Source: Dehalococcoidia bacterium (lineage in GTDB: Bacteria > Chloroflexota > Dehalococcoidia > Plut-88900). Taken from it: a stretch of DNA of 64,000 nucleotides. The DNA is taken from the NCBI GenBank assembly GCA_965207225.1, contig CBDBLV010000005.1, positions 512,001 through 576,000 on the forward strand. Reading direction: 5' to 3'. Below the pieces are notes generated by a model. That model did not search any database and had not been told where the DNA came from. It worked only from the letters and a program-made list of their open reading frames with translations. Both the position numbers and the translations under genes were made by a program. Each line of letters starts with the position of its first letter. The first letter of the stretch is position 1. Shown piece after piece: positions 1-64,000 of the stretch.

Positions 1-1874
1 CCGTCCGCACCCTGTGTCCTCACCAGGTATTCTACCCCTTGCCGCGCCTCTATGCTGTGGCCCTCCCCAGCCGATATCAACCCCAGCAGCGCCCACGCCG
101 TCTGCGATGCCGTGCTATTCCCCTGCCCCCTCAGTGAAGGGTCGTCGTATGATGCACACGTCTCACCCCACCCCCCGTCCCCGTTCTGGTGCAATTTGAG
201 CCATTCCACGGCCTTCCTCACGTACGGGCTGTCCATGTCCTCTCCCAGTGCCTCCAGCGCCGGCAGCACCGCCCCGACTCCGTAGATGTAGTTCACACCC
301 CACCGCCCGAACCACGACCCGTCTTCTTCCTGCTCTTCCTTGATGTACCTCAGCCCCGCCTCTATCCTCTCGTCCGATTCTGCCGTCAGCCCCCGAAGCC
401 CCAGCAGCTCGAGGATGTGCGCCGTCACGTCCACGCTCGGCGGATCAATCACCTCCCCGAAATCGCAGAACGGGATCTGCGTCACCAGCGTCCGCGTGTT
501 GTTCTTGTCGAACGCTCCCCACCCCCCGTTCCGGCTCTGCATCCCCATGATCCACTCTATCCCCCGGTTGATCGCCCTTTCGCCTGCAATCGGGTCCAGC
601 GCCACCTTTGTGAGCGCTATCGCCACCTCCGCCGCATCGTCAATGTCCGGGTACCACTCGTTGTCGAACTCGAACGCCCAGCCCCCGGGCTTGAGCCCCG
701 GGCTCTTCACCGCCCAGTCCCCTTCCTTCATTATCTGCTCTTCCAGCAGCCACTCGCCTGCTCTCACCAGCGCCGGGTGCTGTCGGCTCATCCCCGACTC
801 CTCCAGCGCTATCACCACCCACGCCGTGTCCCATACCGGGCTGATGCAGGACTGCGTCCTGAAAGTGTCGCCCTCTTCTATCCCGAACGTTACGAACGCC
901 TCCAGCCCCTTGGCCATGACGGGATGCTCTACCGAATAACCGAGACAGTCAAGGGCAATCAGCGAATACACCCAGGGCGGCTGGATCCCCGCCCAGGCGC
1001 CATTCGCGTCCTGGTGGTCCAATATCCACTCTTCGGCCTTCTTGATCGCCAGCCTCCGGGTTGGACGAAATGGCCACTTTTCTCCGATCTTGATTACCCT
1101 GTCCAGCCCGATGAACGCCCGCTTCCAGCTAAGCAGCCCCGGTTTGCCCCTCACCGTAAAGCCCGGCTTCCCTGCATCCTCGGGTATCAACTCCTGTATC
1201 CTGGCGTATCCCGGCACGGGACGCACCGGCCTCTTGTTCATGATGATAGTCATCGGCACTATCGTGCCCCGGGCCCACGACGAAAAGTCGTATATATTCA
1301 TCGGTGCCCATGCCGGCAGAAGGAACATCTCCGGCGGCATCGCAGGTATCGCATTCCAGTTCCACTCCCCCAGCATTGCCAGCCAGATCTTCGTGAAGTT
1401 TCGTACCTTCGGAAGACCGCCCTCCGACAAAATGAACTCCCGAGCCCTCTCCATCCGCAGGTCATCAGCCGGGATGCCCGCCAGCTTCAGCGCAAAATAC
1501 GCCTCCACCGTGACATTCAAATCACCCGGCCCGCCGTAATAGACGCTCCACGTTCCGTCCTCTCGCTGGGTGCTCAGCAGGTACCGCGCCACCTGGTCCC
1601 ATCGACGCCTCTCCCCGATGCCCAGGAAATGCGTCAGCATCAGGTACTCTGCCGTTATCGTGGCGTTGGACTCCAGCTCACCCCACCAGTACCCCTCCCT
1701 GTACTGCGTCTCCAACAGGTGCTCCTGGCAGTTCCGGATCACTGCATCCAGAGCACCCCTGTCCGGTTCGCCCTTGCGTGTCGCCACTCCCACCCCGCCC
1801 CCACGGCCATTATCCTGCCCGTTTGTCCGCGGGTTCACCCAGAACCGCCGGATCTCGGAAGCCTTCTGCCTCAT
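1..1874 (-). CDS. shc: squalene-hopene cyclase (3' end outside window)
   Basis: Minus-strand translation gives EGYWWGELESNATITAEYLML and WAFEFDNEWYPDIDDAAEV (DXDD protonation motif). ATG at 1874 overlaps the hpnA stop (ATGA); alternative GTG start at 1787. Confidence 0.93.
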   Translation of the reverse strand, partial: MRQKASEIRRFWVNPRTNGQDNGRGGGVGVATRKGEPDRGALDAVIRNCQEHLLETQYREGYWWGELESNATITAEYLMLTHFLGIGERRRWDQVARYLLSTQREDGTWSVYYGGPGDLNVTVEAYFALKLAGIPADDLRMERAREFILSEGGLPKVRNFTKIWLAMLGEWNWNAIPAMPPEMFLLPAWAPMNIYDFSSWARGTIVPMTIIMNKRPVRPVPGYARIQELIPEDAGKPGFTVRGKPGLLSWKRAFIGLDRVIKIGEKWPFRPTRRLAIKKAEEWILDHQDANGAWAGIQPPWVYSLIALDCLGYSVEHPVMAKGLEAFVTFGIEEGDTFRTQSCISPVWDTAWVVIALEESGMSRQHPALVRAGEWLLEEQIMKEGDWAVKSPGLKPGGWAFEFDNEWYPDIDDAAEVAIALTKVALDPIAGERAINRGIEWIMGMQSRNGGWGAFDKNNTRTLVTQIPFCDFGEVIDPPSVDVTAHILELLGLRGLTAESDERIEAGLRYIKEEQEEDGSWFGRWGVNYIYGVGAVLPALEALGEDMDSPYVRKAVEWLKLHQNGDGGWGETCASYDDPSLRGQGNSTASQTAWALLGLISAGEGHSIEARQGVEYLVRTQGAD

Positions 1875-2869
1875 GCCGCCACCCCCATCGCCCCCCGACC
1901 CCTGAACCACGCCACCGCGTCCCGCAGCGCCTCCTCTATCGGCGTCTGAGGCATCCCCAGCTCTCGCATCGCCTTCGAACAGTCGAAGTACATTGGGTGC
2001 CGGGCCATTCTCACCCCCGACACCGGGATCCGGGGTGCCTTGCTCAGCAGCTTCACCGAAAATAGGTGCTCCACATGCGCCAGCGTCATCGCCAGTCCGT
2101 AGGGCAGCTTCACCCGCGGCGCCGACGTTCCTGTCACCCTCGCCAATACCCCGAACAGCTCCTTCAGCGTCACGTTCTGGTTGCCCAGGATGTACCGCTC
2201 TCCTGTCCTTCCCTTCTTGTAGGCCAATATGTGCCCCCGGGCCACGTCCCTCACGTCCACTACGTTGATTCCCGTGTCGATGTACGCCGGCATCCGACCC
2301 CTGATGAAGTCCAGCACTATCCGACCCGTCGGTGTTGGCTTCGGGTCCCAAGGCCCGACCGGCGCCGTTGGGTTCACGATCACCACGTCCAGACCCCGTT
2401 GGCAGTATTCCAGCGCCTTCTCCTCGGCGAGGAACTTGGTCCGGTGGTACCCGTCCACAATTTCGTCCGGCGTGCACCGCGAGTCCTCATTCGGGATCGG
2501 TCCTCCCTTCCAGTGCCCGAACACCGACGCCGTGCTCGTGTACACCACCCTTCCCACCCCCGCCCCCATCGCTGCCTCAAGGATGTTCACCGTCCCCTCG
2601 ACGTTCGTCCTTGCGAAATCGCTGGGGTCCGGGCTCCACAGGCTGTACAGCGCCGCCGCGTGAAACAGCGCTTCCTGACCCTCCATCGCCCGGTCCAACG
2701 ACGCCCGGTCCTGCAGGTCCCCAACCGCGACCTCCACTTCCAGCCCATCAACATTCGTCATATCCGCCCCGGGCCGGCAAAGAACGCGGACTTCGTGGCC
2801 GTCCGCTAGGAGCTCCCTCACCAGGTTCCCCCCTATGAAACCCGTGGCCCCAGTCACCAGCGCCTTCAA
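1871..2869 (-). CDS. hpnA: hopanoid-associated sugar epimerase / NAD-dependent dehydratase
   Basis: VTGATGFIG Rossmann motif, YHRTK catalytic motif, GPWDPKPTPTG segment; adjacent to shc. Confidence 0.88.
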   Translation of the reverse strand: MKALVTGATGFIGGNLVRELLADGHEVRVLCRPGADMTNVDGLEVEVAVGDLQDRASLDRAMEGQEALFHAAALYSLWSPDPSDFARTNVEGTVNILEAAMGAGVGRVVYTSTASVFGHWKGGPIPNEDSRCTPDEIVDGYHRTKFLAEEKALEYCQRGLDVVIVNPTAPVGPWDPKPTPTGRIVLDFIRGRMPAYIDTGINVVDVRDVARGHILAYKKGRTGERYILGNQNVTLKELFGVLARVTGTSAPRVKLPYGLAMTLAHVEHLFSVKLLSKAPRIPVSGVRMARHPMYFDCSKAMRELGMPQTPIEEALRDAVAWFRGRGAMGVAA

Positions 2870-2905
2870 GACGCCATCTCCACCGCGGTCACTTTCCTGT
2901 CTCCT

Positions 2906-3658
2906 CTATTCGACAAACAGGTAGCTCCTGATAAATGCGTTCAACGCCTTGTCCGCCGCCCGGGCTTTAAGCCCCAGCCCCGACAGCCTCCACAACTCCC
3001 CGGGATGGTTCACCACGTACCCCAAACTCCGCGCCACCGACACCCGACCTTCGTCATACAGTGCATCCAGACCCCGCGGCATCTGCATCTCCGCCGTGTC
3101 CACTATCGCCCTCACCGCTAGGAAGGGAAGCCCATATCGTGAGACCGCCTCGGCCACGTGATAGGTTTCCATGTCCACCGCCCGAATCCCGAATCGCTCC
3201 GCCATCTCCCTTTTCACCCTTGGCTCGGTAACTACCCGCTTCACCGTCCCGATCTTCCCCGCCCGGTACGGAATTCCCCACCCGCTTAGCCCCGACTCCG
3301 CCCTCGCCAGCAATTTCGCATCCAGCGCCGCCACCGCATCCCTTTCGTGAATCTCCGACTCTCCCGATTCCTCCACCAGGCAAGTGTCCGTTCCCAGCAC
3401 CAGGTCTCCCGTGTTCAGTGTCGGGTCCGCCGCTCCCGCGTACCCCATGGCCACTATCTCCGTTACCCCGTGCTCCCGCGTCAACTCTGCCACCACCTTC
3501 TCGATCTCCTTGGCCCCTATTCCCACCGCCGACACCAGCACCCCCGTCTCCCCCAGCACACCCCTCAACAGCCCCTCCCCACCATTAACCGGCGTGGCGT
3601 TTATCGCCTTTGCAAAGGAGGCCGCTTCCCTCGGCATGGCCGTAAGCACAGCTAGCAC
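2906..3658 (-). CDS. hpnG: HpnG-like nucleoside phosphorylase
   Basis: PNP/UDP-family motifs (GYAGA, AVDMET, VRAIVD); hopanoid cluster context. Confidence 0.72.
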   Translation of the reverse strand: MLAVLTAMPREAASFAKAINATPVNGGEGLLRGVLGETGVLVSAVGIGAKEIEKVVAELTREHGVTEIVAMGYAGAADPTLNTGDLVLGTDTCLVEESGESEIHERDAVAALDAKLLARAESGLSGWGIPYRAGKIGTVKRVVTEPRVKREMAERFGIRAVDMETYHVAEAVSRYGLPFLAVRAIVDTAEMQMPRGLDALYDEGRVSVARSLGYVVNHPGELWRLSGLGLKARAADKALNAFIRSYLFVE

Positions 3659-4014
3659 CCCCCACCCCCTTCTCCCTTCGCCCGACCCTCAGCCCGGGCC
3701 TTGGCTTCCGCCTTACGCCGCTGCCACGCCTCCCAGGACTTCCCTGCCGCCGTGTCCTTCCCGCTGAACTCCACGTTCGCTATCTGCGAATAGGCAATCG
3801 TGAATGGCCCCCCACCCGACTTGTCGAAATACTCCAGGAACGGCTCCCGGGCTTCCGCCGCCCTGTTGAAGATGTAACCCTCTACCGCAGACCCGTCCGT
3901 CTTCACGATAGTCGTGTTCCCGCGGTAGTCGTAGGCCATCTCTATGACTTGCTCTACAGTCAAACTGTCGTCGAGGGTCGGCACCCAACCCTCCAGGGAT
4001 TTCTCTTCCGCCAT
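3652..4014 (-). CDS. hypothetical protein in hopanoid operon
   Basis: 120-aa ORF with host-like codons, overlapping hpnG, between hpnH and hpnG. Confidence 0.75.
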   Translation of the reverse strand: MAEEKSLEGWVPTLDDSLTVEQVIEMAYDYRGNTTIVKTDGSAVEGYIFNRAAEAREPFLEYFDKSGGGPFTIAYSQIANVEFSGKDTAAGKSWEAWQRRKAEAKARAEGRAKGEGGGGC

Positions 4015-4039
4015 CTGTTAGCGACCCTCTATCTCCGCT

Positions 4040-5062
4040 CTACAGCTTGCCGGAGATCGTGGCTGCCACCGTGTCCTTGAACCCCTTCCAGCTCGTGAAC
4101 GTCTTGTCCACCGCCGTCGCCTCGAACCCCGAGTGCACCATGCAGTCCCGGCACTTCGGGTTCCCGCTCGCCTTTCCGTATTCAGCCCACTTCGTCTCCT
4201 CCATCAGCTCCTTGAAACTGTGGGCGTAACCCTCCTGCAGCAAATAACACGGCCTTTGCCACCCGAACACGTTGAATGTCGGGTTGCCCCAGGGTGTGCA
4301 CTCGTAGTCCTGCTTACCCATCAGGAACTGCAGGAACAGCGGAGACTGGTTGAACCTCCACCCCTTCTTCTTCTCCTTGAAGATCTCCGAAAACAGCTGG
4401 TTGGTGCTCTGCTTCCTAAGGAAATGCTCCTGGTCCGGCGCCTTCGAATAGCTGTATCCCGGCGACAGCATCATCCCCTCCACCCCCAGCTCGGTCATAT
4501 CGTCGAAGAATTGCCTGACCCTCAGGGGCTGAGCCCCATCAAACAGAGTCGTGTTCGTCGTCACCCGGAACCCGAGCCCCAGCGCCGTCCTGATCGCTTC
4601 CACCGCCCTGTCGTACACCCCGTCCTGGCACACCGACTCATCGTGGTCGGCCTGCATTCCGTCCAAATGTATGCTGAACGTCAGGTACTTCGATGGCGTG
4701 AACAGCCCCTCTTCCAGCTTCTTCTTTAACAGGATGGCGTTAGTGCACAGGTACACGTACTTCTTCCGCCTTACCAGCTCCTCAACCAGCTCCCCGATCT
4801 CCGGGTAAAGCAGGGGCTCGCCGCCCGGAATGCTCACTATCGGTGCCCCGCACTCTTCCACCGCCCCCAGGCACTGCTCTACCGTCAACCGCTTCTTCAA
4901 GATCTGGGCCGGGTACTGGATCTTCCCGCATCCCGCACACGCCAGGTTGCACTTGAACAGCACCTCAAGCATCAGCACCAGCGGGTAACGCTTCCGCCGA
5001 AGCAGTTTCTGCTTCAAAACGTGCCCCGACACCGTCATCATCTGCGTTAGTGGTACACCCAT
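4040..5062 (-). CDS. hpnH: adenosyl-hopene transferase, radical SAM
   Basis: YPLVLMLE...CNLACAGCGKI radical SAM motif, CTPWGNPT, CRDCMVHSGFE. Confidence 0.95.
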   Translation of the reverse strand: MGVPLTQMMTVSGHVLKQKLLRRKRYPLVLMLEVLFKCNLACAGCGKIQYPAQILKKRLTVEQCLGAVEECGAPIVSIPGGEPLLYPEIGELVEELVRRKKYVYLCTNAILLKKKLEEGLFTPSKYLTFSIHLDGMQADHDESVCQDGVYDRAVEAIRTALGLGFRVTTNTTLFDGAQPLRVRQFFDDMTELGVEGMMLSPGYSYSKAPDQEHFLRKQSTNQLFSEIFKEKKKGWRFNQSPLFLQFLMGKQDYECTPWGNPTFNVFGWQRPCYLLQEGYAHSFKELMEETKWAEYGKASGNPKCRDCMVHSGFEATAVDKTFTSWKGFKDTVAATISGKL

Positions 5063-5064
5063 CC

Positions 5065-6105
5065 CTAGTGCTCCCTCTCTAGGAAAAATCTCGCCAGGCC
5101 CCTGAGCTGCGAGTCCATGTCTTCGTCCAGCTTCAGCCCGTCCAACCGACGCATCGCCGAATCATTGTGCTCGGCCGCCAGGCCCTGGCAGTACTCCCGG
5201 GCCCCGGTCCTTTTCAATATCCCCAGCACGACGTCCACCTCTTCCTCCCCCGCTGGGTCGTCGTTCCCGTATATCGCCTGCATGCTCCTGCGGTCATCAC
5301 CCTGGGCCGACTGCAGAGCGTGCACCACCGGAAGGCACATCTTCTTCCGCCTGATGTCGGACGCTATCGGCTTCCCCAGCCTGTCCTCGTCTCCCCACAC
5401 CCCCAGGTAGTCGTCCCTTATCTGGAATACGGCCCCCATGTCCAGCCCGAACTGCCTCCACGACTCGGACAATGCGGTGTCGCACCCCGCCGCCAGCGCC
5501 CCTAGATAGTACGAACACCCGAACAGCGCCCCCGTCTTCCGCCCGATCATTCCCAGGTACTGGTCCGTCGTGACCTCGGTGTTCCTCTCGTATGTGATGT
5601 CCAGGAACTGTCCCTCGATCATCTCCAGCGACGCCTTCTCCAACCCCTCCACCGCCAGCCGTATCTGTGTTGCCGGATGAGTGTCATCCACGCCCCTCAC
5701 CAGCGTCAGCGCCGCCAGCCCCCTCATCGAGTCCCCCGCATTGATCCCCTGTGCCAGGCCCCACTTGTGCCACACCGTGTCCCGGTGCCGGCGCTGAGTG
5801 TCCCCGTCCTGTATGTCGTCGTGTATAAGGGAAAAGTTGTGGACCAGCTCCAGCGCCGCCGCAAAGGAAAGGGCCTTGTGCCAATCGCCGCCCGCCGCTT
5901 GGCAGGCCAGCAGGCACATCATTGGCCTCAGCCCCTTGCCCTGCCCGTTCGCCGGACGGCCCTCCCCGTCTATCCACCCCAGGTGGTAGCGCTGCATGTC
6001 GTAGATGCCCAACTCCCGACCCTCAAAGGCCGACCTCAGAGTGGCATCCAGCGACTCTTTGTACGTGTCGAAGGCTTTCGGAAGCGTCATCCTTGCTTCG
6101 ATCAC
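5065..6105 (-). CDS. polyprenyl diphosphate synthase
   Basis: GKGLRP, first aspartate-rich motif LIHDDIQDGD..RR, second motif FQIRDD. Confidence 0.92.
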   Translation of the reverse strand: MIEARMTLPKAFDTYKESLDATLRSAFEGRELGIYDMQRYHLGWIDGEGRPANGQGKGLRPMMCLLACQAAGGDWHKALSFAAALELVHNFSLIHDDIQDGDTQRRHRDTVWHKWGLAQGINAGDSMRGLAALTLVRGVDDTHPATQIRLAVEGLEKASLEMIEGQFLDITYERNTEVTTDQYLGMIGRKTGALFGCSYYLGALAAGCDTALSESWRQFGLDMGAVFQIRDDYLGVWGDEDRLGKPIASDIRRKKMCLPVVHALQSAQGDDRRSMQAIYGNDDPAGEEEVDVVLGILKRTGAREYCQGLAAEHNDSAMRRLDGLKLDEDMDSQLRGLARFFLEREH

Positions 6106-6119
6106 TCCTGTCCGGGGCC

Positions 6120-8036
6120 CTAGCGCGCCGCCCCGTCCTTCACAGCGGCCTTCTTGTCGGCTCCCTTCCGAAACATTTCAGGAAAGTCTTTTCTGATGGA
6201 GCCCGCGATTCCCTCCGGAGTAAGCCCCAGCATCTCCAGCAGCTCAGACCTCACCCCGTGCTCGACAAACGTGTCGGGCACACCCAGCGTCTTCACCTTC
6301 GCTCCCTTCGGCATGGCGCTTTCTATCAGCGCCAGCACCCGGGACCCGAATCCGCCGCTTATCATGTGCTCTTCCACCGTAACCACCCGACCCGTCTTCG
6401 CCGCGTTGTCGAGGATCAGCTTTTCATCCAGTGGGTTGATGAACCTGGCGTTAAGCACCGTGCACTCCACGCCGTCCGCCGCCAGGGCCTCCGCCGCCTC
6501 TATCGCCGGGTACACCATCGAACCTATCGCTATGATCGTCAGGTCCTTGCCTTCCCTGACTCTTTCGCCCTTCCCAATCTCCATCGAGTGAGGCTCTGAC
6601 GCCATCGGCACCCCGTACCCCGACCCCCTCGGGTATCGCAGAGCTATCGGCCCGTTATGTTGCACCGCCGTGTACAGAAGGTGTTGCAGCTCGTCCTCGT
6701 CCTTTGGTGCCGCCATCACAATGTTCGGCAGCGATCCCGTAAATGCAATGTCGAAGATTCCCTGGTGCGTCCTTCCGTCCTCTCCGACCAGCCCCGCCCT
6801 GTCCACCCCGATGATCACCGGAAGGTTCTGAAGGCACACATCATGAAGGATCTGGTCGTATGACCTCTGCAGGAACGTCGAGTAGATTGCGACCACCGGC
6901 TTCAGACCGCCCCGTGCCATCCCCGCCGCCACCGTCACCGCGTGCTGCTCTGCCACCCCCACGTCGAACACCCGCTTCGGGAACCGTTTCTCGACCTGCT
7001 TCAGACCCGTCCCCTCCAGCATCGCCGCACTGATCCCGACCACCGCCGGGTTCGCTTCCATCAGCTTTTCCATCGTGTCGGCGAACACCTTCGAATACGT
7101 CGGCGCCCCCGACCCCGCCCCGATTGGCGAGCTCGGCTGGTGGAACTTGATCGGGTCCTGCTCCGCGGGCTCGTGCCCCCTGCCCTTGTGGGTCACAACG
7201 TGTACCAGGGGCGGCTTGTCGTAATACTGCATCGCGTCCCGCAGTACGTGCTCCAGCTCCTCGATGTTGTGCCCGTCAATCGGCCCGATGTACCGGAACC
7301 CCATCTCCTCCCAAAGCAGGTTCGGGATTATCATCCCCTCTATGCTCGTCTTGATCCGCCGGGCCAGCCGCCACACCAGTTCCCCCTGTGGTAGCACCTT
7401 CGCCAGCTCCCGACCCCCTTCCACCAGGTGCCGGAAGTCCGGGTGCAGCGTGATCCGGTTCCGCCAGTTCGTCAGCCACCCCACGTTCTCCGAAATCGAC
7501 ATCCCGTTGTCGTTCAGGATGACCATCAGGTTCTCGGGCTTCTCCTGGGCTATGTTGTTCAGCCCTTCGTAGCTCAACCCCGCCGTCAGCGCCCCGTCAC
7601 CCACCACCCCGACCACGTAACCGCCCTGGTGCGTGAGCGTCAGCGCCGCCGCCATCCCCGCCGCCGCCGAGAGCCCTGTCCCCGCGTGCCCCGCCCCGAA
7701 GATGTCGTGCGGGCTTTCGTGTATCTCTGCAAATCCGGAATATCCGCCCTTTGTCCGGATATTTTCAAACCCATCCTTGCGACCCGTCACCAGCTTGTGC
7801 GTATAGCACTGGTTGCTCGTGTCCCAGACAATCTTGTCATTGGGGCTGTCCAGTATCCGGTGCAGGGCCAGGGTCAACTCCACGACACCCAGGTTGGACG
7901 CCATGTGACCCCCGTTCTTGCTTACCACCCGGATTATTACTTCCCGGATCTCCTCCGCTAGGGTGTCCAGCTCCGTATAGGAGAGCGACTTCAGGTCCTT
8001 GGGGCCGCTTACTTTGTCTAATATATTGTTCGCCAC
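6120..8036 (-). CDS. dxs: 1-deoxy-D-xylulose-5-phosphate synthase
   Basis: GGHMASNLG, GDGALTAG TPP motif, FDVGVAEQHA, DRAGLVGEDG. GTG start at 8036 with GAGGA SD. Confidence 0.95.
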   Translation of the reverse strand: MANNILDKVSGPKDLKSLSYTELDTLAEEIREVIIRVVSKNGGHMASNLGVVELTLALHRILDSPNDKIVWDTSNQCYTHKLVTGRKDGFENIRTKGGYSGFAEIHESPHDIFGAGHAGTGLSAAAGMAAALTLTHQGGYVVGVVGDGALTAGLSYEGLNNIAQEKPENLMVILNDNGMSISENVGWLTNWRNRITLHPDFRHLVEGGRELAKVLPQGELVWRLARRIKTSIEGMIIPNLLWEEMGFRYIGPIDGHNIEELEHVLRDAMQYYDKPPLVHVVTHKGRGHEPAEQDPIKFHQPSSPIGAGSGAPTYSKVFADTMEKLMEANPAVVGISAAMLEGTGLKQVEKRFPKRVFDVGVAEQHAVTVAAGMARGGLKPVVAIYSTFLQRSYDQILHDVCLQNLPVIIGVDRAGLVGEDGRTHQGIFDIAFTGSLPNIVMAAPKDEDELQHLLYTAVQHNGPIALRYPRGSGYGVPMASEPHSMEIGKGERVREGKDLTIIAIGSMVYPAIEAAEALAADGVECTVLNARFINPLDEKLILDNAAKTGRVVTVEEHMISGGFGSRVLALIESAMPKGAKVKTLGVPDTFVEHGVRSELLEMLGLTPEGIAGSIRKDFPEMFRKGADKKAAVKDGAAR

Positions 8037-8141
8037 GAATATTCCTCGCTGTCTATGACTAATAAGGCCTGCCGAATTTGGTCTCGGCCAAATAAACACC
8101 AAATCGGCAGGCAGGACAACTATATCGACAGCCGAGGTACT

Positions 8142-8170
8142 AGGCTAACACACCCCCCAAACCCCGTCAA
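8142..8170 (-). promoter_or_regulatory. sigma70-like promoter of the dxs/hopanoid operon
   Basis: Minus strand TTGACG-N17-TAGCCT. Confidence 0.5.
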
Positions 8171-8199
8171 ACCACCCCCCGCCCCCTTCCGTATTGCCT

Positions 8200-8226
8200 G
8201 TCATTCCGATTCCCCGCGATGAATCT
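8200..8226 (+). repeat. GTCATTCC..GAATC REP-like element
   Basis: gtcattccgattccccgcgatgaatct; family recurs about 12 times in the window. Confidence 0.7.
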
Positions 8227-8314
8227 GAGGTGAGGCACTTCCTCCCCCACTTCCTATAGCAGTAGGGTTAGATATCGTGCCCGCCCTTTCCCTGATTCCG
8301 TTGCCCCTCCCCCC

Positions 8315-8432
8315 AGTACCAAACTAGAGGCATGCACCTGCGCCAAGGCGCAGGTGCATGCCTCTGTTTATTCGTCCCCCTCTCCCTTAAAGGCCCTAAG
8401 GGAGAGGGGGATCAAGGGGGTGAGGGTTCCCC
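8315..8432 (+). repeat. variable-stem double-hairpin repeat, copy 1
   Basis: AGTA..AACTAGAGG-stem-CCTCTGTT...TCCCCCTCTCCCTTA..GGCCCTAAGGGAGAGGGGGA..AAGGGGGTGAGGGTTCCCC. Confidence 0.92.
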
Positions 8433-8454
8433 GTCCTACCTGTGGCAGGGTCGC

Positions 8455-9759
8455 TTAAACCCTCCGCCCCCCACCCCAAACCCGCCCCCGAAACACCACG
8501 GCAAACACCAACAATGATGCCCCCATCAGACATGCATTCCCCACATACACCCACGACAACGAAGTAAACCCCAGCACCAGGTACCCCACCAGCGGCCCGA
8601 ACGCCGACCCCAGATCCTGCCACGTAGCGTACCTGCTCATCACCGTAGACCTTCGTTCTCTGGGCGCCAGATCGCCGGCCAGGGCGTCGGATGAAGCCCC
8701 CAACGCCGCCGCACTGATGAATCCGACCGGCAGCCAGAGGAGTGTCAGGGCCAGCGTCCCCGGGAATGCCAGGAGCAGCACCATGGCTATGCTCAATGGG
8801 GCCGCCAGCAGGACTACCCGTTCCCTTCCGATCCGGTCTCCCATGTGCCCCAATATCGGCCCCCCCAGTGCTGCGATCCAGTTTGTCGCCAACAGTATCC
8901 CATTCAGCGTCGCAGTCCCCAGCATCCATCCCCCCACTGACGCCCCATCCTCTCCCAGCACTTCACTGAGGAAGAAACCGAGAGTCGATACAACTATTCC
9001 ACCCAGGGCGAAATAGAAAACGAACGAGTTGAGGAACAGCGCCAGCAACCGGCCAGTCCTGCCGTCTCCTTCCGACGAACTCCTGCCCAGCAGCATCCCC
9101 TGCAGGAAACTGCCATCCTCCTCTGGCTCTGGGGGATTGTTTATGGTCGGGGGAATAGGGCCTTGACGTTCGACACCACCGCCACTGCGACTCCTCCAGA
9201 AATTTATCATCAGCGGCACCCCTAGTACTCCCAACCCCGCAACTATCGCAAAGCTCGCTAGGCGACCCGTCACGTCAAAAAGGATCCCCCCAAGCAGTAC
9301 CCCGACTATGCTCCCTGCCCGCTGCCCACCGCTGAACAGGCCCATCAGGCGCGCCCGGTCTCGTTCCTTGCCCTCCTCCAGTACCGTCACGTAGCCCCCA
9401 AGCCTGAGAATCGAATAGCACAGGCCCCACAACAGACGCGTGATCAGCAAAGCGGCAAAACCGGGGCCCAGGCCGTATGCCAGCGTTGTCCCAATTGACA
9501 GTACGACCGCTACTGCCAGTGGCTTTTCCACCCCAAATCGCCTGAAAAGCCGGTCAGCCAGCGGGTTGGACGCCAGCCTAACGAACCTGTTCGCGCTCAG
9601 CAGCACCCCCACCAGCCCCGCCGACACCCCAAACGCCGATACATTGGACGGCAGCACGGCATATATCATCGAGTCCCCCATGATCACCGCCCCCACAATC
9701 GCCGTGACCACAAACACCCGCCCCGGCGCAAACCCATAGTCCTTTCCCCTGATACCCAT
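8455..9759 (-). CDS. MFS transporter
   Basis: Many hydrophobic helices; MFS loop motifs ADRLFRRFG and GDRIGRERV. Start codon uncertain. Confidence 0.85.
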   Translation of the reverse strand: MGIRGKDYGFAPGRVFVVTAIVGAVIMGDSMIYAVLPSNVSAFGVSAGLVGVLLSANRFVRLASNPLADRLFRRFGVEKPLAVAVVLSIGTTLAYGLGPGFAALLITRLLWGLCYSILRLGGYVTVLEEGKERDRARLMGLFSGGQRAGSIVGVLLGGILFDVTGRLASFAIVAGLGVLGVPLMINFWRSRSGGGVERQGPIPPTINNPPEPEEDGSFLQGMLLGRSSSEGDGRTGRLLALFLNSFVFYFALGGIVVSTLGFFLSEVLGEDGASVGGWMLGTATLNGILLATNWIAALGGPILGHMGDRIGRERVVLLAAPLSIAMVLLLAFPGTLALTLLWLPVGFISAAALGASSDALAGDLAPRERRSTVMSRYATWQDLGSAFGPLVGYLVLGFTSLSWVYVGNACLMGASLLVFAVVFRGRVWGGGRRV

Positions 9760-9946
9760 GGCCCACAACTCTACCACCCCGTCTCGCCTCCTGCCCCAAC
9801 CCAAATCTAGTATTCTCCTCTCACAGCGAACCACTTGATGTATGACCGTTGGCCAACCTCCCGCCTTGACAACGCCCCCGCGCGGGTGTTCCATTACCTC
9901 GCCCCTCCACCACTACCAACAAACCACCACCCAGGACTTGAACAAC

Positions 9947-11230
9947 ATGCGACTGGACCTCGCCTCATTCAACGCCGACCGCATCACCCTCGCCAACGAG
10001 ACCCGTCTCTCCGACGGCGAACTCCGCGTCGACGCCTCAGCCGTCAAAGCCCTTGTCTTGGAAGAAGACCTCTTTCAGGACGTAGATGTCCACGCCATCC
10101 ACCCTGGAGACCACGTCCGTATCCTCCACGCCCTTGACGTCGTCGAACCCCGACACAAGGTATCGGGCCCCGGCCAGGTGTTTCCGGGAGTCCTCGGCCC
10201 GCCCCTTTCCGTCGGTGAAGGCCGCACCCACGTCCTGCGCGGCGCCACAGTGATAACGGCGGGTGAACCCGTCGAAGGCGAACCCGTCTACTGGCGCGAG
10301 GCCATCATCGATATGTTCGGCCCGGGCGCCGACTACACACCCTTCTCCAGCACCGCCAACCTCGTCCTCGATATCAAAGCCCGCCCCGTTGGCGACGCCG
10401 ATACCAAATACGACAACACCATCATGGGCTCGGGCCACGCCGGAAAGTACAACAGGGCCGTTCGCAAGGCCGGCTTCAAGGTCGCCAGTTGGCTCGCCTC
10501 CATCACTGCGGACATGCCCCCCGACTCCGTCGAAACCTTCGAACTCACACCCGTGGACCCCGCCCTCCCTAAGCTCTTCTACGCCAGCCAGGAGTCCACC
10601 CAGTTCCTCTACGGCGAGACCATGGGCTGGCAGCCCACCCTCATCCACCCCAACGAATACGCAGACGGCGTCATATACCGCGCCTTCAACGGCCCCGCCA
10701 GCATCAGGGAGGCCTCCTACTTCTACCAGAACCACCGCGTCCTCGCCGACATGTATGCCCGGCACGGCAAGGACATCGACTTCGGAGGCGTCCTCCTATA
10801 CCCCTTCGGCCCCGAGCGCCTCGAAGAGAAGGAACGCATAACGGGCTTCGCCGCCAAGCTCCTCGACCTTATGGATGCCGACGGCGTGGTCATCTCCTTC
10901 GTGGGTGGCGGACACCCGGGCATTGACCCCATGCTCCTCTGCCAGAAGTGCGAGCAGTTGGGCATCCGCACCACCCTGATGTACCCCGAGATGGCCGCCG
11001 GCTCCTCCGATCCCGGCTTCGTCCACTTCGTCCCCGAGGCCGACGCCGTTGTCAGCGTCGGCAACTACGAGGAAATCGTCACCCTCCCCCCCGCCCTCAC
11101 CGTCATCGGCGGCACGAAGGTCCACATTTCCGATCTCGACGCCTACGGCGAGCTTCCCGTCACCATCCGACACCTCTACGGCGCCTCCAGCCCCATGGGC
11201 GACTGGAAACTGGCGGGCGTCCAGTATTAG
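9947..11230 (+). CDS. glycine/sarcosine/betaine reductase component B subunit-like protein, paralog 1
   Basis: PGDHVRI..LDVVEPR.K, GEGRTHVLRG, PTLIHPNE..DG, ADAVVSVGNY match the GrdE/GrdG/GrdI family. Confidence 0.85.
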   Translation: MRLDLASFNADRITLANETRLSDGELRVDASAVKALVLEEDLFQDVDVHAIHPGDHVRILHALDVVEPRHKVSGPGQVFPGVLGPPLSVGEGRTHVLRGATVITAGEPVEGEPVYWREAIIDMFGPGADYTPFSSTANLVLDIKARPVGDADTKYDNTIMGSGHAGKYNRAVRKAGFKVASWLASITADMPPDSVETFELTPVDPALPKLFYASQESTQFLYGETMGWQPTLIHPNEYADGVIYRAFNGPASIREASYFYQNHRVLADMYARHGKDIDFGGVLLYPFGPERLEEKERITGFAAKLLDLMDADGVVISFVGGGHPGIDPMLLCQKCEQLGIRTTLMYPEMAAGSSDPGFVHFVPEADAVVSVGNYEEIVTLPPALTVIGGTKVHISDLDAYGELPVTIRHLYGASSPMGDWKLAGVQY

Positions 11231-11244
11231 GTTTTCTCGGCATC

Positions 11245-12543
11245 ATGCGCCTGGAACTCGCCCGACACCCCATACGCGATATCCACCTCTCCGACTCCAC
11301 TCGCCTCTCCGGCGATGTCCTTCACATCTGTACCGACGACATCCGTGACATCGTCACCTCCTCCGGCCCCTTTGTTGAAGTTGATGTCCACGTCGCCCGA
11401 CCCGGCGATAAGACCCGCATAATCAACGTCCTTGACGCCGTGGAGCCCCGGCACAAGGCCTCTGGCCCGGGAACTGTCTTCCCCGGCATGGTTGGCCCCC
11501 CGGTCTCCGTAGGAAAGGGCCTCGATCACGTTCTGGATGGCATGGCCGTCGTCGCCGTCGGTGAACCCGCCCCCGGCGAGTCCGTCCATTGGCGGGACAG
11601 CGTCGTCGATATGTGGGGTGAAGGTGCTCAGTACACCCCCTTCTCCCGTACCCTAAACCTCGTCATCCACATCAAGGGCAAGTCCGACTTCAATCCCGAA
11701 GAGCTCCGCCAGCAGGCCCATCTCGACCAGATCGACGGCTCAGACTACGCTCGCGCCTACAACTTCGCCGCCCGACGCGCCATCTTCAAAGTCGCCGACT
11801 TCCTCGCCTCCTCCGCCCGGGACGCCACTCCAGACTCAACCGAGGTCCTGGAACTCCCGCCCGTCAACCCCGACCTGCCCCGCGTCTACTACGTCTGTCA
11901 GCTTCACCGAGACCGCTGGCTCTACGCCGAGAAGATGGGCTGGCAGCCAACCTTCGTCCACCCCAACGAATTGTTCGACGGAGCCGTATTTAGCAGCTTT
12001 ATGGGCCCCGGCGGCTCCCGAGACTGTTCCTATTTCTATCAGAATAGCCCCGTCACCCGACAGCTTTACCGGCGCCACGGCGTCGACCTCAACTTCGCCG
12101 GCGTCCTCCTCTGGTTCTACGGCCCCATGAGCGTCGAAGAGAAAGACCGCATTGGCAGCTACGCAACCAAGCTCCTGCGCATGGTCAAGGCCGATGGCGC
12201 AGTCCTCACCTGGATAGGCGATGGCCAGTCCGGCGTCGACGTCATGATGATGTGCCAGAAATTCGAGCAGGCCGGCATCCACACCACCGTCCTCAGCCCC
12301 GAGATGGCCCCTGGCCCCAACGACCCCGGCTTCGTCCACTTCGTCTCCGAGGCCGATGCCCTCGTCAGCACCGGCAACTACGAGATGACCGTCCACATGC
12401 AACCCCCGGACCGCCTCCTGGGCGGCACTCACCTCGCCGTCCGCCCCATCGACGCCTCCGGCCCGTTATCCCTTCCCCTCCGCTTCATCTATGGCTCCGT
12501 CAACCCCGCCGGCTTCAACCGCCTGGCAGGAGTCGGATATTAA
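11245..12543 (+). CDS. glycine/sarcosine/betaine reductase component B subunit-like protein, paralog 2
   Basis: Same motifs as paralog 1 (LDAVEPRHK, HPNELFDG, ADALVSTGNY). ATG at 11245. Confidence 0.85.
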   Translation: MRLELARHPIRDIHLSDSTRLSGDVLHICTDDIRDIVTSSGPFVEVDVHVARPGDKTRIINVLDAVEPRHKASGPGTVFPGMVGPPVSVGKGLDHVLDGMAVVAVGEPAPGESVHWRDSVVDMWGEGAQYTPFSRTLNLVIHIKGKSDFNPEELRQQAHLDQIDGSDYARAYNFAARRAIFKVADFLASSARDATPDSTEVLELPPVNPDLPRVYYVCQLHRDRWLYAEKMGWQPTFVHPNELFDGAVFSSFMGPGGSRDCSYFYQNSPVTRQLYRRHGVDLNFAGVLLWFYGPMSVEEKDRIGSYATKLLRMVKADGAVLTWIGDGQSGVDVMMMCQKFEQAGIHTTVLSPEMAPGPNDPGFVHFVSEADALVSTGNYEMTVHMQPPDRLLGGTHLAVRPIDASGPLSLPLRFIYGSVNPAGFNRLAGVGY

Positions 12544-12630
12544 CACTGCTATTGCTTCCTGATTGGATTAGACGTATTTCTGTATTTGCGTCATAATCTT
12601 TGCGTCAACGAAACAGTTGCAGGACGGCGA

Positions 12631-12936
12631 ATGATGCAAGAAAAAAAGAAAAGACTAACCCTGGACCTTGATGCACCCCTACAGCGACGCCTCAAGGCCG
12701 TCGCCGCCCTTAAGGGCGTCAGCATGAGGCAATACTGCCAGTCAGCCATCGAACAACGACTGGCTCAGGAGAAGTCGGGCGAAAAGCAGAACTCTCCTTC
12801 CTCGGACGAAGCCTTTGAGCGTCTCGTGGCTTTCAGGGAAGAAATCTTTGGTGACAGAGTGCTCCCCGGCAGTTCGGTGGATCTGATTCGGGAGGCACGC
12901 GAAATCCGAGACAAGGAGTTGGAATTCTTACTGTGA
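12631..12936 (+). CDS. ribbon-helix-helix antitoxin (VapB-like)
   Basis: KRLTLDLD...LKAVAALKGVSM RHH pattern and a C-terminal SVDLIREARE segment; overlaps the PIN gene. Confidence 0.75.
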   Translation: MMQEKKKRLTLDLDAPLQRRLKAVAALKGVSMRQYCQSAIEQRLAQEKSGEKQNSPSSDEAFERLVAFREEIFGDRVLPGSSVDLIREAREIRDKELEFLL

Positions 12937-13370
12937 ACGGCCAGGTCGTAGTGGATGCGAGTTTGGTCTTCAAATGGCTGGTGAAGGAAGAATTAACTGA
13001 GGAAGCCACTTCTCTCAGGAGATCTTGGGTTGAGCAAGATGTAACCCTCATTGCTCCATACTTCATGCTCGCCGAAGTCACTAATATTCTCCACCGTCGG
13101 GTTGTCAAGGGAGAGATCACTTTGCAGACTGGGACTGACCTGATTGACAAGCTAATCGATATGGACATCCAGCTCGTAGAGACTCACCACCTCCACCACC
13201 GAGCCCTCGAGCTCGCCTCCCAGCTAAATCAGGGCGCCGCCTACGACTCCCACTACCTCGCCCTCGCCGAGACCCTCGGCTGCGATCTCTGGACCGCCGA
13301 CCAGCGACTCCAACGCACCTCCTCCTCCCTTTCCCCGGCAGTCCACTGGCTCGGTGAGCTTATATCTTGA
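12933..13370 (+). CDS. vapC: PIN-domain toxin
   Basis: VVVDASLVFKW, AEVTN, YDSHYLALAE, LWTAD. Confidence 0.9.
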   Translation: MNGQVVVDASLVFKWLVKEELTEEATSLRRSWVEQDVTLIAPYFMLAEVTNILHRRVVKGEITLQTGTDLIDKLIDMDIQLVETHHLHHRALELASQLNQGAAYDSHYLALAETLGCDLWTADQRLQRTSSSLSPAVHWLGELIS

Positions 13371-14662
13371 AACTCGAAATCCACACTTTCACTGTCGATA
13401 ATGCACAATTCGCCCCCGAGACCCGCCTCTCCGAACACACCCTCCACATAGACCGCCAGTCCGTCATAGACCTGGTCTCCCAGGACGAACACTTCCGGAA
13501 CGTCGAACTCCACCTCGTCCACCCCGGCGAACACATCCGCCTCATCAACGTCCTCGACGTCATCGAACCCCGACACAAACCCTCCGGCCCCGCCAGGATC
13601 TTCCCCGGCCTCCTCGGCCCCCCGACACCCGTGGGCTCCGGCCGCACCGACCGCCTCACTAACCCCCTGGTCGTCGTATGCAGCGAGCCCATGACCGACG
13701 AACCCGTCTACTGGCGAGATTCCATCATGGACATGACCGGCCCCCTGGCCCCGTACAACACATTCCGTAACAACCACCTCCTCGTCCTTGAACTGAACCC
13801 CCGGCTGCTCGAAGAATCCACCGATGAGCGTGCCTCCGCCCTCAACAGCCACGCCTACGGAGCGGGCCACGTCCAGGAATACAATCACGCCGCCCGTATG
13901 GCAGGATTCAGAGTAGCCGAATACCTCTCACGCTCGGCTAACGGACCGGCTACCGACATCGTGGACACCTACCAGCTCACCCAATCCAACTCCCGACTCC
14001 CCAGGGTCGTTTTTGCCTGTCAGCTGGTCCTCCACAAGGTATACGGTGAAATCTTCGGCTGGCAGCCGACTCTTCTCCACCCCAATGAGCTGTTCGACGG
14101 CGCAGTCTACAACCCCTTCAACCCGCCCGCCTGCGGACGGGAGACCACCTACTACCTGCAAAACCACCCGGTTGTCCGCTGCCTGTACGATCTGCACAAC
14201 AGGCAGATTGACTTCGCAGGCGTCCTCCTCCAGCGGGCTCAGGTCCTCAGCCAGGACGACAAAGACCGCACCACCGACTACTCCCTGAAACTCCTCCAAA
14301 TGCTGCGCACCGACGGCCTTGTCCTCACCTGGTCCGGCTCCGGTAACCCCGGCGTCGACACCATGATGCTCGCAGCCAAGGCCGAGAAGGCGGGCATCAA
14401 GACCACCGTCGTCAACTCGGAGATGTCAAAGTACCCCGGCGATACCGGCATCACCTTCTTCCCCCCCGAAGCCGACGCCGTTGTCTGCGCCGGGAACTAC
14501 GAAGAGGAAATCGACCTGCCTCGCATCGACCACGTCATCGGCGGCTCGACCCTCGGCGCCCCTCCCCTCGACCCCCGGGGCCCCATGACCCTCTCCCTCC
14601 GCTATCTCCTCGGCGCCACCAACGTCACCGGCGCCAACACCCTCTCCAGCATCTCCTATTGA
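13367..14662 (+). CDS. glycine/sarcosine/betaine reductase component B subunit-like protein, paralog 3
   Basis: LDVIEPRHK, HPNELFDG, GSGNPGVD, ADAVVCAGNY. TTG start overlaps the vapC stop. Confidence 0.85.
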   Translation: MKLEIHTFTVDNAQFAPETRLSEHTLHIDRQSVIDLVSQDEHFRNVELHLVHPGEHIRLINVLDVIEPRHKPSGPARIFPGLLGPPTPVGSGRTDRLTNPLVVVCSEPMTDEPVYWRDSIMDMTGPLAPYNTFRNNHLLVLELNPRLLEESTDERASALNSHAYGAGHVQEYNHAARMAGFRVAEYLSRSANGPATDIVDTYQLTQSNSRLPRVVFACQLVLHKVYGEIFGWQPTLLHPNELFDGAVYNPFNPPACGRETTYYLQNHPVVRCLYDLHNRQIDFAGVLLQRAQVLSQDDKDRTTDYSLKLLQMLRTDGLVLTWSGSGNPGVDTMMLAAKAEKAGIKTTVVNSEMSKYPGDTGITFFPPEADAVVCAGNYEEEIDLPRIDHVIGGSTLGAPPLDPRGPMTLSLRYLLGATNVTGANTLSSISY

Positions 14663-14668
14663 CCAGAG

Positions 14669-15376
14669 TTATGTCTGCGATTTGTTAAGAAGTTCGGGGT
14701 CTCGCACAGTCCTGAATGTCAGTGACAAACGACGTTTCCGACCTCTCCGCCCACCAGGAGTAAGCTCGCTCTTACGAGGAGCGATCCCATGCTGCCAAAC
14801 ATGACGCGCATCTTTGGTCAAAAATGTGCACGACCCTTTTGGAAGCAGTGCTGGTGATTTGTCCTTCCAGTTCTCTGAAAAGTCCATCTCCCAGTCGTCC
14901 AATAGGGAAATCATGCATACAGTGCTGCCAAACCCTGGATGGTCAATATGTGTGGCTATCCCCTGCCCCGGCTCGTATTCATTCACAATGACTTGCTCCG
15001 GCACCCGATCAAATAGGCCAGTTTCGTCATACAGCCTTCTCGAGAGCGCGGCAAGCCACGTGGGTAACGGGCCTACACGCATGTCCGAGGTTATGGCTTT
15101 TGCCTTGTAGTCGTATAACCAACCGTAGTGTTGTACCCGACGCCGTAAATCCTCTCGCCACATATCTTCGGCAGCATCCACCTGCTTCACACATACGGCC
15201 TGTTCTTCAGGCGTCAGGAAACCCTCCCAAATTCTGAGTCCCGGGACGAGAGCTACATGCTGTAAACCCGTAAGACCGCTCACCTCACGATTGATGTGGC
15301 GCCCTGCTATAAGGATGTCAGGATCCATCTCTAGTAAGGGCAACTGGTTGCTCATGCCAAAGCCTCCTATTTTCAT
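14669..15376 (-). CDS. AlkB-family 2OG-Fe(II) dioxygenase
   Basis: RRVQHYG, VNEYEPGQGIATHID (HxD), WQHGI, RRLSLTFR. Confidence 0.88.
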   Translation of the reverse strand: MKIGGFGMSNQLPLLEMDPDILIAGRHINREVSGLTGLQHVALVPGLRIWEGFLTPEEQAVCVKQVDAAEDMWREDLRRRVQHYGWLYDYKAKAITSDMRVGPLPTWLAALSRRLYDETGLFDRVPEQVIVNEYEPGQGIATHIDHPGFGSTVCMISLLDDWEMDFSENWKDKSPALLPKGSCTFLTKDARHVWQHGIAPRKSELTPGGRRGRKRRLSLTFRTVRDPELLNKSQT

Positions 15377-16140
15377 CCTAGGTGCATCAAAGCAATTTTA
15401 GCACGCTTAGAGTCGTTTATTGGGGTTGTCGCTACTTCTACGTCTTCCAGTTCTATCTTTGCAATCTGCAAACTCTCTCGCAAAAGATCCCACCCCCTCT
15501 GGAAATCCATTGACCAATTCTTGGCGTCAACTGCCACTACAGTGCAATTGGACTTGATGTCCATCATTTTGCTGGTATGTATGATGATTTGCGTGTAGGC
15601 ACGAATGGCGTCGGAATAGTTGGACTGTGCTAGTACATGGCCAAATGTAACTATGTAATCCGACCCTTCCGGGCGATGTCGTCGAGTTGCACGCCACAGA
15701 GATTGGAGGTCGTAACAATAGTGCAAATCCGGGTAATCGAGTATGACCTTACTCAGGCGCCTCTTGATATCTGTGGCTAGGCGAATCACCTCGGGATTAT
15801 GATCGAATCCGTACATTTCCAAATTGTTAACTCCCGTGCCAGCCTCTTTGGCCCAATCCACTAATGCCCAAGAGAATTCGCCGGCGCCACAGCCAACGTC
15901 AATGTGCACATTGTGTCTGCTGCGTATTTTCAGTTGACGTAAAACCTCAGAATAGCGGCGATAACGGTAGTGTGGATGGCCATCAATACCTTCTCCGACG
16001 AAGGAGTCTGTATACTGCACCACCTCCCTGAAGCAAGCGTCTTTCGGCAATACGTGTGAGCGCATTTGAGAGGAGCGAGATATGCAAAGCTCTTTCATAA
16101 TCTCTCGTATCACGCCTTGATAGTGATCCTTAACTGACAC
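15373..16140 (-). CDS. putative class I SAM-dependent methyltransferase
   Basis: HIDVGCGAG motif I followed by MYGFD; lower-GC DNA; ATGA overlap with the AlkB gene. Confidence 0.6.
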   Translation of the reverse strand: MSVKDHYQGVIREIMKELCISRSSQMRSHVLPKDACFREVVQYTDSFVGEGIDGHPHYRYRRYSEVLRQLKIRSRHNVHIDVGCGAGEFSWALVDWAKEAGTGVNNLEMYGFDHNPEVIRLATDIKRRLSKVILDYPDLHYCYDLQSLWRATRRHRPEGSDYIVTFGHVLAQSNYSDAIRAYTQIIIHTSKMMDIKSNCTVVAVDAKNWSMDFQRGWDLLRESLQIAKIELEDVEVATTPINDSKRAKIALMHLG

Positions 16141-16322
16141 GTTTTCAAAACCTCCGGGTCCCTGTGCCTGACATGAGTAACTGTAGCTCTATAGCTCACT
16201 GGCCAGCAGTCATTTTATCAAGGCTATTCTAGCTCGGATTAAGTGGATGCTCTCTTAATCCGAGGGTGGCCCACCCCCGATACCCGTCACCCAACTCCCC
16301 CAAAACCCGTGCCAAAAACCCC

Positions 16323-16350
16323 TTGACTTCTATTACACCCGTGCTACACT
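16323..16350 (+). promoter_or_regulatory. sigma70-like promoter with extended -10
   Basis: TTGACT-N16-TACACT, with TG at the extended -10 position. Confidence 0.65.
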
Positions 16351-16356
16351 GTTTCG

Positions 16357-16845
16357 CAGTTCGAACTGATATTCAAAAATCCAAGGAGGAACCAAAAATC
16401 CAGGGAAGCCCTGAGACCCGACCCGAGAACTCAACCCCCCGGCCCACCCCAACGGCCCTCGCGCAGGCCCGAGGCACAAGCTGGGGACGTAATCCCCTCA
16501 ACACGGGTCCCGTGTCCCCTTCCCTGACCATCCAGGCGATGGAAGGTCCACAACATTAACCGGCACGGCCCTCATATAGGAGCCCTGCCGAAAAACCTCG
16601 GGCTATTACGCCCTTGGAAAAATCTCCCCCGTCGTTCCCTTCGGAGATACCCGTTAACCCAGCGACGGCAGCGAGAAAACACCCACCCACCCCTCCGAGT
16701 GGGTCGGGAAAACTGAAAAACTGGTGGCAGAGACGCCCTCAGGCGAGAACCCCTCGCTTGTCTGCCACGTGACACAGGAACACGGGGCTGAACCAGGCTG
16801 GCCTCCCGCCCCCTGAAACTGAGTCCCGGACCTTCCATCGCCGAC
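16357..16845 (+). ncRNA. candidate large structured ncRNA, family not recognised
   Basis: Directly downstream of a promoter with no credible CDS. 15-bp perfect long-range helix (16535-16549 with 16828-16842), an 8-bp closing helix (16401-16408 with 16519-16526), many internal hairpins and A-rich linkers. Confidence 0.58.
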
Positions 16846-16915
16846 CCCCTCCAAAACCCAACAGAAAAGAATGCAAACCCAAACCCCAAAACCGCATAAC
16901 TCCTCCCTCTTCCCT

Positions 16916-17032
16916 AGTATTGAACTAGAGGCAGAGGCTGGCGCTTCAGCGCCAGCCTCTGCCTCTGTTCTTCTCTCCCCCTCTCCCTTAAGGGCCCTAA
17001 GGGAGAGGGGGATCAAGGGGGAGAGGGTTCCC
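16916..17032 (+). repeat. variable-stem double-hairpin repeat, copy 2
   Basis: Same flanks as copy 1; stem GAGGCAGAGGCTGGCGCT / AGCGCCAGCCTCTGCCTC. Confidence 0.92.
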
Positions 17033-17198
17033 TTCCCGCCCCCGCACCACGCGAAATCTCCAGAAATCCCTTCAGGCGTCATTCAATCAAACCAGCTACG
17101 AGTTCAATCAATGTTCAATCAAATTTATCCCCCCCAAACCTCCCTTCCCGTTGGCATCGCCTCAACCCTTTGCCCGGCGCAGAGCGCCCCATTATTCC

Positions 17199-17227
17199 TT
17201 GACTTTTCCCCCTCCCTCTGGTACCTT
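17199..17227 (+). promoter_or_regulatory. sigma70-like promoter of the fbp operon
   Basis: TTGACT-N17-TACCTT, with extended TG. Confidence 0.55.
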
Positions 17228-17373
17228 TCCAACCGATGTGAATCCCCTGAAAGCGCACCCGTGCTTCAAGGGATTTTTTACTGTAGGCGGCAGTCCAACC
17301 ACATGGCGGACAGGGCCTGCCGCCGACAAAAACCTGACGGTTCACCACTGACGGTGGGGAAGGCTGGCGTAAC

Positions 17374-18552
17374 ATGAAACTGACCCTTTCAGTCATAAAG
17401 GCGGACGTGGGCTCCATCGGCGGGCACACTAAGCCCTCGGAGCGCATGATGGAAGCAGTCCGCTCCGACGTCCGACAGGCCAAGAGCAAGGGCCTCATCA
17501 TCGATGGATTCGTCTCCCACACGGGAGACGATATCGCGATACTCATGTCCCACACCCGTGGCCCTGACGACACCGATGTCCACCAGTTCGCCTGGGACAG
17601 CTTTATCGGTGCCACCGGCATCGCCCAGGACACCGGCCTATACGGCGCAGGCCAGGATCTCCTCGTCGACGCCCCATCCAGCAACGTCCGGGGTGCTGGC
17701 CCCGCCGTCGCCGAGCTTGAGTTTGAGCACGACCCCGTCAAGACCAACAAGGTCCGCCCCGCCGAGTCCTTCTGCGTCTTCGCCGCCGACAAGTGCGGCC
17801 CCGGTGCCTACAACCTCCCCATCTTCCTCGCCTTCGCCGACCCCATGTACTGCGCGGGCCTCATGCTCCCCAAGATGATCCAGGGCTTCAGGTTCCGCAT
17901 CATCGACATGGATAACGTCGGCGGTGACAGCATCATCGAGCTCAACGCCCCCGAGGACTACTACAAGATCGCCATCCTCCTCCGTGACAACGAGCGCTTC
18001 GCCATTGAGTCCATATATTCCAGGACCTTCGACGAGCCCGCCGTCGCCATTTCCGCCCAGCGACTCCACAACATCGCCGGAACATACACCGGCAAGGACG
18101 ACCCCGTGGCCATCGTCCGCAACCAGGGCGTATTCCCCGCCCCCGAGGAGATCCTCTCTCCCTTCGGCAAGGCTCACTTTGTCGGCGGCGACGCCCGCGG
18201 CTCCCACGTCATGCCCCTCATGCCCGTCGCCATAAACACCGCCGTCACCGGCATCTACTGTCTCCCCCTCGTCTCCTGCATGGGCTTCTCCATCGACTCC
18301 GACGGCCGCTTCTCCGAGTCCACCATCGACATGTTCGATAACGTTGCTTGGGACTCAGTCCGCTTCCGCGCCCAGGAGAAGGCCGCCGAGATGAGGTCCC
18401 AGGGCTGGTCCGGCGCTGCCATGCTCCCCTACACGGAGCTCGAATACAGCGGCTTCCGCACCGTCGTCGAAGATCTCGTCGGCCGATTCGCCATCCAGAA
18501 CGGCCAGAAGTCCGCCGAAGAGGCCGCGGCAACCATGAAGTCGGTGGGCTAG
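17374..18552 (+). CDS. fbp: fructose-1,6-bisphosphate aldolase/phosphatase (class V)
   Basis: TLSVIKADVGSIGGH, GLYGAGQDLL, YTGKDDP (Schiff-base Lys). Confidence 0.93.
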   Translation: MKLTLSVIKADVGSIGGHTKPSERMMEAVRSDVRQAKSKGLIIDGFVSHTGDDIAILMSHTRGPDDTDVHQFAWDSFIGATGIAQDTGLYGAGQDLLVDAPSSNVRGAGPAVAELEFEHDPVKTNKVRPAESFCVFAADKCGPGAYNLPIFLAFADPMYCAGLMLPKMIQGFRFRIIDMDNVGGDSIIELNAPEDYYKIAILLRDNERFAIESIYSRTFDEPAVAISAQRLHNIAGTYTGKDDPVAIVRNQGVFPAPEEILSPFGKAHFVGGDARGSHVMPLMPVAINTAVTGIYCLPLVSCMGFSIDSDGRFSESTIDMFDNVAWDSVRFRAQEKAAEMRSQGWSGAAMLPYTELEYSGFRTVVEDLVGRFAIQNGQKSAEEAAATMKSVG

Positions 18553-18562
18553 GTACCCGGCC

Positions 18563-19162
18563 ATCCCTCCCAAGCTCCTGCTGGCCACCTCGAATCCCGG
18601 CAAGGTCCGGGAGTTGTGCCGGTTGCTCGCCGATGCCGACGTCACCGTCGTGACCCCCGCCGACTTGGGCATCTCCCTCGACGTCGATGAGACCGGCGAC
18701 ACTTACGAAGAGAACGCTGCCCTGAAGGCCGTCGCCTTCGCCCAGGCCTCCGGCCTCCCCTCCCTCGCCGATGATTCCGGCCTTGAGGTCGACGCCCTCT
18801 CCGGCGCCCCCGGCGTCCGCTCCGCCCGTTACTCAAGCACCGGCTTAGACAAGGACAACGTTGACCTCCTCCTGCACAACCTTACCGGCGTTCCCCACCG
18901 GAAACGCACCGCCCGTTTCGTCTGCGTCGTGGCCCTTGCCATCCCCTCCGGCGTCATCGAATACGCCCAGGGCAAATGTGAAGGTAAAATAGGCGAGGAA
19001 CGTCGAGGAGATGGGGGCTTCGGCTACGACCCCGTTTTCTTCCCCGAGGACCGACACCTCACCATGGCCCAGCTCCCACCCGAAGAAAAGAACTGCCTCA
19101 GTCACAGGGGAAGGGCTGTACGCAACGCTTTGTCCATCATTGAGCGTCTACTGAAGGATTAG
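18563..19162 (+). CDS. rdgB: non-canonical purine NTP pyrophosphatase (RdgB/HAM1)
   Basis: [47 protein letters not shown]. Start probably non-canonical (ATC at 18563). Confidence 0.9.
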
Positions 19163-19175
19163 GGAAGGGGCAAAA

Positions 19176-19652
19176 ATGCAAGACCTCAGCCACATAGATG
19201 AGCAGGGCCGGGCCCGGATGGTCGATGTCGGTGCCAAGCCCGACACCCAACGCGAAGCCGTCGCCCGTGGCCTCGTCACCATGAAGCCCGAGACCCTCAA
19301 GCTCGTCGCCGAAGGAGGCATTTCTAAGGGCGAAGTCCTCTCCGTGGCTCGTATCGCCGGCATCATGGCCGCCAAGAACACCCCCCACCTCGTCCCCATG
19401 TGCCACCCCCTCCTCCTCACCCACGTCGAGGTAGATCTCCGACTGGACACCGAGATCAGTGCCATCGAAATTACCGCCACCGTCCGTACCACCGGCAAGA
19501 CCGGTGTTGAAATGGAAGCCCTCACCGCCGTCTCCGGCAGTGCCCTCACCATCTACGACATGTGCAAGGCCGTCGACAAAGCCATGCGCATCGAAAAAGT
19601 CCGGCTTATTCGCAAGACCGGTGGCAAGTCCGGCGACATAGTCCTCGAATAG
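19176..19652 (+). CDS. moaC: cyclic pyranopterin monophosphate synthase
   Basis: [32 protein letters not shown]. Confidence 0.95.
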
Positions 19653-19760
19653 ACTTCTCCTATCCTTTCCCAGCCCCGAACGATATACTTATTGACACAC
19701 AATATGGTCGCGCCAGATCCATTCTCTCTCATGTCCTCCACCCAGGAGCAGAAATAGCTA

Positions 19761-21359
19761 ATGAAACGTCACTTCTTGAAGACTTCATGGGCTCTTTTCA
19801 TCGTCTTGGCAACTATTGGACTGGTCTTCGCCGTAGCCTGTGGCAGTGAAGAAGCTCCTACGACCGCCCCCGACCCCACCTCCCCACCCGATTCCGACAA
19901 CCGTGACCCCGAGGCCGACTTCTCCTGGCACCCCGGCGTCGTCCCCGAGGGCGATAACTACCAGACCACCTTCCACTTCATGGCCATGGCCTCCGACCCC
20001 GACGGCGATGACCTTGCCTACGAATGGACCTTCGCAGGCGGCCGCCCTCCGACCGCTTCCGGCGAAAACGTCCAGACATATTTCCCCGGTATCGCAGACT
20101 ACGATGTTACCCTGACCGTCACCGATGGCCGCGGCGGCGAGACCGTCGTCGCCCACGTCGTACCCTTGCAGAGGGGCGCTGCCCTCCCCACACCCGTCCC
20201 CGACGCCCCCACTACCGACCCCGACGCCCTGACCAAGTACACCTGGGAATACGTCGAGGTCGGAGAGGGTGCCAAGCCTGCCTTGGCCGTCGACAGTACG
20301 GGCCTTCCCGGCATCGCCTATATCGAAGAAGAGATCCACGGCAGGGTCCGCTACGGCGAATGGTACCCACCCGACGAATGGAACCCCGAATACTTTGGTT
20401 CCGCCGTCGTTGCGGAAGGCTACTTCTACGCCCCCCTGGACCTAGCCTACGGCCCCGACGACAGGGCCCACATCGTCTGGCACGACCACCAGGACCCTGA
20501 CACCTTCGTCCCCGAGCTGGGTGACGCCGCCTATGCTATCGAAGGGGAATTGGATTGGGAGGTGGATTATGCCTACAGTTCCGGCCACGACGGCTGGGAC
20601 GCCGCCATCGCCGTCGACTCCCAGGGCAACGTCCACATGATCGGCATCGACCCCCACAACTTCCTCCGTGAGGAAGGCGTAGAGCACTACTTCTACGATG
20701 GAGAGGAGTGGACCATCGAGTCCATAGGCTCCCCTCCCGTCCCCTATGAATGGGGTACCGGCCTTGTCCTCGACTCTCAGGACCGGCCCCACATCACCTT
20801 CCACGAGCCCTATTCCACAGACCTCTTCTACGCCACCAGGGGTGACGACGGCTGGGACATCTACACCGTGGAAAGCGAGGGTGATGTCGGCAAATACGCC
20901 TCCCTCGCCCTCGACCAAAACGACATGCCCGTTATCTCCTATCTGGAGCTCACCGGCCCCGAGAACGGCCTCAGCCACGGCAACATCAAGGTCGCCACGG
21001 CCACCGGCATGACCGATTCCGGCCCCGAGTGGGACATACAGCAGATCGGCCAGGTCGACGACCTCTTCATGGGCTTCCGGGGCGCGAGGCTCATAACCTC
21101 CATCGTCATCGACTCCGCCAACAAGCCCATCGTCGCCTACTCTGACCAGAGCACCATATACATCGCCTACATGGAAGGTACAACCTGGCAAAATGAGGTT
21201 ATACGCCACCGCGGCGAACTCCCATTTGGACAGCTGGTCAGCCTCGGAATAGACGCAGACGACACCCTCCACCTCGCCTTTACTGAGGTCACCCGCAGGG
21301 AATTCCCCGGTGTCTCAGGCATGGTCATGTACGCCCGGGGCACGGCCCAGGAGTTCTGA
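19761..21359 (+). CDS. PKD-domain lipoprotein with acidic repeat/beta-propeller-like region
   Basis: Lipobox AVAC; PKD motifs DPDGDDLAYEWTF and YDVTLTVTDGRG; repeated DS.G/D.PHI units. Confidence 0.75.
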   Translation: MKRHFLKTSWALFIVLATIGLVFAVACGSEEAPTTAPDPTSPPDSDNRDPEADFSWHPGVVPEGDNYQTTFHFMAMASDPDGDDLAYEWTFAGGRPPTASGENVQTYFPGIADYDVTLTVTDGRGGETVVAHVVPLQRGAALPTPVPDAPTTDPDALTKYTWEYVEVGEGAKPALAVDSTGLPGIAYIEEEIHGRVRYGEWYPPDEWNPEYFGSAVVAEGYFYAPLDLAYGPDDRAHIVWHDHQDPDTFVPELGDAAYAIEGELDWEVDYAYSSGHDGWDAAIAVDSQGNVHMIGIDPHNFLREEGVEHYFYDGEEWTIESIGSPPVPYEWGTGLVLDSQDRPHITFHEPYSTDLFYATRGDDGWDIYTVESEGDVGKYASLALDQNDMPVISYLELTGPENGLSHGNIKVATATGMTDSGPEWDIQQIGQVDDLFMGFRGARLITSIVIDSANKPIVAYSDQSTIYIAYMEGTTWQNEVIRHRGELPFGQLVSLGIDADDTLHLAFTEVTRREFPGVSGMVMYARGTAQEF

Positions 21360-21380
21360 CCCGCTTCCGGACGGTAGGGC

Positions 21381-21770
21381 CTACGTCCTGCCGGATCTCG
21401 CCAGCAGTTTGCTGACTTCCGACAGGGCGCTGTGTGCGTAGGAGATATACGTCAGGGTTGGTAGGTCCAGCTTCGTTAGCTTCTCCTCCCGCTCCATGTT
21501 CGTCGAAAACCCGAACGGCGAGGGGTTGAACCCTACTTCCAGCTCGTACAGTTCCCCATCCGGACACACCACCACGCAGCCCAGGTCCGATGACTGCCCC
21601 TCCGGTGGCTCCGCCTCTATCGCCCGCACCGTTAGGCTCCCGTAGAAGGTCGGAAAGGGGTCCAGCCGTGAGGCCGCCTCCTGAAGCAGCTCCTTCAGCC
21701 GGGCCGCAGCCTCCCCAAGCGTGGCGTCTGCCCGCTCCATGTAGCCGTCTGTTCGGGAGTTGCTAGCCAT
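21381..21770 (-). CDS. hypothetical protein
   Basis: Host-like codons; GAGGGG SD before ATG at 21770. Confidence 0.7.
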   Translation of the reverse strand: MASNSRTDGYMERADATLGEAAARLKELLQEAASRLDPFPTFYGSLTVRAIEAEPPEGQSSDLGCVVVCPDGELYELEVGFNPSPFGFSTNMEREEKLTKLDLPTLTYISYAHSALSEVSKLLARSGRT

Positions 21771-21900
21771 GGTCTCGCCCCTCTTCCGAGGAATTATATG
21801 GAGGCCCTTCAGGCGACACAAGGCGCAGGTGGTTTACCGACCCGACTTCTCGCTATAGAATGGGGGTGGCAGAACTTACAGATAGGACTGAGCGCCTGCT

Positions 21901-22281
21901 ATGGTAATTCGAAGACGAAACGGAGCCCGACCCACCGACTACATCAGCGATCTCCTCAGGGGAAGCACAGACTCCCTCCTCCTTGCCCTGGTCGGCGAGT
22001 CCCCCATGTACGGTTACAGCATCATCAAGGAGATCGAAAAACGCACAGAGGGGGAGCTTCGCTTCAAGGAGGGCACCCTCTACCCTGCCCTCCACCGCCT
22101 CGAAGAGGAAGGTCTTATTAAGGGTGAGTGGGTCTCCGTAAGGGGTATGGAGCGCCGCTACTACGCCCTTACCGAGCGCGGCGCCGAGGTCTTGGAAAAC
22201 CGCCGTAAACAGTGGCAGCAGTTCTCCAGCGCCGTAGACAGGATAATCAGCCCCTCCCCCACCCCTGACCCCACAGCCTGA
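21901..22281 (+). CDS. PadR family transcriptional regulator
   Basis: MYGYSIIKEI, GTLYPALHRLEEEGLI, RRYYALTERG. Confidence 0.93.
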   Translation: MVIRRRNGARPTDYISDLLRGSTDSLLLALVGESPMYGYSIIKEIEKRTEGELRFKEGTLYPALHRLEEEGLIKGEWVSVRGMERRYYALTERGAEVLENRRKQWQQFSSAVDRIISPSPTPDPTA

Positions 22282-22294
22282 CGGTCTGTTTCTT

Positions 22295-23266
22295 ATGAGT
22301 CCCAATCCACAGCTGGATCAATATCTCGACGAGGTCAGGCGCCACCTCAACCTCGCCCCCGAACGCTCCAACCACATTATCAGGGAGCTCAGGTCCCACC
22401 TGTTGGAGCGCTCCGAGGAGGGAGAGACCTCCGGCCTGTCGCGCCAGGAGTCCATATCTCGCGCCATACACTCCTTCGGCAGGCCCAGGGCCCTCGCCCG
22501 GCTCCTCTACGAGTCCCATCGCAAGACCAGCCTCGCCGAAATGGGTGTAGCCGCCCTCCCCTATCTGTTGATCGCCATCCTCTTCGCCATGGGCGGCTGG
22601 TCCAGCTGGCTCTGGTCCCCTCTCCTTCTTCTGCCCATCGTAATGGTCACCCTCTACGGCTGGTGGCAGGGGAAGCCTAGCTGGCTCTATCCTTGGGCGG
22701 GCTGGTCCCTCGTGCCCCTGGCCCTGGGCGCCTACCTCGCTGCACCCATCTTCCACCAGATGTACCAGGCCCTTGCAGGCACAGGCCCCGCCCCCGATCC
22801 CTTGGCCCTGTCGGGTCTCCTTCTCTATTTAGCCTTCTCTTCCTGGATCCTTGGCTCCACCACATTCAAGGTCGCAAAGCGGAACTGGACCCTCGCTTCC
22901 TTGATGCTGTTGCCTATTCCCGTCATGATTACCTGGCTCGTCGTTCAGGAACGTGCCGGTGGCCTCTTCGGTGGCCGCACCGACTCCCTCCACCACCTCG
23001 ACGGCACCATATCCCTCGTCAATGTCACCCTCGCCTTTGCTACCGTCGGCTTCCTCTATTTGAGAGAGAGCAAACTCAAGATATTCGGCCTCATGGCCGT
23101 GACCTTCTTTGCCGTGACCGTCATCCTCCGGGCTGCCCAGGCCGACATCGAGTTGACCTCCATGGCCGTCCTCGCCGCCGTCGTTTCGGCGTTGCTCCTT
23201 ACCCCCGCCATCATTGAGTCCGCCGCTGACATGATCGAGACCCGCCGCCGCGCCCGCGCCGGTTGA
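22295..23266 (+). CDS. PadR-associated membrane protein (HAAS-like N-terminus)
   Basis: YLDEVRRHL...IIRELRSHL...FGRPRALA followed by multiple TM helices. Confidence 0.75.
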   Translation: MSPNPQLDQYLDEVRRHLNLAPERSNHIIRELRSHLLERSEEGETSGLSRQESISRAIHSFGRPRALARLLYESHRKTSLAEMGVAALPYLLIAILFAMGGWSSWLWSPLLLLPIVMVTLYGWWQGKPSWLYPWAGWSLVPLALGAYLAAPIFHQMYQALAGTGPAPDPLALSGLLLYLAFSSWILGSTTFKVAKRNWTLASLMLLPIPVMITWLVVQERAGGLFGGRTDSLHHLDGTISLVNVTLAFATVGFLYLRESKLKIFGLMAVTFFAVTVILRAAQADIELTSMAVLAAVVSALLLTPAIIESAADMIETRRRARAG

Positions 23267-23295
23267 TTCCCCTCTTAACGTAACTCCACTTCCCC

Positions 23296-24045
23296 ATGAC
23301 TCTCGATTTCCACAGCGGCGACCCTGACAACCCTACCGGCCACGCCCTCCTCTTCTTCACCAACACTGAAGACGCCGGTTCCATCTATGCCACCTACCTC
23401 GTCGTGCCTCCCATCAAGATAGAGCTTGCCAAGTACATGCCCCCCATGTTCGCTTCCAACGTCTCCCTCTCCGATATGGATAGCGTATCCGCCATACCCC
23501 TCCCTCCCGTCCCCGAGCGCGTGGAGAGCCTTTCCTACCTGGAAGCCCTCGCCGCCTCCCGCGACGATGATCTGATCAACGGCGGCGCCGTCAACGCCTC
23601 TGAAGTCGAAAGAATGCTCCTCACCACCAGCGAGGCCGCCCAGGACTACCTGCGGCTCTATAACAGCCGTCCCCCCATCCCTGAATCCCTCGCCGAACTC
23701 GAGCCCCCCTCTTCCGAAGGCGACGTGGACGACCTGCTCATCCCTCTCATGTCCGACAAGGACAAGCTCGGAGAGCTTTCCAGGCTGACGGGTTCCATGC
23801 GCTACGCCATCGAAGGCAACGACCAGTCCTCCGCCGACCAGCTCCGTTCCCGCATGGAGGCCCTCGGCCGCCACCTCGACGAAAAGTTCCGCATACAGGA
23901 GCTCATAAAGGCGGCCCTTACGCCCGGCATCCTCGCCGGCCGACTCTCAGCCCTCTACACCGAGCGCTGCTACCGCCTCTGCGAAGAAGACTATTTGGAA
24001 GTCGCCCGCATCGAAGGTGAAATCGACCGCCTCCAACAACCCTGA
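23296..24045 (+). CDS. hypothetical protein
   Basis: 249-aa ORF with host codon bias, in operon arrangement. Confidence 0.75.
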   Translation: MTLDFHSGDPDNPTGHALLFFTNTEDAGSIYATYLVVPPIKIELAKYMPPMFASNVSLSDMDSVSAIPLPPVPERVESLSYLEALAASRDDDLINGGAVNASEVERMLLTTSEAAQDYLRLYNSRPPIPESLAELEPPSSEGDVDDLLIPLMSDKDKLGELSRLTGSMRYAIEGNDQSSADQLRSRMEALGRHLDEKFRIQELIKAALTPGILAGRLSALYTERCYRLCEEDYLEVARIEGEIDRLQQP

Positions 24046-24077
24046 CCCCATCCCCTCCTTCCATCTCACCCTTCCTT

Positions 24078-24115
24078 CCCATTCCGATGCCCCACGAGGA
24101 ATCTGGGGCGGGGCT
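24078..24115 (+). repeat. GTCATTCC..GAATC REP-like element
   Basis: cattccgatgccccacgaggaatctggggcggggct. Confidence 0.75.
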
Positions 24116-24233
24116 CCTGAACGGATAGCTCATCCAACCTGGACCTCCGCCACAACTCAGGAAACCTCGCAAAGTCCTCTGAGGGCGCGCAGACATCCGG
24201 TACCAAATACTCGGGAAAAAGACCCGACCCCGC

Positions 24234-24743
24234 CTACTGCTCTAGCAGATACTCAATAACCGCTTCGAGCTCTTCCGCCGTCAGCGTCTCGCTGAAGTTC
24301 ACCGGCATCAAGCTTTCCGGGAACCCATCGACAATGTACGCATTCGTGTCGATGATCGACTGCCGGATGTACTCTTCCGCACCTATCCCCGCAATCCGGG
24401 TTCCCGCAGTTTCAGCAATACCCCGCAAACTCGGGCCCAGGCCAACCGTCCCGTCCAGTGAATGGCAGGTCGTGCAAGTAATCGGAGACGCCGTATTGAA
24501 CACCCGCTCCCCGTCACTCCCCTCAAACTCATCCTCCGCGACCTCGGCAGGCGCCGAATCATCCGGCTCCTCCGCCAGGGTGCCGCTCTCCATTGCTCGC
24601 AGGACGGGGGTTGCAGTTGCATAAACATCCGGGTCCCCTGCTCCCCTGTCCCGGTTCGCCAGAACGGAAATGGGGACCGCCACCGCCGCTATAACTCCAA
24701 TTATTCCGCCTAGTAACAGTGCTTTCAGCGTCAAGTTAAACAA
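24234..24743 (-). CDS. membrane-anchored cytochrome c
   Basis: N-terminal TM helix, CTTCH heme motif, distal Met in LMP. Confidence 0.88.
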   Translation of the reverse strand: MFNLTLKALLLGGIIGVIAAVAVPISVLANRDRGAGDPDVYATATPVLRAMESGTLAEEPDDSAPAEVAEDEFEGSDGERVFNTASPITCTTCHSLDGTVGLGPSLRGIAETAGTRIAGIGAEEYIRQSIIDTNAYIVDGFPESLMPVNFSETLTAEELEAVIEYLLEQ

Positions 24744-24815
24744 GGGCTGTTTCTGTCCTCCAAGTCCTGCGCAAGAACGGCTAAAAGCCTAATTCATGGC
24801 CTGGGATAAGTCAAT

Positions 24816-24833
24816 GAGTGAAATATAGCACAA
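24816..24833. promoter_or_regulatory. Rex-like operator next to the cytochrome c promoter
   Basis: Minus strand TTGTGCT-ATAT-TTCACTC beside TTGACT-N17-TAGGCT (24814-24786). Confidence 0.45.
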
Positions 24834-24894
24834 ATGCCGAATTCCTCGCACCGCTCCCTCATACATTCTGGAACTTAGGCCCGGGACCGCCCCA

Positions 24895-25650
24895 TCAAAA
24901 TAGTCCGTTGATGTCTTCGATCACCTCGTCCCTGTCCAGGAATACCCCGAGATAGTAGCTCCGTATGTTCCCCTCGCCGTCCACCAGCACGAACACGTTT
25001 TGATGGTCGAAGTCTATTGAGTCGTCGATTTCCAGGAAGTCCCCCACCCCCTCCCCCCCGAGAAAGTCGGATAGCGAAGGGTCCCCCGGGTTCGACTCCA
25101 GGCTCGGCGCCAGATCATCTTCCAGGGCAGACATACCACCCCGCTCTGGCGTGAATGGCCTGTACGACACCCGGAACCCCCGCGTGATTATCCTGTCCAG
25201 TTGCTCCGCCGGCCCCGTCAAGAAGTCCCACTCCCCTCCCCTCGCCCCGAAGAGCCTCGCATACTCCCTCAACCTCTCAACCGTATCCCGTTCCGGGTCG
25301 AATGACATCGATACCAGCACAACCCTCTCCCCCAGCAATCCCTCTTCCTCCAGCCTGTCCCTCAGCAGCGCCATCTGCAGGGACAGCGTAGGGCACGTGT
25401 CCCGACAGTTCGTCCACGTGAAGTTCACCACGTACGCCTTGCCCCTCAGGTCCTCGCTGCTAAGCGACTCCCCGGTATGGCTCTCCAGTTCCCACGTCGG
25501 CGCGGGAATGGAAAGCTCGGGCGTAGCCGTCGGCTCAGGAGACGAACACGCAGTCAGGATAACTAGGAGAAACCCGGCCGCTAGGGCCGCGAATAGCTGG
25601 CCCTTGTACCTCCATAGGTTCTTGGACGACTCTCTCTCCACCCACCCCAT
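24895..25650 (-). CDS. SCO1/SenC copper chaperone
   Basis: CRDTCP (CxxxC), SFDPERDT, conserved His in DH; lipobox LTAC. Confidence 0.9.
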   Translation of the reverse strand: MGWVERESSKNLWRYKGQLFAALAAGFLLVILTACSSPEPTATPELSIPAPTWELESHTGESLSSEDLRGKAYVVNFTWTNCRDTCPTLSLQMALLRDRLEEEGLLGERVVLVSMSFDPERDTVERLREYARLFGARGGEWDFLTGPAEQLDRIITRGFRVSYRPFTPERGGMSALEDDLAPSLESNPGDPSLSDFLGGEGVGDFLEIDDSIDFDHQNVFVLVDGEGNIRSYYLGVFLDRDEVIEDINGLF

Positions 25651-25657
25651 CCCCGAC

Positions 25658-26560
25658 TCAAATCGCAATCGTGCTGTCCAGCATGATCGCCGTGAAAAGC
25701 CCCGCAAGATACAGGAGGGAATACAAGTACGCCGTCTTCGCCCGGCTCGCCTGCTCGTCCCGCCACAGCTTCACCGCTAGGAAGATGAACATCGCCCCTA
25801 GGGGCGCAGCGATGTAGAGATACAGCCAGTCCACGGCCTGCGTTGTGAAGAACACCATCGTCAGGGCTACCGTCAGGAAGCTGTAGAGCAGGATGTTCCA
25901 GGTAGTCTCCTTCACGCCCCGGACTACGGGCAGCATCGGGATATCCGCCCGAGCGTAGTCGTTGCGTATAAGCAGTGCCAGGGCCCAGAAATGGGCCGGT
26001 GTCCAGAAGAATATGATTGCAAAGAGATAAAGCGCCTCCAGGTCCAGCCCACCTGTCACCGCCGCCCACCCGACCATCGGCGGCACCGCCCCCGCAGCCC
26101 CGCCGATAACAATGTTCTGTGGCGTCCGCCTCTTCAGGTACGCCGTGTACACCAGCACGTAGAACACCGTCGCACCCAGCGTCAGGGCTGCACTTAACAG
26201 GTTGGCCCACACGGCCAGCACCGCGAACGCCGCCGCATTGAGCACGACCCCGAACGCCATCGCCTGCCACGCCATGATCCGCTGAGACGCCACAGGCCTC
26301 TTCTGTGTCCTAGTCATCTTCTGGTCGGAGTGCCGTTCCAGGAAGTGGTTCAGTGCGTTCGCCCCTCCCGACGCCAGCGAGCCCCCCGCCAGCACCACCA
26401 GTATCAACCATCCGGCTGGTATCCCCTGCTCCGCAAGAAACATCCCCCCCAGGGCAGTCACCAGCAGCAGTGAGATGATCTTCGGCTTGGTCAGGCTTAT
26501 GTAGTCATGTACCGTCGACACAACCCTGCCCCGCCCCCCGACTTCCTGCTCAACCAGCAT
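25658..26560 (-). CDS. ctaB: heme o synthase (protoheme IX farnesyltransferase)
   Basis: LTKPKII, D.KMTRT.KRP, LKRRTPQNIVIGG, FWTPAHFWAL. Confidence 0.95.
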   Translation of the reverse strand: MLVEQEVGGRGRVVSTVHDYISLTKPKIISLLLVTALGGMFLAEQGIPAGWLILVVLAGGSLASGGANALNHFLERHSDQKMTRTQKRPVASQRIMAWQAMAFGVVLNAAAFAVLAVWANLLSAALTLGATVFYVLVYTAYLKRRTPQNIVIGGAAGAVPPMVGWAAVTGGLDLEALYLFAIIFFWTPAHFWALALLIRNDYARADIPMLPVVRGVKETTWNILLYSFLTVALTMVFFTTQAVDWLYLYIAAPLGAMFIFLAVKLWRDEQASRAKTAYLYSLLYLAGLFTAIMLDSTIAI

Positions 26561-27512
26561 CCCGCACCTCGCTTCCGCCGCTCTTGTTTAGGTAGGCCAC
26601 CGCCACCATTAATACCAGGGCGGCCCACACGAAAGTAGCCACAGCAACGTGCATCACGTTAGTGGCCCGGTGGAACCCGACCATCACGTTGATCCCCCCC
26701 ACAACTATCTGCGCCACGAAAAGCGCTATGAACAGCGTCGCTATCTGGCTCAACACCGGCGCCCGACCCCGAAGGTTGTACGCCTGGTGCGCCGCAGCCA
26801 CCAGCACAGGTACGGCAACTATGGTTAACAGCCTGTGTCCCATGTGCACCCCTGTAAGGAACGTGTCCGGAAAGATCGACCCCGCACACAGAGGCCAAGA
26901 ATCCCCGCAGGCACCCGTGGCCCCTGTCGCCTGCGTATAGGCCCCACTCAGCATAACGCCCAGCATCAACACCAGTGCTCCAATGAACGTGTTGCGCGCC
27001 GTCTTCGACATTTGAGTGGGGCTCTCTTCACGGTCCCCCTTGGACCCCGCCCACCCGACCACCGTTATCAACAGCATCATCGCCAGCAGGGACTCGGCCA
27101 CCGTCAGGTGCGCCATAACCAGCCACTCGTTCAATTCCGTCCTCACCGTCACCCACCCCAGGATCACCTGGATCACCAGCAACATGAACGCCAGCACGAA
27201 GGCCGTCGTCAGCCGCCTGTCCTCTCGATGCGACCGCCAGATCGTCACCCCCGTACCAACCACTATCAACCCGGTTATCGCCGCAACAAAGCGATGGGAA
27301 TACTCGACTATGGCCTTGAATTCCGCCGGAGGAAGGACCTTTCCATAGCAGAATGGCCAGTCCGGACACCCCAGCCCCGAGTCCGTGATCCGCACAACTC
27401 CACCCAGGATGATCAGCCCTAGCAGGAATATGACGGAGGTCAGCGACCAGGCCCTTAGGCCCCGTCCGGCTCGCTTCGGCATCGGTTTCGTGGTGACCGT
27501 CTGTGCGACCAA
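26550..27512 (-). CDS. ctaA: heme A synthase
   Basis: GGVVRITDSGLGCPDWPFC, EYSHR, HMGHR. Confidence 0.92.
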   Translation of the reverse strand: MVAQTVTTKPMPKRAGRGLRAWSLTSVIFLLGLIILGGVVRITDSGLGCPDWPFCYGKVLPPAEFKAIVEYSHRFVAAITGLIVVGTGVTIWRSHREDRRLTTAFVLAFMLLVIQVILGWVTVRTELNEWLVMAHLTVAESLLAMMLLITVVGWAGSKGDREESPTQMSKTARNTFIGALVLMLGVMLSGAYTQATGATGACGDSWPLCAGSIFPDTFLTGVHMGHRLLTIVAVPVLVAAAHQAYNLRGRAPVLSQIATLFIALFVAQIVVGGINVMVGFHRATNVMHVAVATFVWAALVLMVAVAYLNKSGGSEVRDAG

Positions 27513-27576
27513 CTGGCCTCAGTCTTGGCTGGCCAACCCTCGCCGGGTAGGTCCCGATTTCCGCCTTAAAGTCCGT

Positions 27577-27594
27577 TTGTGCAGGATTGCACAA
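27577..27594. promoter_or_regulatory. perfect Rex-like palindrome at the ctaA promoter
   Basis: TTGTGCA-GGAT-TGCACAA just downstream of a minus-strand TGcTATAAT (27610-27602). Confidence 0.65.
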
Positions 27595-27767
27595 CTGGCA
27601 AATTATAGCATAGCCCCCGTGCCCCAGAGCATTAGACACTCTCCTCCCAATCCTTCCTCGGCTTGCCGCGGACCCCGCCTGGTGAGCTCCCCCACACCCC
27701 TCCACCCTCTGACCTGCAGCACGTAGAAAGCTCCCTGCCTCATGCCCCCTCCCACCCCAAAAAACTC

Positions 27768-27817
27768 TTGACGCCTTTTTCCATCTCTGCTACCCTCCCT
27801 AGTGAAAATTTTTACAG
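27768..27817 (+). promoter_or_regulatory. cox operon promoter with Rex-like box
   Basis: TTGACG-N17-TACCCT, then TAGTGAA-AATT-TTTACAG (27800-27817). Confidence 0.5.
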
Positions 27818-27862
27818 ACAACGCGCCCACCCCCGACACCCGTCTCGCGAAAGGTCCCCATA

Positions 27863-29467
27863 TTGGCTCCAGGCCTAATCAGGAAGACGCTCCTACCCGC
27901 CCTTCTTCTCGCTTTCCTTTTCCTCCTCGCCAGTTGTGGCGACCAGTCCACCTTTGAAGTCAAAGGCGAAGTCGCCCAGCGTCAGTTGGAGCTCTTCTGG
28001 ATTATCTTCGCCCTCGCCGCCCTCGTCTTCGTAGTCGTCGAAGGTGCTCTCATATATAGCGCCTTCCGCTACCGCCGGCGCCCGGGCCAGGCGATTCCAA
28101 AACAGACCCACGGCCACACCAAGCTCGAAATCGCCTGGACCATCGCCCCCACAATCGTACTCATCGGTGTCGCAATCCCGACCCTGTTCGTCATCTTCAA
28201 CACCTCCTCTTCCAGCGACTACGACATCACCCTCAACGTCGTCGATGAAGTCGTTGACCCCTCCAACGAGGTCACCGTCGAACAGGCCCGATTTGTCGTT
28301 CCTGCCGCATCCGTCGGTGACGAAATAACCGTGCCCCGGATGCACATTACCGCTCGTGCACACCAGTGGTGGTGGGAGTTCCGCTATTCCGGTGACGAAA
28401 TAGAGACCGCCAACGAGCTTCACATCCCCGTCAACACCCGGGTAGACGTTGACCTCTTCTCCGACGACGTAATCCACAGCTTCTGGATTCCCAACCTCGC
28501 CGGCAAGCTCGACGTCGTGCCTACCGTTATAAACAAGACTTGGTTCATGGCCAGCGAACCGGGTATTTACGAAGGCCGCTGTGCCGAGTTCTGCGGCCTT
28601 GCCCACGCCGACATGAAGTTCGTCGTCATCGCCCACGAATGGGACGACTACGACCACTGGAAGTTGGCATACAACGCTCCTCCTCAGCAGCCCACCGGCG
28701 ATGCCCTTCTCGGCCAGGCCGTCTTCTTGAGCAAGGGTTGCGTCCTCTGCCACAACAAGGACTCCGCCACCACCCTGGAGGTGCGGGAACAGCAGAGAAA
28801 CCAGTTCATGGAGGGCAACAACGTTGTCCCGGGCCCGAACCTGAAGCACTTCGCCACCCGCACCACCATGGCCGCTGGAATCGCCCCTCTGACTCAATCA
28901 AACCTCGAGTCCTGGCTCAGCAACCCCGAGGAGTTCAAGCCCGGCAACCGTATGTCCGAGCTGGCCGCCGTCTACAACGACCCGACCCAGACCATGACCG
29001 ACGAAGAGGTCAAGCAGCTCACCGCATACCTCCTTACCCTCCGGCCCTCCGTCGAGGCCATGCCAACCCCCACCCCCGACCCCGCCTCCGTTCCCCCAAC
29101 TCCCACCCCGGACCCCTTCGCCCCAACCCCGACGCCCGCGCCCAGCCCCACACCCGTGGTGCTCCCACCGGGTGACGCTGCCCGCGGTGCCGAGGTCTTC
29201 CAGACCTCTACTCCCCTCACCTGCGTCACCTGCCACTCCCTCGACGGTTCCGTGGGACTGGGCCCCACTCAGCAGGGCATCGCAACTTTGGCCGGTACCC
29301 GCATCCCGGGTATGTCTGCCAGGGAGTACATAACCCAGTCCCTGCTCGACACCAACTCCTATATCGTCGAAGGCTTCCCGGCTGATCTCATGCCCCCCAA
29401 CTTCATCGAGACCATCGGCCCGCAGGGAGTAGCGGACGTTATCGAGTACCTTCTGACACTCAACTAG
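27863..29467 (+). CDS. coxB: cytochrome c oxidase subunit II with two fused cytochrome c domains
   Basis: Lipobox LASC; CuA ligands DVIHSFW and CAEFCGLAHADM; heme motifs CVLCH and CVTCH separated by a Pro/Thr linker. Confidence 0.95.
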   Translation: MAPGLIRKTLLPALLLAFLFLLASCGDQSTFEVKGEVAQRQLELFWIIFALAALVFVVVEGALIYSAFRYRRRPGQAIPKQTHGHTKLEIAWTIAPTIVLIGVAIPTLFVIFNTSSSSDYDITLNVVDEVVDPSNEVTVEQARFVVPAASVGDEITVPRMHITARAHQWWWEFRYSGDEIETANELHIPVNTRVDVDLFSDDVIHSFWIPNLAGKLDVVPTVINKTWFMASEPGIYEGRCAEFCGLAHADMKFVVIAHEWDDYDHWKLAYNAPPQQPTGDALLGQAVFLSKGCVLCHNKDSATTLEVREQQRNQFMEGNNVVPGPNLKHFATRTTMAAGIAPLTQSNLESWLSNPEEFKPGNRMSELAAVYNDPTQTMTDEEVKQLTAYLLTLRPSVEAMPTPTPDPASVPPTPTPDPFAPTPTPAPSPTPVVLPPGDAARGAEVFQTSTPLTCVTCHSLDGSVGLGPTQQGIATLAGTRIPGMSAREYITQSLLDTNSYIVEGFPADLMPPNFIETIGPQGVADVIEYLLTLN

Positions 29468-29530
29468 TTTTCTTGAGAGGCCTGTCGAAAGTTAATATAA
29501 TCTGAGTCCCGACCCACAAGAGGCTTCATT

Positions 29531-31417
29531 TTGGTAACCGTAGACAAGGTAATAGAGGGCGCAACCGCCAGGTCCAGGACACTTGACATTGCCTGGAGTT
29601 GGATCACCACCGTCGACCACAAGCGGATCGGCATCCTTTACCTCATCACCTCCATCATCTTCTTCTTCGGCGCCGGCATCGAAGCCCTCGTCATCCGCAC
29701 CCAGCTCGCCCGCCCCGACAGCACCCTGGTTGATCCCAGCACCTTCAACCAGATGTTCACCATGCACGCTCTCTCCATGATCTTCTTGGGCGTCATGCCC
29801 ATGAGTGTCGCCTTCTTCAACATTGTCGTACCCCTTGCCATCGGCGCCCGGGATGTTGCCTTCCCCAGGCTTAACGCCCTGAGCTACTGGGTCTTCCTCT
29901 TCGGCGGCCTGCTCCTCAACGGCGGCTTCATTTCCGGCCTCGGCTCCCCCGATACCGGGTGGTTCGCCTACGCCAACCTCACTGAGGAACCCTTCACCAA
30001 GGGCCAGGGCATGACCTTCTACGCCCTGGGACTCATCATTCTTGGAGTTTCCTCCCTGGCCGGTGCCTTTAACTTCGCCGTCACCATTATCAATATGCGC
30101 GCCCCCGGCATGTCCCTCATGCGGATGCCACCGTTCGTCTGGATGACCCTGGTAACATCGTTCCTCTTGATAACGGCCATGCCCGTAATAACGGTCGGCC
30201 TGATCCAGATCCTATTCGACAGGACCTTCGGCACCAACTTCTTCGATACCACCGCCGGTGGCAGCCCTGTTCTCTGGCAGCACGTCTTCTGGCTCTTCGG
30301 CCATCCGGAGGTGTACATCCTCATATTGCCTGCCATGGGCATAGTCTCGGAGATAATCCCTACCTTCTCCCGGAAGCCCCTGTTCGGCTACAAGTTCGTA
30401 ATCTTCTCCGGTATCGTCATCGGCTTCATGGGCTGGGGCGTCTGGAGCCACCACATGTTCACCGTTGGTCTTGGCAACGTGGCCAACTCGGTCTTTGCCA
30501 TTACCACCATGCTCATCGCAGTCCCGACCGGCGTGAAGATATTCAACTGGATGGGGACAATGTGGGGAGGCTCTATCCGCTTCTCCACGCCCATGCTGTT
30601 CGCCGTGGGCTTCGTCGCCATGTTCATACTTGGCGGGCTGAGCGGCGTCACCCACGCCTCACCCCCCGCCGACGCCCAGCAGCAGGACACCTACTACATC
30701 GTCGCCCATCTCCACTACGTCCTCTTCGGCGGCAGCATCATGGGCATCCTCGCAGGCATCTACTACTGGTTCCCCAAGATGACTGGCCGCATGCTCAACG
30801 ACAATCTGGGCAAGCTCCACTTCTGGCTCCTCATGCTTGGCGCTAACCTGACCTTCTTCCCCATGCACATCCTCGGCCTAGTGGGAATGCCACGCAGGGT
30901 CTACACCTACTCCGCCGTATCCGGCTTCGAAGCCTACAACCTCCTCCAGACCGTTGGGGCATTCATCCTCGCCGCTTCCTTCCTCATCTTCCTCCACAAC
31001 GTCTTCAGCTCCCTTAAGAAGGGTGAAAGGGCCGGCGCTGACCCGTGGGACGGACGTACCCTCGAATGGACCATCGCCTCCCCGCCCCCCCACTACAACT
31101 TCGTCGAAATTCCTACCGTCCACAGCCGCGAGCCGGCCTGGGATCTCAAGTACGGCCACGACTCCGAGGGCGCAGTCCCCATCGAAAGGTCCGACGCCCC
31201 AGGCGCCCAGCTCTACAACGAAGCTGAAGAGGAAGACCACCCCGAGATCCACATGCCCGACCCCTCGTACTGGCCCCTCGTGGTCGCCGTAGGATTCGGT
31301 ATTGCAGGTGCTCTCTTCGTCGTTGGCCCGTGGTTTAGCGCCATCGGCGTGGTCATAGCCGTCGTGGGCCTCTACGCCTGGGCCGCCGAGCCCGTATCCA
31401 AGGACGACCACCACTAA
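29531..31417 (+). CDS. coxA: cytochrome c oxidase subunit I (A1 type)
   Basis: TTVDHKRIG, FWLFGHPEVY, WSHHMF, VAHLHYV, GMPRR. Confidence 0.97.
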   Translation: MVTVDKVIEGATARSRTLDIAWSWITTVDHKRIGILYLITSIIFFFGAGIEALVIRTQLARPDSTLVDPSTFNQMFTMHALSMIFLGVMPMSVAFFNIVVPLAIGARDVAFPRLNALSYWVFLFGGLLLNGGFISGLGSPDTGWFAYANLTEEPFTKGQGMTFYALGLIILGVSSLAGAFNFAVTIINMRAPGMSLMRMPPFVWMTLVTSFLLITAMPVITVGLIQILFDRTFGTNFFDTTAGGSPVLWQHVFWLFGHPEVYILILPAMGIVSEIIPTFSRKPLFGYKFVIFSGIVIGFMGWGVWSHHMFTVGLGNVANSVFAITTMLIAVPTGVKIFNWMGTMWGGSIRFSTPMLFAVGFVAMFILGGLSGVTHASPPADAQQQDTYYIVAHLHYVLFGGSIMGILAGIYYWFPKMTGRMLNDNLGKLHFWLLMLGANLTFFPMHILGLVGMPRRVYTYSAVSGFEAYNLLQTVGAFILAASFLIFLHNVFSSLKKGERAGADPWDGRTLEWTIASPPPHYNFVEIPTVHSREPAWDLKYGHDSEGAVPIERSDAPGAQLYNEAEEEDHPEIHMPDPSYWPLVVAVGFGIAGALFVVGPWFSAIGVVIAVVGLYAWAAEPVSKDDHH

Positions 31418-31442
31418 TCAGGAAACCTAACGGAGAACCCTT

Positions 31443-32126
31443 TTGGCCCAGGTAGCTGCAACCCATCATCCCGAAGAGCACCCCACAAACACCGGGCTTG
31501 ACAACCGCAAGCTTGCAATGTGGGCCTTCCTCGGCTCCGAGTGCCTCTTCTTCGGCACCTTCATCTCCACCTACCTGGTCTACCGCAACCAGAGCCTCGT
31601 TGGCCCCTACCCCGCCGACGTAATAGACGTCCCGGTAACCACGGTCAGTACCTTCGTACTGCTCATGAGCAGCTTTATGATGGTGATGACCCTCTACTCC
31701 ATCAGGAGAGGCGACAACAGAGGCTTCCGCGTTTGGGTTCTCGGTACTGCCTTGCTCGGCTCTGTCTTCTTGGGCTTCCAGGTCTTCGAGTTCCGGGAGT
31801 TCTACGTCCACTACGGCCTGTCCCCGACGACCAACCTGTTCGGCACTAGTTTCTTCATATTGACAGGCTTCCACGGTGCCCACGTCACCGGCGGCGTGAT
31901 ATGGCTCGTGTCCCTATTCGGCCAGAACCTCAACGGCTCCCTTACCCAGAAAGACTCCCTCAGAGTCGAGATTGCCGGTCTCTACTGGCACTTTGTAGAC
32001 ATCGTCTGGATCATCATCTTCACCCTCGTCTACCTCCTCGGCGCCAACGACGCCCCAGCCGGTACTGAAGCCTCTGATGGCCACGCCATGTTCTCCCAAC
32101 TGGTCTCCCATGTCCCCTTCGTATAG
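31443..32126 (+). CDS. coxC: cytochrome c oxidase subunit III
   Basis: FLGSECLFF, TGFHGAHV, LYWHFVDIVW. Confidence 0.95.
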   Translation: MAQVAATHHPEEHPTNTGLDNRKLAMWAFLGSECLFFGTFISTYLVYRNQSLVGPYPADVIDVPVTTVSTFVLLMSSFMMVMTLYSIRRGDNRGFRVWVLGTALLGSVFLGFQVFEFREFYVHYGLSPTTNLFGTSFFILTGFHGAHVTGGVIWLVSLFGQNLNGSLTQKDSLRVEIAGLYWHFVDIVWIIIFTLVYLLGANDAPAGTEASDGHAMFSQLVSHVPFV

Positions 32127-32161
32127 GAACGCTGAGTACGCCATAACGTAGAGCCAAGCGA

Positions 32162-32497
32162 ATGCAGGACGACGCCCTCAAAACCGCCGACGCCCCCGCC
32201 CACTCCCCCGAGGAGGAAGGCCATCACCCTACCATTCGGGGTTACATTACGATCGCCATCATCCTTGGCATCATCACCCTCATCGAGTTTGGCGTCTTTT
32301 ACCTCGAATTCAACAGGCTCCTCTTCATACTCGTCTTCATTGTCCTTTCCGGCGTGAAGTTCGCCATCGTCATCATGTACTACATGCACTTGAAGTTTGA
32401 TGACATCCTGTTCTCCCGCCTCTTTTTGGGAGGCTTGGCCCTTGCCGCCGCGGCTCTCTTCGCGCTCCTCGCCCTCTTCCAACTTCTGGGCACTTAG
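32162..32497 (+). CDS. coxD: cytochrome c oxidase subunit IV
   Basis: Three TM helices, YYMHLKFD motif, operon position. Confidence 0.88.
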   Translation: MQDDALKTADAPAHSPEEEGHHPTIRGYITIAIILGIITLIEFGVFYLEFNRLLFILVFIVLSGVKFAIVIMYYMHLKFDDILFSRLFLGGLALAAAALFALLALFQLLGT

Positions 32498-32552
32498 GCT
32501 ACGCTTTGTAGTGTGCCCTTTGGCCTCCCGCTCTTGACTCCCGAGGTGATTC

Positions 32553-33398
32553 TTGCCGGTTGAAGTCGATTTCACCCCCGAGTTTTCATGGCTCGACTGG
32601 GGCGGCGATATCAGCGTCGTCGCCGCCGTTTTCTTCCTCGAAGTCGTCTACCTCCTCTCCGTCGGCCCCCTCCGACACCGCTTTCCCGGCTCCTCCGATG
32701 TCCCCACCCGACGAATAGTCCTCTTCACCGTCGGCCTCTGGTCCATCTTCTTCGCTCTCTACTCCCCCCTCGACCCCCTCTCCGATTACTACCTCTTCAG
32801 CGCCCACATGATTCAGCACCTCTTCTTGGTGCTGGTGGGGCCCCCATTGATGCTCCTCGGCACGCCCGGATGGATGCTGAGACCCATCCTTCAGCTTCCC
32901 GGAGTCTACCCGGTCGTGAAAGTCCTCACCTTCCCCGTCCTCGCCGCCCTCCTCTTCAACGTCGTCTTTGCCATCTGGCACGTCCCCGCCGTCTACGAAG
33001 CCGGCCTCAACAGCATCACCGTCCACATCATCCAGCACCTCACCTTCATCGCCACCGGAGTCATCATGTGGTGGCCCGTCCTCAGCCCCATGAAAGAGCT
33101 CCCCCGACTCCCCTACGGTGCCCAGGTCCTCTATATGTTCATCCTCTCCATACCCCCGGCTATCGTTGGCGCCCTCATCACCTTCGCCGATGGCACCCTC
33201 TACGAGACCTACGCCAACGCCCCCGAGATCTGGGGTATCTCCACTGCAGCAGACCAGCAGATCGGCGGAGTCATCATGAAGCTCCCGGGCTTCCTTATCT
33301 TCGTTACTGCCGCCGGCATCATCTTCTTCAACTGGGCTGCCAAGGAGGAGGAGAAAGACAGGATCGAAGCCGCCCGGCGCATGAAGGAAATGGGCTAG
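32553..33398 (+). CDS. ctaG: caa3-type cytochrome c oxidase assembly factor
   Basis: LFSAHMIQHL, WHVP..YE, DQQIGGVIMK. Confidence 0.9.
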   Translation: MPVEVDFTPEFSWLDWGGDISVVAAVFFLEVVYLLSVGPLRHRFPGSSDVPTRRIVLFTVGLWSIFFALYSPLDPLSDYYLFSAHMIQHLFLVLVGPPLMLLGTPGWMLRPILQLPGVYPVVKVLTFPVLAALLFNVVFAIWHVPAVYEAGLNSITVHIIQHLTFIATGVIMWWPVLSPMKELPRLPYGAQVLYMFILSIPPAIVGALITFADGTLYETYANAPEIWGISTAADQQIGGVIMKLPGFLIFVTAAGIIFFNWAAKEEEKDRIEAARRMKEMG

Positions 33399-33408
33399 AC
33401 TACCCCGC

Positions 33409-34236
33409 ATGACTCAGGTCACGGACATAGTCTCCGCTTCGGGGACTAGGCCCGTGTTCATGTGCGACTTCTCCCCGCCCCGCAACCCCTCCCCCAACTG
33501 GCCCATCGAGACCTCCGCCCTCGCACCCGACATCTTCAGCGTCCCCTACCTCGCACCCCACCCCACCCGCCCCGACCCCGTTACCGCCTCCCACCTCATC
33601 CATGACCGCACCGGTACCGAGGTCGCCTTCAACCTCGCCACCAGGGACACCAGCAAATCGAAGCTCCTCGAAAAACTCGCCCGCTCGCGAGACCTCGGCC
33701 TCGAAAACCTGGTCGTCCTGCAAGGAGACGCCGACCGCGGGGTCGCTGACTCTGCCGACACCGAACGCTTTACACCCACCGAACTTATCCGAGAGTTGAA
33801 GAGGCCGTGCTGGGATTTCTGTGTAGGCGCCGTCGCCGACCTCTCCAAAGGCGTTGAAAAAGAAACTGAACTCGCCCGACTCAAGATTGACTCCGGTGCC
33901 GACTTCCTCCTCATTCAACCCACCTTCGATTTTGGGGCGGCTGAAGACATCCTATCTCACCTCGGCCCTTCCGTCCCCTTATTCTTTGGCATCCAGGTCC
34001 TCGTTAAGGGCGGCATCTCCTTCACCCCCACCCCCGACTCCCTGAGCCATCGCATTGACTACGAAGGCGCAGGCGTAGAGATAGCCGTCGAGACCATACG
34101 AAAATTCCTCGGACTGGGCATCCGCTGCGTCTACCTAATACCACCCATCTACCCCGGCGGTGCCCGTGACTACCGTATGGCCCGCCAGGTAATGGACTCC
34201 TTCACCCCCCGGCCCACCCCCGACTCCGCTGTATAA
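33409..34236 (+). CDS. methylenetetrahydrofolate reductase-like flavoprotein
   Basis: DFSPPR, LATRD, VLQGD, KIDSGADFLLIQPTFD. Confidence 0.75.
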   Translation: MTQVTDIVSASGTRPVFMCDFSPPRNPSPNWPIETSALAPDIFSVPYLAPHPTRPDPVTASHLIHDRTGTEVAFNLATRDTSKSKLLEKLARSRDLGLENLVVLQGDADRGVADSADTERFTPTELIRELKRPCWDFCVGAVADLSKGVEKETELARLKIDSGADFLLIQPTFDFGAAEDILSHLGPSVPLFFGIQVLVKGGISFTPTPDSLSHRIDYEGAGVEIAVETIRKFLGLGIRCVYLIPPIYPGGARDYRMARQVMDSFTPRPTPDSAV

Positions 34237-34272
34237 TGCTTACACAGCCGAAACCGCTCAAGGAGGACCATC

Positions 34273-34653
34273 ATGCCCATCGAGAGAGTTAACCCGGACA
34301 ATGTCTACCACCTGAAGGGCCTCAGCGCCACGGTCAAGATTGGCAATACCGTCCACATCTCAGGCCAGATTGCCCTGGATAACGACATGAACACCGTCGG
34401 CGATGATGCTGCCACCCAGCTTAAGCAGATCTACAAGAACCTCGACGACCTTTGCCGTGCCCACGGCGGCAGCCTCGCCAACATGGTCAAGACAATCACC
34501 TACATCACTGACCTTGACCAGTACGCCGCCGTCAGCGCCGCCCGGGAAGAAACCTACGGTGACAACCCTCCCGCCAACTCCACCATCGTTGTCTCCGCCC
34601 TCGCCAGGCCCGAGTGGCTCGTCGAGATCGAAGGCATCGCCTACATCGAATAG
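34273..34653 (+). CDS. RidA family protein
   Basis: ISGQIA, PPANSTIVVSALARPEWLVEIE. Confidence 0.9.
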   Translation: MPIERVNPDNVYHLKGLSATVKIGNTVHISGQIALDNDMNTVGDDAATQLKQIYKNLDDLCRAHGGSLANMVKTITYITDLDQYAAVSAAREETYGDNPPANSTIVVSALARPEWLVEIEGIAYIE

Positions 34654-34661
34654 GGATCCTC

Positions 34662-35081
34662 ATGCTCTCCGACAACGTCAGGCAGTTCCTGGCCAATAAC
34701 CATAACGCCGTCATCACCACCTACCGCATGAATGGCGCATCTCAAATGAGCATCGTCACCTGCGGCCTCTACGGTGACGGCGTGGCATTCACCGTTTCGG
34801 GGGTCCCGGCCAAACTCGCCAACCTCCGCCGGGACCCGAGGTGTTCAATCCTCGTCTCCCAGCCCGACTGGTGGGGCTACGTCGTTCTCCAGGGCACGGC
34901 CCGGCTCTACTCCCCCGGCCGCACCGCCCCCGAGGAGCTCAGGCAAGTCCTTCGCGACGTCTATGTCGCCGCCGCGGGCCAACAACACCCCGACTGGGAT
35001 GACTACGACCGCGCCGTTGCCGCCGACTCCCGCAGTGCCATCGTCGTAGTCCCTGAGACCGAGTTCATGCAAATCCTCTAG
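34662..35081 (+). CDS. PPOX-class (probably F420-dependent) oxidoreductase
   Basis: KLANLRRDPR, YVVLQG.A, HPDWDDY. Confidence 0.85.
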   Translation: MLSDNVRQFLANNHNAVITTYRMNGASQMSIVTCGLYGDGVAFTVSGVPAKLANLRRDPRCSILVSQPDWWGYVVLQGTARLYSPGRTAPEELRQVLRDVYVAAAGQQHPDWDDYDRAVAADSRSAIVVVPETEFMQIL

Positions 35082-35107
35082 CTTCCTCCAAAGTCCCCTG
35101 TAAATTC

Positions 35108-35137
35108 ACCAGCCCCGAGAACTCTCTCGGGGCTGGT
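35108..35137. terminator. hairpin between convergent genes
   Basis: ACCAGCCCCGAGA-ACTC-TCTCGGGGCTGGT, 13-bp perfect stem. Confidence 0.7.
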
Positions 35138-35175
35138 TGTATGGACATATTCAGTTGTGATTTTGGGACGACGGA

Positions 35176-35847
35176 CTAGGCCTGCGCCATCTCCGCTTCC
35201 TGCTTCTGGTTCACCAGCGAAATGATGATGTGGATCGCTTCCCGAAGGCTGATCTTCCGGGTGTTGATCACCAGGTCATAGTGCTCCATGTCCTCGAAGT
35301 CGGCCTTAAAATACTTCTTGATGTAGGCCTTGTGGGCCTTGTCCATCTCCTCCACCTTCGCTTCTGCATCCTCACGGGAGATGTGGAAGTAGTCCATGAC
35401 CCTCGGGATGCGCACCTCCAGCGGCGCGTGCAGGAAGATGTGCAGCGAACCCGGGTGGTCCTTCAGCACTAGCTGCGCCCCCCGACTCACCAGCACGACA
35501 CTCTCGCCTTCCGCCAGGTCGTGTATCACCGACTCCAGCGCGTTTGCGTACTTTTCCTCCGTGAGCACGTCGCCCGTCGGCACGTAGTGAGGCCCGAGAT
35601 CGAACGGCGCCACCGGCCCGGCAGAGATCTGCTCGAATGCCCTGCCCAGCTCCTTCGCTATCCGTCCTCTCAGTCCCCACGGCACGTGGTCTATGTCCGC
35701 CACCTCTTCCACGGAGGTGTCCAGGTGACGCGCCACTTCGCTTAGAATCTGTCGGTCCACGTAGCGCACGTTCATCACGCGCGCCACTTCAGGCGCGATT
35801 ATGTACGCGCCGCTTCCAATTAGTCCTCGGATCGTTATAGCCGGCAT
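35176..35847 (-). CDS. cytidylate kinase-like family protein
   Basis: ITI...GSGA, VLVSRGAQ, HIFLHAP...RI, YDLVINT. Confidence 0.85.
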   Translation of the reverse strand: MPAITIRGLIGSGAYIIAPEVARVMNVRYVDRQILSEVARHLDTSVEEVADIDHVPWGLRGRIAKELGRAFEQISAGPVAPFDLGPHYVPTGDVLTEEKYANALESVIHDLAEGESVVLVSRGAQLVLKDHPGSLHIFLHAPLEVRIPRVMDYFHISREDAEAKVEEMDKAHKAYIKKYFKADFEDMEHYDLVINTRKISLREAIHIIISLVNQKQEAEMAQA

Positions 35848-35979
35848 CTTACCCTCCTACCCCTGATTTCCTCCAAAGAGTCCCTTTTCTTGGGCTGTGG
35901 GGCCCTCCGCCACCTACACAGGTAGTGTTTCGGCTGGGGGTTATAATTCTATCATACTTCGCGTGGGGAGGTATCCCTT

Positions 35980-36732
35980 CTGGGCTTCCTGGACTTCGTC
36001 CTAAATAGGTTCCGTCGCCCCCCTCCCCCCCCGCCCGAGACCCCCGTACTCAACCGCAACGTCGTAGTCCTTCTAATCTATCCCGACGACCTTGACCGTG
36101 AACCTGTAGGTAGTCCCATTCCCGTTGGGGCGGATACCTACTACATGACTTGGCCCATCAGGATTCCCGACGAACGGCTATTGACCTCAATTTACACCGC
36201 GAGGGCGTGGCTCAACGATGTTCTTGGTATCGAATTACCCTGGTACGCCTTGGAACGCCTCGATTCCCGTTTTTCAATCTCTGAATGGCGTGAGCAGGGT
36301 ATCGAAGCACTGAAACGCGAACTCCTGGAGAGGCACAAGCCCCTAAACAGGGAATACGTCTATCTGGGCCTCGTGAGGGGAATGGGGGGCTACGCGGGCG
36401 GCCTTTCCTACACTGAGTCGACCCCCGGCTACGCCATGCTCGGCGACATCTGCATCGAGGCCCTCTGCTCCTACCCCGCCCCTAACGCCGCCTCCGCCCT
36501 CCTCGGCGACTCCTGGCCCGACAACGCCCGCTCCCGCACCGGCCAGACCGCTGCCCTCCTCCACGAAGTCCTCCACGCCCTCGGCCTCCCCCACCCCGAC
36601 TCTTGGCCTCCCGCCCAGCGCCCCAACTGGTCCGACACCATCATGGGCTACTGGTGGAACATGCCCCGTTTCGCCCGCACCAAGGGCCTCACCGGCAGAG
36701 AAATCGAACGCGTCCTCAAGTGGCTCCACTGA
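35980..36732 (+). CDS. metzincin-type zinc metalloprotease
   Basis: HEVLHALGLPH and Met-turn TIMG. Frame is open to CTG at 35980 behind a GGGAGG SD; the ORF track starts it at 36145. Confidence 0.7.
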   Translation: MGFLDFVLNRFRRPPPPPPETPVLNRNVVVLLIYPDDLDREPVGSPIPVGADTYYMTWPIRIPDERLLTSIYTARAWLNDVLGIELPWYALERLDSRFSISEWREQGIEALKRELLERHKPLNREYVYLGLVRGMGGYAGGLSYTESTPGYAMLGDICIEALCSYPAPNAASALLGDSWPDNARSRTGQTAALLHEVLHALGLPHPDSWPPAQRPNWSDTIMGYWWNMPRFARTKGLTGREIERVLKWLH

Positions 36733-36769
36733 GAAAATCTAGTGCCTAACCCCCCGACTCCCCTTTTCC

Positions 36770-37017
36770 CATTCCGAAGCCCCGCGAGGAATCGCAGGCA
36801 CCCTTTCCCTCAACCCATACCGTCATTCCCGACTCCGATCGGGAATCCACCCCCGGGGCTGGGCCGAGGGAAGAAGTACTACCCCCTCTCCCGTCGAGGG
36901 AGAGGGTTGGGGTGAGGGTGAGGGTGAGGGTGATCCCCTCCTCCAGCGCTGGGCTGCAACCACCAGCCAACGCCCATTACACTGTCATTCCGATGCCCCG
37001 CGAGGAATCTGGGGTGG
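36770..37017 (+). repeat. cluster of REP-like palindromes
   Basis: GTCATTCC-family copies at about 36770, 36822 and 36984, plus CCCTCTCCC-GTCGA-GGGAGAGGG followed by GGGTGA repeats. Confidence 0.8.
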
Positions 37018-37036
37018 TGTCCTATGTCCTCTCCCT

Positions 37037-37153
37037 AGTACTGAACTAGAGGGCCACGTGGGTGCGTAGCACCCACGTGGCCCTCTGTTCTTCTCTCCCC
37101 CTCTCCCTTATTGGCCCTAAGGGAGAGGGGGATGAAGGGGGTGAGGGTTCCCC
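37037..37153 (+). repeat. variable-stem double-hairpin repeat, copy 3
   Basis: Stem GAGGGCCACGTGGGTGC / GCACCCACGTGGCCCTC. Confidence 0.92.
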
Positions 37154-37275
37154 CTTCCCCCACCTTAAATGAACTAACGACTCTCCCGACTGCCAAGCCC
37201 GCGCATCGTATGGCGCGCCCCCCACCCCCGACCGTATAATGACCCCGACCCACCAATCCACCCTGGAGGCTTCAC

Positions 37276-37953
37276 TTGATACTCTCTTTCATCGGCGGGA
37301 CCGGCCCCGAGGGTCTCGGCCTCGCTTTCCGTTTCCTCCTCGCTGGCCACGATATCGTCATTGGCTCCCGCTCCGCCGAAAGAGCCTCGGGCGCCGCCGA
37401 TAAACTCACCGAAATGCTGGCCGCCGTCCCCGCTGACAAGATTGGCCCCAACGTCGGCAAGGCCTCCGGCCTGGAAAACGAGCCCGCCGTCGCCGCTGGC
37501 GACGTGGTCATCATCACCGTTCCTTTTTCCGGCCAGGCCGACATCCTCGCCGCCCTCCGCGAAGCCATCGGCGGCAAGCTCGTAGTCGACACCGTCGTTC
37601 CCGTCCTTTTCGCCAAGGGCAAGATCACCGCAATCCCCGTCGACGAGGGTTCAGCAGCCGAGCAGGCCCAGGCCGTCCTGCCCGACGCCACCGTCGTCTC
37701 TGCCTTCCAGAACCTCAGCGCCGAGACCCTCATGGACCACAACGAGACCATCGACTGCTCCGTCGTAGTCTGCGGCGGCAACAAGGAAGCCCGGGCCTCC
37801 GTTATGCAGCTCGCTGAGGACATAGAGGGCATCCACGCCGTCAACGGCGGAGGTCTCGCCAACTCCCGATACGTCGAAGACTTCACCACCCTTATCCTCA
37901 ACATCAACCGCATCTACAAGTCCCACGCATCCGTGAAGATAATCGGCCTCTAG
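37276..37953 (+). CDS. npdG: NADPH-dependent F420 reductase
   Basis: IGGTGPEGLGLA.RF, IGSR..ERA, SAAEQAQ, VSAFQN. Confidence 0.9.
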   Translation: MILSFIGGTGPEGLGLAFRFLLAGHDIVIGSRSAERASGAADKLTEMLAAVPADKIGPNVGKASGLENEPAVAAGDVVIITVPFSGQADILAALREAIGGKLVVDTVVPVLFAKGKITAIPVDEGSAAEQAQAVLPDATVVSAFQNLSAETLMDHNETIDCSVVVCGGNKEARASVMQLAEDIEGIHAVNGGGLANSRYVEDFTTLILNINRIYKSHASVKIIGL

Positions 37954-37974
37954 GGCCCTCCCCGGTCGACGAGC

Positions 37975-38730
37975 ATGGTTAGCATGGTTGAGGTCCTCGG
38001 CCTCCCAGGCATCCCCGAGGTCAAGGAAGGTGACGATGTTGCTCGCATTATCTTGAATGCTGCAAAGACCGCAGGCGTCTCCCTTGACCCTGGCGACGTG
38101 GTGGTCGTCAAGCAGAAGATCGTCTCCAAGGCCGAGGGCCGCGTCGTCCCCCTCAACACCATCACCCCCTCCCCCCTCGCCCTTGAAATAGCCCGACGCT
38201 TCGATAAAGACCCCCGCCACGTCGAGGCCGTACTCGGCGAAAGCAGCCGCATCGTCAAGATGGACCAGGGCCTCATTATCTCCGAGACCCGCCACGGCCT
38301 CATCTGTGCCAACGCCGGCGTCGACGCCTCCAACGTCGGTTTGGAAGAGGCCGTAGTCCTACTCCCCCAAGACCCCGACACCTCCGCCCACGCAATACGC
38401 ACCACTCTGGAATCTGAGACCGGAAGCCAACTGGCCGTCATCATCTCCGACAGCATCGGCAGACCGTGGCGTAGAGGCATAATTGACCTTGCTATCGGCA
38501 TCTCGGGCCTCGTTCCCCTCCGGGATTACGTCGGCCAAACGGATGACGACGGCCGTGAGCTAAAGGTCACCGTCGTCGCCGAGGCCGATGAGCTCGCCTC
38601 CGCTGCAGAGCTGGTCACAGGTAAGCTCGAAAGGTGCCCTGTGGCGATCATCAAGGGAAGCGGCGTTCCCCTGGGCGAGGGCCGCGCCGCCGACCTCGTC
38701 ATGGACCCAATTAAAGACCTCTTCCGGTAA
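37975..38730 (+). CDS. cofE: coenzyme F420:L-glutamate ligase
   Basis: KIVSKAEGR, CANAGVDASN, DSIGRPWRRG, ADELASAA. Confidence 0.93.
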   Translation: MVSMVEVLGLPGIPEVKEGDDVARIILNAAKTAGVSLDPGDVVVVKQKIVSKAEGRVVPLNTITPSPLALEIARRFDKDPRHVEAVLGESSRIVKMDQGLIISETRHGLICANAGVDASNVGLEEAVVLLPQDPDTSAHAIRTTLESETGSQLAVIISDSIGRPWRRGIIDLAIGISGLVPLRDYVGQTDDDGRELKVTVVAEADELASAAELVTGKLERCPVAIIKGSGVPLGEGRAADLVMDPIKDLFR

Positions 38731-38761
38731 CTGATACTTAGTCCGACGAAAGGCAAGTGCA

Positions 38762-39217
38762 ATGGCCCTTCCAACAATGAGCGAACAGGCAATCCGGGAG
38801 TTCCTGGATGGAAAACACGTCGGCGTTCTCGGCGTCAACCGACGCCAGGGCGGCCCTCAGCTCTCACCCGTCTGGTACGCCTACGAAGACGGCTTCATCT
38901 GGATCCCGACAGAGCTAAAGGTTGCGAAGGTTGCCAACATCGCTCGGGACCCAGAGGTCTCCTTCTGCGTCGACGACAAACAACCGCCCCACAAGGGCCT
39001 CGTCATGTACTGCACCGCCGAAATCATCACCGAAGACATCTTCGATAGGCGTCAGGGAATCTTGTCCCGGTATCTCGGTGATGAGGACGGCGCAAAGATC
39101 GCCGCCGAACCCCGACCCTTGGGCATCGCCCTCCTCCGCCTCCAACCCCACCGCACCTACTCCTACGACTACTCCGCCACCGATCAGGGCTATTCGGACC
39201 TGGAGGACTACCGCTAG
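38762..39217 (+). CDS. pyridoxamine 5'-phosphate oxidase-like (PPOX/FDOR) protein
   Basis: GPQLSPVWY, KVANIARDPEVSFCVD. Confidence 0.85.
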   Translation: MALPTMSEQAIREFLDGKHVGVLGVNRRQGGPQLSPVWYAYEDGFIWIPTELKVAKVANIARDPEVSFCVDDKQPPHKGLVMYCTAEIITEDIFDRRQGILSRYLGDEDGAKIAAEPRPLGIALLRLQPHRTYSYDYSATDQGYSDLEDYR

Positions 39218-39226
39218 CCGGTTATC

Positions 39227-39595
39227 CTACTCCCCGATCCGGTCCTTCACGTCGAATCCCAGCTGCCCCAGCCCCGGCACCACGAAGCCCAGCGCTATCC
39301 TGTGCTGCCCCGGCTCCAGTTTGGCGCCCTTTACGTTGATGGTTATCGTCTTGTTCAGCGCTATCGTGAACCGCTTCTCGTCCGACACCTCCGAGAACGC
39401 CGTCTCATCACCCTCCAGGCTGAAGAACGTCTCTTCCATCGGGTACTCCACCCCGTCCAGCGTCACTGGTATCATCCCCTTCGCGTACCCCGACCCCAGG
39501 CTGTTCTTCAACTGGAAGCTCACCCCCGACTCCGTGTTCTGCAGGCTCCCTTTGATATAAAGCCTGCGCAAGAGGAAACCGGGTATCGTTACCAT
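39227..39595 (-). CDS. small hypothetical protein, probably beta-rich
   Basis: IPGFLLRRLYIKGSLQNT...FQLKNSLG; last gene of the sugar-kinase operon. Confidence 0.75.
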   Translation of the reverse strand: MVTIPGFLLRRLYIKGSLQNTESGVSFQLKNSLGSGYAKGMIPVTLDGVEYPMEETFFSLEGDETAFSEVSDEKRFTIALNKTITINVKGAKLEPGQHRIALGFVVPGLGQLGFDVKDRIGE

Positions 39596-39628
39596 GCCTT
39601 GTCCTTTTCGGAACGGCTTGTAGTCACT

Positions 39629-40288
39629 CTACTCCGCCGTCCCCTGTCTCATCCTGAACATGCTCTTTTCCACCTCCACGATCTCATCCGGCAGCGTCTC
39701 CACCTCCCCAAACCCCCGGGCCAGTATGAATATCTGCGACGCCCTCTCCACCAGTTCACACGCCCTCAGTGCATCCACCATGTCCCGACCCGCCGCCACC
39801 ACCCCGTGGTGGCGAATGAACGCCGCATTCCGCTCTCCCATTGCCTCCACCACCTTCTCGCCCAGGTCCTCCGTGCTCGGAAACCCGTACTCCGCTACCT
39901 CAACCGTTCCGCCCAGGTACGCCACTAGCTCGTCCAGGACCGGAGGCAGCGCCACCCCCGCCACCGCCAGCACGCTCGCGTAGATGGAATGCGTATGAAT
40001 CACCGCCTGGATATCCTGTCGCGCCCTGTACACCGCCACGTGCGTCAACGACTCCGACGATGGCACCGTCTCACCCTCCACCACGTCCACGTCGTAGTCC
40101 ACCACCACTATGTCCTCGGCGGTCATTTTCTCATAGTCCATGCTGGTCGGCGTGATGGCGATCAGCCCCTCCTCCCCTCCCCCCTCCAGCCTCATGCTCA
40201 CGTTCCCGCTAGTCGCCGCGACCAGCCCCAGCCGCAGCAGGTGCTGCGCAGCCTCGACTACAGTCTTCCTCTCCGACTCCCATTTCAT
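39629..40288 (-). CDS. class II aldolase (FucA-like)
   Basis: TSGNVS.R, ITPTS, PSSE...H, HTHS zinc ligands. Confidence 0.9.
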   Translation of the reverse strand: MKWESERKTVVEAAQHLLRLGLVAATSGNVSMRLEGGGEEGLIAITPTSMDYEKMTAEDIVVVDYDVDVVEGETVPSSESLTHVAVYRARQDIQAVIHTHSIYASVLAVAGVALPPVLDELVAYLGGTVEVAEYGFPSTEDLGEKVVEAMGERNAAFIRHHGVVAAGRDMVDALRACELVERASQIFILARGFGEVETLPDEIVEVEKSMFRMRQGTAE

Positions 40289-41790
40289 CACATGCTTCCC
40301 GATATCTCGTCTAGTTTTTCGTAAAGCTCCAGCCACCTCTCGTACTCCTCCCCAAGCCCCTCCCCCCGAGCCCCGTCCGGCTGGATCCGCTCCATCTCGC
40401 CCCCCATCCCCTCCGCCGCTTCCGGCAGACTATTGTACGCCCCGACGCCAACCGCCGCGCACATCGCCGCCCCCAGAAGCGTCGCATCCCTCTCCCTCGC
40501 GACCAAGATCTCCCGACCCAGCACGTCCGCCACCAGCTGCCCGAACCCCTTCACCCTCGTCACCCCTCCCCCCAGCCCCACCCGGGAAGCCTCCATTGCG
40601 GACACATCCTCCAATTGCTCGAAGTTCCCCTTGATTGCGAATGCCAGTCCCTTGAGAGTGCCGTTCACCAGCTCCTCCCGCGAAATCGCCGTATGCCCAA
40701 CAGGCGTCGGGAACATCACCCCCCCCATCTGCATCCCCATCTTTTTGGCGTCCATGATTCTCGGCCCCAGGAACGCAAACGACTCGTAATTGCCTCCCAC
40801 GTTGCTGCCCCCCGGTTCAAATGCCACCTGTTCCCTCTCCATCCCCAGCGTTTGCGCCATCCACTCCAACCCCCGACCCGCCTCGGTCGTCGTGCTCTCC
40901 ACCACCCACCTCCCTTCCACCACGTGCCTCCCCACCCACGTTCGCCGCTCCGCATCGACGCACGGCCCCCGGGTCACCATCTGCAGCGGCCCGCTCCACC
41001 CGACAAGTATTCCCATCTCACCCGGCTCCGTTACCCCCATCCCTAACAGCCCCAACTGCGTATCTGGCCCCCCAACAATCACCGGAGTCCCTTCCACCAG
41101 CCCCGTGGCCCTCGCCGCCTCCGGTGTCACCTCGCCCCTCTCATCGCCCGCCCGGCACAACCCCGGCATCAAGCTCGAATCAACGTCTACAAGATTTAGC
41201 AACGACTCAGGCTCCTCGGCATCCGATAAAGGCAAAAGCCCCACTTCCGTCAACGCCGACCCCTCCCCCCTCACCTCCCCCGACAGCCGGTACCCGAGCC
41301 AGTCCCCCAAAGGCAGTACATGGGCAGCCCTTTCAGCAACTTCCGGGGTGTTGGTTCGCAACCACTCCAGCCTTGCCGGTGCAAACAGGAACGACGGAGT
41401 GTGCCCCGTCAGCCTGTACACCTCTTCCCCTACCCGACCGTCTATCTCCATCCCTTCGAAGAACGCCCGCACGTCCCTGTTCGGCCCCGAGTACACCTCC
41501 CCACCCTCCCTATCCAGCAGCACGAATCCTCCCCTCTGGCTGGTCGTGCACACCCCCACCACATCCCCACTCCCCAATCCAGCCTTCTCAAGGCACTCCC
41601 GCACCAGCTCGCAGGCCAGACCCCAGGTCTCCTCCGGGTCAAACTCCACCGCTATATCGGAGAGCTCCCGAGGCGTGAAATACCTCATCGGCCCCCGGGC
41701 CTCCGCCCTCAACTGCCCCTCCAGCGAATACACCCCGCACTTCAGGCTGCTTGTCCCCAGATCCAGCGCCAGGACCGACCCCTCACCCAT
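40288..41790 (-). CDS. FGGY-family carbohydrate kinase
   Basis: LALDLGTSSLK, GGPDTQ, LGGG, ATLLGAAMCA. Confidence 0.9.
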   Translation of the reverse strand: MGEGSVLALDLGTSSLKCGVYSLEGQLRAEARGPMRYFTPRELSDIAVEFDPEETWGLACELVRECLEKAGLGSGDVVGVCTTSQRGGFVLLDREGGEVYSGPNRDVRAFFEGMEIDGRVGEEVYRLTGHTPSFLFAPARLEWLRTNTPEVAERAAHVLPLGDWLGYRLSGEVRGEGSALTEVGLLPLSDAEEPESLLNLVDVDSSLMPGLCRAGDERGEVTPEAARATGLVEGTPVIVGGPDTQLGLLGMGVTEPGEMGILVGWSGPLQMVTRGPCVDAERRTWVGRHVVEGRWVVESTTTEAGRGLEWMAQTLGMEREQVAFEPGGSNVGGNYESFAFLGPRIMDAKKMGMQMGGVMFPTPVGHTAISREELVNGTLKGLAFAIKGNFEQLEDVSAMEASRVGLGGGVTRVKGFGQLVADVLGREILVARERDATLLGAAMCAAVGVGAYNSLPEAAEGMGGEMERIQPDGARGEGLGEEYERWLELYEKLDEISGSM

Positions 41791-42778
41791 CGCCCTTCCA
41801 CACCTCTGGATTGACGATGTTGCGCGGTCGCCTACCTTGCTGAAAGCTCTCCAGTGCCTCCATCATCATCTCCGAATGCCGTGCAATCGTCCCATCCGTG
41901 GCCCCTCCCACGTGCGGGGTTAGAATCACGTTTTCGTGGGCCAGCAGCGGGTGGTCCGCCGGTATCGGTGGGCTCTCGTGGACATCCAGCGCTGCCCCCC
42001 CCACCCCCCCACCCCCGAGGGCCTCCAGTAGCGCGGCTTGGTCCACCGCCTGCGGCGTAGACGTATTTATCAAGTACGCAGTCGATTTCATCAACCCCAG
42101 CGCCCGACCATCTATAACCGTCGGCACCTCCGCGCCCGCTGGCAAGTGCAGGCTCACGAAATCCGACACCCTCAACAGATCGTCCAACTCGACCAGTCTG
42201 GCCCCCGACTCCCCAGCCTGCTCCGCCGTGATGTACGGGTCCGACGCCACCACCCCCATCCCCAGCGCACCCGCCATCCTCGCAACCTCTCCCCCGATCT
42301 TCCCCAACCCCACCAGCCCCAGCGTCTTGCCCGACAACTCCACCCCCCTCAGGTCCAGGTACGGTGATACCGGGTCTTCCCACCGACCCCCCGCCACGTA
42401 CCCATGCGCCCCGACTATCCCCCTGCCCAGCGTGAACATCAACCCAATCACCATCTCCGCCACCGCCCTCGTGTTGCGGCCCGGAGCGCTCACTACCACC
42501 ACCCCCGCCTCCGTTGCCGCGTCCACGTCAATCTGCGTCGTAGCGTTCCGGCATATCCCGACAAATTTCAGCCCCGGCGCCTCCTCGAACGTCTCCTCCA
42601 GCACGAAGTCCGCCTCCACCACCACCGCTTCTATCCTCGATTCATTGATAAGCTCCGCCAGGTCCTCCGGGTCGTACAGCGAGCGGGACTCGGTCCACGG
42701 TTTGTAGGTTACCTTCATGCTGGAGCGCAGCCGCTCCAGGCAATTCTCCTCGAATGGGGCAAGTATCAGTACGTGCAT
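41783..42778 (-). CDS. D-isomer 2-hydroxyacid dehydrogenase
   Basis: GLVGLGKIG, SDFVSLH, LINTS, TPHVGGAT. Confidence 0.9.
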   Translation of the reverse strand: MHVLILAPFEENCLERLRSSMKVTYKPWTESRSLYDPEDLAELINESRIEAVVVEADFVLEETFEEAPGLKFVGICRNATTQIDVDAATEAGVVVVSAPGRNTRAVAEMVIGLMFTLGRGIVGAHGYVAGGRWEDPVSPYLDLRGVELSGKTLGLVGLGKIGGEVARMAGALGMGVVASDPYITAEQAGESGARLVELDDLLRVSDFVSLHLPAGAEVPTVIDGRALGLMKSTAYLINTSTPQAVDQAALLEALGGGGVGGAALDVHESPPIPADHPLLAHENVILTPHVGGATDGTIARHSEMMMEALESFQQGRRPRNIVNPEVWKGDG

Positions 42779-42792
42779 GTTTAGTCGTCGCT

Positions 42793-43428
42793 TTAGTCGA
42801 AGAAGTCGATGATCGCATCTACCGAGTAGGCGGAAGAGTAGGCCAAGAGCGATGTCCTTATCAACCTTCCGGCGAAAGTTGCCGCCAGGAATTTCGCCAC
42901 CCCCATCCTCACCGCCCCCGCCGCTATCCCCGCTATGTCAAACAGCGGGTTCGGCAACGCGGCCAGTACGAATATCCCCAACACCCCCCACCGCCCCACC
43001 AGCCTCTTGCTCCAATTTGACCACCGGGACCACCGCGATTTCTCATCCTCTCCTTTGCCCCTTGATATCGTAGACCCCGCCCTCCCCACCAGGTAGCCGC
43101 TCAGCTCCCCTATCGTCATCCCCAGAGCCCCGACCAGCGCCACCAGCAACGGGTTCAGCACTGCCCCGGCCACGACAACAGCCACAAATCCGGGTGTTGG
43201 CAAAATGATCGACGCATTCGCCATCAACGTCACCAGGAAAAGCCCCGGATACCCGACCCGCTCGAAATACTCCCGGTCGAACGTCGGCTCCGGGATCAGC
43301 AGCAGCCCGACCACGCTGGCCGCAACCACCGCCACGACCGCTGCTTCCCACCGGAAAACCAGCCGTCGGGTGCGTTCCCCCACCCCGCCCCCGCCCTCCA
43401 CTAAACTGTCGTTGTCATTCTCGGCCAC
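42793..43428 (-). CDS. VTT/DedA-family membrane protein
   Basis: IGELSGYLVGR, LPNPLFDIAGIAAG. Confidence 0.85.
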   Translation of the reverse strand: MAENDNDSLVEGGGGVGERTRRLVFRWEAAVVAVVAASVVGLLLIPEPTFDREYFERVGYPGLFLVTLMANASIILPTPGFVAVVVAGAVLNPLLVALVGALGMTIGELSGYLVGRAGSTISRGKGEDEKSRWSRWSNWSKRLVGRWGVLGIFVLAALPNPLFDIAGIAAGAVRMGVAKFLAATFAGRLIRTSLLAYSSAYSVDAIIDFFD

Positions 43429-43695
43429 GAGACCTTTCCATAGCCGTCATTCCCATACCCCGCGAGGAAGCTGGAACGGGGGCCTTTGTGCTTGACTGAA
43501 GCACTCCCGGATACCGAAATGTCTTGGAATCAAAAATAGCAAACAGGTACTATATTAAATTCTACCTATAGACTAGGATTAGGAACTTTCCAACGTGTTT
43601 TCGGCAAAGAAAGTAAGCCATTGTGGTAACAGGACTTGATAGTATAGCCGAGGAGGATTTACACTATGGGGGAACACGGCTAAGGAGCACCAATC

Positions 43696-43878
43696 ATGGC
43701 CACCGTAGATATTCCCCTCGCCCAGACCATAGGCCAGCTTGTGGAAGGGCAGAGACAGCTTGAGGGGCGTATCGACAAATTGGAATCCAAGCTGGACAAG
43801 CTGCTCTGGGCCAACTTCGGCCTTATAGGGGCAGTATTGGCTGGGATTGCCTCTATCCTGATTACCACCTTGTCATGA
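43696..43878 (+). CDS. small coiled-coil protein with C-terminal TM helix
   Basis: TAAGGAG SD; heptad LEGRIDKLESKLDKL followed by a hydrophobic tail. Confidence 0.65.
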   Translation: MATVDIPLAQTIGQLVEGQRQLEGRIDKLESKLDKLLWANFGLIGAVLAGIASILITTLS

Positions 43879-43896
43879 TGAGACCTTTGTAAAACT

Positions 43897-43934
43897 GTCA
43901 TTCCGATGCCCCGCGAGGAATCTGGGGCGGGGCT
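43897..43934 (+). repeat. GTCATTCC..GAATC REP-like element
   Basis: gtcattccgatgccccgcgaggaatctggggcggggct; a degenerate copy lies at 43446. Confidence 0.8.
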
Positions 43935-44013
43935 TTTCGCCTTAAATGAAACGACCCCCAAGACCGGGGGCTCCCGGAATCGAGAGTTGTGAAAAGGTCT
44001 CCCCACCGTGTAG

Positions 44014-44706
44014 TCAAGGACTTCCGCCAGCCCTCGCCCGCGGCTCCTTGGGCCCCGCCAACCTCTCCCCAAGCCCCACCCACTCCGCATACCCCCTCGT
44101 CCTCCCCAGCCCCGGCCACCTCAGCACCTCCGCCAGGTCCTCCGGCGTATCCACGTCCACCCTGAACGATGCCAGATCGATGATTCTCGTTGCCACACCC
44201 TTGGCTTCCGCCTCCTGCAAGTGCAGCGAAAGGCTGTCAGGCCCGAACCTCGACGATATCACCGTCGGCGGCCTCCTCAGCATCCCGTTCGTCCCTCCGT
44301 CATGCGCCGGCGCCATCACCACCGACGGCGTCCCCGGATCTACAGCTAGAACCTTCTCCAGGTCTTCCCCCGAGACCTGCGGCATGTCCGAGGGAATAAC
44401 CAGCAGCCGCTCAATCCCCCTCCCCTCCAAAATCCCCGCCCCATAGTCCACCGCTGGCCCCTCCCCCCTTATCCCTTCCGGCTCCCGGATCACCTCGATT
44501 CCATACTTCTCCGCAATCTTCCCCACCCGAGAATCCCTCGTCACTATAACCAGCGGCCCTATCTCCCTGACTCCCTTCACCACCTCTATCACGTCCTCCA
44601 ACATCGCCAGAGATAATCCAATCTTCTCTTCTTGGGTCAGGATATCCCCCAGCCGGGACATCGACGTCGAAAGCTCCTTGACCGGGATTAGGCAGGCCGT
44701 CTTCAC
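44014..44706 (-). CDS. cofC: 2-phospho-L-lactate guanylyltransferase
   Basis: LIPVK....SRL, IPSDMP, DGGTN, FGPDSL..H, DVDTPEDL. Confidence 0.9.
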   Translation of the reverse strand: MKTACLIPVKELSTSMSRLGDILTQEEKIGLSLAMLEDVIEVVKGVREIGPLVIVTRDSRVGKIAEKYGIEVIREPEGIRGEGPAVDYGAGILEGRGIERLLVIPSDMPQVSGEDLEKVLAVDPGTPSVVMAPAHDGGTNGMLRRPPTVISSRFGPDSLSLHLQEAEAKGVATRIIDLASFRVDVDTPEDLAEVLRWPGLGRTRGYAEWVGLGERLAGPKEPRARAGGSP

Positions 44707-45635
44707 CTGTCCAGCCCCAGGGCCCGGAGCGCACTGCGCGCTAGCGCCATCTTCCGCTCCAGCGACGCCATTATCGTGTCCGTTACAACCGCCCTGGTCC
44801 CCAGCCCCTTCACCCGCTCCATGTCCTCCGCGTCCGCATAGTCCATGATGAAAGAGCTTGTGAACGGCCGGTATATCTCCGCCACCCCGTATGCGCTCAC
44901 CTCGTGCCCCAGGGCGTCCATCATGTCCGCCGCCGGCCCCTTGATCGCCTTCCCCCCGACTATCGGGCTTATCGCCGTCACCCGCTCCCTTGCCGCCGTT
45001 AAAGCCTCCCTGACCCCCGACACCGCCAGTATCGGCCCGATGCTGATTATCGGGTTGCTCGGCGCTATCACCACCCCCTCCGCCCCCGAGATCGCTTCCA
45101 GCACCCCCTCCGACGCCCTCGCCCCCTCCACCCCCTCGAACCGTATCGCCTTAACCCTGTCCGCCGCCTGGTCCTTCACCAGGTACTCCTGGAACCCCGA
45201 GTCCCCCTTCTCCGTGACCACTATCGTTGCAACCCTCTCGTTGCTCATTGGCAGCAGCCTGCACCCCACCCCCAGCCTCCCCCGTACCTCTTCAGTGATC
45301 TCCGATAGCGACGCGCCTTCCCGCAAACGCTCAGTTCGGTGAATGTGCAAGGCCATGTCCTGGTCTCCCAGGTTGAACCACGTCTCCCTCCCCAGCCTCT
45401 TCAGCCCCGACAGGCACTCCCACGTCTCGTGCTTCAGCCCCCACCCCCGGGCCTCGTCCGCCAGCCCCGCCAGCGTGTACGTAACAGTGTCAATGTCCGG
45501 CGAAACGTGAAGCCCGTGCATTATCACGTCGTCGCCCGTGTTGATGATGACCGTGACTTCGCCCGGGTCTACGACCTTGACCAGACCCTGCAGGAACCTG
45601 GCTGCCCCCACCCCTCCCGCGAGGACTGTGATCAT
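44703..45635 (-). CDS. cofD: 2-phospho-L-lactate transferase
   Basis: LAGGVGAARFL, HVSPDIDTV.YTL, WFNLGDQD, PSNPIISIGPIL. Confidence 0.95.
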   Translation of the reverse strand: MITVLAGGVGAARFLQGLVKVVDPGEVTVIINTGDDVIMHGLHVSPDIDTVTYTLAGLADEARGWGLKHETWECLSGLKRLGRETWFNLGDQDMALHIHRTERLREGASLSEITEEVRGRLGVGCRLLPMSNERVATIVVTEKGDSGFQEYLVKDQAADRVKAIRFEGVEGARASEGVLEAISGAEGVVIAPSNPIISIGPILAVSGVREALTAARERVTAISPIVGGKAIKGPAADMMDALGHEVSAYGVAEIYRPFTSSFIMDYADAEDMERVKGLGTRAVVTDTIMASLERKMALARSALRALGLDR

Positions 45636-45640
45636 CCCCG

Positions 45641-46996
45641 CTATCCGAGCACGTCCACGGCCAGCGCTATCAGCATCTTCGTCCCCAGTATCAGGCTCCG
45701 CACGTCCACCGACTCATTGGTCCCGTGCACGTTCGCCAGGTTCCCCGGGTCCTCCGGGTGCGACACCTGGAACCCGTACGTCAGCGTTCCCAGCGGCCTC
45801 ATGAACCGGGAGTCCGTGAATCCCGTGGTGAACGTCGGAATCCACACCGCCTCAGAGCCGTCCAGCGACCGCTCCGTCGCACTCCTCACCTTGGCCGCAA
45901 ACTCGGTGTTGTAGGGCGCCATGCTCGGGATCGCCATGTAGTCGATGTCGTACTCGACGTCCGGGATCCCCGCCAGTATCTTGTCCAGCTCTCCCCTCAG
46001 GTACGCCTCGTCCTGGTGGTACAGCGTCCGCACGTCGCACGTGATCATGCACTTGGAAGGGATCGAGTTCGACTTTATCCCCCCTTCGATCATCGTCGCC
46101 GATATCGTCATCCGCGACAGCCCCTTGATCCTAGAGGCCATCTGCGGGTCCCTCTCCGCCAGCTCCGATGCCAGCCTGTCTATGTTCCCGGGCGTCGGCT
46201 CCTCCTCCAGGTCCAGGCTCCTCAAATGCCCGAACACCTCCGACGACGTGTCTATCTCCGGCTCGTACTCCGCCAGCCTGCTCAGCACCAGCGCCGACCT
46301 TGTCAGCGCGTTCTCTCCGTTCCACGGCGTCGACGCGTGGCACGGCACCCCGTTCACCGTGATGTGTACCTCCAGCCTCCCCTTCTCCCCTATCCCGAAC
46401 AGGTACGCCGGCGCCCCGCTCTTCCTCAGCACCACGTCCCCGCCCCCCTCGTTTATACAGTAGTCCGCCCTCAACCTGTCCGGGTGGTTTTCCGCCAGCC
46501 ACCCCACCCCGAACCTCCCCCCGGCCTCTTCATCGGCGCAGGCCGCCAGCGTCAGGTCGCCCCGCAGCTCCACCCCCGCCCGCTTCATTATGATCATCGC
46601 CATCGTCTGGCACGTCAGCAGCGCCTTGCAGTCCGAAGACCCCCGACCGTACAGCCTCGTCCCTATAATCTCGGCGCTGAACGGCGGGCATATCCACTCC
46701 GACTCCGTCTCCACCGGCACCACGTCAGTATGGGCCATGTAGATCATCGACTGCCCCCCGCCCGACCCCTTTACCGTCGCAAAATAGTTCCCCCGCCCTG
46801 GCGCCGACTCTATCGTCTCCCCCTCTATCCCCTCCTTCGCCAGCAGGTCGCTCAGGAACTCGCACGCCTTCGTCTCATCTCCCGTCGGCATGAAGCCCGT
46901 GTTCACCGTCGGGATCCGTACCAGGTCCTGCTGAAGCCCGACTATCTCGTCGTATGCCCTGTCAACCTGCTCGAACAGTTCGGAAAGACTCGGCAT
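45641..46996 (-). CDS. M20 family metallopeptidase/deacylase
   Basis: AHTDVVP, YGRGSSDCK, ADEEAGG, HGTNE. Confidence 0.9.
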   Translation of the reverse strand: MPSLSELFEQVDRAYDEIVGLQQDLVRIPTVNTGFMPTGDETKACEFLSDLLAKEGIEGETIESAPGRGNYFATVKGSGGGQSMIYMAHTDVVPVETESEWICPPFSAEIIGTRLYGRGSSDCKALLTCQTMAMIIMKRAGVELRGDLTLAACADEEAGGRFGVGWLAENHPDRLRADYCINEGGGDVVLRKSGAPAYLFGIGEKGRLEVHITVNGVPCHASTPWNGENALTRSALVLSRLAEYEPEIDTSSEVFGHLRSLDLEEEPTPGNIDRLASELAERDPQMASRIKGLSRMTISATMIEGGIKSNSIPSKCMITCDVRTLYHQDEAYLRGELDKILAGIPDVEYDIDYMAIPSMAPYNTEFAAKVRSATERSLDGSEAVWIPTFTTGFTDSRFMRPLGTLTYGFQVSHPEDPGNLANVHGTNESVDVRSLILGTKMLIALAVDVLG

Positions 46997-47005
46997 TTCG
47001 CCTCC

Positions 47006-47689
47006 TTATTGGGCGGGTAGGTCTATTGGGGCTGGGGGCTGCAGCTCCATCAGCGCCCTCTGCGCATGGAGACCCTTCAGCCTCGCGAACGTCTCCTTGT
47101 ACTCCGCCGACAGAATAGACTCCGTCGTCATTATGTACGCGTCCTCGTTGTTGTCCAGGTAGTACCGCTTCCGCACCCCCGCCCTCTTGAATCCGTACTT
47201 GTCATAGAGCGACTGTGCCCCGCGGTTCGACACCCGCACCTCCAGTGTCACGTACCTTGATCCCCACCCCATCGCCGTCTCTATCGCCCGGATCAAAAGC
47301 GCCTCCCCCACCCCGTGTCGCCTGAACGGCGTCCTCACCCCTATCGATACCACGTGTGCATCGTCCACAACTTGCCACAGGCCGATGTATCCCAGCAGGT
47401 AGTCACCGTTGCTCGCCTCCGGCCCGACCGGCAAGAGTCTCCGCAAAACAGCCGAAAGGCGAGCGAGAAAGCCGGGTGCCGCAGGCTCTACGGGTTCGAC
47501 TTCCTCCAGCTCCGAAACATCCTCCAGCGCCACCGCTGTCAGGTATATGGCAAGCTTGTTGTTCAGCTCCCGCTTGAAGGATGTCGGGGGCCAGAGCGTC
47601 GGAAATGCATCTCTTTCCACTTCCACCAGCTGACGGGAGTCCAGGCTGGCCATGGGTCTGATATGAAACCGGATCGGAATGGGCGACAT
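47006..47689 (-). CDS. rimI: RimI-like N-acetyltransferase
   Basis: RRHGVGEALL, TLEVRVSN..AQSLY.KYGF, RKRYY.DNNEDA. Confidence 0.88.
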   Translation of the reverse strand: MSPIPIRFHIRPMASLDSRQLVEVERDAFPTLWPPTSFKRELNNKLAIYLTAVALEDVSELEEVEPVEPAAPGFLARLSAVLRRLLPVGPEASNGDYLLGYIGLWQVVDDAHVVSIGVRTPFRRHGVGEALLIRAIETAMGWGSRYVTLEVRVSNRGAQSLYDKYGFKRAGVRKRYYLDNNEDAYIMTTESILSAEYKETFARLKGLHAQRALMELQPPAPIDLPAQ

Positions 47690-47834
47690 TTCCTTGCCCG
47701 ATGCTCAACGTGAAGGTAGTACATTCTATCACAAGGCTACGCACTCCTACCCTTTCACCCCTCTCTTCGTTATATTTGACGTAGGGTTCCTATTATCCGT
47801 TTCCCCGAAAAGCCCCACTCCCGAGGGAAACCCG

Positions 47835-48380
47835 ATGCAGTCCGAGCAACAGCTTATCGAAAGTGCCCAGGCCGGCAGCGAGACGGCCTTCGAGCAGATC
47901 TACGAAGACTACTTCGACAGGATCTACGCTTACATCGCCGCCCGCATCGGAAACCGCGTTGACGCCGAGGACCTCACCGAGGACGTGTTCGTTCGCGCCC
48001 TCCAGTCCATCGGCTCCTTCAAGTGGCAGGGCATCTCCATCGGCGCCTGGCTTTTCCGCATAGCCCACAACGTGACCGTAGACCACCTCAGGAAGAACTC
48101 CAGGAGACAGACCGTCCCCATAGAGGACACCGTCCGCACAAAAGGCCCTTCCCCCGAGGAACGGGCCGCCACTAACATCGCCTTCGAGAAGGTCAGGGAG
48201 GTGTTCGACCGCCTCACCCAGGCCCAGCAGCAGGTTCTTACCCTCAGGCTGGCCTCTGGCATCTCGGTGGCGGAAACGGCAAAGATCATGGGCAAGTCGG
48301 AGGGTGCCGTTAAAGCCTCACAGCACAGCGCCTTGGCCGCGATCAGGAGGATGTTTGCCGCCGAGTATGGAGAATACTAG
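47835..48380 (+). CDS. ECF RNA polymerase sigma factor
   Basis: DAEDLTEDVF, WLFRIAHN...DHLR, C-terminal HTH (ETAKIMGKSEGAVK). Confidence 0.92.
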   Translation: MQSEQQLIESAQAGSETAFEQIYEDYFDRIYAYIAARIGNRVDAEDLTEDVFVRALQSIGSFKWQGISIGAWLFRIAHNVTVDHLRKNSRRQTVPIEDTVRTKGPSPEERAATNIAFEKVREVFDRLTQAQQQVLTLRLASGISVAETAKIMGKSEGAVKASQHSALAAIRRMFAAEYGEY

Positions 48381-49443
48381 AGACTTCGAGTCCGCCCTCG
48401 ACCGGTGCCTCGACGCACTGATTCGCGGGGATTCCATCGAGCTCTGCCTCGCGCGCTTTCCCGAGCACGCCTCCGAGCTCGAGCCCCTTCTCCTTGCCGC
48501 GCGCCGGATCATCGACCTCCCCCACCCCGTCCCCAGCCCCGAGCTAAAGGCCCAGACCCTCAGGGCCCTCGACCTGGCGCCCCTCTCCCTCGAAGAAGTC
48601 CGCTTCCGGGACGCCCTCAACCACTGCCTCGACCTCCTTGCAGAGGGCAAGAGCATCGACCACTGCATCGAGCTCTACCCCGAAATGTCCTCCCTCCTCA
48701 CCCCGCTCCTCTCCACCGCTTCAACCCTCCGCGACTCCATCCTCGTAACCCCCACCCCCGAGTTCAAGGCCGCAGCCCGCCGCCGGGTCCTCTCCCGGGT
48801 GGAACAGCGCAAGGCAATCAGGTGGCTCCCCATCCCCTCCTGGCGCCGCTGGGCGTACAGGGGCGCTCTTGTTGCCGCTACTTTCCTCATCATGATTTCC
48901 GCAGGCCAGCTCACCCTGCGCGCCTCATCTGGCAGCTCTCCGGGCGACGCCCTCTATCCCGTCAAGGAGTTCTCCGAAACCGTCCGCATGAGACTCGCCA
49001 CCTCTCAGGAGGACGAGGCCAAGCTCCACGTCGAGCTGGCCGGTCGACGCGCCCAGGAAATGGCCGACGTCGCCGCCGATGGAGACCGAGAGATGGTCCA
49101 GGAGCTTCTCGTGAAGCTGGAAGCCCACCTCGAAGAAGCCCCGAGACTCATGAACGAAAAACAATTCCACAAGGCCCTGGACATGGTCCTCGAAGGCGGG
49201 GGTCAGCTGGACCATTCCCATGTCCGCGACCTCCTCGCCGTCCTCAACCAGGACATAAGGACCAACGAGGCCCGCCTCAAGGACGCCATGTACGAAGTCC
49301 CGCCCGACATGCTCCCCGAGTTGGAGGACGCCATCGCCCGCGTCCGCAACCACTACTCCGTCTCCATCGCCACCCTCGAGGCCCGGCGCTCCACCGATGA
49401 CCTCGACTCCCTCAACGGCGTCAGGCTCACCTTCCGTAAATAG
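48367..49443 (+). CDS. putative anti-sigma factor (DUF5667-like)
   Basis: Overlaps the ECF gene; single TM helix followed by SSPGDALYPVK...E; duplicated N-terminal CL..L..G.SI..C...P unit. Confidence 0.75.
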   Translation: MENTRDFESALDRCLDALIRGDSIELCLARFPEHASELEPLLLAARRIIDLPHPVPSPELKAQTLRALDLAPLSLEEVRFRDALNHCLDLLAEGKSIDHCIELYPEMSSLLTPLLSTASTLRDSILVTPTPEFKAAARRRVLSRVEQRKAIRWLPIPSWRRWAYRGALVAATFLIMISAGQLTLRASSGSSPGDALYPVKEFSETVRMRLATSQEDEAKLHVELAGRRAQEMADVAADGDREMVQELLVKLEAHLEEAPRLMNEKQFHKALDMVLEGGGQLDHSHVRDLLAVLNQDIRTNEARLKDAMYEVPPDMLPELEDAIARVRNHYSVSIATLEARRSTDDLDSLNGVRLTFRK

Positions 49444-49626
49444 GGTGGTGCGGCAGTTTGATCGCCTGCCAGCCGGTAGGCTTTAGTACGCGCTTCACTT
49501 TGATGATCTGATGGAAATGGTGGGGGCGCAACGTCGCGTCAATGTCGAGCTTCTAGCGGCAATTGACGCATTGAAGAAACAGCTGGGTAACTTATGGAAG
49601 ACCGGATAAAGGCGCCGGTGGGGGTG

Positions 49627-49914
49627 TTAGAAGTCGGGCGGCAGAATATCAAATGAGCTCGGATACTGCTCTAATACTTCGTTTAGAGCCTCCATTACAG
49701 CTGCGCTGAACCATCCCGCCATACGACGAGTCAGTTTTGGGCTCCACACTGCAATATCCTCCAGAACATGGGACAGAAGAATTGTGTTCTGAAAGGGTCG
49801 GTGGCCGAGAATTAAATTGTGCTGTCTATTCCGAAAGCTCTTTGGATCTCCGGGGATCGGAGTCCATCCGTGAGCACGATACGCTGTCGTCAACTGATTT
49901 AGCGTAATGTACAT
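49627..49914 (-). CDS. hypothetical protein (possibly HicA-like)
   Basis: 95-aa ORF coupled by TAATG to the upstream gene; lower-GC DNA. Confidence 0.5.
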   Translation of the reverse strand: MYITLNQLTTAYRAHGWTPIPGDPKSFRNRQHNLILGHRPFQNTILLSHVLEDIAVWSPKLTRRMAGWFSAAVMEALNEVLEQYPSSFDILPPDF

Positions 49915-50285
49915 TACTCAACTGTGACTAGCTGGGAGGAGACGATTTCTCTCATGAGATTACGCCAATCACTCTCTGGCCTTTCCCTCTCCTCATCCTC
50001 TATTGTCGGCTCTCGAAGTATGGTGAATCCCGTTGGTTCCTTGGAGTCAGCCCGCTCAATAGACCAGTCTACCTTGGAGTGATTAAGTTGAGCCTCCAGA
50101 GTTCCATACTTGATGGCATGTCTGAGGAAGGCGCTGAGTAGATCGTACAATTCGGTGCGTGCATCCCTGTCAGTCTTGCCATAGGCGGTCAGCCCTAGTT
50201 CCCGGAATCGAGCCACACAAAGCCCTGCCTCCTCGCTGTGACCTATAGACAGCATGGGGGATAAGGTGATTTTATTTCTGCCCAT
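49914..50285 (-). CDS. HicB-like protein
   Basis: ARFRELGLTAYGKTDRDARTEL resembles the HicB core; GGAGG SD before ATG at 50285. Confidence 0.55.
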   Translation of the reverse strand: MGRNKITLSPMLSIGHSEEAGLCVARFRELGLTAYGKTDRDARTELYDLLSAFLRHAIKYGTLEAQLNHSKVDWSIERADSKEPTGFTILREPTIEDEERERPESDWRNLMREIVSSQLVTVE

Positions 50286-50530
50286 TCTCTTCCTCCCTGT
50301 CAGGTGTGCAATTGTTGACATTCTTATGTTAGAGAAATTCGTCTGTGTGGTCAACTTGGCCCAAAGGCCTTGTTTATGGCCTTTCCACTTCTGTCTTGAA
50401 TCCTGGTACCCCGTCAAGATCTCAAGTTCGGTGTCGAGACACCAGTTTAGTCCGAATTGAAAGAGTACCCAAAACAACCCCCGACTTGATAGCCCATCCC
50501 CTTAGCTGGTACGCTTGAACCTTACCGGCT

Positions 50531-52303
50531 ATGAGACCCCTCCTCCGCCTCTCGGCCTTCCTCGGGCCCTATAAGAAACACCTCACCCTGGCCTACTTCG
50601 CCCTCGTCGTCTCCACCCTCCTCTCCCTCGCCGTCCCCCGACTCCTCGGCGACTCCATAGACAAGGTCCTCGAAAAGGACACCTTCGGCTTCCTTCTGCT
50701 TCTCGGTGGTGGCGTCATGGCCTTCGCCGTCGCCCGCGGCATCTTTGCCTATCTCCAGACCTACGTCGCCGAGTTCATCTCCCAGAAGGTCGCCTACGAC
50801 CTCCGAAGCGCCATCTATGATCATCTCCAGCGACTCAGCTTCGCCTACCATGACACCCAGCAGACCGGCCATCTCATGTCCCGCGCCACCGCCGACGTCG
50901 AAGGCGTCCGCTGGTTCATCAGCCTCGGCCTGGTCCGTTCCGTCCACCTCCTCGTCCTTTTCGGCGGCATTAGCGGCCTCCTTTTCGTCACCAACTGGAA
51001 GCTCGGGCTTATTTCCCTGGGCGTCTTGCCCCTCGTCGGCGCCCGGGCAACCTTCGTATCCCGCAGGCTCCGGGTCGTATGGCGCAACATCCAGGACATG
51101 CGCGGCCGCATGGGTGCCAACCTCCAGGAAAACCTCGCCGGCGCCCGGGTCGTCAAGGCCTTCTCCCGAGAGGACTTCGAAAGCCGCAAGTTCGATAAGG
51201 GCGCCGTCGAGCTCGCAGAAGAAAACGTCCTCGCCTCCCGGATCCAGGCCACCAACGCCCCGTTGATGAACTTCATCTTCGCAGTCATCACCATCGCCGT
51301 CCTCTGGGTCGGGGCCCGAGAAGTCGTTGCAGGCGCCATTACCCCCGGCGAGCTCACCCAGTTCATCTTCTACCTCATGCTCCTCGCCTTCCCCGTCAGG
51401 ATCGTTGGCTGGGTCATAACCATGTTCTCCAGGGCCGCCTCCTGCGGCGAGCGGATCTTCGAAATCCTGGACGCCGACTCTCCCGTCCGGCAAGCCCCCG
51501 ACGCCAGAGAACTAAGCAGCGTCCGCGGCAGAGTCGAGTTCCGAAACGTATCCTTCCGCTACGAAGGCGCAGCCCCCACCCTCCGCGGCATCGACCTCCA
51601 GGTGGAGCCCGGGCAGGTCGTCGCCCTTCTGGGCGCTGCGGGCAGCGGCAAGACCACCGTCGTCCACCTCCTCCCCCGCTTCTACGACGTTACTGAAGGC
51701 TCCATCCATATCGACGGCATCGACGTCCGGGACCTCACCCTCGACTCCCTCCGGCGTGAGGTCGGAATCGTCCAGCAGGAGGTCTTCCTGTTCGGCGACA
51801 CCGTTAGGAACAACATCGCCTACGCCACCCCCGACGCTCCCCTCGAAGACGTAAAGCGCGCCGCCGAGGCCGCCCGCATCAGCGATTTCATCGAGTCCCT
51901 CCCCAAGGGCTACGACTCCTGGGTCGGCGAGCGGGGCATCACCCTCTCCGGCGGCCAGAAGCAGCGCATCTCCATCGCCCGGACCCTCCTCATGGATCCC
52001 AGGATCCTCGTCCTCGACGACTCCACCGCCAGCGTCGACACCGAGACCGAAATGCTCATCCAGGAAGCCCTTAAAGTCCTAATCAAGGGCCGCACCACCT
52101 TCGTCATTGCCCAACGACTCAGCACCGTCCGCAACGCAGACCTCATCCTCGTCCTCGACGAGGGCCGCATCGCCGAGCGCGGTACCCACTCCGAACTCCT
52201 CGCCGCAGGCGGCATCTACAAGGAAATCCACGACCTCCAACTCACCCCCCATCCCCCCGCCCCCAGGCCCGCAGCTTCAGCATCCATCGCCGGAGGAGCC
52301 TAG
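50531..52303 (+). CDS. ABC exporter, fused permease/ATPase
   Basis: TM domain, GAAGSGKT, LSGGQKQR, LVLDD (degenerate site). Confidence 0.93.
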   Translation: MRPLLRLSAFLGPYKKHLTLAYFALVVSTLLSLAVPRLLGDSIDKVLEKDTFGFLLLLGGGVMAFAVARGIFAYLQTYVAEFISQKVAYDLRSAIYDHLQRLSFAYHDTQQTGHLMSRATADVEGVRWFISLGLVRSVHLLVLFGGISGLLFVTNWKLGLISLGVLPLVGARATFVSRRLRVVWRNIQDMRGRMGANLQENLAGARVVKAFSREDFESRKFDKGAVELAEENVLASRIQATNAPLMNFIFAVITIAVLWVGAREVVAGAITPGELTQFIFYLMLLAFPVRIVGWVITMFSRAASCGERIFEILDADSPVRQAPDARELSSVRGRVEFRNVSFRYEGAAPTLRGIDLQVEPGQVVALLGAAGSGKTTVVHLLPRFYDVTEGSIHIDGIDVRDLTLDSLRREVGIVQQEVFLFGDTVRNNIAYATPDAPLEDVKRAAEAARISDFIESLPKGYDSWVGERGITLSGGQKQRISIARTLLMDPRILVLDDSTASVDTETEMLIQEALKVLIKGRTTFVIAQRLSTVRNADLILVLDEGRIAERGTHSELLAAGGIYKEIHDLQLTPHPPAPRPAASASIAGGA

Positions 52304-52332
52304 CTATCCCTTCCACGAGACCTTTGCCTACT

Positions 52333-52478
52333 GTCATTCCGATGCCCCGCGAGGAATCTGGGGTGGCCAGGGGTGGCCTCCGCCTCCCCCGTAGGGGCGA
52401 CCGGCCGGTCGCCGTCCCCGGGGCGGGGCCGCTCACCCTGAGCGGAAAAGTTTACCCTGAGCGAAGTCGAAGGGAAGG
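52333..52478 (+). repeat. mixed REP-like cluster
   Basis: GTCATTCC element at 52333, GTAGGGGCGACCGGCCGGTCGCC at 52391, CCCTGAGCGAAGTCGAAGGG at about 52455. Confidence 0.78.
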
Positions 52479-52587
52479 GTCGAGCGGGGGGTGGCCCACG
52501 CACCGTCAACCAACCGCAACCTTACCGTCTACTCCCAGCCCTTTATTCTCGACTCCAGCCTGCCCCCTTCCATCATCCCCTCCCCTC

Positions 52588-52705
52588 AGTATTGAACTAG
52601 AGGCAGAGGTTGGCGCTTTTGCGCCAACCTCTGCTTCTGTTCTTCTCTCCCCTTCTCCCTTAAAGGCCCCAAGGGAGAGGGGGATCAAGGGGGTGAGGGT
52701 TCCCC
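52588..52705 (+). repeat. variable-stem double-hairpin repeat, copy 4
   Basis: Stem GAGGCAGAGGTTGGCGC / GCGCCAACCTCTGCTTC. Confidence 0.92.
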
Positions 52706-52848
52706 GCCCCAGGGCAGAATCCGCTCATCCCGAGGCAACTCGAAGAGCCTGCCCCGAGTCCCTCGAGGGGGTCAAGCGAATTCTGGGAGGGGGCTCCTTC
52801 GCCCCCAGATCACGCATAAGCCCCGAGAAAGGCTAACCCCAGCCCACC

Positions 52849-54642
52849 ATGCCCATGTACTACAGCGGCCGCTCCGGCAACATCGACGAGACCGACATCC
52901 GCGGCAGCCTCTACAACCACCAGGTCATGATGAGGCTCCTCCCCTACCTCGGCCCCTACAAGAAGACCGTCGCCGTCGCCACCGCGGCCATGCTCGTCTA
53001 CACCGGCAGCCTCGTCGTCTTCCCCTGGCTCATCGCCCTCGCCTTCGCCGCCGTCGTCGACGGCGAGCTTGGACGCCTGACCTGGATTCTGTTGGCTATG
53101 GGCATCAACGCCCTCGCCGGATGGGCTTTCAACTACGTCCAGCTTGTGCTCATGGCCCGGGTCGGCCAGAACGTTCTGTACGACCTACGCATGGACCTCT
53201 TCCGACACCTCCAGAGGCTCTCCCTCAGCTTCTATGACCGCAACGAAGTAGGCCGCATCATGTCCCGGATGCAGAACGACATCATCCAGCTTCAGGAGTT
53301 CCTCACCACCGGCATCCTGATCTTCGGCGACATGCTGGTCCTCGGCGGAATAGTAGGCGCCATGCTTCTCATGGACGTGCAGCTTGCCCTCGTGACCCTT
53401 GCCGTCCTGCCCTTCCTCTTCCTCCTCCTCTACTACTGGCAGCAGTTCGCCCGACGCGCCTACCTCCGAGTCCGCAGGGCCATCGCCGCCGTCAACGCCT
53501 CCCTACAGGAGAACATCGCCGGCATCCGGGTAGTCCAGAGCATGGGCAGGGAGGACATCAACCTCAAGAAGTTCAACCGGCTCAACGGCCGAAACCTCGA
53601 CACCAGCCTCGACGCCAGCCGTCTCTCCTCCGGCGTCCTCCCCGTCGTCGAGATTATCGACGCCCTTGCCCTCTCTCTCGTCATCGTCTACGGCGGCAGC
53701 CTCGCCCTCGGCGGCGACATCCCCACCGAGGTCCTCGTCGCCTTCGCCATGTACATCCAGCGCTTCTTCGAACCCGTCCGCAACCTCACCATGCAGTACA
53801 CCGCGGTCCAGCGCGCCATGGCCTCCGGCGTCGGCGTTTTCGAGCTCATGGACGTTCCCCCCGCCGTCAAGGACGCCCCCCGCGCCGCCCCCCTCCCCAC
53901 CATCAACGGCCGACTCCACTTTGACCACGTCAGCTTCTCCTACAATGAGGGCGTCGAGGTCCTAACCGACATCGACCTCCTCATCGAACCCGGCGAGACC
54001 ATCGCCGTCGTAGGCCCGACCGGCGGCGGCAAGAGCACTCTGGTCTCCCTCGTCGCCCGCCTCTACGACGTTTCCGAAGGCCGCATCACCATCGATGGCG
54101 TCGACATCCGGGACGTCACCCGCGAGTCCCTCACCCGTCAGGTCACCACCGTCCTCCAGGACCCCTTCCTCTTCACCGGCACCGTCGCCGAGAACATCCG
54201 CTACGGACGCCTCGACGCCACCGACCGGGAAATTCGTGATGCCGCAACCCTCGTCGGCGCCGACCCCTTCATCTCCCGCCTCCCCGACGGCTACAACACC
54301 CAGCTTCACGAGATGGGAAGCAACCTCAGCTCCGGCCAGCGTCAGCTTGTAAGCTTCGCCCGGGCCGTCATCGCCGACCCCCGTATCCTCATCCTCGACG
54401 AAGCCACCGCCAATATCGACACCCAGACCGAGAACCTAATCCAGAGCGCCCTCGTCCGCCTCCTCGAAGGCCGCACCTCCCTAATCATCGCCCACCGACT
54501 CTCCACCGTGCGCAACGCCTCCCGCATCGTCGTCATAGACAACGGCCGCATCGCCGAAATCGGCAGCCACGAAGAGCTTGTGAACAATAACGGCGTCTAC
54601 GCCCGACTCCACCACATGACCATGCAGGCCATGCAATCCTAG
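52849..54642 (+). CDS. ABC exporter, fused permease/ATPase (heterodimer partner)
   Basis: GPTGGGKST, LSSGQRQ, LILDEAT, IAHRLST. Confidence 0.93.
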   Translation: MPMYYSGRSGNIDETDIRGSLYNHQVMMRLLPYLGPYKKTVAVATAAMLVYTGSLVVFPWLIALAFAAVVDGELGRLTWILLAMGINALAGWAFNYVQLVLMARVGQNVLYDLRMDLFRHLQRLSLSFYDRNEVGRIMSRMQNDIIQLQEFLTTGILIFGDMLVLGGIVGAMLLMDVQLALVTLAVLPFLFLLLYYWQQFARRAYLRVRRAIAAVNASLQENIAGIRVVQSMGREDINLKKFNRLNGRNLDTSLDASRLSSGVLPVVEIIDALALSLVIVYGGSLALGGDIPTEVLVAFAMYIQRFFEPVRNLTMQYTAVQRAMASGVGVFELMDVPPAVKDAPRAAPLPTINGRLHFDHVSFSYNEGVEVLTDIDLLIEPGETIAVVGPTGGGKSTLVSLVARLYDVSEGRITIDGVDIRDVTRESLTRQVTTVLQDPFLFTGTVAENIRYGRLDATDREIRDAATLVGADPFISRLPDGYNTQLHEMGSNLSSGQRQLVSFARAVIADPRILILDEATANIDTQTENLIQSALVRLLEGRTSLIIAHRLSTVRNASRIVVIDNGRIAEIGSHEELVNNNGVYARLHHMTMQAMQS

Positions 54643-54738
54643 CCCCCTCCGCTCTCCGTCATTCCCGTGGAGACGGGAATCCATCCCTCCGAAACAATCA
54701 CCTGCAACCCCGCAACTCACCCCGACCCCCTTCCCATC

Positions 54739-54856
54739 AGTACCAAAACTAGAGGCAGGCGCATGTGCTGTGCACATGCGCCTGCCTCTGTTTTCTTTTC
54801 CCCCTCTCCCTTAACGGCCCTAAGGGAGAGGGGGACCAAGGGGGAGAGGGTTCCCC
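54739..54856 (+). repeat. variable-stem double-hairpin repeat, copy 5
   Basis: Stem GAGGCAGGCGCATGTGC / GCACATGCGCCTGCCTC; GTCATTCC REP at 54658. Confidence 0.92.
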
Positions 54857-54951
54857 CGTGGGGCCGGGGGGACATCCCACCGATAGCCAGGCCCCCTCAC
54901 CGCGCGTCAAGAGCGATATTCTCCCAGGTAGCCGCCTCGTCTAAGGAGGCG

Positions 54952-55980
54952 CTACAACAAACTCCCCTGCTCCGCCGACACCCCCGCCGTGTAGGCGATC
55001 CCTAGGTGCTCGTAGGCCCCCTTCGTCGCCACCCGACCCCGGGGCGTCCGGTCCAGGAAGCCCAGCTGTAGCAGGTAAGGCTCGTAAACGTCCTGGATCG
55101 TGTCCGGCTCCTCGCTTATCGACGCCGCCACCGTGTCCAGCCCGACAGGCCCCCCGTTGTAGTTCTGGATAATCGTCCGAAGCACCCGGTGGTCTATCTC
55201 GTCCAGCCCCAGCGAGTCCACTTCGAGCCGCGCCAGCGCCTCCGACGCCGCCTCCTGAGATATCACCCCGTCACCCATCACCTCCGCGTAGTCCCTCACC
55301 CGCTTCAGCAGCCGGTTCGCCACCCGAGGCGTCCCCCTCGCCCGACGCGCTATCTCCTCCAGCCCCTCCTCCTCCGCCTTTACCCCCAGGATCCCCGCCG
55401 CCCGACCCACTATCTCCTTGATCGCCGCCGTGTCGTAGAAGTCCAGCCGGTATATCGCCCCGAACCTGTTCCTCAATGGCGCACTCACCATCGCATACCG
55501 AGTCGTCGCCCCGACAAACGTGAACCGAGGCAGCTTCAACCTCAGGCTCCTCGCCCCAGCCCCCTTCCCGATCATGATGTCCAGCGCGAAGTCCTCCATC
55601 GCCGGGTACAGCACCTCCTCCACCGCCCGGCTCAGCCTGTGTACCTCGTCGATGAATAGAATATCGTCCTTCTTCAGGTTGGTGATGATCGCCGCCAGGT
55701 CCCCCGCCCTCTCCACCGCCGGCCCCGACGTCGTCTTGATGTTCACCCCCATCTCTGCCGCCACAATGTTCGCCAGCGTCGTCTTTCCCAGCCCCGGGGG
55801 GCCGTACAGCAGGACGTGGTCCAGCGCCTCGCCCCGCTTCTTGGAAGCAGCTATCGCTATCGAAAGGTTCCCCTTCACCTTGTCCTGACCGATGTACTCG
55901 GAAAGATGCTTGGGCCTCAGGCTCAGGTCCAGCGACCCGTCCTGCGTGTGCGGCTTCGCCGACACTATCCGCTCAGCCAT
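54952..55980 (-). CDS. ruvB: Holliday junction branch migration helicase
   Basis: [46 protein letters not shown]. Confidence 0.97.
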
Positions 55981-56094
55981 CCGTCCTCCCCTCCCTCATC
56001 CCGCCCCCCATGTCATTCCGAACGGCAGTGAGGAATCTGGGGTGGTGCGGTGCAGGTCTCCCAAACCACCTCAACACCCCCTCCCCTCTCCCCC

Positions 56095-56211
56095 AGTACT
56101 GAACTAGAGGCAGACGCATGTGCAGCGCACATGCGTCTGCCTCTGTTCTTCTCTCCCCCTCTCCCTTATAGGCCCTAAGGGAGAGGGGGACCAAGGGGGT
56201 GAGGGTTCCCC
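56095..56211 (+). repeat. variable-stem double-hairpin repeat, copy 6
   Basis: Stem GAGGCAGACGCATGTGC / GCACATGCGTCTGCCTC; flanked by REPs at 56012, 56295 and 56338. Confidence 0.92.
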
Positions 56212-56401
56212 TGTGGGGACGGGGAGCATCCCCTCCCCTGTAGTGGCGTCCCTCGTGGGCGCCCTCCCCGGACGCGGGGTGGTGTTGGGTCTCCGTAGGG
56301 GCGACCGGCGGGTCGCCCTCCCCGACGAGACACCGCTCACCCTGAGCAAAGTCGAAGTGCGAGCGTGGGCCTGCCCACGCCCCTGCCATCCGTCCCACCC
56401 C

Positions 56402-57175
56402 CTACCGACCCCTGAACGTCGGCGCCCGCTTCTGCTGGAACGACTCGATCCCCTCGGCGTAGTCCTCCGTGTGCATCAGCATCCGGTTCGTGTGGAACTC
56501 CATCCCCAGCATCGTCTGCAGCGGCGACTCCTGCGCCGCGTATGTCACCCGGCGTATCGCCGAAACCGTCAACGGCGGGTTCGCCGCTATCTGTGCCGCC
56601 AGCGCATCCGCCGTAGACAAAAGCTCCTCCGCTGGCACCACCTCACTCACCAGCCCCATCCCCAGCGCCGTCTGTGCATCTATGATCTCCCCCGTGTACA
56701 TCATCCTGAACGCATTAGAAAGCCCGACTATCCTCGGCAGCACGTAGCTCAGCCCACAGTCCACCCCCAGCGCCCGACGCACGAATATCGCCGTAAACCT
56801 CGCCTGCTCCGATGCTATCCGGATGTCGCAGGCCATAGCCAGCGAAAACCCCAGCCCCGCCGACACCCCGTTTATCGCCCCGATTATCGGACGACGCAGA
56901 GACCTCATTTGCAGGAAGATTCCGTCCCAGAGCCCCGTCCACGCATTCAGAGACTGCTTCTGTTCCGTTCCCGAAACGTCCGCCCCCGAGCAGAACCCCT
57001 TCCCCGCCCCCGTGATAATCAGCACCCTGCTATCGTGGTCCTCGTTGATCTGCTGCAGTATCTCCCGGAACTCCAGGCCCATATCGTGCGTCACCGCATT
57101 GAGCTTCTCCGGCCGGTTGAAAGTAAGCACTATCCGACCGTCCGTGTTGTTCATTTGGAAATACTTCAATCCCAT
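56402..57175 (-). CDS. enoyl-CoA hydratase/isomerase family protein
   Basis: NRPEKLNA, FCSGAD, AINGVSAGLG..LAMACDIR. Confidence 0.92.
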   Translation of the reverse strand: MGLKYFQMNNTDGRIVLTFNRPEKLNAVTHDMGLEFREILQQINEDHDSRVLIITGAGKGFCSGADVSGTEQKQSLNAWTGLWDGIFLQMRSLRRPIIGAINGVSAGLGFSLAMACDIRIASEQARFTAIFVRRALGVDCGLSYVLPRIVGLSNAFRMMYTGEIIDAQTALGMGLVSEVVPAEELLSTADALAAQIAANPPLTVSAIRRVTYAAQESPLQTMLGMEFHTNRMLMHTEDYAEGIESFQQKRAPTFRGR

Positions 57176-57275
57176 GCCAATCTCCCGGGTAATCGGGCCC
57201 CTTATCGCAGGCCCTCATCCTCTCGGCATAATACCCACCCCCCCATTCCAGCGTCAACAAACCCCCTCCCTTTCC

Positions 57276-57456
57276 CATCCCGATGCCCCGCGAAGGATCT
57301 CTCACGCCAGCCCCCCCTCCGTCATCCCCGCCCTCCCCCACCGTCACCCCGACCCCCCAACTATCCGTCATTCCCGACCCCGATCGGGAATCCATCCCGC
57401 GGGGGTGGGGCCGGGCGTCCTTCCCCCTTCCGATTCCGATGCCCCGCGAGGAATCT
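57276..57456 (+). repeat. three GTCATTCC-family REP-like copies
   Basis: Copies at about 57276, 57367 and 57432. Confidence 0.75.
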
Positions 57457-57610
57457 CAAGCGCCAGCCCACCCATCAACCCCGGCCCTGGAAAACCACAT
57501 CCCTCAGCAGGGGGATGAGAGTTCCCCCTTTCCCATCCCTTAAACAATCAAAACCATGCCTGAAACCGCAAAACGATCAAACAACACCACCCCTCCCACC
57601 ACCCCCTTCC

Positions 57611-57639
57611 TTGACACCTCTACCCCGAAAAAATATACT
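57611..57639 (+). promoter_or_regulatory. sigma70 promoter of the yceD-rpmF-fab operon
   Basis: TTGACA-N17-TATACT. Confidence 0.75.
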
Positions 57640-57668
57640 TGTTCTTCGATTTATCTAGGCTGCTAGGC

Positions 57669-58190
57669 ATGCATTTCAACGTAGCGCAGCTCCTTTCGGG
57701 GCCCGTGGGCGCCGTCAGGCAGCGTACAATATCCGGTGGCCTGGTTGCGGCGGACGGTCTCCCAGGGACCGTGATCTCCGGGTCAGTCGAAATCATGCGC
57801 ACCGACCGCGGCGTACTGGTCCGGGGCACGCTCTCCGCAGCCCTCGCCCTGGAATGCGTCCGGTGCCTGGAACAGTTCGAGGAGACCGTGCCCGTCTCCT
57901 TGGAGGAGGAATACATATCGGCTCATCAGGTCTCCGGGAGAGCGGAGCGGCTCGCCCTGCAGGCCGACAACCTGCTCGTCGACTCCAATAACCTCCTCGA
58001 CCTCGAGCCTGCCCTTAAGGAATACGCTTCACTTAACAGCCCGCTGAAGCCCGTCTGCAGCCCCGACTGCCCGGGTCTCTGCCCTAGTTGCGGGGCCGAC
58101 CTCTCCCGTGCCGCCTGCCTCTGCACTGCCACTGAAGCATCAAGCGACACTGGCCTCTCGGCCCTTCTGGAAAAATACCGCACGGCCTGA
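57669..58190 (+). CDS. DUF177/YceD family protein
   Basis: ECVRCL, KPVCSPDCPGLCPSCG; directly upstream of rpmF. Confidence 0.88.
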   Translation: MHFNVAQLLSGPVGAVRQRTISGGLVAADGLPGTVISGSVEIMRTDRGVLVRGTLSAALALECVRCLEQFEETVPVSLEEEYISAHQVSGRAERLALQADNLLVDSNNLLDLEPALKEYASLNSPLKPVCSPDCPGLCPSCGADLSRAACLCTATEASSDTGLSALLEKYRTA

Positions 58191-58218
58191 CCACAGGCCC
58201 GGAGTTTCGAGTTTACCC

Positions 58219-58395
58219 ATGGGTGCATTACCTAAGAGAAAGACAAGCAAGTCCAGGAGAAACAAGCGACGAGGCCATGACAAGGTCATTGGCCCCACCT
58301 TGGTTGAATGTTCCCGGTGCCGCAGCCCCAGGGTCCCCCACCGCGTCTGTCCCGCTTGCGGCACCTATAATGGCCGGGAGGTGTTCGCCGAATAG
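58219..58395 (+). CDS. rpmF: 50S ribosomal protein L32
   Basis: MGALPKRKTSKSRRNKRRGH...CSRC...PHRVCPACGTYNGREV. Confidence 0.95.
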   Translation: MGALPKRKTSKSRRNKRRGHDKVIGPTLVECSRCRSPRVPHRVCPACGTYNGREVFAE

Positions 58396-58414
58396 CCCCT
58401 TGGAGGGTCGATTT

Positions 58415-59344
58415 ATGGTTGCACAGCTGGAAGAAAAAAAGACCGCTTTCATATTTCCGGGACAGGGGTCCCAGGTCGTCGGTATGGGTAAGGAGCTCTA
58501 CGACTCCTCTCCCACCGCCAAGTCCATCTTCGATGAGGCCGACGAAATCCTCGGCTTCTCCCTCACCAAACTCTGCTTCGAAGGACCCCAGGAGGAGCTG
58601 ACCCAGACCAACAACGCTCAGCCCGCCATCTTCACCACCAGCCTCGCCGCCCTCTCCGATATGAAGGAAAAGACTGGCCTGCAGGACGTTAAGCCCGCCT
58701 TCGTCGCTGGCCACAGCCTCGGCGAATACGTCGCCCTCGTCGCCGCCGACACCCTCTCCTTCTCCGAAGCCCTCCCCCTGGTCCGGGAGCGCGGCGAACT
58801 CATGCAGAGTGCCAACACCATCCAGCCCGGCGGCATGGCCGCCATCATCGGCCTGGACGAGTCCGCCACCGAGGAGATCTGTCAGCAGACCGGCATGCAG
58901 ATATCCAACATCAACTCCCGTGAGCAGATCGTCATCAGCGGCCCGAAGGCCAACGTCGCCAACGCCCTCGACCTCGCCCGCGCCCGAGGCGCCAAGAAGG
59001 TCGTCCCCCTCCCCGTCGGCTCGGCCTTCCACTCCAACCTCATGGAGCCCACCGTCGACCGCATGACCATCGCCATCGACCAGGTCAGCCTCAGCGATGC
59101 CCTCGTCCCCATCATAGCCAACAGCAGCGCCCAGCCCGTGGTCGCCGCCGGAGACATACGGGAAGAGCTTGTCTATCAGCTCTGTCACTGCGTCCACTGG
59201 CTCAGGAGCGTCGAGTACATGATCGGCGCCGGCGTCGACACCTTCGTCGAAATCGGCCCTGGCAAGATTCTCAGCAGCCTCGTCCGCCGCATCGACCCCT
59301 CCGTCACAGCCCTTCCCATCAACGACTTCCTGGCCGGCAAATAG
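58415..59344 (+). CDS. fabD: malonyl-CoA:ACP transacylase
   Basis: FPGQGSQ, AGHSLGEY, AFHS. ATG at 58415. Confidence 0.95.
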   Translation: MVAQLEEKKTAFIFPGQGSQVVGMGKELYDSSPTAKSIFDEADEILGFSLTKLCFEGPQEELTQTNNAQPAIFTTSLAALSDMKEKTGLQDVKPAFVAGHSLGEYVALVAADTLSFSEALPLVRERGELMQSANTIQPGGMAAIIGLDESATEEICQQTGMQISNINSREQIVISGPKANVANALDLARARGAKKVVPLPVGSAFHSNLMEPTVDRMTIAIDQVSLSDALVPIIANSSAQPVVAAGDIREELVYQLCHCVHWLRSVEYMIGAGVDTFVEIGPGKILSSLVRRIDPSVTALPINDFLAGK

Positions 59345-59367
59345 GAACCCAGCCCCCGAGCTATCAC

Positions 59368-60120
59368 GTGGATCAGAGCCTTGCGGGAAAGGTGGCCGTC
59401 GTAACCGGCGGCTCCCGGGGAATCGGACAGGCTATAGTCGTCAGGCTCGCCTCGGCAGGCGCCCGGGTTTCCGTCGGCGGCCTCAGTGACATCCCCGACA
59501 CCCGCTCCCTCCTCGAATCCGCCAACGTCTCTCCCGACAACCTCCTCTTCACCCGCGCCGACGTCACCTCCCCGGAAGACATCGACCGCCTCATCAAGAC
59601 CACCGTCGACGCCTTCGGCAAGATCGACGTCCTGGTCAACAACGCTGGCATCAACCGTGACGGCCTCCTTCTCCGCATGAAGGTCGAAGACTGGGACGCC
59701 GTCCTGACTACCAACCTGCGCGGCGCTTTCCTCTGCACGCAGAAGGTTCTCAGCGGCATGATGAAGAACCGCTCTGGACGCATCATCAACATTTCCAGCG
59801 TTGTCGGCGTGGCCGGAAACCCGGGCCAGGCCAACTATGCCGCCGCGAAGGCAGGCATCATCGGCCTGACCAAGACCACCGCCCGGGAAGTCGCCTCCCG
59901 CGGCATCACCGTGAACGCCGTCGCCCCAGGCTTCATAGAGACCGACATGACCGCCAAGCTCAACGACCAGGTCCGTGAGAGGCTTCGTGCCCAGATCCCC
60001 CAGGCCCGCTTCGGTACACCCGACCAGGTCGCCGACCTCGTTGAGTTCCTCGCCTCCGACCGTTCGTCTTACATCACCGGCCAGGTGATTAACGTCGACG
60101 GCGGGATGTTCATGACGTAG
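59368..60120 (+). CDS. fabG: 3-oxoacyl-ACP reductase
   Basis: TGGSRGIG, NNAGINRDGLL, GQANYAAAKAG. Confidence 0.95.
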   Translation: MDQSLAGKVAVVTGGSRGIGQAIVVRLASAGARVSVGGLSDIPDTRSLLESANVSPDNLLFTRADVTSPEDIDRLIKTTVDAFGKIDVLVNNAGINRDGLLLRMKVEDWDAVLTTNLRGAFLCTQKVLSGMMKNRSGRIINISSVVGVAGNPGQANYAAAKAGIIGLTKTTAREVASRGITVNAVAPGFIETDMTAKLNDQVRERLRAQIPQARFGTPDQVADLVEFLASDRSSYITGQVINVDGGMFMT

Positions 60121-60133
60121 CCCCCTTCTGGTT

Positions 60134-60544
60134 ATGCCCGGCCCCCGGCGAAAAGGCAGGATTCTAGCCCTGCAGACTCTTTACGAGGTTGACACCGCCC
60201 GCCACGATGTCAACGCCATCCTCAAACGCTCCGGCAAAAGCAAGGACATCCCTCAGGATTCCTGGTCTTTCGGCGCCGAGCTTGCCAGGGGCGTAGTGGC
60301 CCGGGTCGCAAGCATCGACCGCATCATCGAGTCCTTCGCCCCCAACTGGCCCGTCGCCCAACTCTCCTCCATCGATCGCAACATCCTTCGCATAGCCGTC
60401 TACGAGATTACCCTCCCCACCGATACCCCTCCCAAGGCCGTCGCCAACGAGGCCGTGGAGCTCGCCAAGGCCTTCGGCAGCGACAGTTCGCACCGTTTCG
60501 TGAACGGTGTACTGGGCAGCCTGCTCGCCGAACGCCACGCTTGA
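60134..60544 (+). CDS. nusB: transcription antitermination factor
   Basis: RRKGRILALQTLYE, DRNILR, NEAVELAK.FG, FVNGVL. Confidence 0.95.
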   Translation: MPGPRRKGRILALQTLYEVDTARHDVNAILKRSGKSKDIPQDSWSFGAELARGVVARVASIDRIIESFAPNWPVAQLSSIDRNILRIAVYEITLPTDTPPKAVANEAVELAKAFGSDSSHRFVNGVLGSLLAERHA

Positions 60545-60604
60545 CACGGCGCCCTTCGACCCTTTACATATACGCAATTTGCAGTTGCCCATAGGAGAAT
60601 CTAC

Positions 60605-60865
60605 ATGTCCGAAATCAACGACAGAGTTACGAAAATCATCGTCGAGCAACTCGGCGTTGAAGAGTCCGAAGTTACACCCTCCGCTTCCTTCATCGATGAC
60701 CTCAACGCCGACTCCCTTGACCTCGTGGAGCTCATCATGGCCCTTGAGGACGAGTTCAGCGAAGGCGACCAGAAGCTTGAGATCGCCGACGAAGACGCCG
60801 AGAAGATCCTGACGGTCCAGGACGCCATCGACTTCATCTCCGAAAACGTGGACACGGGCTCGTAA
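60605..60865 (+). CDS. acpP: acyl carrier protein
   Basis: [17 protein letters not shown]. Confidence 0.96.
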
Positions 60866-61100
60866 GCCCCGGCTCAAAGTACCCCCTCTCTTCAGTCACC
60901 CCCTTTCCCCAACGCGTCGGGGTGGTGTTGCGGCCCGTTTCCCCCCGATGCTATACTCCTGGAGCAATATTCGGTTTTGTAATGTTTTATAAGCTCGATG
61001 AAAGCGAGCATGCTGGTTCCCCGCCCCGATACGGCCCTTAGCTTCCGGAAGTTCTATCCTCCCTCGGCCTTGACCAGCCGGGCGAAAGGGAAAGCCACCC

Positions 61101-61697
61101 TTGCAGTTTGAACTTCTGCATGAGCAGATTAAGCAGTGCACAGCCTGTGGCCTTTGCCAAGGTCGTACTAACGTCGTCCCTGGCGAGGGCCCCGAACGCC
61201 CGAGAATCATGTTCATAGGTGAAGGCCCCGGCTTCCACGAAGATAAGCAGGGCAGACCCTTTGTCGGCCCTGCCGGCAAATTCCTCGAAGAGCTGCTCGC
61301 CACCATCGACCTGACTAGAGAAGAGGTCTACATAACCAACATAATCAAGTGCCGTCCCCCTGGGAACCGGGACCCCCTCCCCGACGAGGTGAACGCCTGC
61401 AATTCCTGGCTTGAACAGCAGATAGATCTCCTCGCGCCGGAGCTAATTGTCACTTTGGGAAGGCATTCGATGGCCCGCTTCTTCCCTGGCCAAACTATAG
61501 GGAAAATGCATGGGAAGCTCGGTAGTGTGGATGGACAGAAAGTGTTCGCCATGTACCACCCCGCCGCCGCCCTCCACCAACAGCGACTTAGAGACACCTT
61601 GATCGAGGATATGAAGAAGATTCCGGAGGCACTGGCTCAGGAGGACCAGCAGCAGCCCCCGGAAGAGGAACAGCCCGAGCAATTATCCATGTTTTAG
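61101..61697 (+). CDS. uracil-DNA glycosylase, family 4
   Basis: C..C.L, GEGPG..ED..GRPFVG, KCRPP.NR, YHPAAAL. Confidence 0.93.
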   Translation: MQFELLHEQIKQCTACGLCQGRTNVVPGEGPERPRIMFIGEGPGFHEDKQGRPFVGPAGKFLEELLATIDLTREEVYITNIIKCRPPGNRDPLPDEVNACNSWLEQQIDLLAPELIVTLGRHSMARFFPGQTIGKMHGKLGSVDGQKVFAMYHPAAALHQQRLRDTLIEDMKKIPEALAQEDQQQPPEEEQPEQLSMF

Positions 61698-61707
61698 ATT
61701 TTCCCCC

Positions 61708-63363
61708 ATGCACAAGTCTCCACTAAAAGTAACTCCACTAGGTGGTCTAGGTGAAATAGGAAAGAACATGCTGGCATTGGAATATGACGACGATATCGTC
61801 GTCATAGATGCCGGCGTGATGTTTCCCGGCGAAGACCTCCCGGGAATCGACCTCGTAATCCCGGACATCTCCTACCTCCTGCTGAATCCTTCCAGCGTTC
61901 GGGGTATCGTTATCACCCACGGCCATGAGGACCATACCGGCGCGCTTCCCTTCATCCTTGACCAGTTGAACGTTCCGGTCTATGCCCCGCGCCTTGCCGA
62001 GGGACTGATCTCCGCCAAGCTCAAGAGTCGCAGCCGGATAAAGGACGCCGATCTCAATGTCGCTACTCCCGGTGTGCCCTTCACCCTAGGCCCGTTCACA
62101 ATCGAGAGCTTCCGAGTCTGCCACAGCATCCCCGACTCCACCGGCTTGATCGTCAGATATCCTGGCGGCACGGTCGTCCACACCGGAGACTTCAAGTTTG
62201 ACCACACCCCCGTCGATGGCCGACCTGCTGATCTCGCCCGACTCGCCCAGCTCGGCAACGAGGGCGTCCAGCTCCTCCTCTCCGATTCCACCTATGCCGA
62301 GGTCCCCGGCTACACCCCCTCCGAGCAAACCGTGAGCGGTGCCCTGCGCCAGATTATGGGCGAGGCCCAGGGGCGGGTCATCATTGCCACCTTTGCCTCC
62401 CTCGTCTCCCGCGTTCAGCAGGTCATAGATTCCGCCGTTGCCAATGGACGGAAGGTCTGCATTGAGGGCCGCAGCATGGTTGAGAACGTCCAGCTCTCCA
62501 ATAATCTCGGCTATCTCGATGTCCCCGAGGGCGTTCTGGTCAGCCTCCCCGAGGCCCAAAAGCTCCCTCCCCAACAGGTCGCCATCGTGCTCACCGGTAC
62601 CCAGGGAGAGCCCTCCTCCGCCCTCACCAGGATCGCCAATGGTGAGCACAAACACATCGAAATCGAGACCGGTGACACCGTAGTCATGTCGGCTACACCT
62701 ATCCCCGGCAACCAGGCCCTTATTGGCAAGACCATCGATAAGCTGTTCCGGCTAGGTGCAGACGTTCTCTACGGCCGCATCAAGGAAGTCCACGTGCGCG
62801 GCCATGCCAGCCAGGAAGAGCTAAAGCTCATGCTTGGCCTCACCCGACCCCAATTCTTCGTCCCGGTCCACGGCGAACGGCGGCACCTCGTTGCCCACTC
62901 CAGGCTGGCCCAGTCCATGGGCGTTGCCGAGGAGAACACCTTCGTGCTGGACAACGGCGACGTCCTGGAGATCTCAGGAGAGTCCGCCCATGTCTCGGAT
63001 CGGGTACAGGCAGGTCCCGTATACCTTGATGGCAGTGGCCGCTGGTCCCTCGAAAGCGAGGTCCTCAAGGACCGCAGGAAGTTGGCCAGGTACGGCTTTG
63101 TTATAATTTCATTGAGTTTTGATAGCGAGACCGGCACAGTTTACGGAGACCCGGAAATCGTGACCCAGGGCTTTGCTGACACCTCCGAGACACCTGCCCT
63201 CATCGAAGGCACCCGCAGAGTAGTTATAGAAACCCTTGACCGGCTCAACGGCACCCTCACGGAAGCTAATTTGAAGTCCAGCGTTAAGTCCGCTTTGAAG
63301 AAATACTATCAACAAGAGACCAAGCGTCGCCCCATAATCCTTCCGATTGTTGTGGAGGGATAG
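61708..63363 (+). CDS. rnj: ribonuclease J
   Basis: LGGLGEIGKN, THGHEDH, HTGDFK, PVHGE. Confidence 0.95.
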   Translation: MHKSPLKVTPLGGLGEIGKNMLALEYDDDIVVIDAGVMFPGEDLPGIDLVIPDISYLLLNPSSVRGIVITHGHEDHTGALPFILDQLNVPVYAPRLAEGLISAKLKSRSRIKDADLNVATPGVPFTLGPFTIESFRVCHSIPDSTGLIVRYPGGTVVHTGDFKFDHTPVDGRPADLARLAQLGNEGVQLLLSDSTYAEVPGYTPSEQTVSGALRQIMGEAQGRVIIATFASLVSRVQQVIDSAVANGRKVCIEGRSMVENVQLSNNLGYLDVPEGVLVSLPEAQKLPPQQVAIVLTGTQGEPSSALTRIANGEHKHIEIETGDTVVMSATPIPGNQALIGKTIDKLFRLGADVLYGRIKEVHVRGHASQEELKLMLGLTRPQFFVPVHGERRHLVAHSRLAQSMGVAEENTFVLDNGDVLEISGESAHVSDRVQAGPVYLDGSGRWSLESEVLKDRRKLARYGFVIISLSFDSETGTVYGDPEIVTQGFADTSETPALIEGTRRVVIETLDRLNGTLTEANLKSSVKSALKKYYQQETKRRPIILPIVVEG

Positions 63364-63408
63364 GATTTTCACTATGAGCATTAAGTTACAAGGAAAGGAG
63401 GACCGGCT

Positions 63409-64000
63409 ATGGCTAGGTCAAAAGCCCTTCATGGTTCGCAAGACGGCTTACATTCTAGGGGTCCCACAGGATGGGACCTGAAGATGGGATTATCAGGAGG
63501 AGTCGACTCGAAGTCGCACTGGCTGTTTGTAGCAATAGTTCTCTTAATTCTTCTAACACCGCCAGCCGTAATCTTCCGGGAGACCCTCATCAGGATGTTC
63601 GGCGTTGCTTCGGGCCCGGTCGTTCTCATGATCGCCGTGTCTGCCGTGGTCGCCGTTAGACACCCGAGAAGTCTGCTGTTCAAGTTCAACTGGTGGCTGG
63701 CTGTCTTGACGGCTGGCGCCATTGTCTTCGGGATTATGGCGTTCTTCGAATTCGAATATGCCAATCTCAGGGACCTGACAATGGGTGGCGCCGTCGGAGA
63801 TGCGATTATTGGTGAAGCAGACAGGTGGGGCATAGCCCGACTTAGCGCTTTGGCGCTCTTGGCCTTCGTTTTGGTTGCACCCATGGTTTCCTATCAGGCC
63901 GCCCTAATGGCTGCCTTCTCCGTCATGTGGGTCTTAGTGTTCCTGTTCCGTCTTGCAGGCGTACTCGTTGAAAAGTTCCGGGACTGGCGCGATTCCCGAC
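63409..64000 (+). CDS. membrane protein N-terminus, possibly FtsK/SpoIIIE (runs off window)
   Basis: AAGGAGG SD, ATG at 63409, open frame with several TM helices. FtsK is inferred only from its position after rnj. Confidence 0.55.
   Translation, partial: MARSKALHGSQDGLHSRGPTGWDLKMGLSGGVDSKSHWLFVAIVLLILLTPPAVIFRETLIRMFGVASGPVVLMIAVSAVVAVRHPRSLLFKFNWWLAVLTAGAIVFGIMAFFEFEYANLRDLTMGGAVGDAIIGEADRWGIARLSALALLAFVLVAPMVSYQAALMAAFSVMWVLVFLFRLAGVLVEKFRDWRDSR

Follow-up and report, generated by a model that had tools for sequence, protein, structure and literature searches.

The segment from 16323 to 16900 of the window (the whole stretch of 64,000 nt analysed) is best explained as one class I copy of a dispersed repeat family found at about 50 loci per genome. 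That the family consists of dispersed, promoter-bearing repeats that encode structured RNA is, in our judgement, very probable. The whole statement, that genus-restricted, self-promoted structured RNA modules are scattered through the genome and act locally through the mechanism proposed below, we favour by a little; the local mechanism taken by itself is a tentative proposal that falls somewhat short of probable. An earlier note on this DNA, made from the letters alone, had implied a single novel RNA gene, and here the view has to change: 45 loci found by blastn and 49 found by module profiles in this genome make the region one copy of a modular repeat. The note's multi-domain structured RNA on the + strand, equipped with a promoter, is nevertheless supported. 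The + strand structured region that it outlined is real, but its end at 16860 is too early, as conserved sequence continues for about 40 nt to around 16900. The layout of the copy is as follows.

16323-16350, + strand: promoter P1, TTGACT (16323-16328), a 16-nt spacer and the TG-extended TACACT (16345-16350).
16357-16368, + strand: 5' palindrome CAGTTCGAACTG, paired in the fold and the predicted 5'-terminal hairpin of the transcript.
16383-16389, + strand: invariant, Shine-Dalgarno (SD)-like AAGGAGG without a start codon, present in 45/45 aligned copies.
16401-16526, + strand: domain 1, with a variable insertion site mid-domain.
16401-16408 with 16519-16526, + strand: closing helix of domain 1, CAGGGAAG with CTTCCCTG.
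16535-16549, + strand: 5' arm of the 15-bp P-helix, GGCGATGGAAGGTCC, a perfect pair with GGACCTTCCATCGCC.
16550-16827, + strand: class I interior of domain 2, for which at least five interchangeable kinds exist.
16617-16715, + strand: two-hairpin core motif, Pa and Pb, with the invariant loop CCCTCCGA, common to classes I, IV and V.
16828-16842, + strand: 3' arm of the P-helix, GGACCTTCCATCGCC, a perfect 15-bp pair with GGCGATGGAAGGTCC.
16843-16900, + strand: conserved unstructured C/A-rich, G-poor tail, alignable among copies.
16926-16977, + strand: REP-type variable-stem hairpin with a 19-bp stem followed by a T-rich run, terminator-like and belonging to a separate repeat family.
17374-18552, + strand: fructose-1,6-bisphosphatase gene (FBPase, PF01950), downstream and co-oriented, given for context only.

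P1 lies where the note had placed a TTGACT/TACACT promoter, and a scan of 16100-17450 finds it to be the sole promoter-like site there, shuffled sequences giving 0.4 on average. The transcript would start at the palindrome at 16357, which puts AAGGAGG about 26 nt from this inferred start. Palindromes of the GTTCGAAC or TCGATCGA type occupy the position of CAGTTCGAACTG in the other promoter families. AAGGAGG precedes 226 ORF starts in this genome, and no ATG, GTG or TTG stands 3-11 nt past the one in the window copy. At the other end, 16843-16915 contains 32 C, 27 A, 9 T and 5 G. The tail may serve as a Rho loading site, to judge by this composition, or as a ribosome standby site. REP-type hairpins number 98 in the genome with 82 distinct stems, and one lies within 250 nt after the element in 7/26 elements.

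The helices that the note had proposed to close domains 1 and 2 are found exactly where it put them, and all of its inner stems recur in the minimum-free-energy fold. For 16357-16860 the + strand has a folding energy of -196.2 kcal/mol compared with -153.2 +/- 5.9 for 100 dinucleotide shuffles (z -7.24), and no shuffle is as good; z for the - strand is -2.80. Comparison of homologues shows that helices are kept through compensatory changes. In alignment A1, 85.2% of the cells are paired against 36-43% when the alignment is slid, and cells with double changes number 110 against 29-49. The closing helix of domain 1 (helix 3) is paired in 95.2% of cells, and helices 13, 15, 17, 19 and 20 of domain 2 maintain their pairing through double changes. 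Alignment A2 of the core motif, with 61 distinct sequences, is 88.7% paired and has a covariation score of 0.183 against at most 0.118 when slid; none of 500 shuffles scores as high, a control that overstates significance because the sequences are closely related. Both alignments contain numerous G-U pairs where the opposite strand would have A-C mismatches. The compensatory changes and G-U pairs together support an RNA structure on the + strand. RNAalifold gave a poor consensus for the full alignment (covariation term -0.83), and the structure described is instead that of the minimum-free-energy fold of the window copy with hand-set helices.

The P-helix (helix 11) behaves differently, with 98.3% of its cells paired and zero double changes, so that it is conserved as sequence; this suggests a sequence-specific reader or an anchor for recombination. 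AAGGAGG, described as single-stranded, and the CCCTCCGA loops, which contain an anti-SD-like CCUCC, are both invariant, so covariation cannot probe their pairing or ribosome binding. A long-range pairing of AAGGAGG with the distal tail was considered and rejected, only 43.9% of cells being paired.

It is scarcely credible that the region encodes a small protein and that the structure is a by-product. The + strand is poor in T and long stop-free frames follow from this, and in units of classes IV and V an ATG comes after AAGGAG and leads into a frame that stays open for at least 133 codons. Yet the longest stop-free frames change strand, phase and length over the 45 copies, classes IV and V cross the invariant P-helix in different frames, and in one copy the ATG is replaced by ACG. 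The two overlapping ORFs scanned in the window belong to no Pfam family, in keeping with the note's view that there is no credible coding sequence, and the compensatory changes maintain helices.

Copies of the family are 88-94% identical to the window copy. A unit is made up, in order, of a sigma-70 promoter, a 5' hairpin, AAGGAGG, domain 1, domain 2 and the C/A-rich, G-poor tail. A promoter matching at least 9 of 12 positions is located 29-36 nt upstream of AAGGAG in 38/41 copies, compared with 61/2174 control intergenic 85-mers, and these promoters fall into three distinct sequence families, all near consensus. Mid-domain inserts of 40-100 nt in domain 1 distinguish the copies. Domain 2 is an exchangeable cassette with at least five classes of interior, three of which share the 95-nt two-hairpin core; class I accounts for 14 copies in this genome. 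Pairs of P-helix arms number 31 in the genome, spaced 307-464 nt apart. Every interior has the same orientation relative to domain 1, which disposes of an invertible segment.

The family was found only in one Dehalococcoidia genus among the genomes searched. DNA matches occur in 8/8 relatives within the genus, in 0/3 other genera of the family and in 0/29 other families, and the core model R1, which matches C5:528617-528715 (window 16617-16715), finds the motif in this genome and in 5/5 sampled genomes of the genus as against 0/145 other genomes of the class. Another Dehalococcoidia assembly (L108) carries a real copy. Among the contigs checked from genomes outside Dehalococcoidia, four (L066, L068, L118 and L121) have a short match only and seven more have no module match. 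An invariant 18-mer occurs in 39 metagenome contigs, none of which (0/39) contains the core motif R1, and these matches are taken as chance. Public runs containing part of window 15400-18500 number 22 among those listed, none of them RNA; some carry sponge or marine metagenome labels (shares 0.26-0.38), and no habitat claim is based on them.

No Rfam family reaches its gathering score anywhere in the 64-kb window, and 16357-16860 has no match even at E<=10; at that threshold all matches fall on the hairpin repeats at 16865-17051 and involve models of miRNA and similar families. The Rfam 15 families covered include RNase P, tmRNA, 6S, SRP, T-box, riboswitches, group I and II introns, OLE, GOLLD, HEARO, ROOL and raiA, and the sequence belongs to none of them. 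A scan of 20 loci representing all five classes gave a tRNA as its lone match. In the main-text literature searched on SAR202, sponges, intergenic repeats, mobile promoters and STAB-SD, no description of the family was found. On these two negative results, from Rfam and from the literature, the family is called undescribed.

The units are intergenic and sit just upstream of the next gene's own promoter. The next gene is co-oriented with the unit at 43/48 loci, and at 18/20 when only co-directional gaps are counted, by the calls of a crude codon-usage caller that overlooked at least one real gene of the window and placed some start codons wrongly. Selection against antisense transcription would produce such a bias too, so the bias is no proof of local function. 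The downstream genes are unrelated by Pfam family and include rpoB, nusA, rpsB, rpsO, recA, gyrB, uvrA, def, katG and FBPase, among others. This diversity, and the variation of domain 2 class at orthologous loci, led to the rejection of a riboswitch, T-box or gene-specific leader, as did the gene's own promoter or REP hairpin that intervenes where an expression platform would have to abut the gene.

An unlikely alternative is that each unit is a mobile promoter with a long 5' leader which drives and stabilizes the downstream mRNA, read as a single transcript from P1. The co-orientation of 43/48 downstream genes would be expected of such leaders; 19/26 copies lack an intrinsic terminator-like hairpin after the tail, the 5' hairpin and SD-like box resemble known 5' stabilizers, and the element upstream of def is maintained in 8/9 genomes. 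Families of promoter regions reused before unrelated genes are also documented (PMC3575422). The downstream genes, however, retain promoters of their own, recognized by pattern between tail and start codon in about 12/26 copies and present also at the empty site of one relative. In several of these the ATG lies 5-12 nt past the -10 box, so that a read-through RNA would have an internal start lacking an SD sequence. The window copy is followed by the 19-bp terminator-like hairpin, and orthologues in sister species do without the element at FBPase (6/8) and recA (6/9). The conserved region upstream of FBPase begins near 17185 and is shared with relatives that lack the element.

Occupancy differs from locus to locus, copies being present at def in 8/9 genomes, at rpoB and nusA in 4/9 each, at recA in 3/9 and at FBPase in 2/8, and the presence of a copy at a given gene tracks species relatedness. 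At 8/8 loci, domain 2 is 95-97% identical to paralogues in the same genome as against 89-94.5% to positional orthologues, and the class of interior varies between orthologous loci. The best explanation is that copies persist at the same loci across species, yet are homogenized and exchange cassettes by recombination within each genome. The two filled/empty pairs that were aligned show mosaic replacement of other modules in place of clean insertion, and neither has a target-site duplication. Upstream of FBPase, the closest relative (G008) has only the final ~190 nt in common, and the G008 DNA beyond these has no match in this genome.

These observations bear on whether the units are selfish non-autonomous mobile elements whose RNA structure serves their spread, for instance as retro-mobile RNA copied by a reverse transcriptase or as a guide or scaffold RNA for a recombinase. 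We regard this as improbable. High copy number, confinement to one genus and occupancy that shifts between species would suit such an element, as would a transcribed strand with its structure under selection, the A/C-rich 3' tail and the four reverse-transcriptase genes in the genome. Against this, the two aligned pairs show neither duplication nor clean insertion, a promoter upstream of the inferred start would be absent from any RNA copy, and the same body is found behind three unrelated promoter modules. No element adjoins a reverse-transcriptase gene, a TnpB-type gene was not found in the genome, Rfam gives no group II intron or HEARO match, and no long ORF lies within any P-helix pair, the widest spacing being 464 nt. 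A MITE or other non-autonomous DNA transposon was rejected as well: there is just one long inverted repeat, which lies inside the unit between domain 1 and the tail, and the two aligned filled/empty pairs show no duplication. An autonomous relative encoding a transposase was not found, and the 31 P-helix pairs, 307-464 nt apart, leave no room for an ORF. The sole IS481-type transposase found is a mere downstream neighbour.

Among known repeats, those of the Correia/NEMIS, ERIC and BOX type are roughly 100-200 bp long, and BOX elements have a modular boxA-boxB-boxC build. The present family resembles them in its many intergenic copies per genome before unrelated genes, its active-looking promoters, its modularity and its predicted folding on transcription. 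It differs in being 3-5 times longer (0.5-0.65 kb), in ending without terminal inverted repeats and with no target-site duplication seen, in its multi-helix body with compensatory changes and in its exchangeable interiors bounded by an invariant internal 15-bp helix. Such promoter-bearing intergenic repeats have been treated, in concept and by example, as 'putative mobile promoters' (PMC3575422). In the sense of that term, similar non-coding sequence stands before unrelated genes in one genome at 45-49 loci and, by sequence, a predicted promoter is aimed at the neighbouring gene (38/41 copies; 43/48 co-oriented).

The 5' end recalls the cry3A STAB-SD of Bacillus thuringiensis, which, according to a published account (PMC4113751), is a 5'-proximal sequence resembling an SD that initiates no translation but binds the 30S subunit and blocks RNase J1. 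As in that account, the family has a 5'-proximal SD-like AAGGAGG without a start codon, and the genome has a gene for RNase J, a 5'-3' exoribonuclease; compared with the short determinant of one mRNA leader described there, AAGGAGG heads a 0.5-kb structured non-coding body in some 50 repeats. By this analogy, binding of 30S and stabilization at AAGGAGG are putative.

In two other respects the units can be set beside known RNAs. HEARO, the IscB omega-RNA and other large structured RNAs measure several hundred nucleotides and are multi-copy with limited taxonomic spread, as here; the present family differs in having no Rfam match, no adjacent nuclease ORF and downstream genes of housekeeping or metabolic function. 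The TnpB-type domain PF07282 has 0 matches in the genome (92% complete), and a Pfam scan of 42 downstream genes found no nuclease of the TnpB/IscB kind. An omega-RNA of the IS200/IS605 type was rejected, these scans showing no association with a TnpB or IscB gene. Long perfect stems around rRNA operons, pnp and phage leaders are RNase III sites, and the P-helix is likewise a long perfect helix of distant segments that brackets a structured RNA in a genome with an RNase III gene. It differs in being conserved as sequence and not merely as a pair, and its cleavage is putative.

The mechanism that we propose, tentatively as said, is that each unit would be transcribed from its own promoter into a 0.5-0.65 kb non-coding RNA. 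A STAB-SD-like stabilizer, at which a bound 30S subunit blocks RNase J, would be formed by the 5' hairpin and AAGGAGG, and the RNA body would fold on the + strand. RNase III may cut the P-helix. Termination would take place in the unstructured C-rich tail through Rho or at a REP hairpin, such as that at 16926-16977 after the window copy, with partial read-through. Genes for RNase J (above the curated cut-off), Rho and RNase III are present, and an intrinsic terminator-like hairpin follows the tail in only 7/26 copies. The unit would thus act locally as a tandem upstream transcription unit, not as a sensor specific to one gene; any effect on the neighbouring gene is putative.

Action in trans, by an RNA family that binds a cell component (AAGGAGG contacting the 30S subunit, for instance, or the CCUCC loops contacting SD sequences), seems very improbable. 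Nearly all copies have strong predicted promoters, structure is kept across classes, and the single-stranded AAGGAGG and the CCCTCCGA loops are both invariant, all of which such a role would welcome. But genes for CsrA and Hfq were not found in the 92% complete genome, no partner was identified, and the swappable domain 2 classes and single-genus range speak against a role at the core of the cell. The position just upstream of promoters is also left unexplained if the units act purely in trans. The GGA motifs in the A-rich linkers had suggested a sponge of the CsrB/RsmZ type, an idea dropped on finding 0 matches to CsrA (PF02599) and 0 to Hfq. A broader and bolder possibility, to which we give a low probability, is that these multi-copy RNAs of 0.5-0.65 kb form a new class of large bacterial RNA with a function of its own, built from a scaffold (AAGGAGG, domain 1, P-helix and core) and exchangeable cassettes. 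Such an RNA might act in trans, directed at the ribosome or at SD/anti-SD sequences, or it might be an RNA-mediated mobile element comparable to SINEs and copied by an enzyme encoded elsewhere, a reverse transcriptase or a recombinase.

Returning to the family as dispersed, self-promoted RNA modules, its practical consequence is that it should be masked or annotated in these genomes, and the window copy should not be taken for a unique RNA that regulates FBPase. Promoter-bearing intergenic repeats are known in bacteria, but those are short and of simple structure; the units described here are several times as long and, in an uncultured Dehalococcoidia genus, precede core genes that include rpoB, nusA, recA and def. 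If the predicted transcription takes place, a single kind of structured RNA is made from about 50 strong promoters in each genome, and this RNA would be a major unannotated share of the transcriptome. The family could represent a new way of shaping expression beside promoters; alternatively, it could be an RNA-based mobile element of a new kind.

The region at 16323-16900 is one copy of an undescribed, genus-restricted family of promoter-bearing structured-RNA repeats, and an interesting one. The earlier note had proposed a novel structured ncRNA of ~490 nt with its own promoter at 16323-16860. What it observed is confirmed and its interpretation was partly right: the region belongs to a repeat family and is not a unique RNA gene, as the window's own genome (G000) holds 45 loci similar to the window copy. 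These loci group 77 matching pieces found with a 538-nt query; profiles of five modules gave 52 clusters, 49 of them with domain 1 or P-helix modules. Among full-length copies, identity to the window copy is 88-94%. DNA matches occur in all eight other genomes of the genus, in none of the three other genera of the family and in none of 29 further families of the class, each represented in the search by one genome. A model of the two-hairpin core (R1) matched G000 and all five sampled genus genomes, and none of 145 further genomes from the class.

Features of the window copy and its downstream flank
16323-16350, the unit's own promoter (P1): TTGACT, 16 nt, TG-TACACT
+ strand, short palindrome at the putative 5' end of the unit's RNA
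16401-16408 with 16519-16526, CAGGGAAG paired with CTTCCCTG, the helix closing domain 1; this domain contains a variable insertion point
16535-16549 with 16828-16842, perfect 15-bp helix closing domain 2 (P-helix), next in the unit after domain 1
16617-16715, two-hairpin core
from 16843, C/A-rich tail (composition over 16843-16915: C 32, A 27, T 9, G 5)
16926-16967, 19-bp terminator-like REP hairpin
16977-17011, second conserved hairpin, behind the first
17374-18552, + strand, fructose-1,6-bisphosphatase (FBPase) gene

The promoter and the helices closing both domains are present as the earlier note described them, and P1 is the single promoter-like site in a scan of 16100-17450 (shuffles average 0.4). 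The contents of 16323-16860 are likewise as described, but the end was placed too short, conserved tail sequence continuing to ~16900. No Rfam family reached threshold anywhere in the window, and 16357-16860 drew no match even at E<=10. The folding energy of 16357-16860 on the + strand is -196.2 kcal/mol, where shuffles give -153.2 +/- 5.9 (z -7.24); folding of the opposite strand is weaker (z -2.80). The promoter modules of the units fall into three unrelated sequence families (TTGACA-17-TATCAT, TTGACA-17-TATATT and TTGACT-16-TA(A/C)ACT), and 38 of 41 copies have a promoter match of >=9 of 12 placed 29-36 nt ahead of AAGGAG, versus 61 of 2174 control intergenic 85-mers. AAGGAGG, set between the palindrome and domain 1, is invariant in 45/45 aligned copies, and a start codon never follows it.

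Compensatory changes were found. When the minimum-energy structure of the window copy was laid on an alignment of 45 full-length class I copies (42 distinct rows, nine genomes), 85.2% of cells were paired versus 36-43% with partners slid, double-change cells numbered 110 versus 29-49, and the covariation score was reached by 0/500 shuffles; helices 10, 13, 15, 17, 19 and 20 give this support. The core alignment (61 distinct sequences) is paired in 88.7% of cells and scores 0.183 for covariation, versus <=0.118 slid. As the aligned copies are close relatives, these slide and shuffle controls overstate significance, although the direction of the evidence is consistent. G-U pairs, which would be mismatches on the opposite strand, are frequent in both alignments. 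Judged by these comparisons, selection acts on the structure of the + strand. In the P-helix 98.3% of cells are paired and none covaries, so this helix is conserved as sequence. A pairing of AAGGAGG with the tail was rejected, being just 43.9% paired.

Domain 2 is a cassette. The 31 pairs of P-helix arms in G000 enclose interiors of five size classes, those of different classes being mostly unalignable, and Rfam has no match for any of the five.

Interiors of domain 2 in G000
307-311 nt: 14 copies, the window copy (class I) among them
330 nt: 2 copies
348-354 nt: 4 copies
367-405 nt: 8 copies; 10 by clustering
456-464 nt: 3 copies

Classes I, IV and V have in common a two-hairpin core of 95 nt whose CCCTCCGA loop is invariant; class V carries two of these cores in tandem. 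The class IV and V units lie at G000:C3:167328-167681, C3:255807-256154, C5:1330718-1331071, C5:1737119-1737472, C2:179536-179991, C5:1005080-1005543 and C5:1189888-1190351. Their 5' domain differs from that of the other classes and carries AAGGAG, 5-6 nt, ATG and an Arg-rich frame (MRRNSLISSRRTRALR...) open for at least 133 codons. This frame is probably not coding, since ATG is replaced by ACG in one copy and the reading frame across the invariant P-helix differs between classes IV and V. A coding region was rejected for the unit as a whole on the latter ground and because frames are inconsistent among copies; the two scanned ORFs overlapping the window copy have no Pfam family, in line with the absence of a credible CDS noted earlier.

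By the calls of a crude codon-usage caller, the downstream gene is co-oriented with the unit in 43 of 48 cases, and in 18 of 20 within gaps between co-directional genes. A Pfam scan of 42 of the 43 downstream genes (FBPase was scanned earlier) found them unrelated: rpoB, nusA, rpsB, rpsO, recA, gyrB, uvrA, leuS, a Glx-tRNA synthetase, def, lgt, folD, ribF, moaA, katG and speH, with many amidohydrolases, CoA-transferases and luciferase-like oxygenases. A gene-specific leader was rejected, given this diversity and the swapping of domain 2 classes. Around 12 of 26 copies have a promoter-like site 10-70 nt past the tail, and at a locus filled in a relative and empty in G000 the gene promoter is present in both; by these signals, the downstream genes retain their own promoters. 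Several genes behind elements (def, LLM_a and other G000 loci; L011 versus G000:C4:291979 onward) have a -10 box and then ATG within 5-12 nt with no SD, which suggests leaderless mRNAs.

Two gene starts deserve comment. Behind a class V unit there is a tRNA gene (Rfam, 60.6 bits; L020:1419-1492 = G000:C2:180638-180711), at the point where the crude caller had set the start of a CoA-transferase ORF. The longest recA ORF opens with ~210 nt (G000:C5:104489-104698) that match repeats dispersed in genus genomes, and the Pfam RecA domain begins only at residue 84; the true start is probably further downstream.

At the filled/empty locus, what the element replaces is another module of ~100 nt, flanked by a REP unit and the promoter, and no duplication is seen; a second such pair is also mosaic. 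An intergenic repeat module (CACGCGAAATC ... GTCATTCAATCAAACCAGCTACG) at 17046-17100 recurs at G000:C4:291880-291980, the 'empty' site of a relative's element locus. Intergenic DNA in this genus has the look of a mosaic whose modules can be exchanged. The REP-type variable-stem hairpins, seen at 16926-17011 and across the genome, are a separate family (98 copies and 82 distinct stems genome-wide). They are found behind 7 of 26 elements, and occur ahead of element promoters as well as after tails. Their palindrome differs in sequence from one copy to another, whereas the flanks, CTAGAGG ... CCTCTGTT with a T-rich run, are conserved. Relatives conserve the DNA ahead of FBPase from near 17185 on, and the 19-bp hairpin stands between this region and the element. 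Upstream, 13367-14662 and 14669-16140 hold an ordinary context of glycine/sarcosine/betaine reductase component B (+) and a 2OG-Fe(II) oxygenase plus methyltransferase (-).

Other identities were rejected: a MITE, for lack of terminal repeats, duplication or an autonomous copy; an omega-RNA, as no TnpB-type gene was found in the genome and the neighbours are ordinary genes; and a CsrB-type sponge, as a genome search found neither CsrA nor Hfq. No element adjoins any of the four reverse-transcriptase ORFs of G000 (C2:158087-158773, C5:1548409-1549095, C5:1553608-1554405 and C5:1671488-1672288; 586, 586, 652 and 641 aa, both 586-aa ORFs scoring identically).

In an unbiased check of the genus genomes, covering the 1.5 kb ahead of each of five genes, the element was present at def in 8/9, rpoB in 4/9, nusA in 4/9 (one partial), recA in 3/9 and FBPase in 2/8. 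The rpoB, nusA and recA copies occur only in G000 and in the three relatives nearest to it in gene identity (G008 and G007, with G005 for rpoB and nusA). The domain 2 class can differ at orthologous loci, and at 8/8 loci domain 2 is 95-97% identical to in-genome paralogues versus 89-94.5% to the positional orthologue. These patterns argue that copies are kept at loci long-term, yet are homogenised or exchanged within genomes. In the closest relative, G008, the shared FBPase leader is preceded by 1.3 kb (within L154, G008:C1:270295-271794) that has no match anywhere in G000; on this comparison, the locus is rearranged or carries an insertion where G000 has the element.

The family resembles the promoter-bearing repeats and 'putative mobile promoters' reviewed in PMC3575422, although it exceeds them several-fold in size, has much more structure and is built with cassettes. 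Each unit is most likely an autonomous non-coding transcription unit. P1 would fire, and the 5' end of the RNA may be shielded by the 5' hairpin and AAGGAGG much as by the STAB-SD of cry3A, whose box, according to PMC4113751, blocks RNase J1 by binding the 30S subunit; the window itself contains an RNase J gene (61723-63351; TIGR00649, 561.7 bits, cut-off 400). The RNA body would then fold, and transcription would terminate either via Rho, whose gene is present in the genome, in the unstructured G-poor, C-rich tail or at a REP hairpin, with some read-through to the promoter region of the next gene. RNase III, whose gene is also present, could plausibly act on the invariant 15-bp helix, and this helix may also serve as an anchor for cassette exchange.
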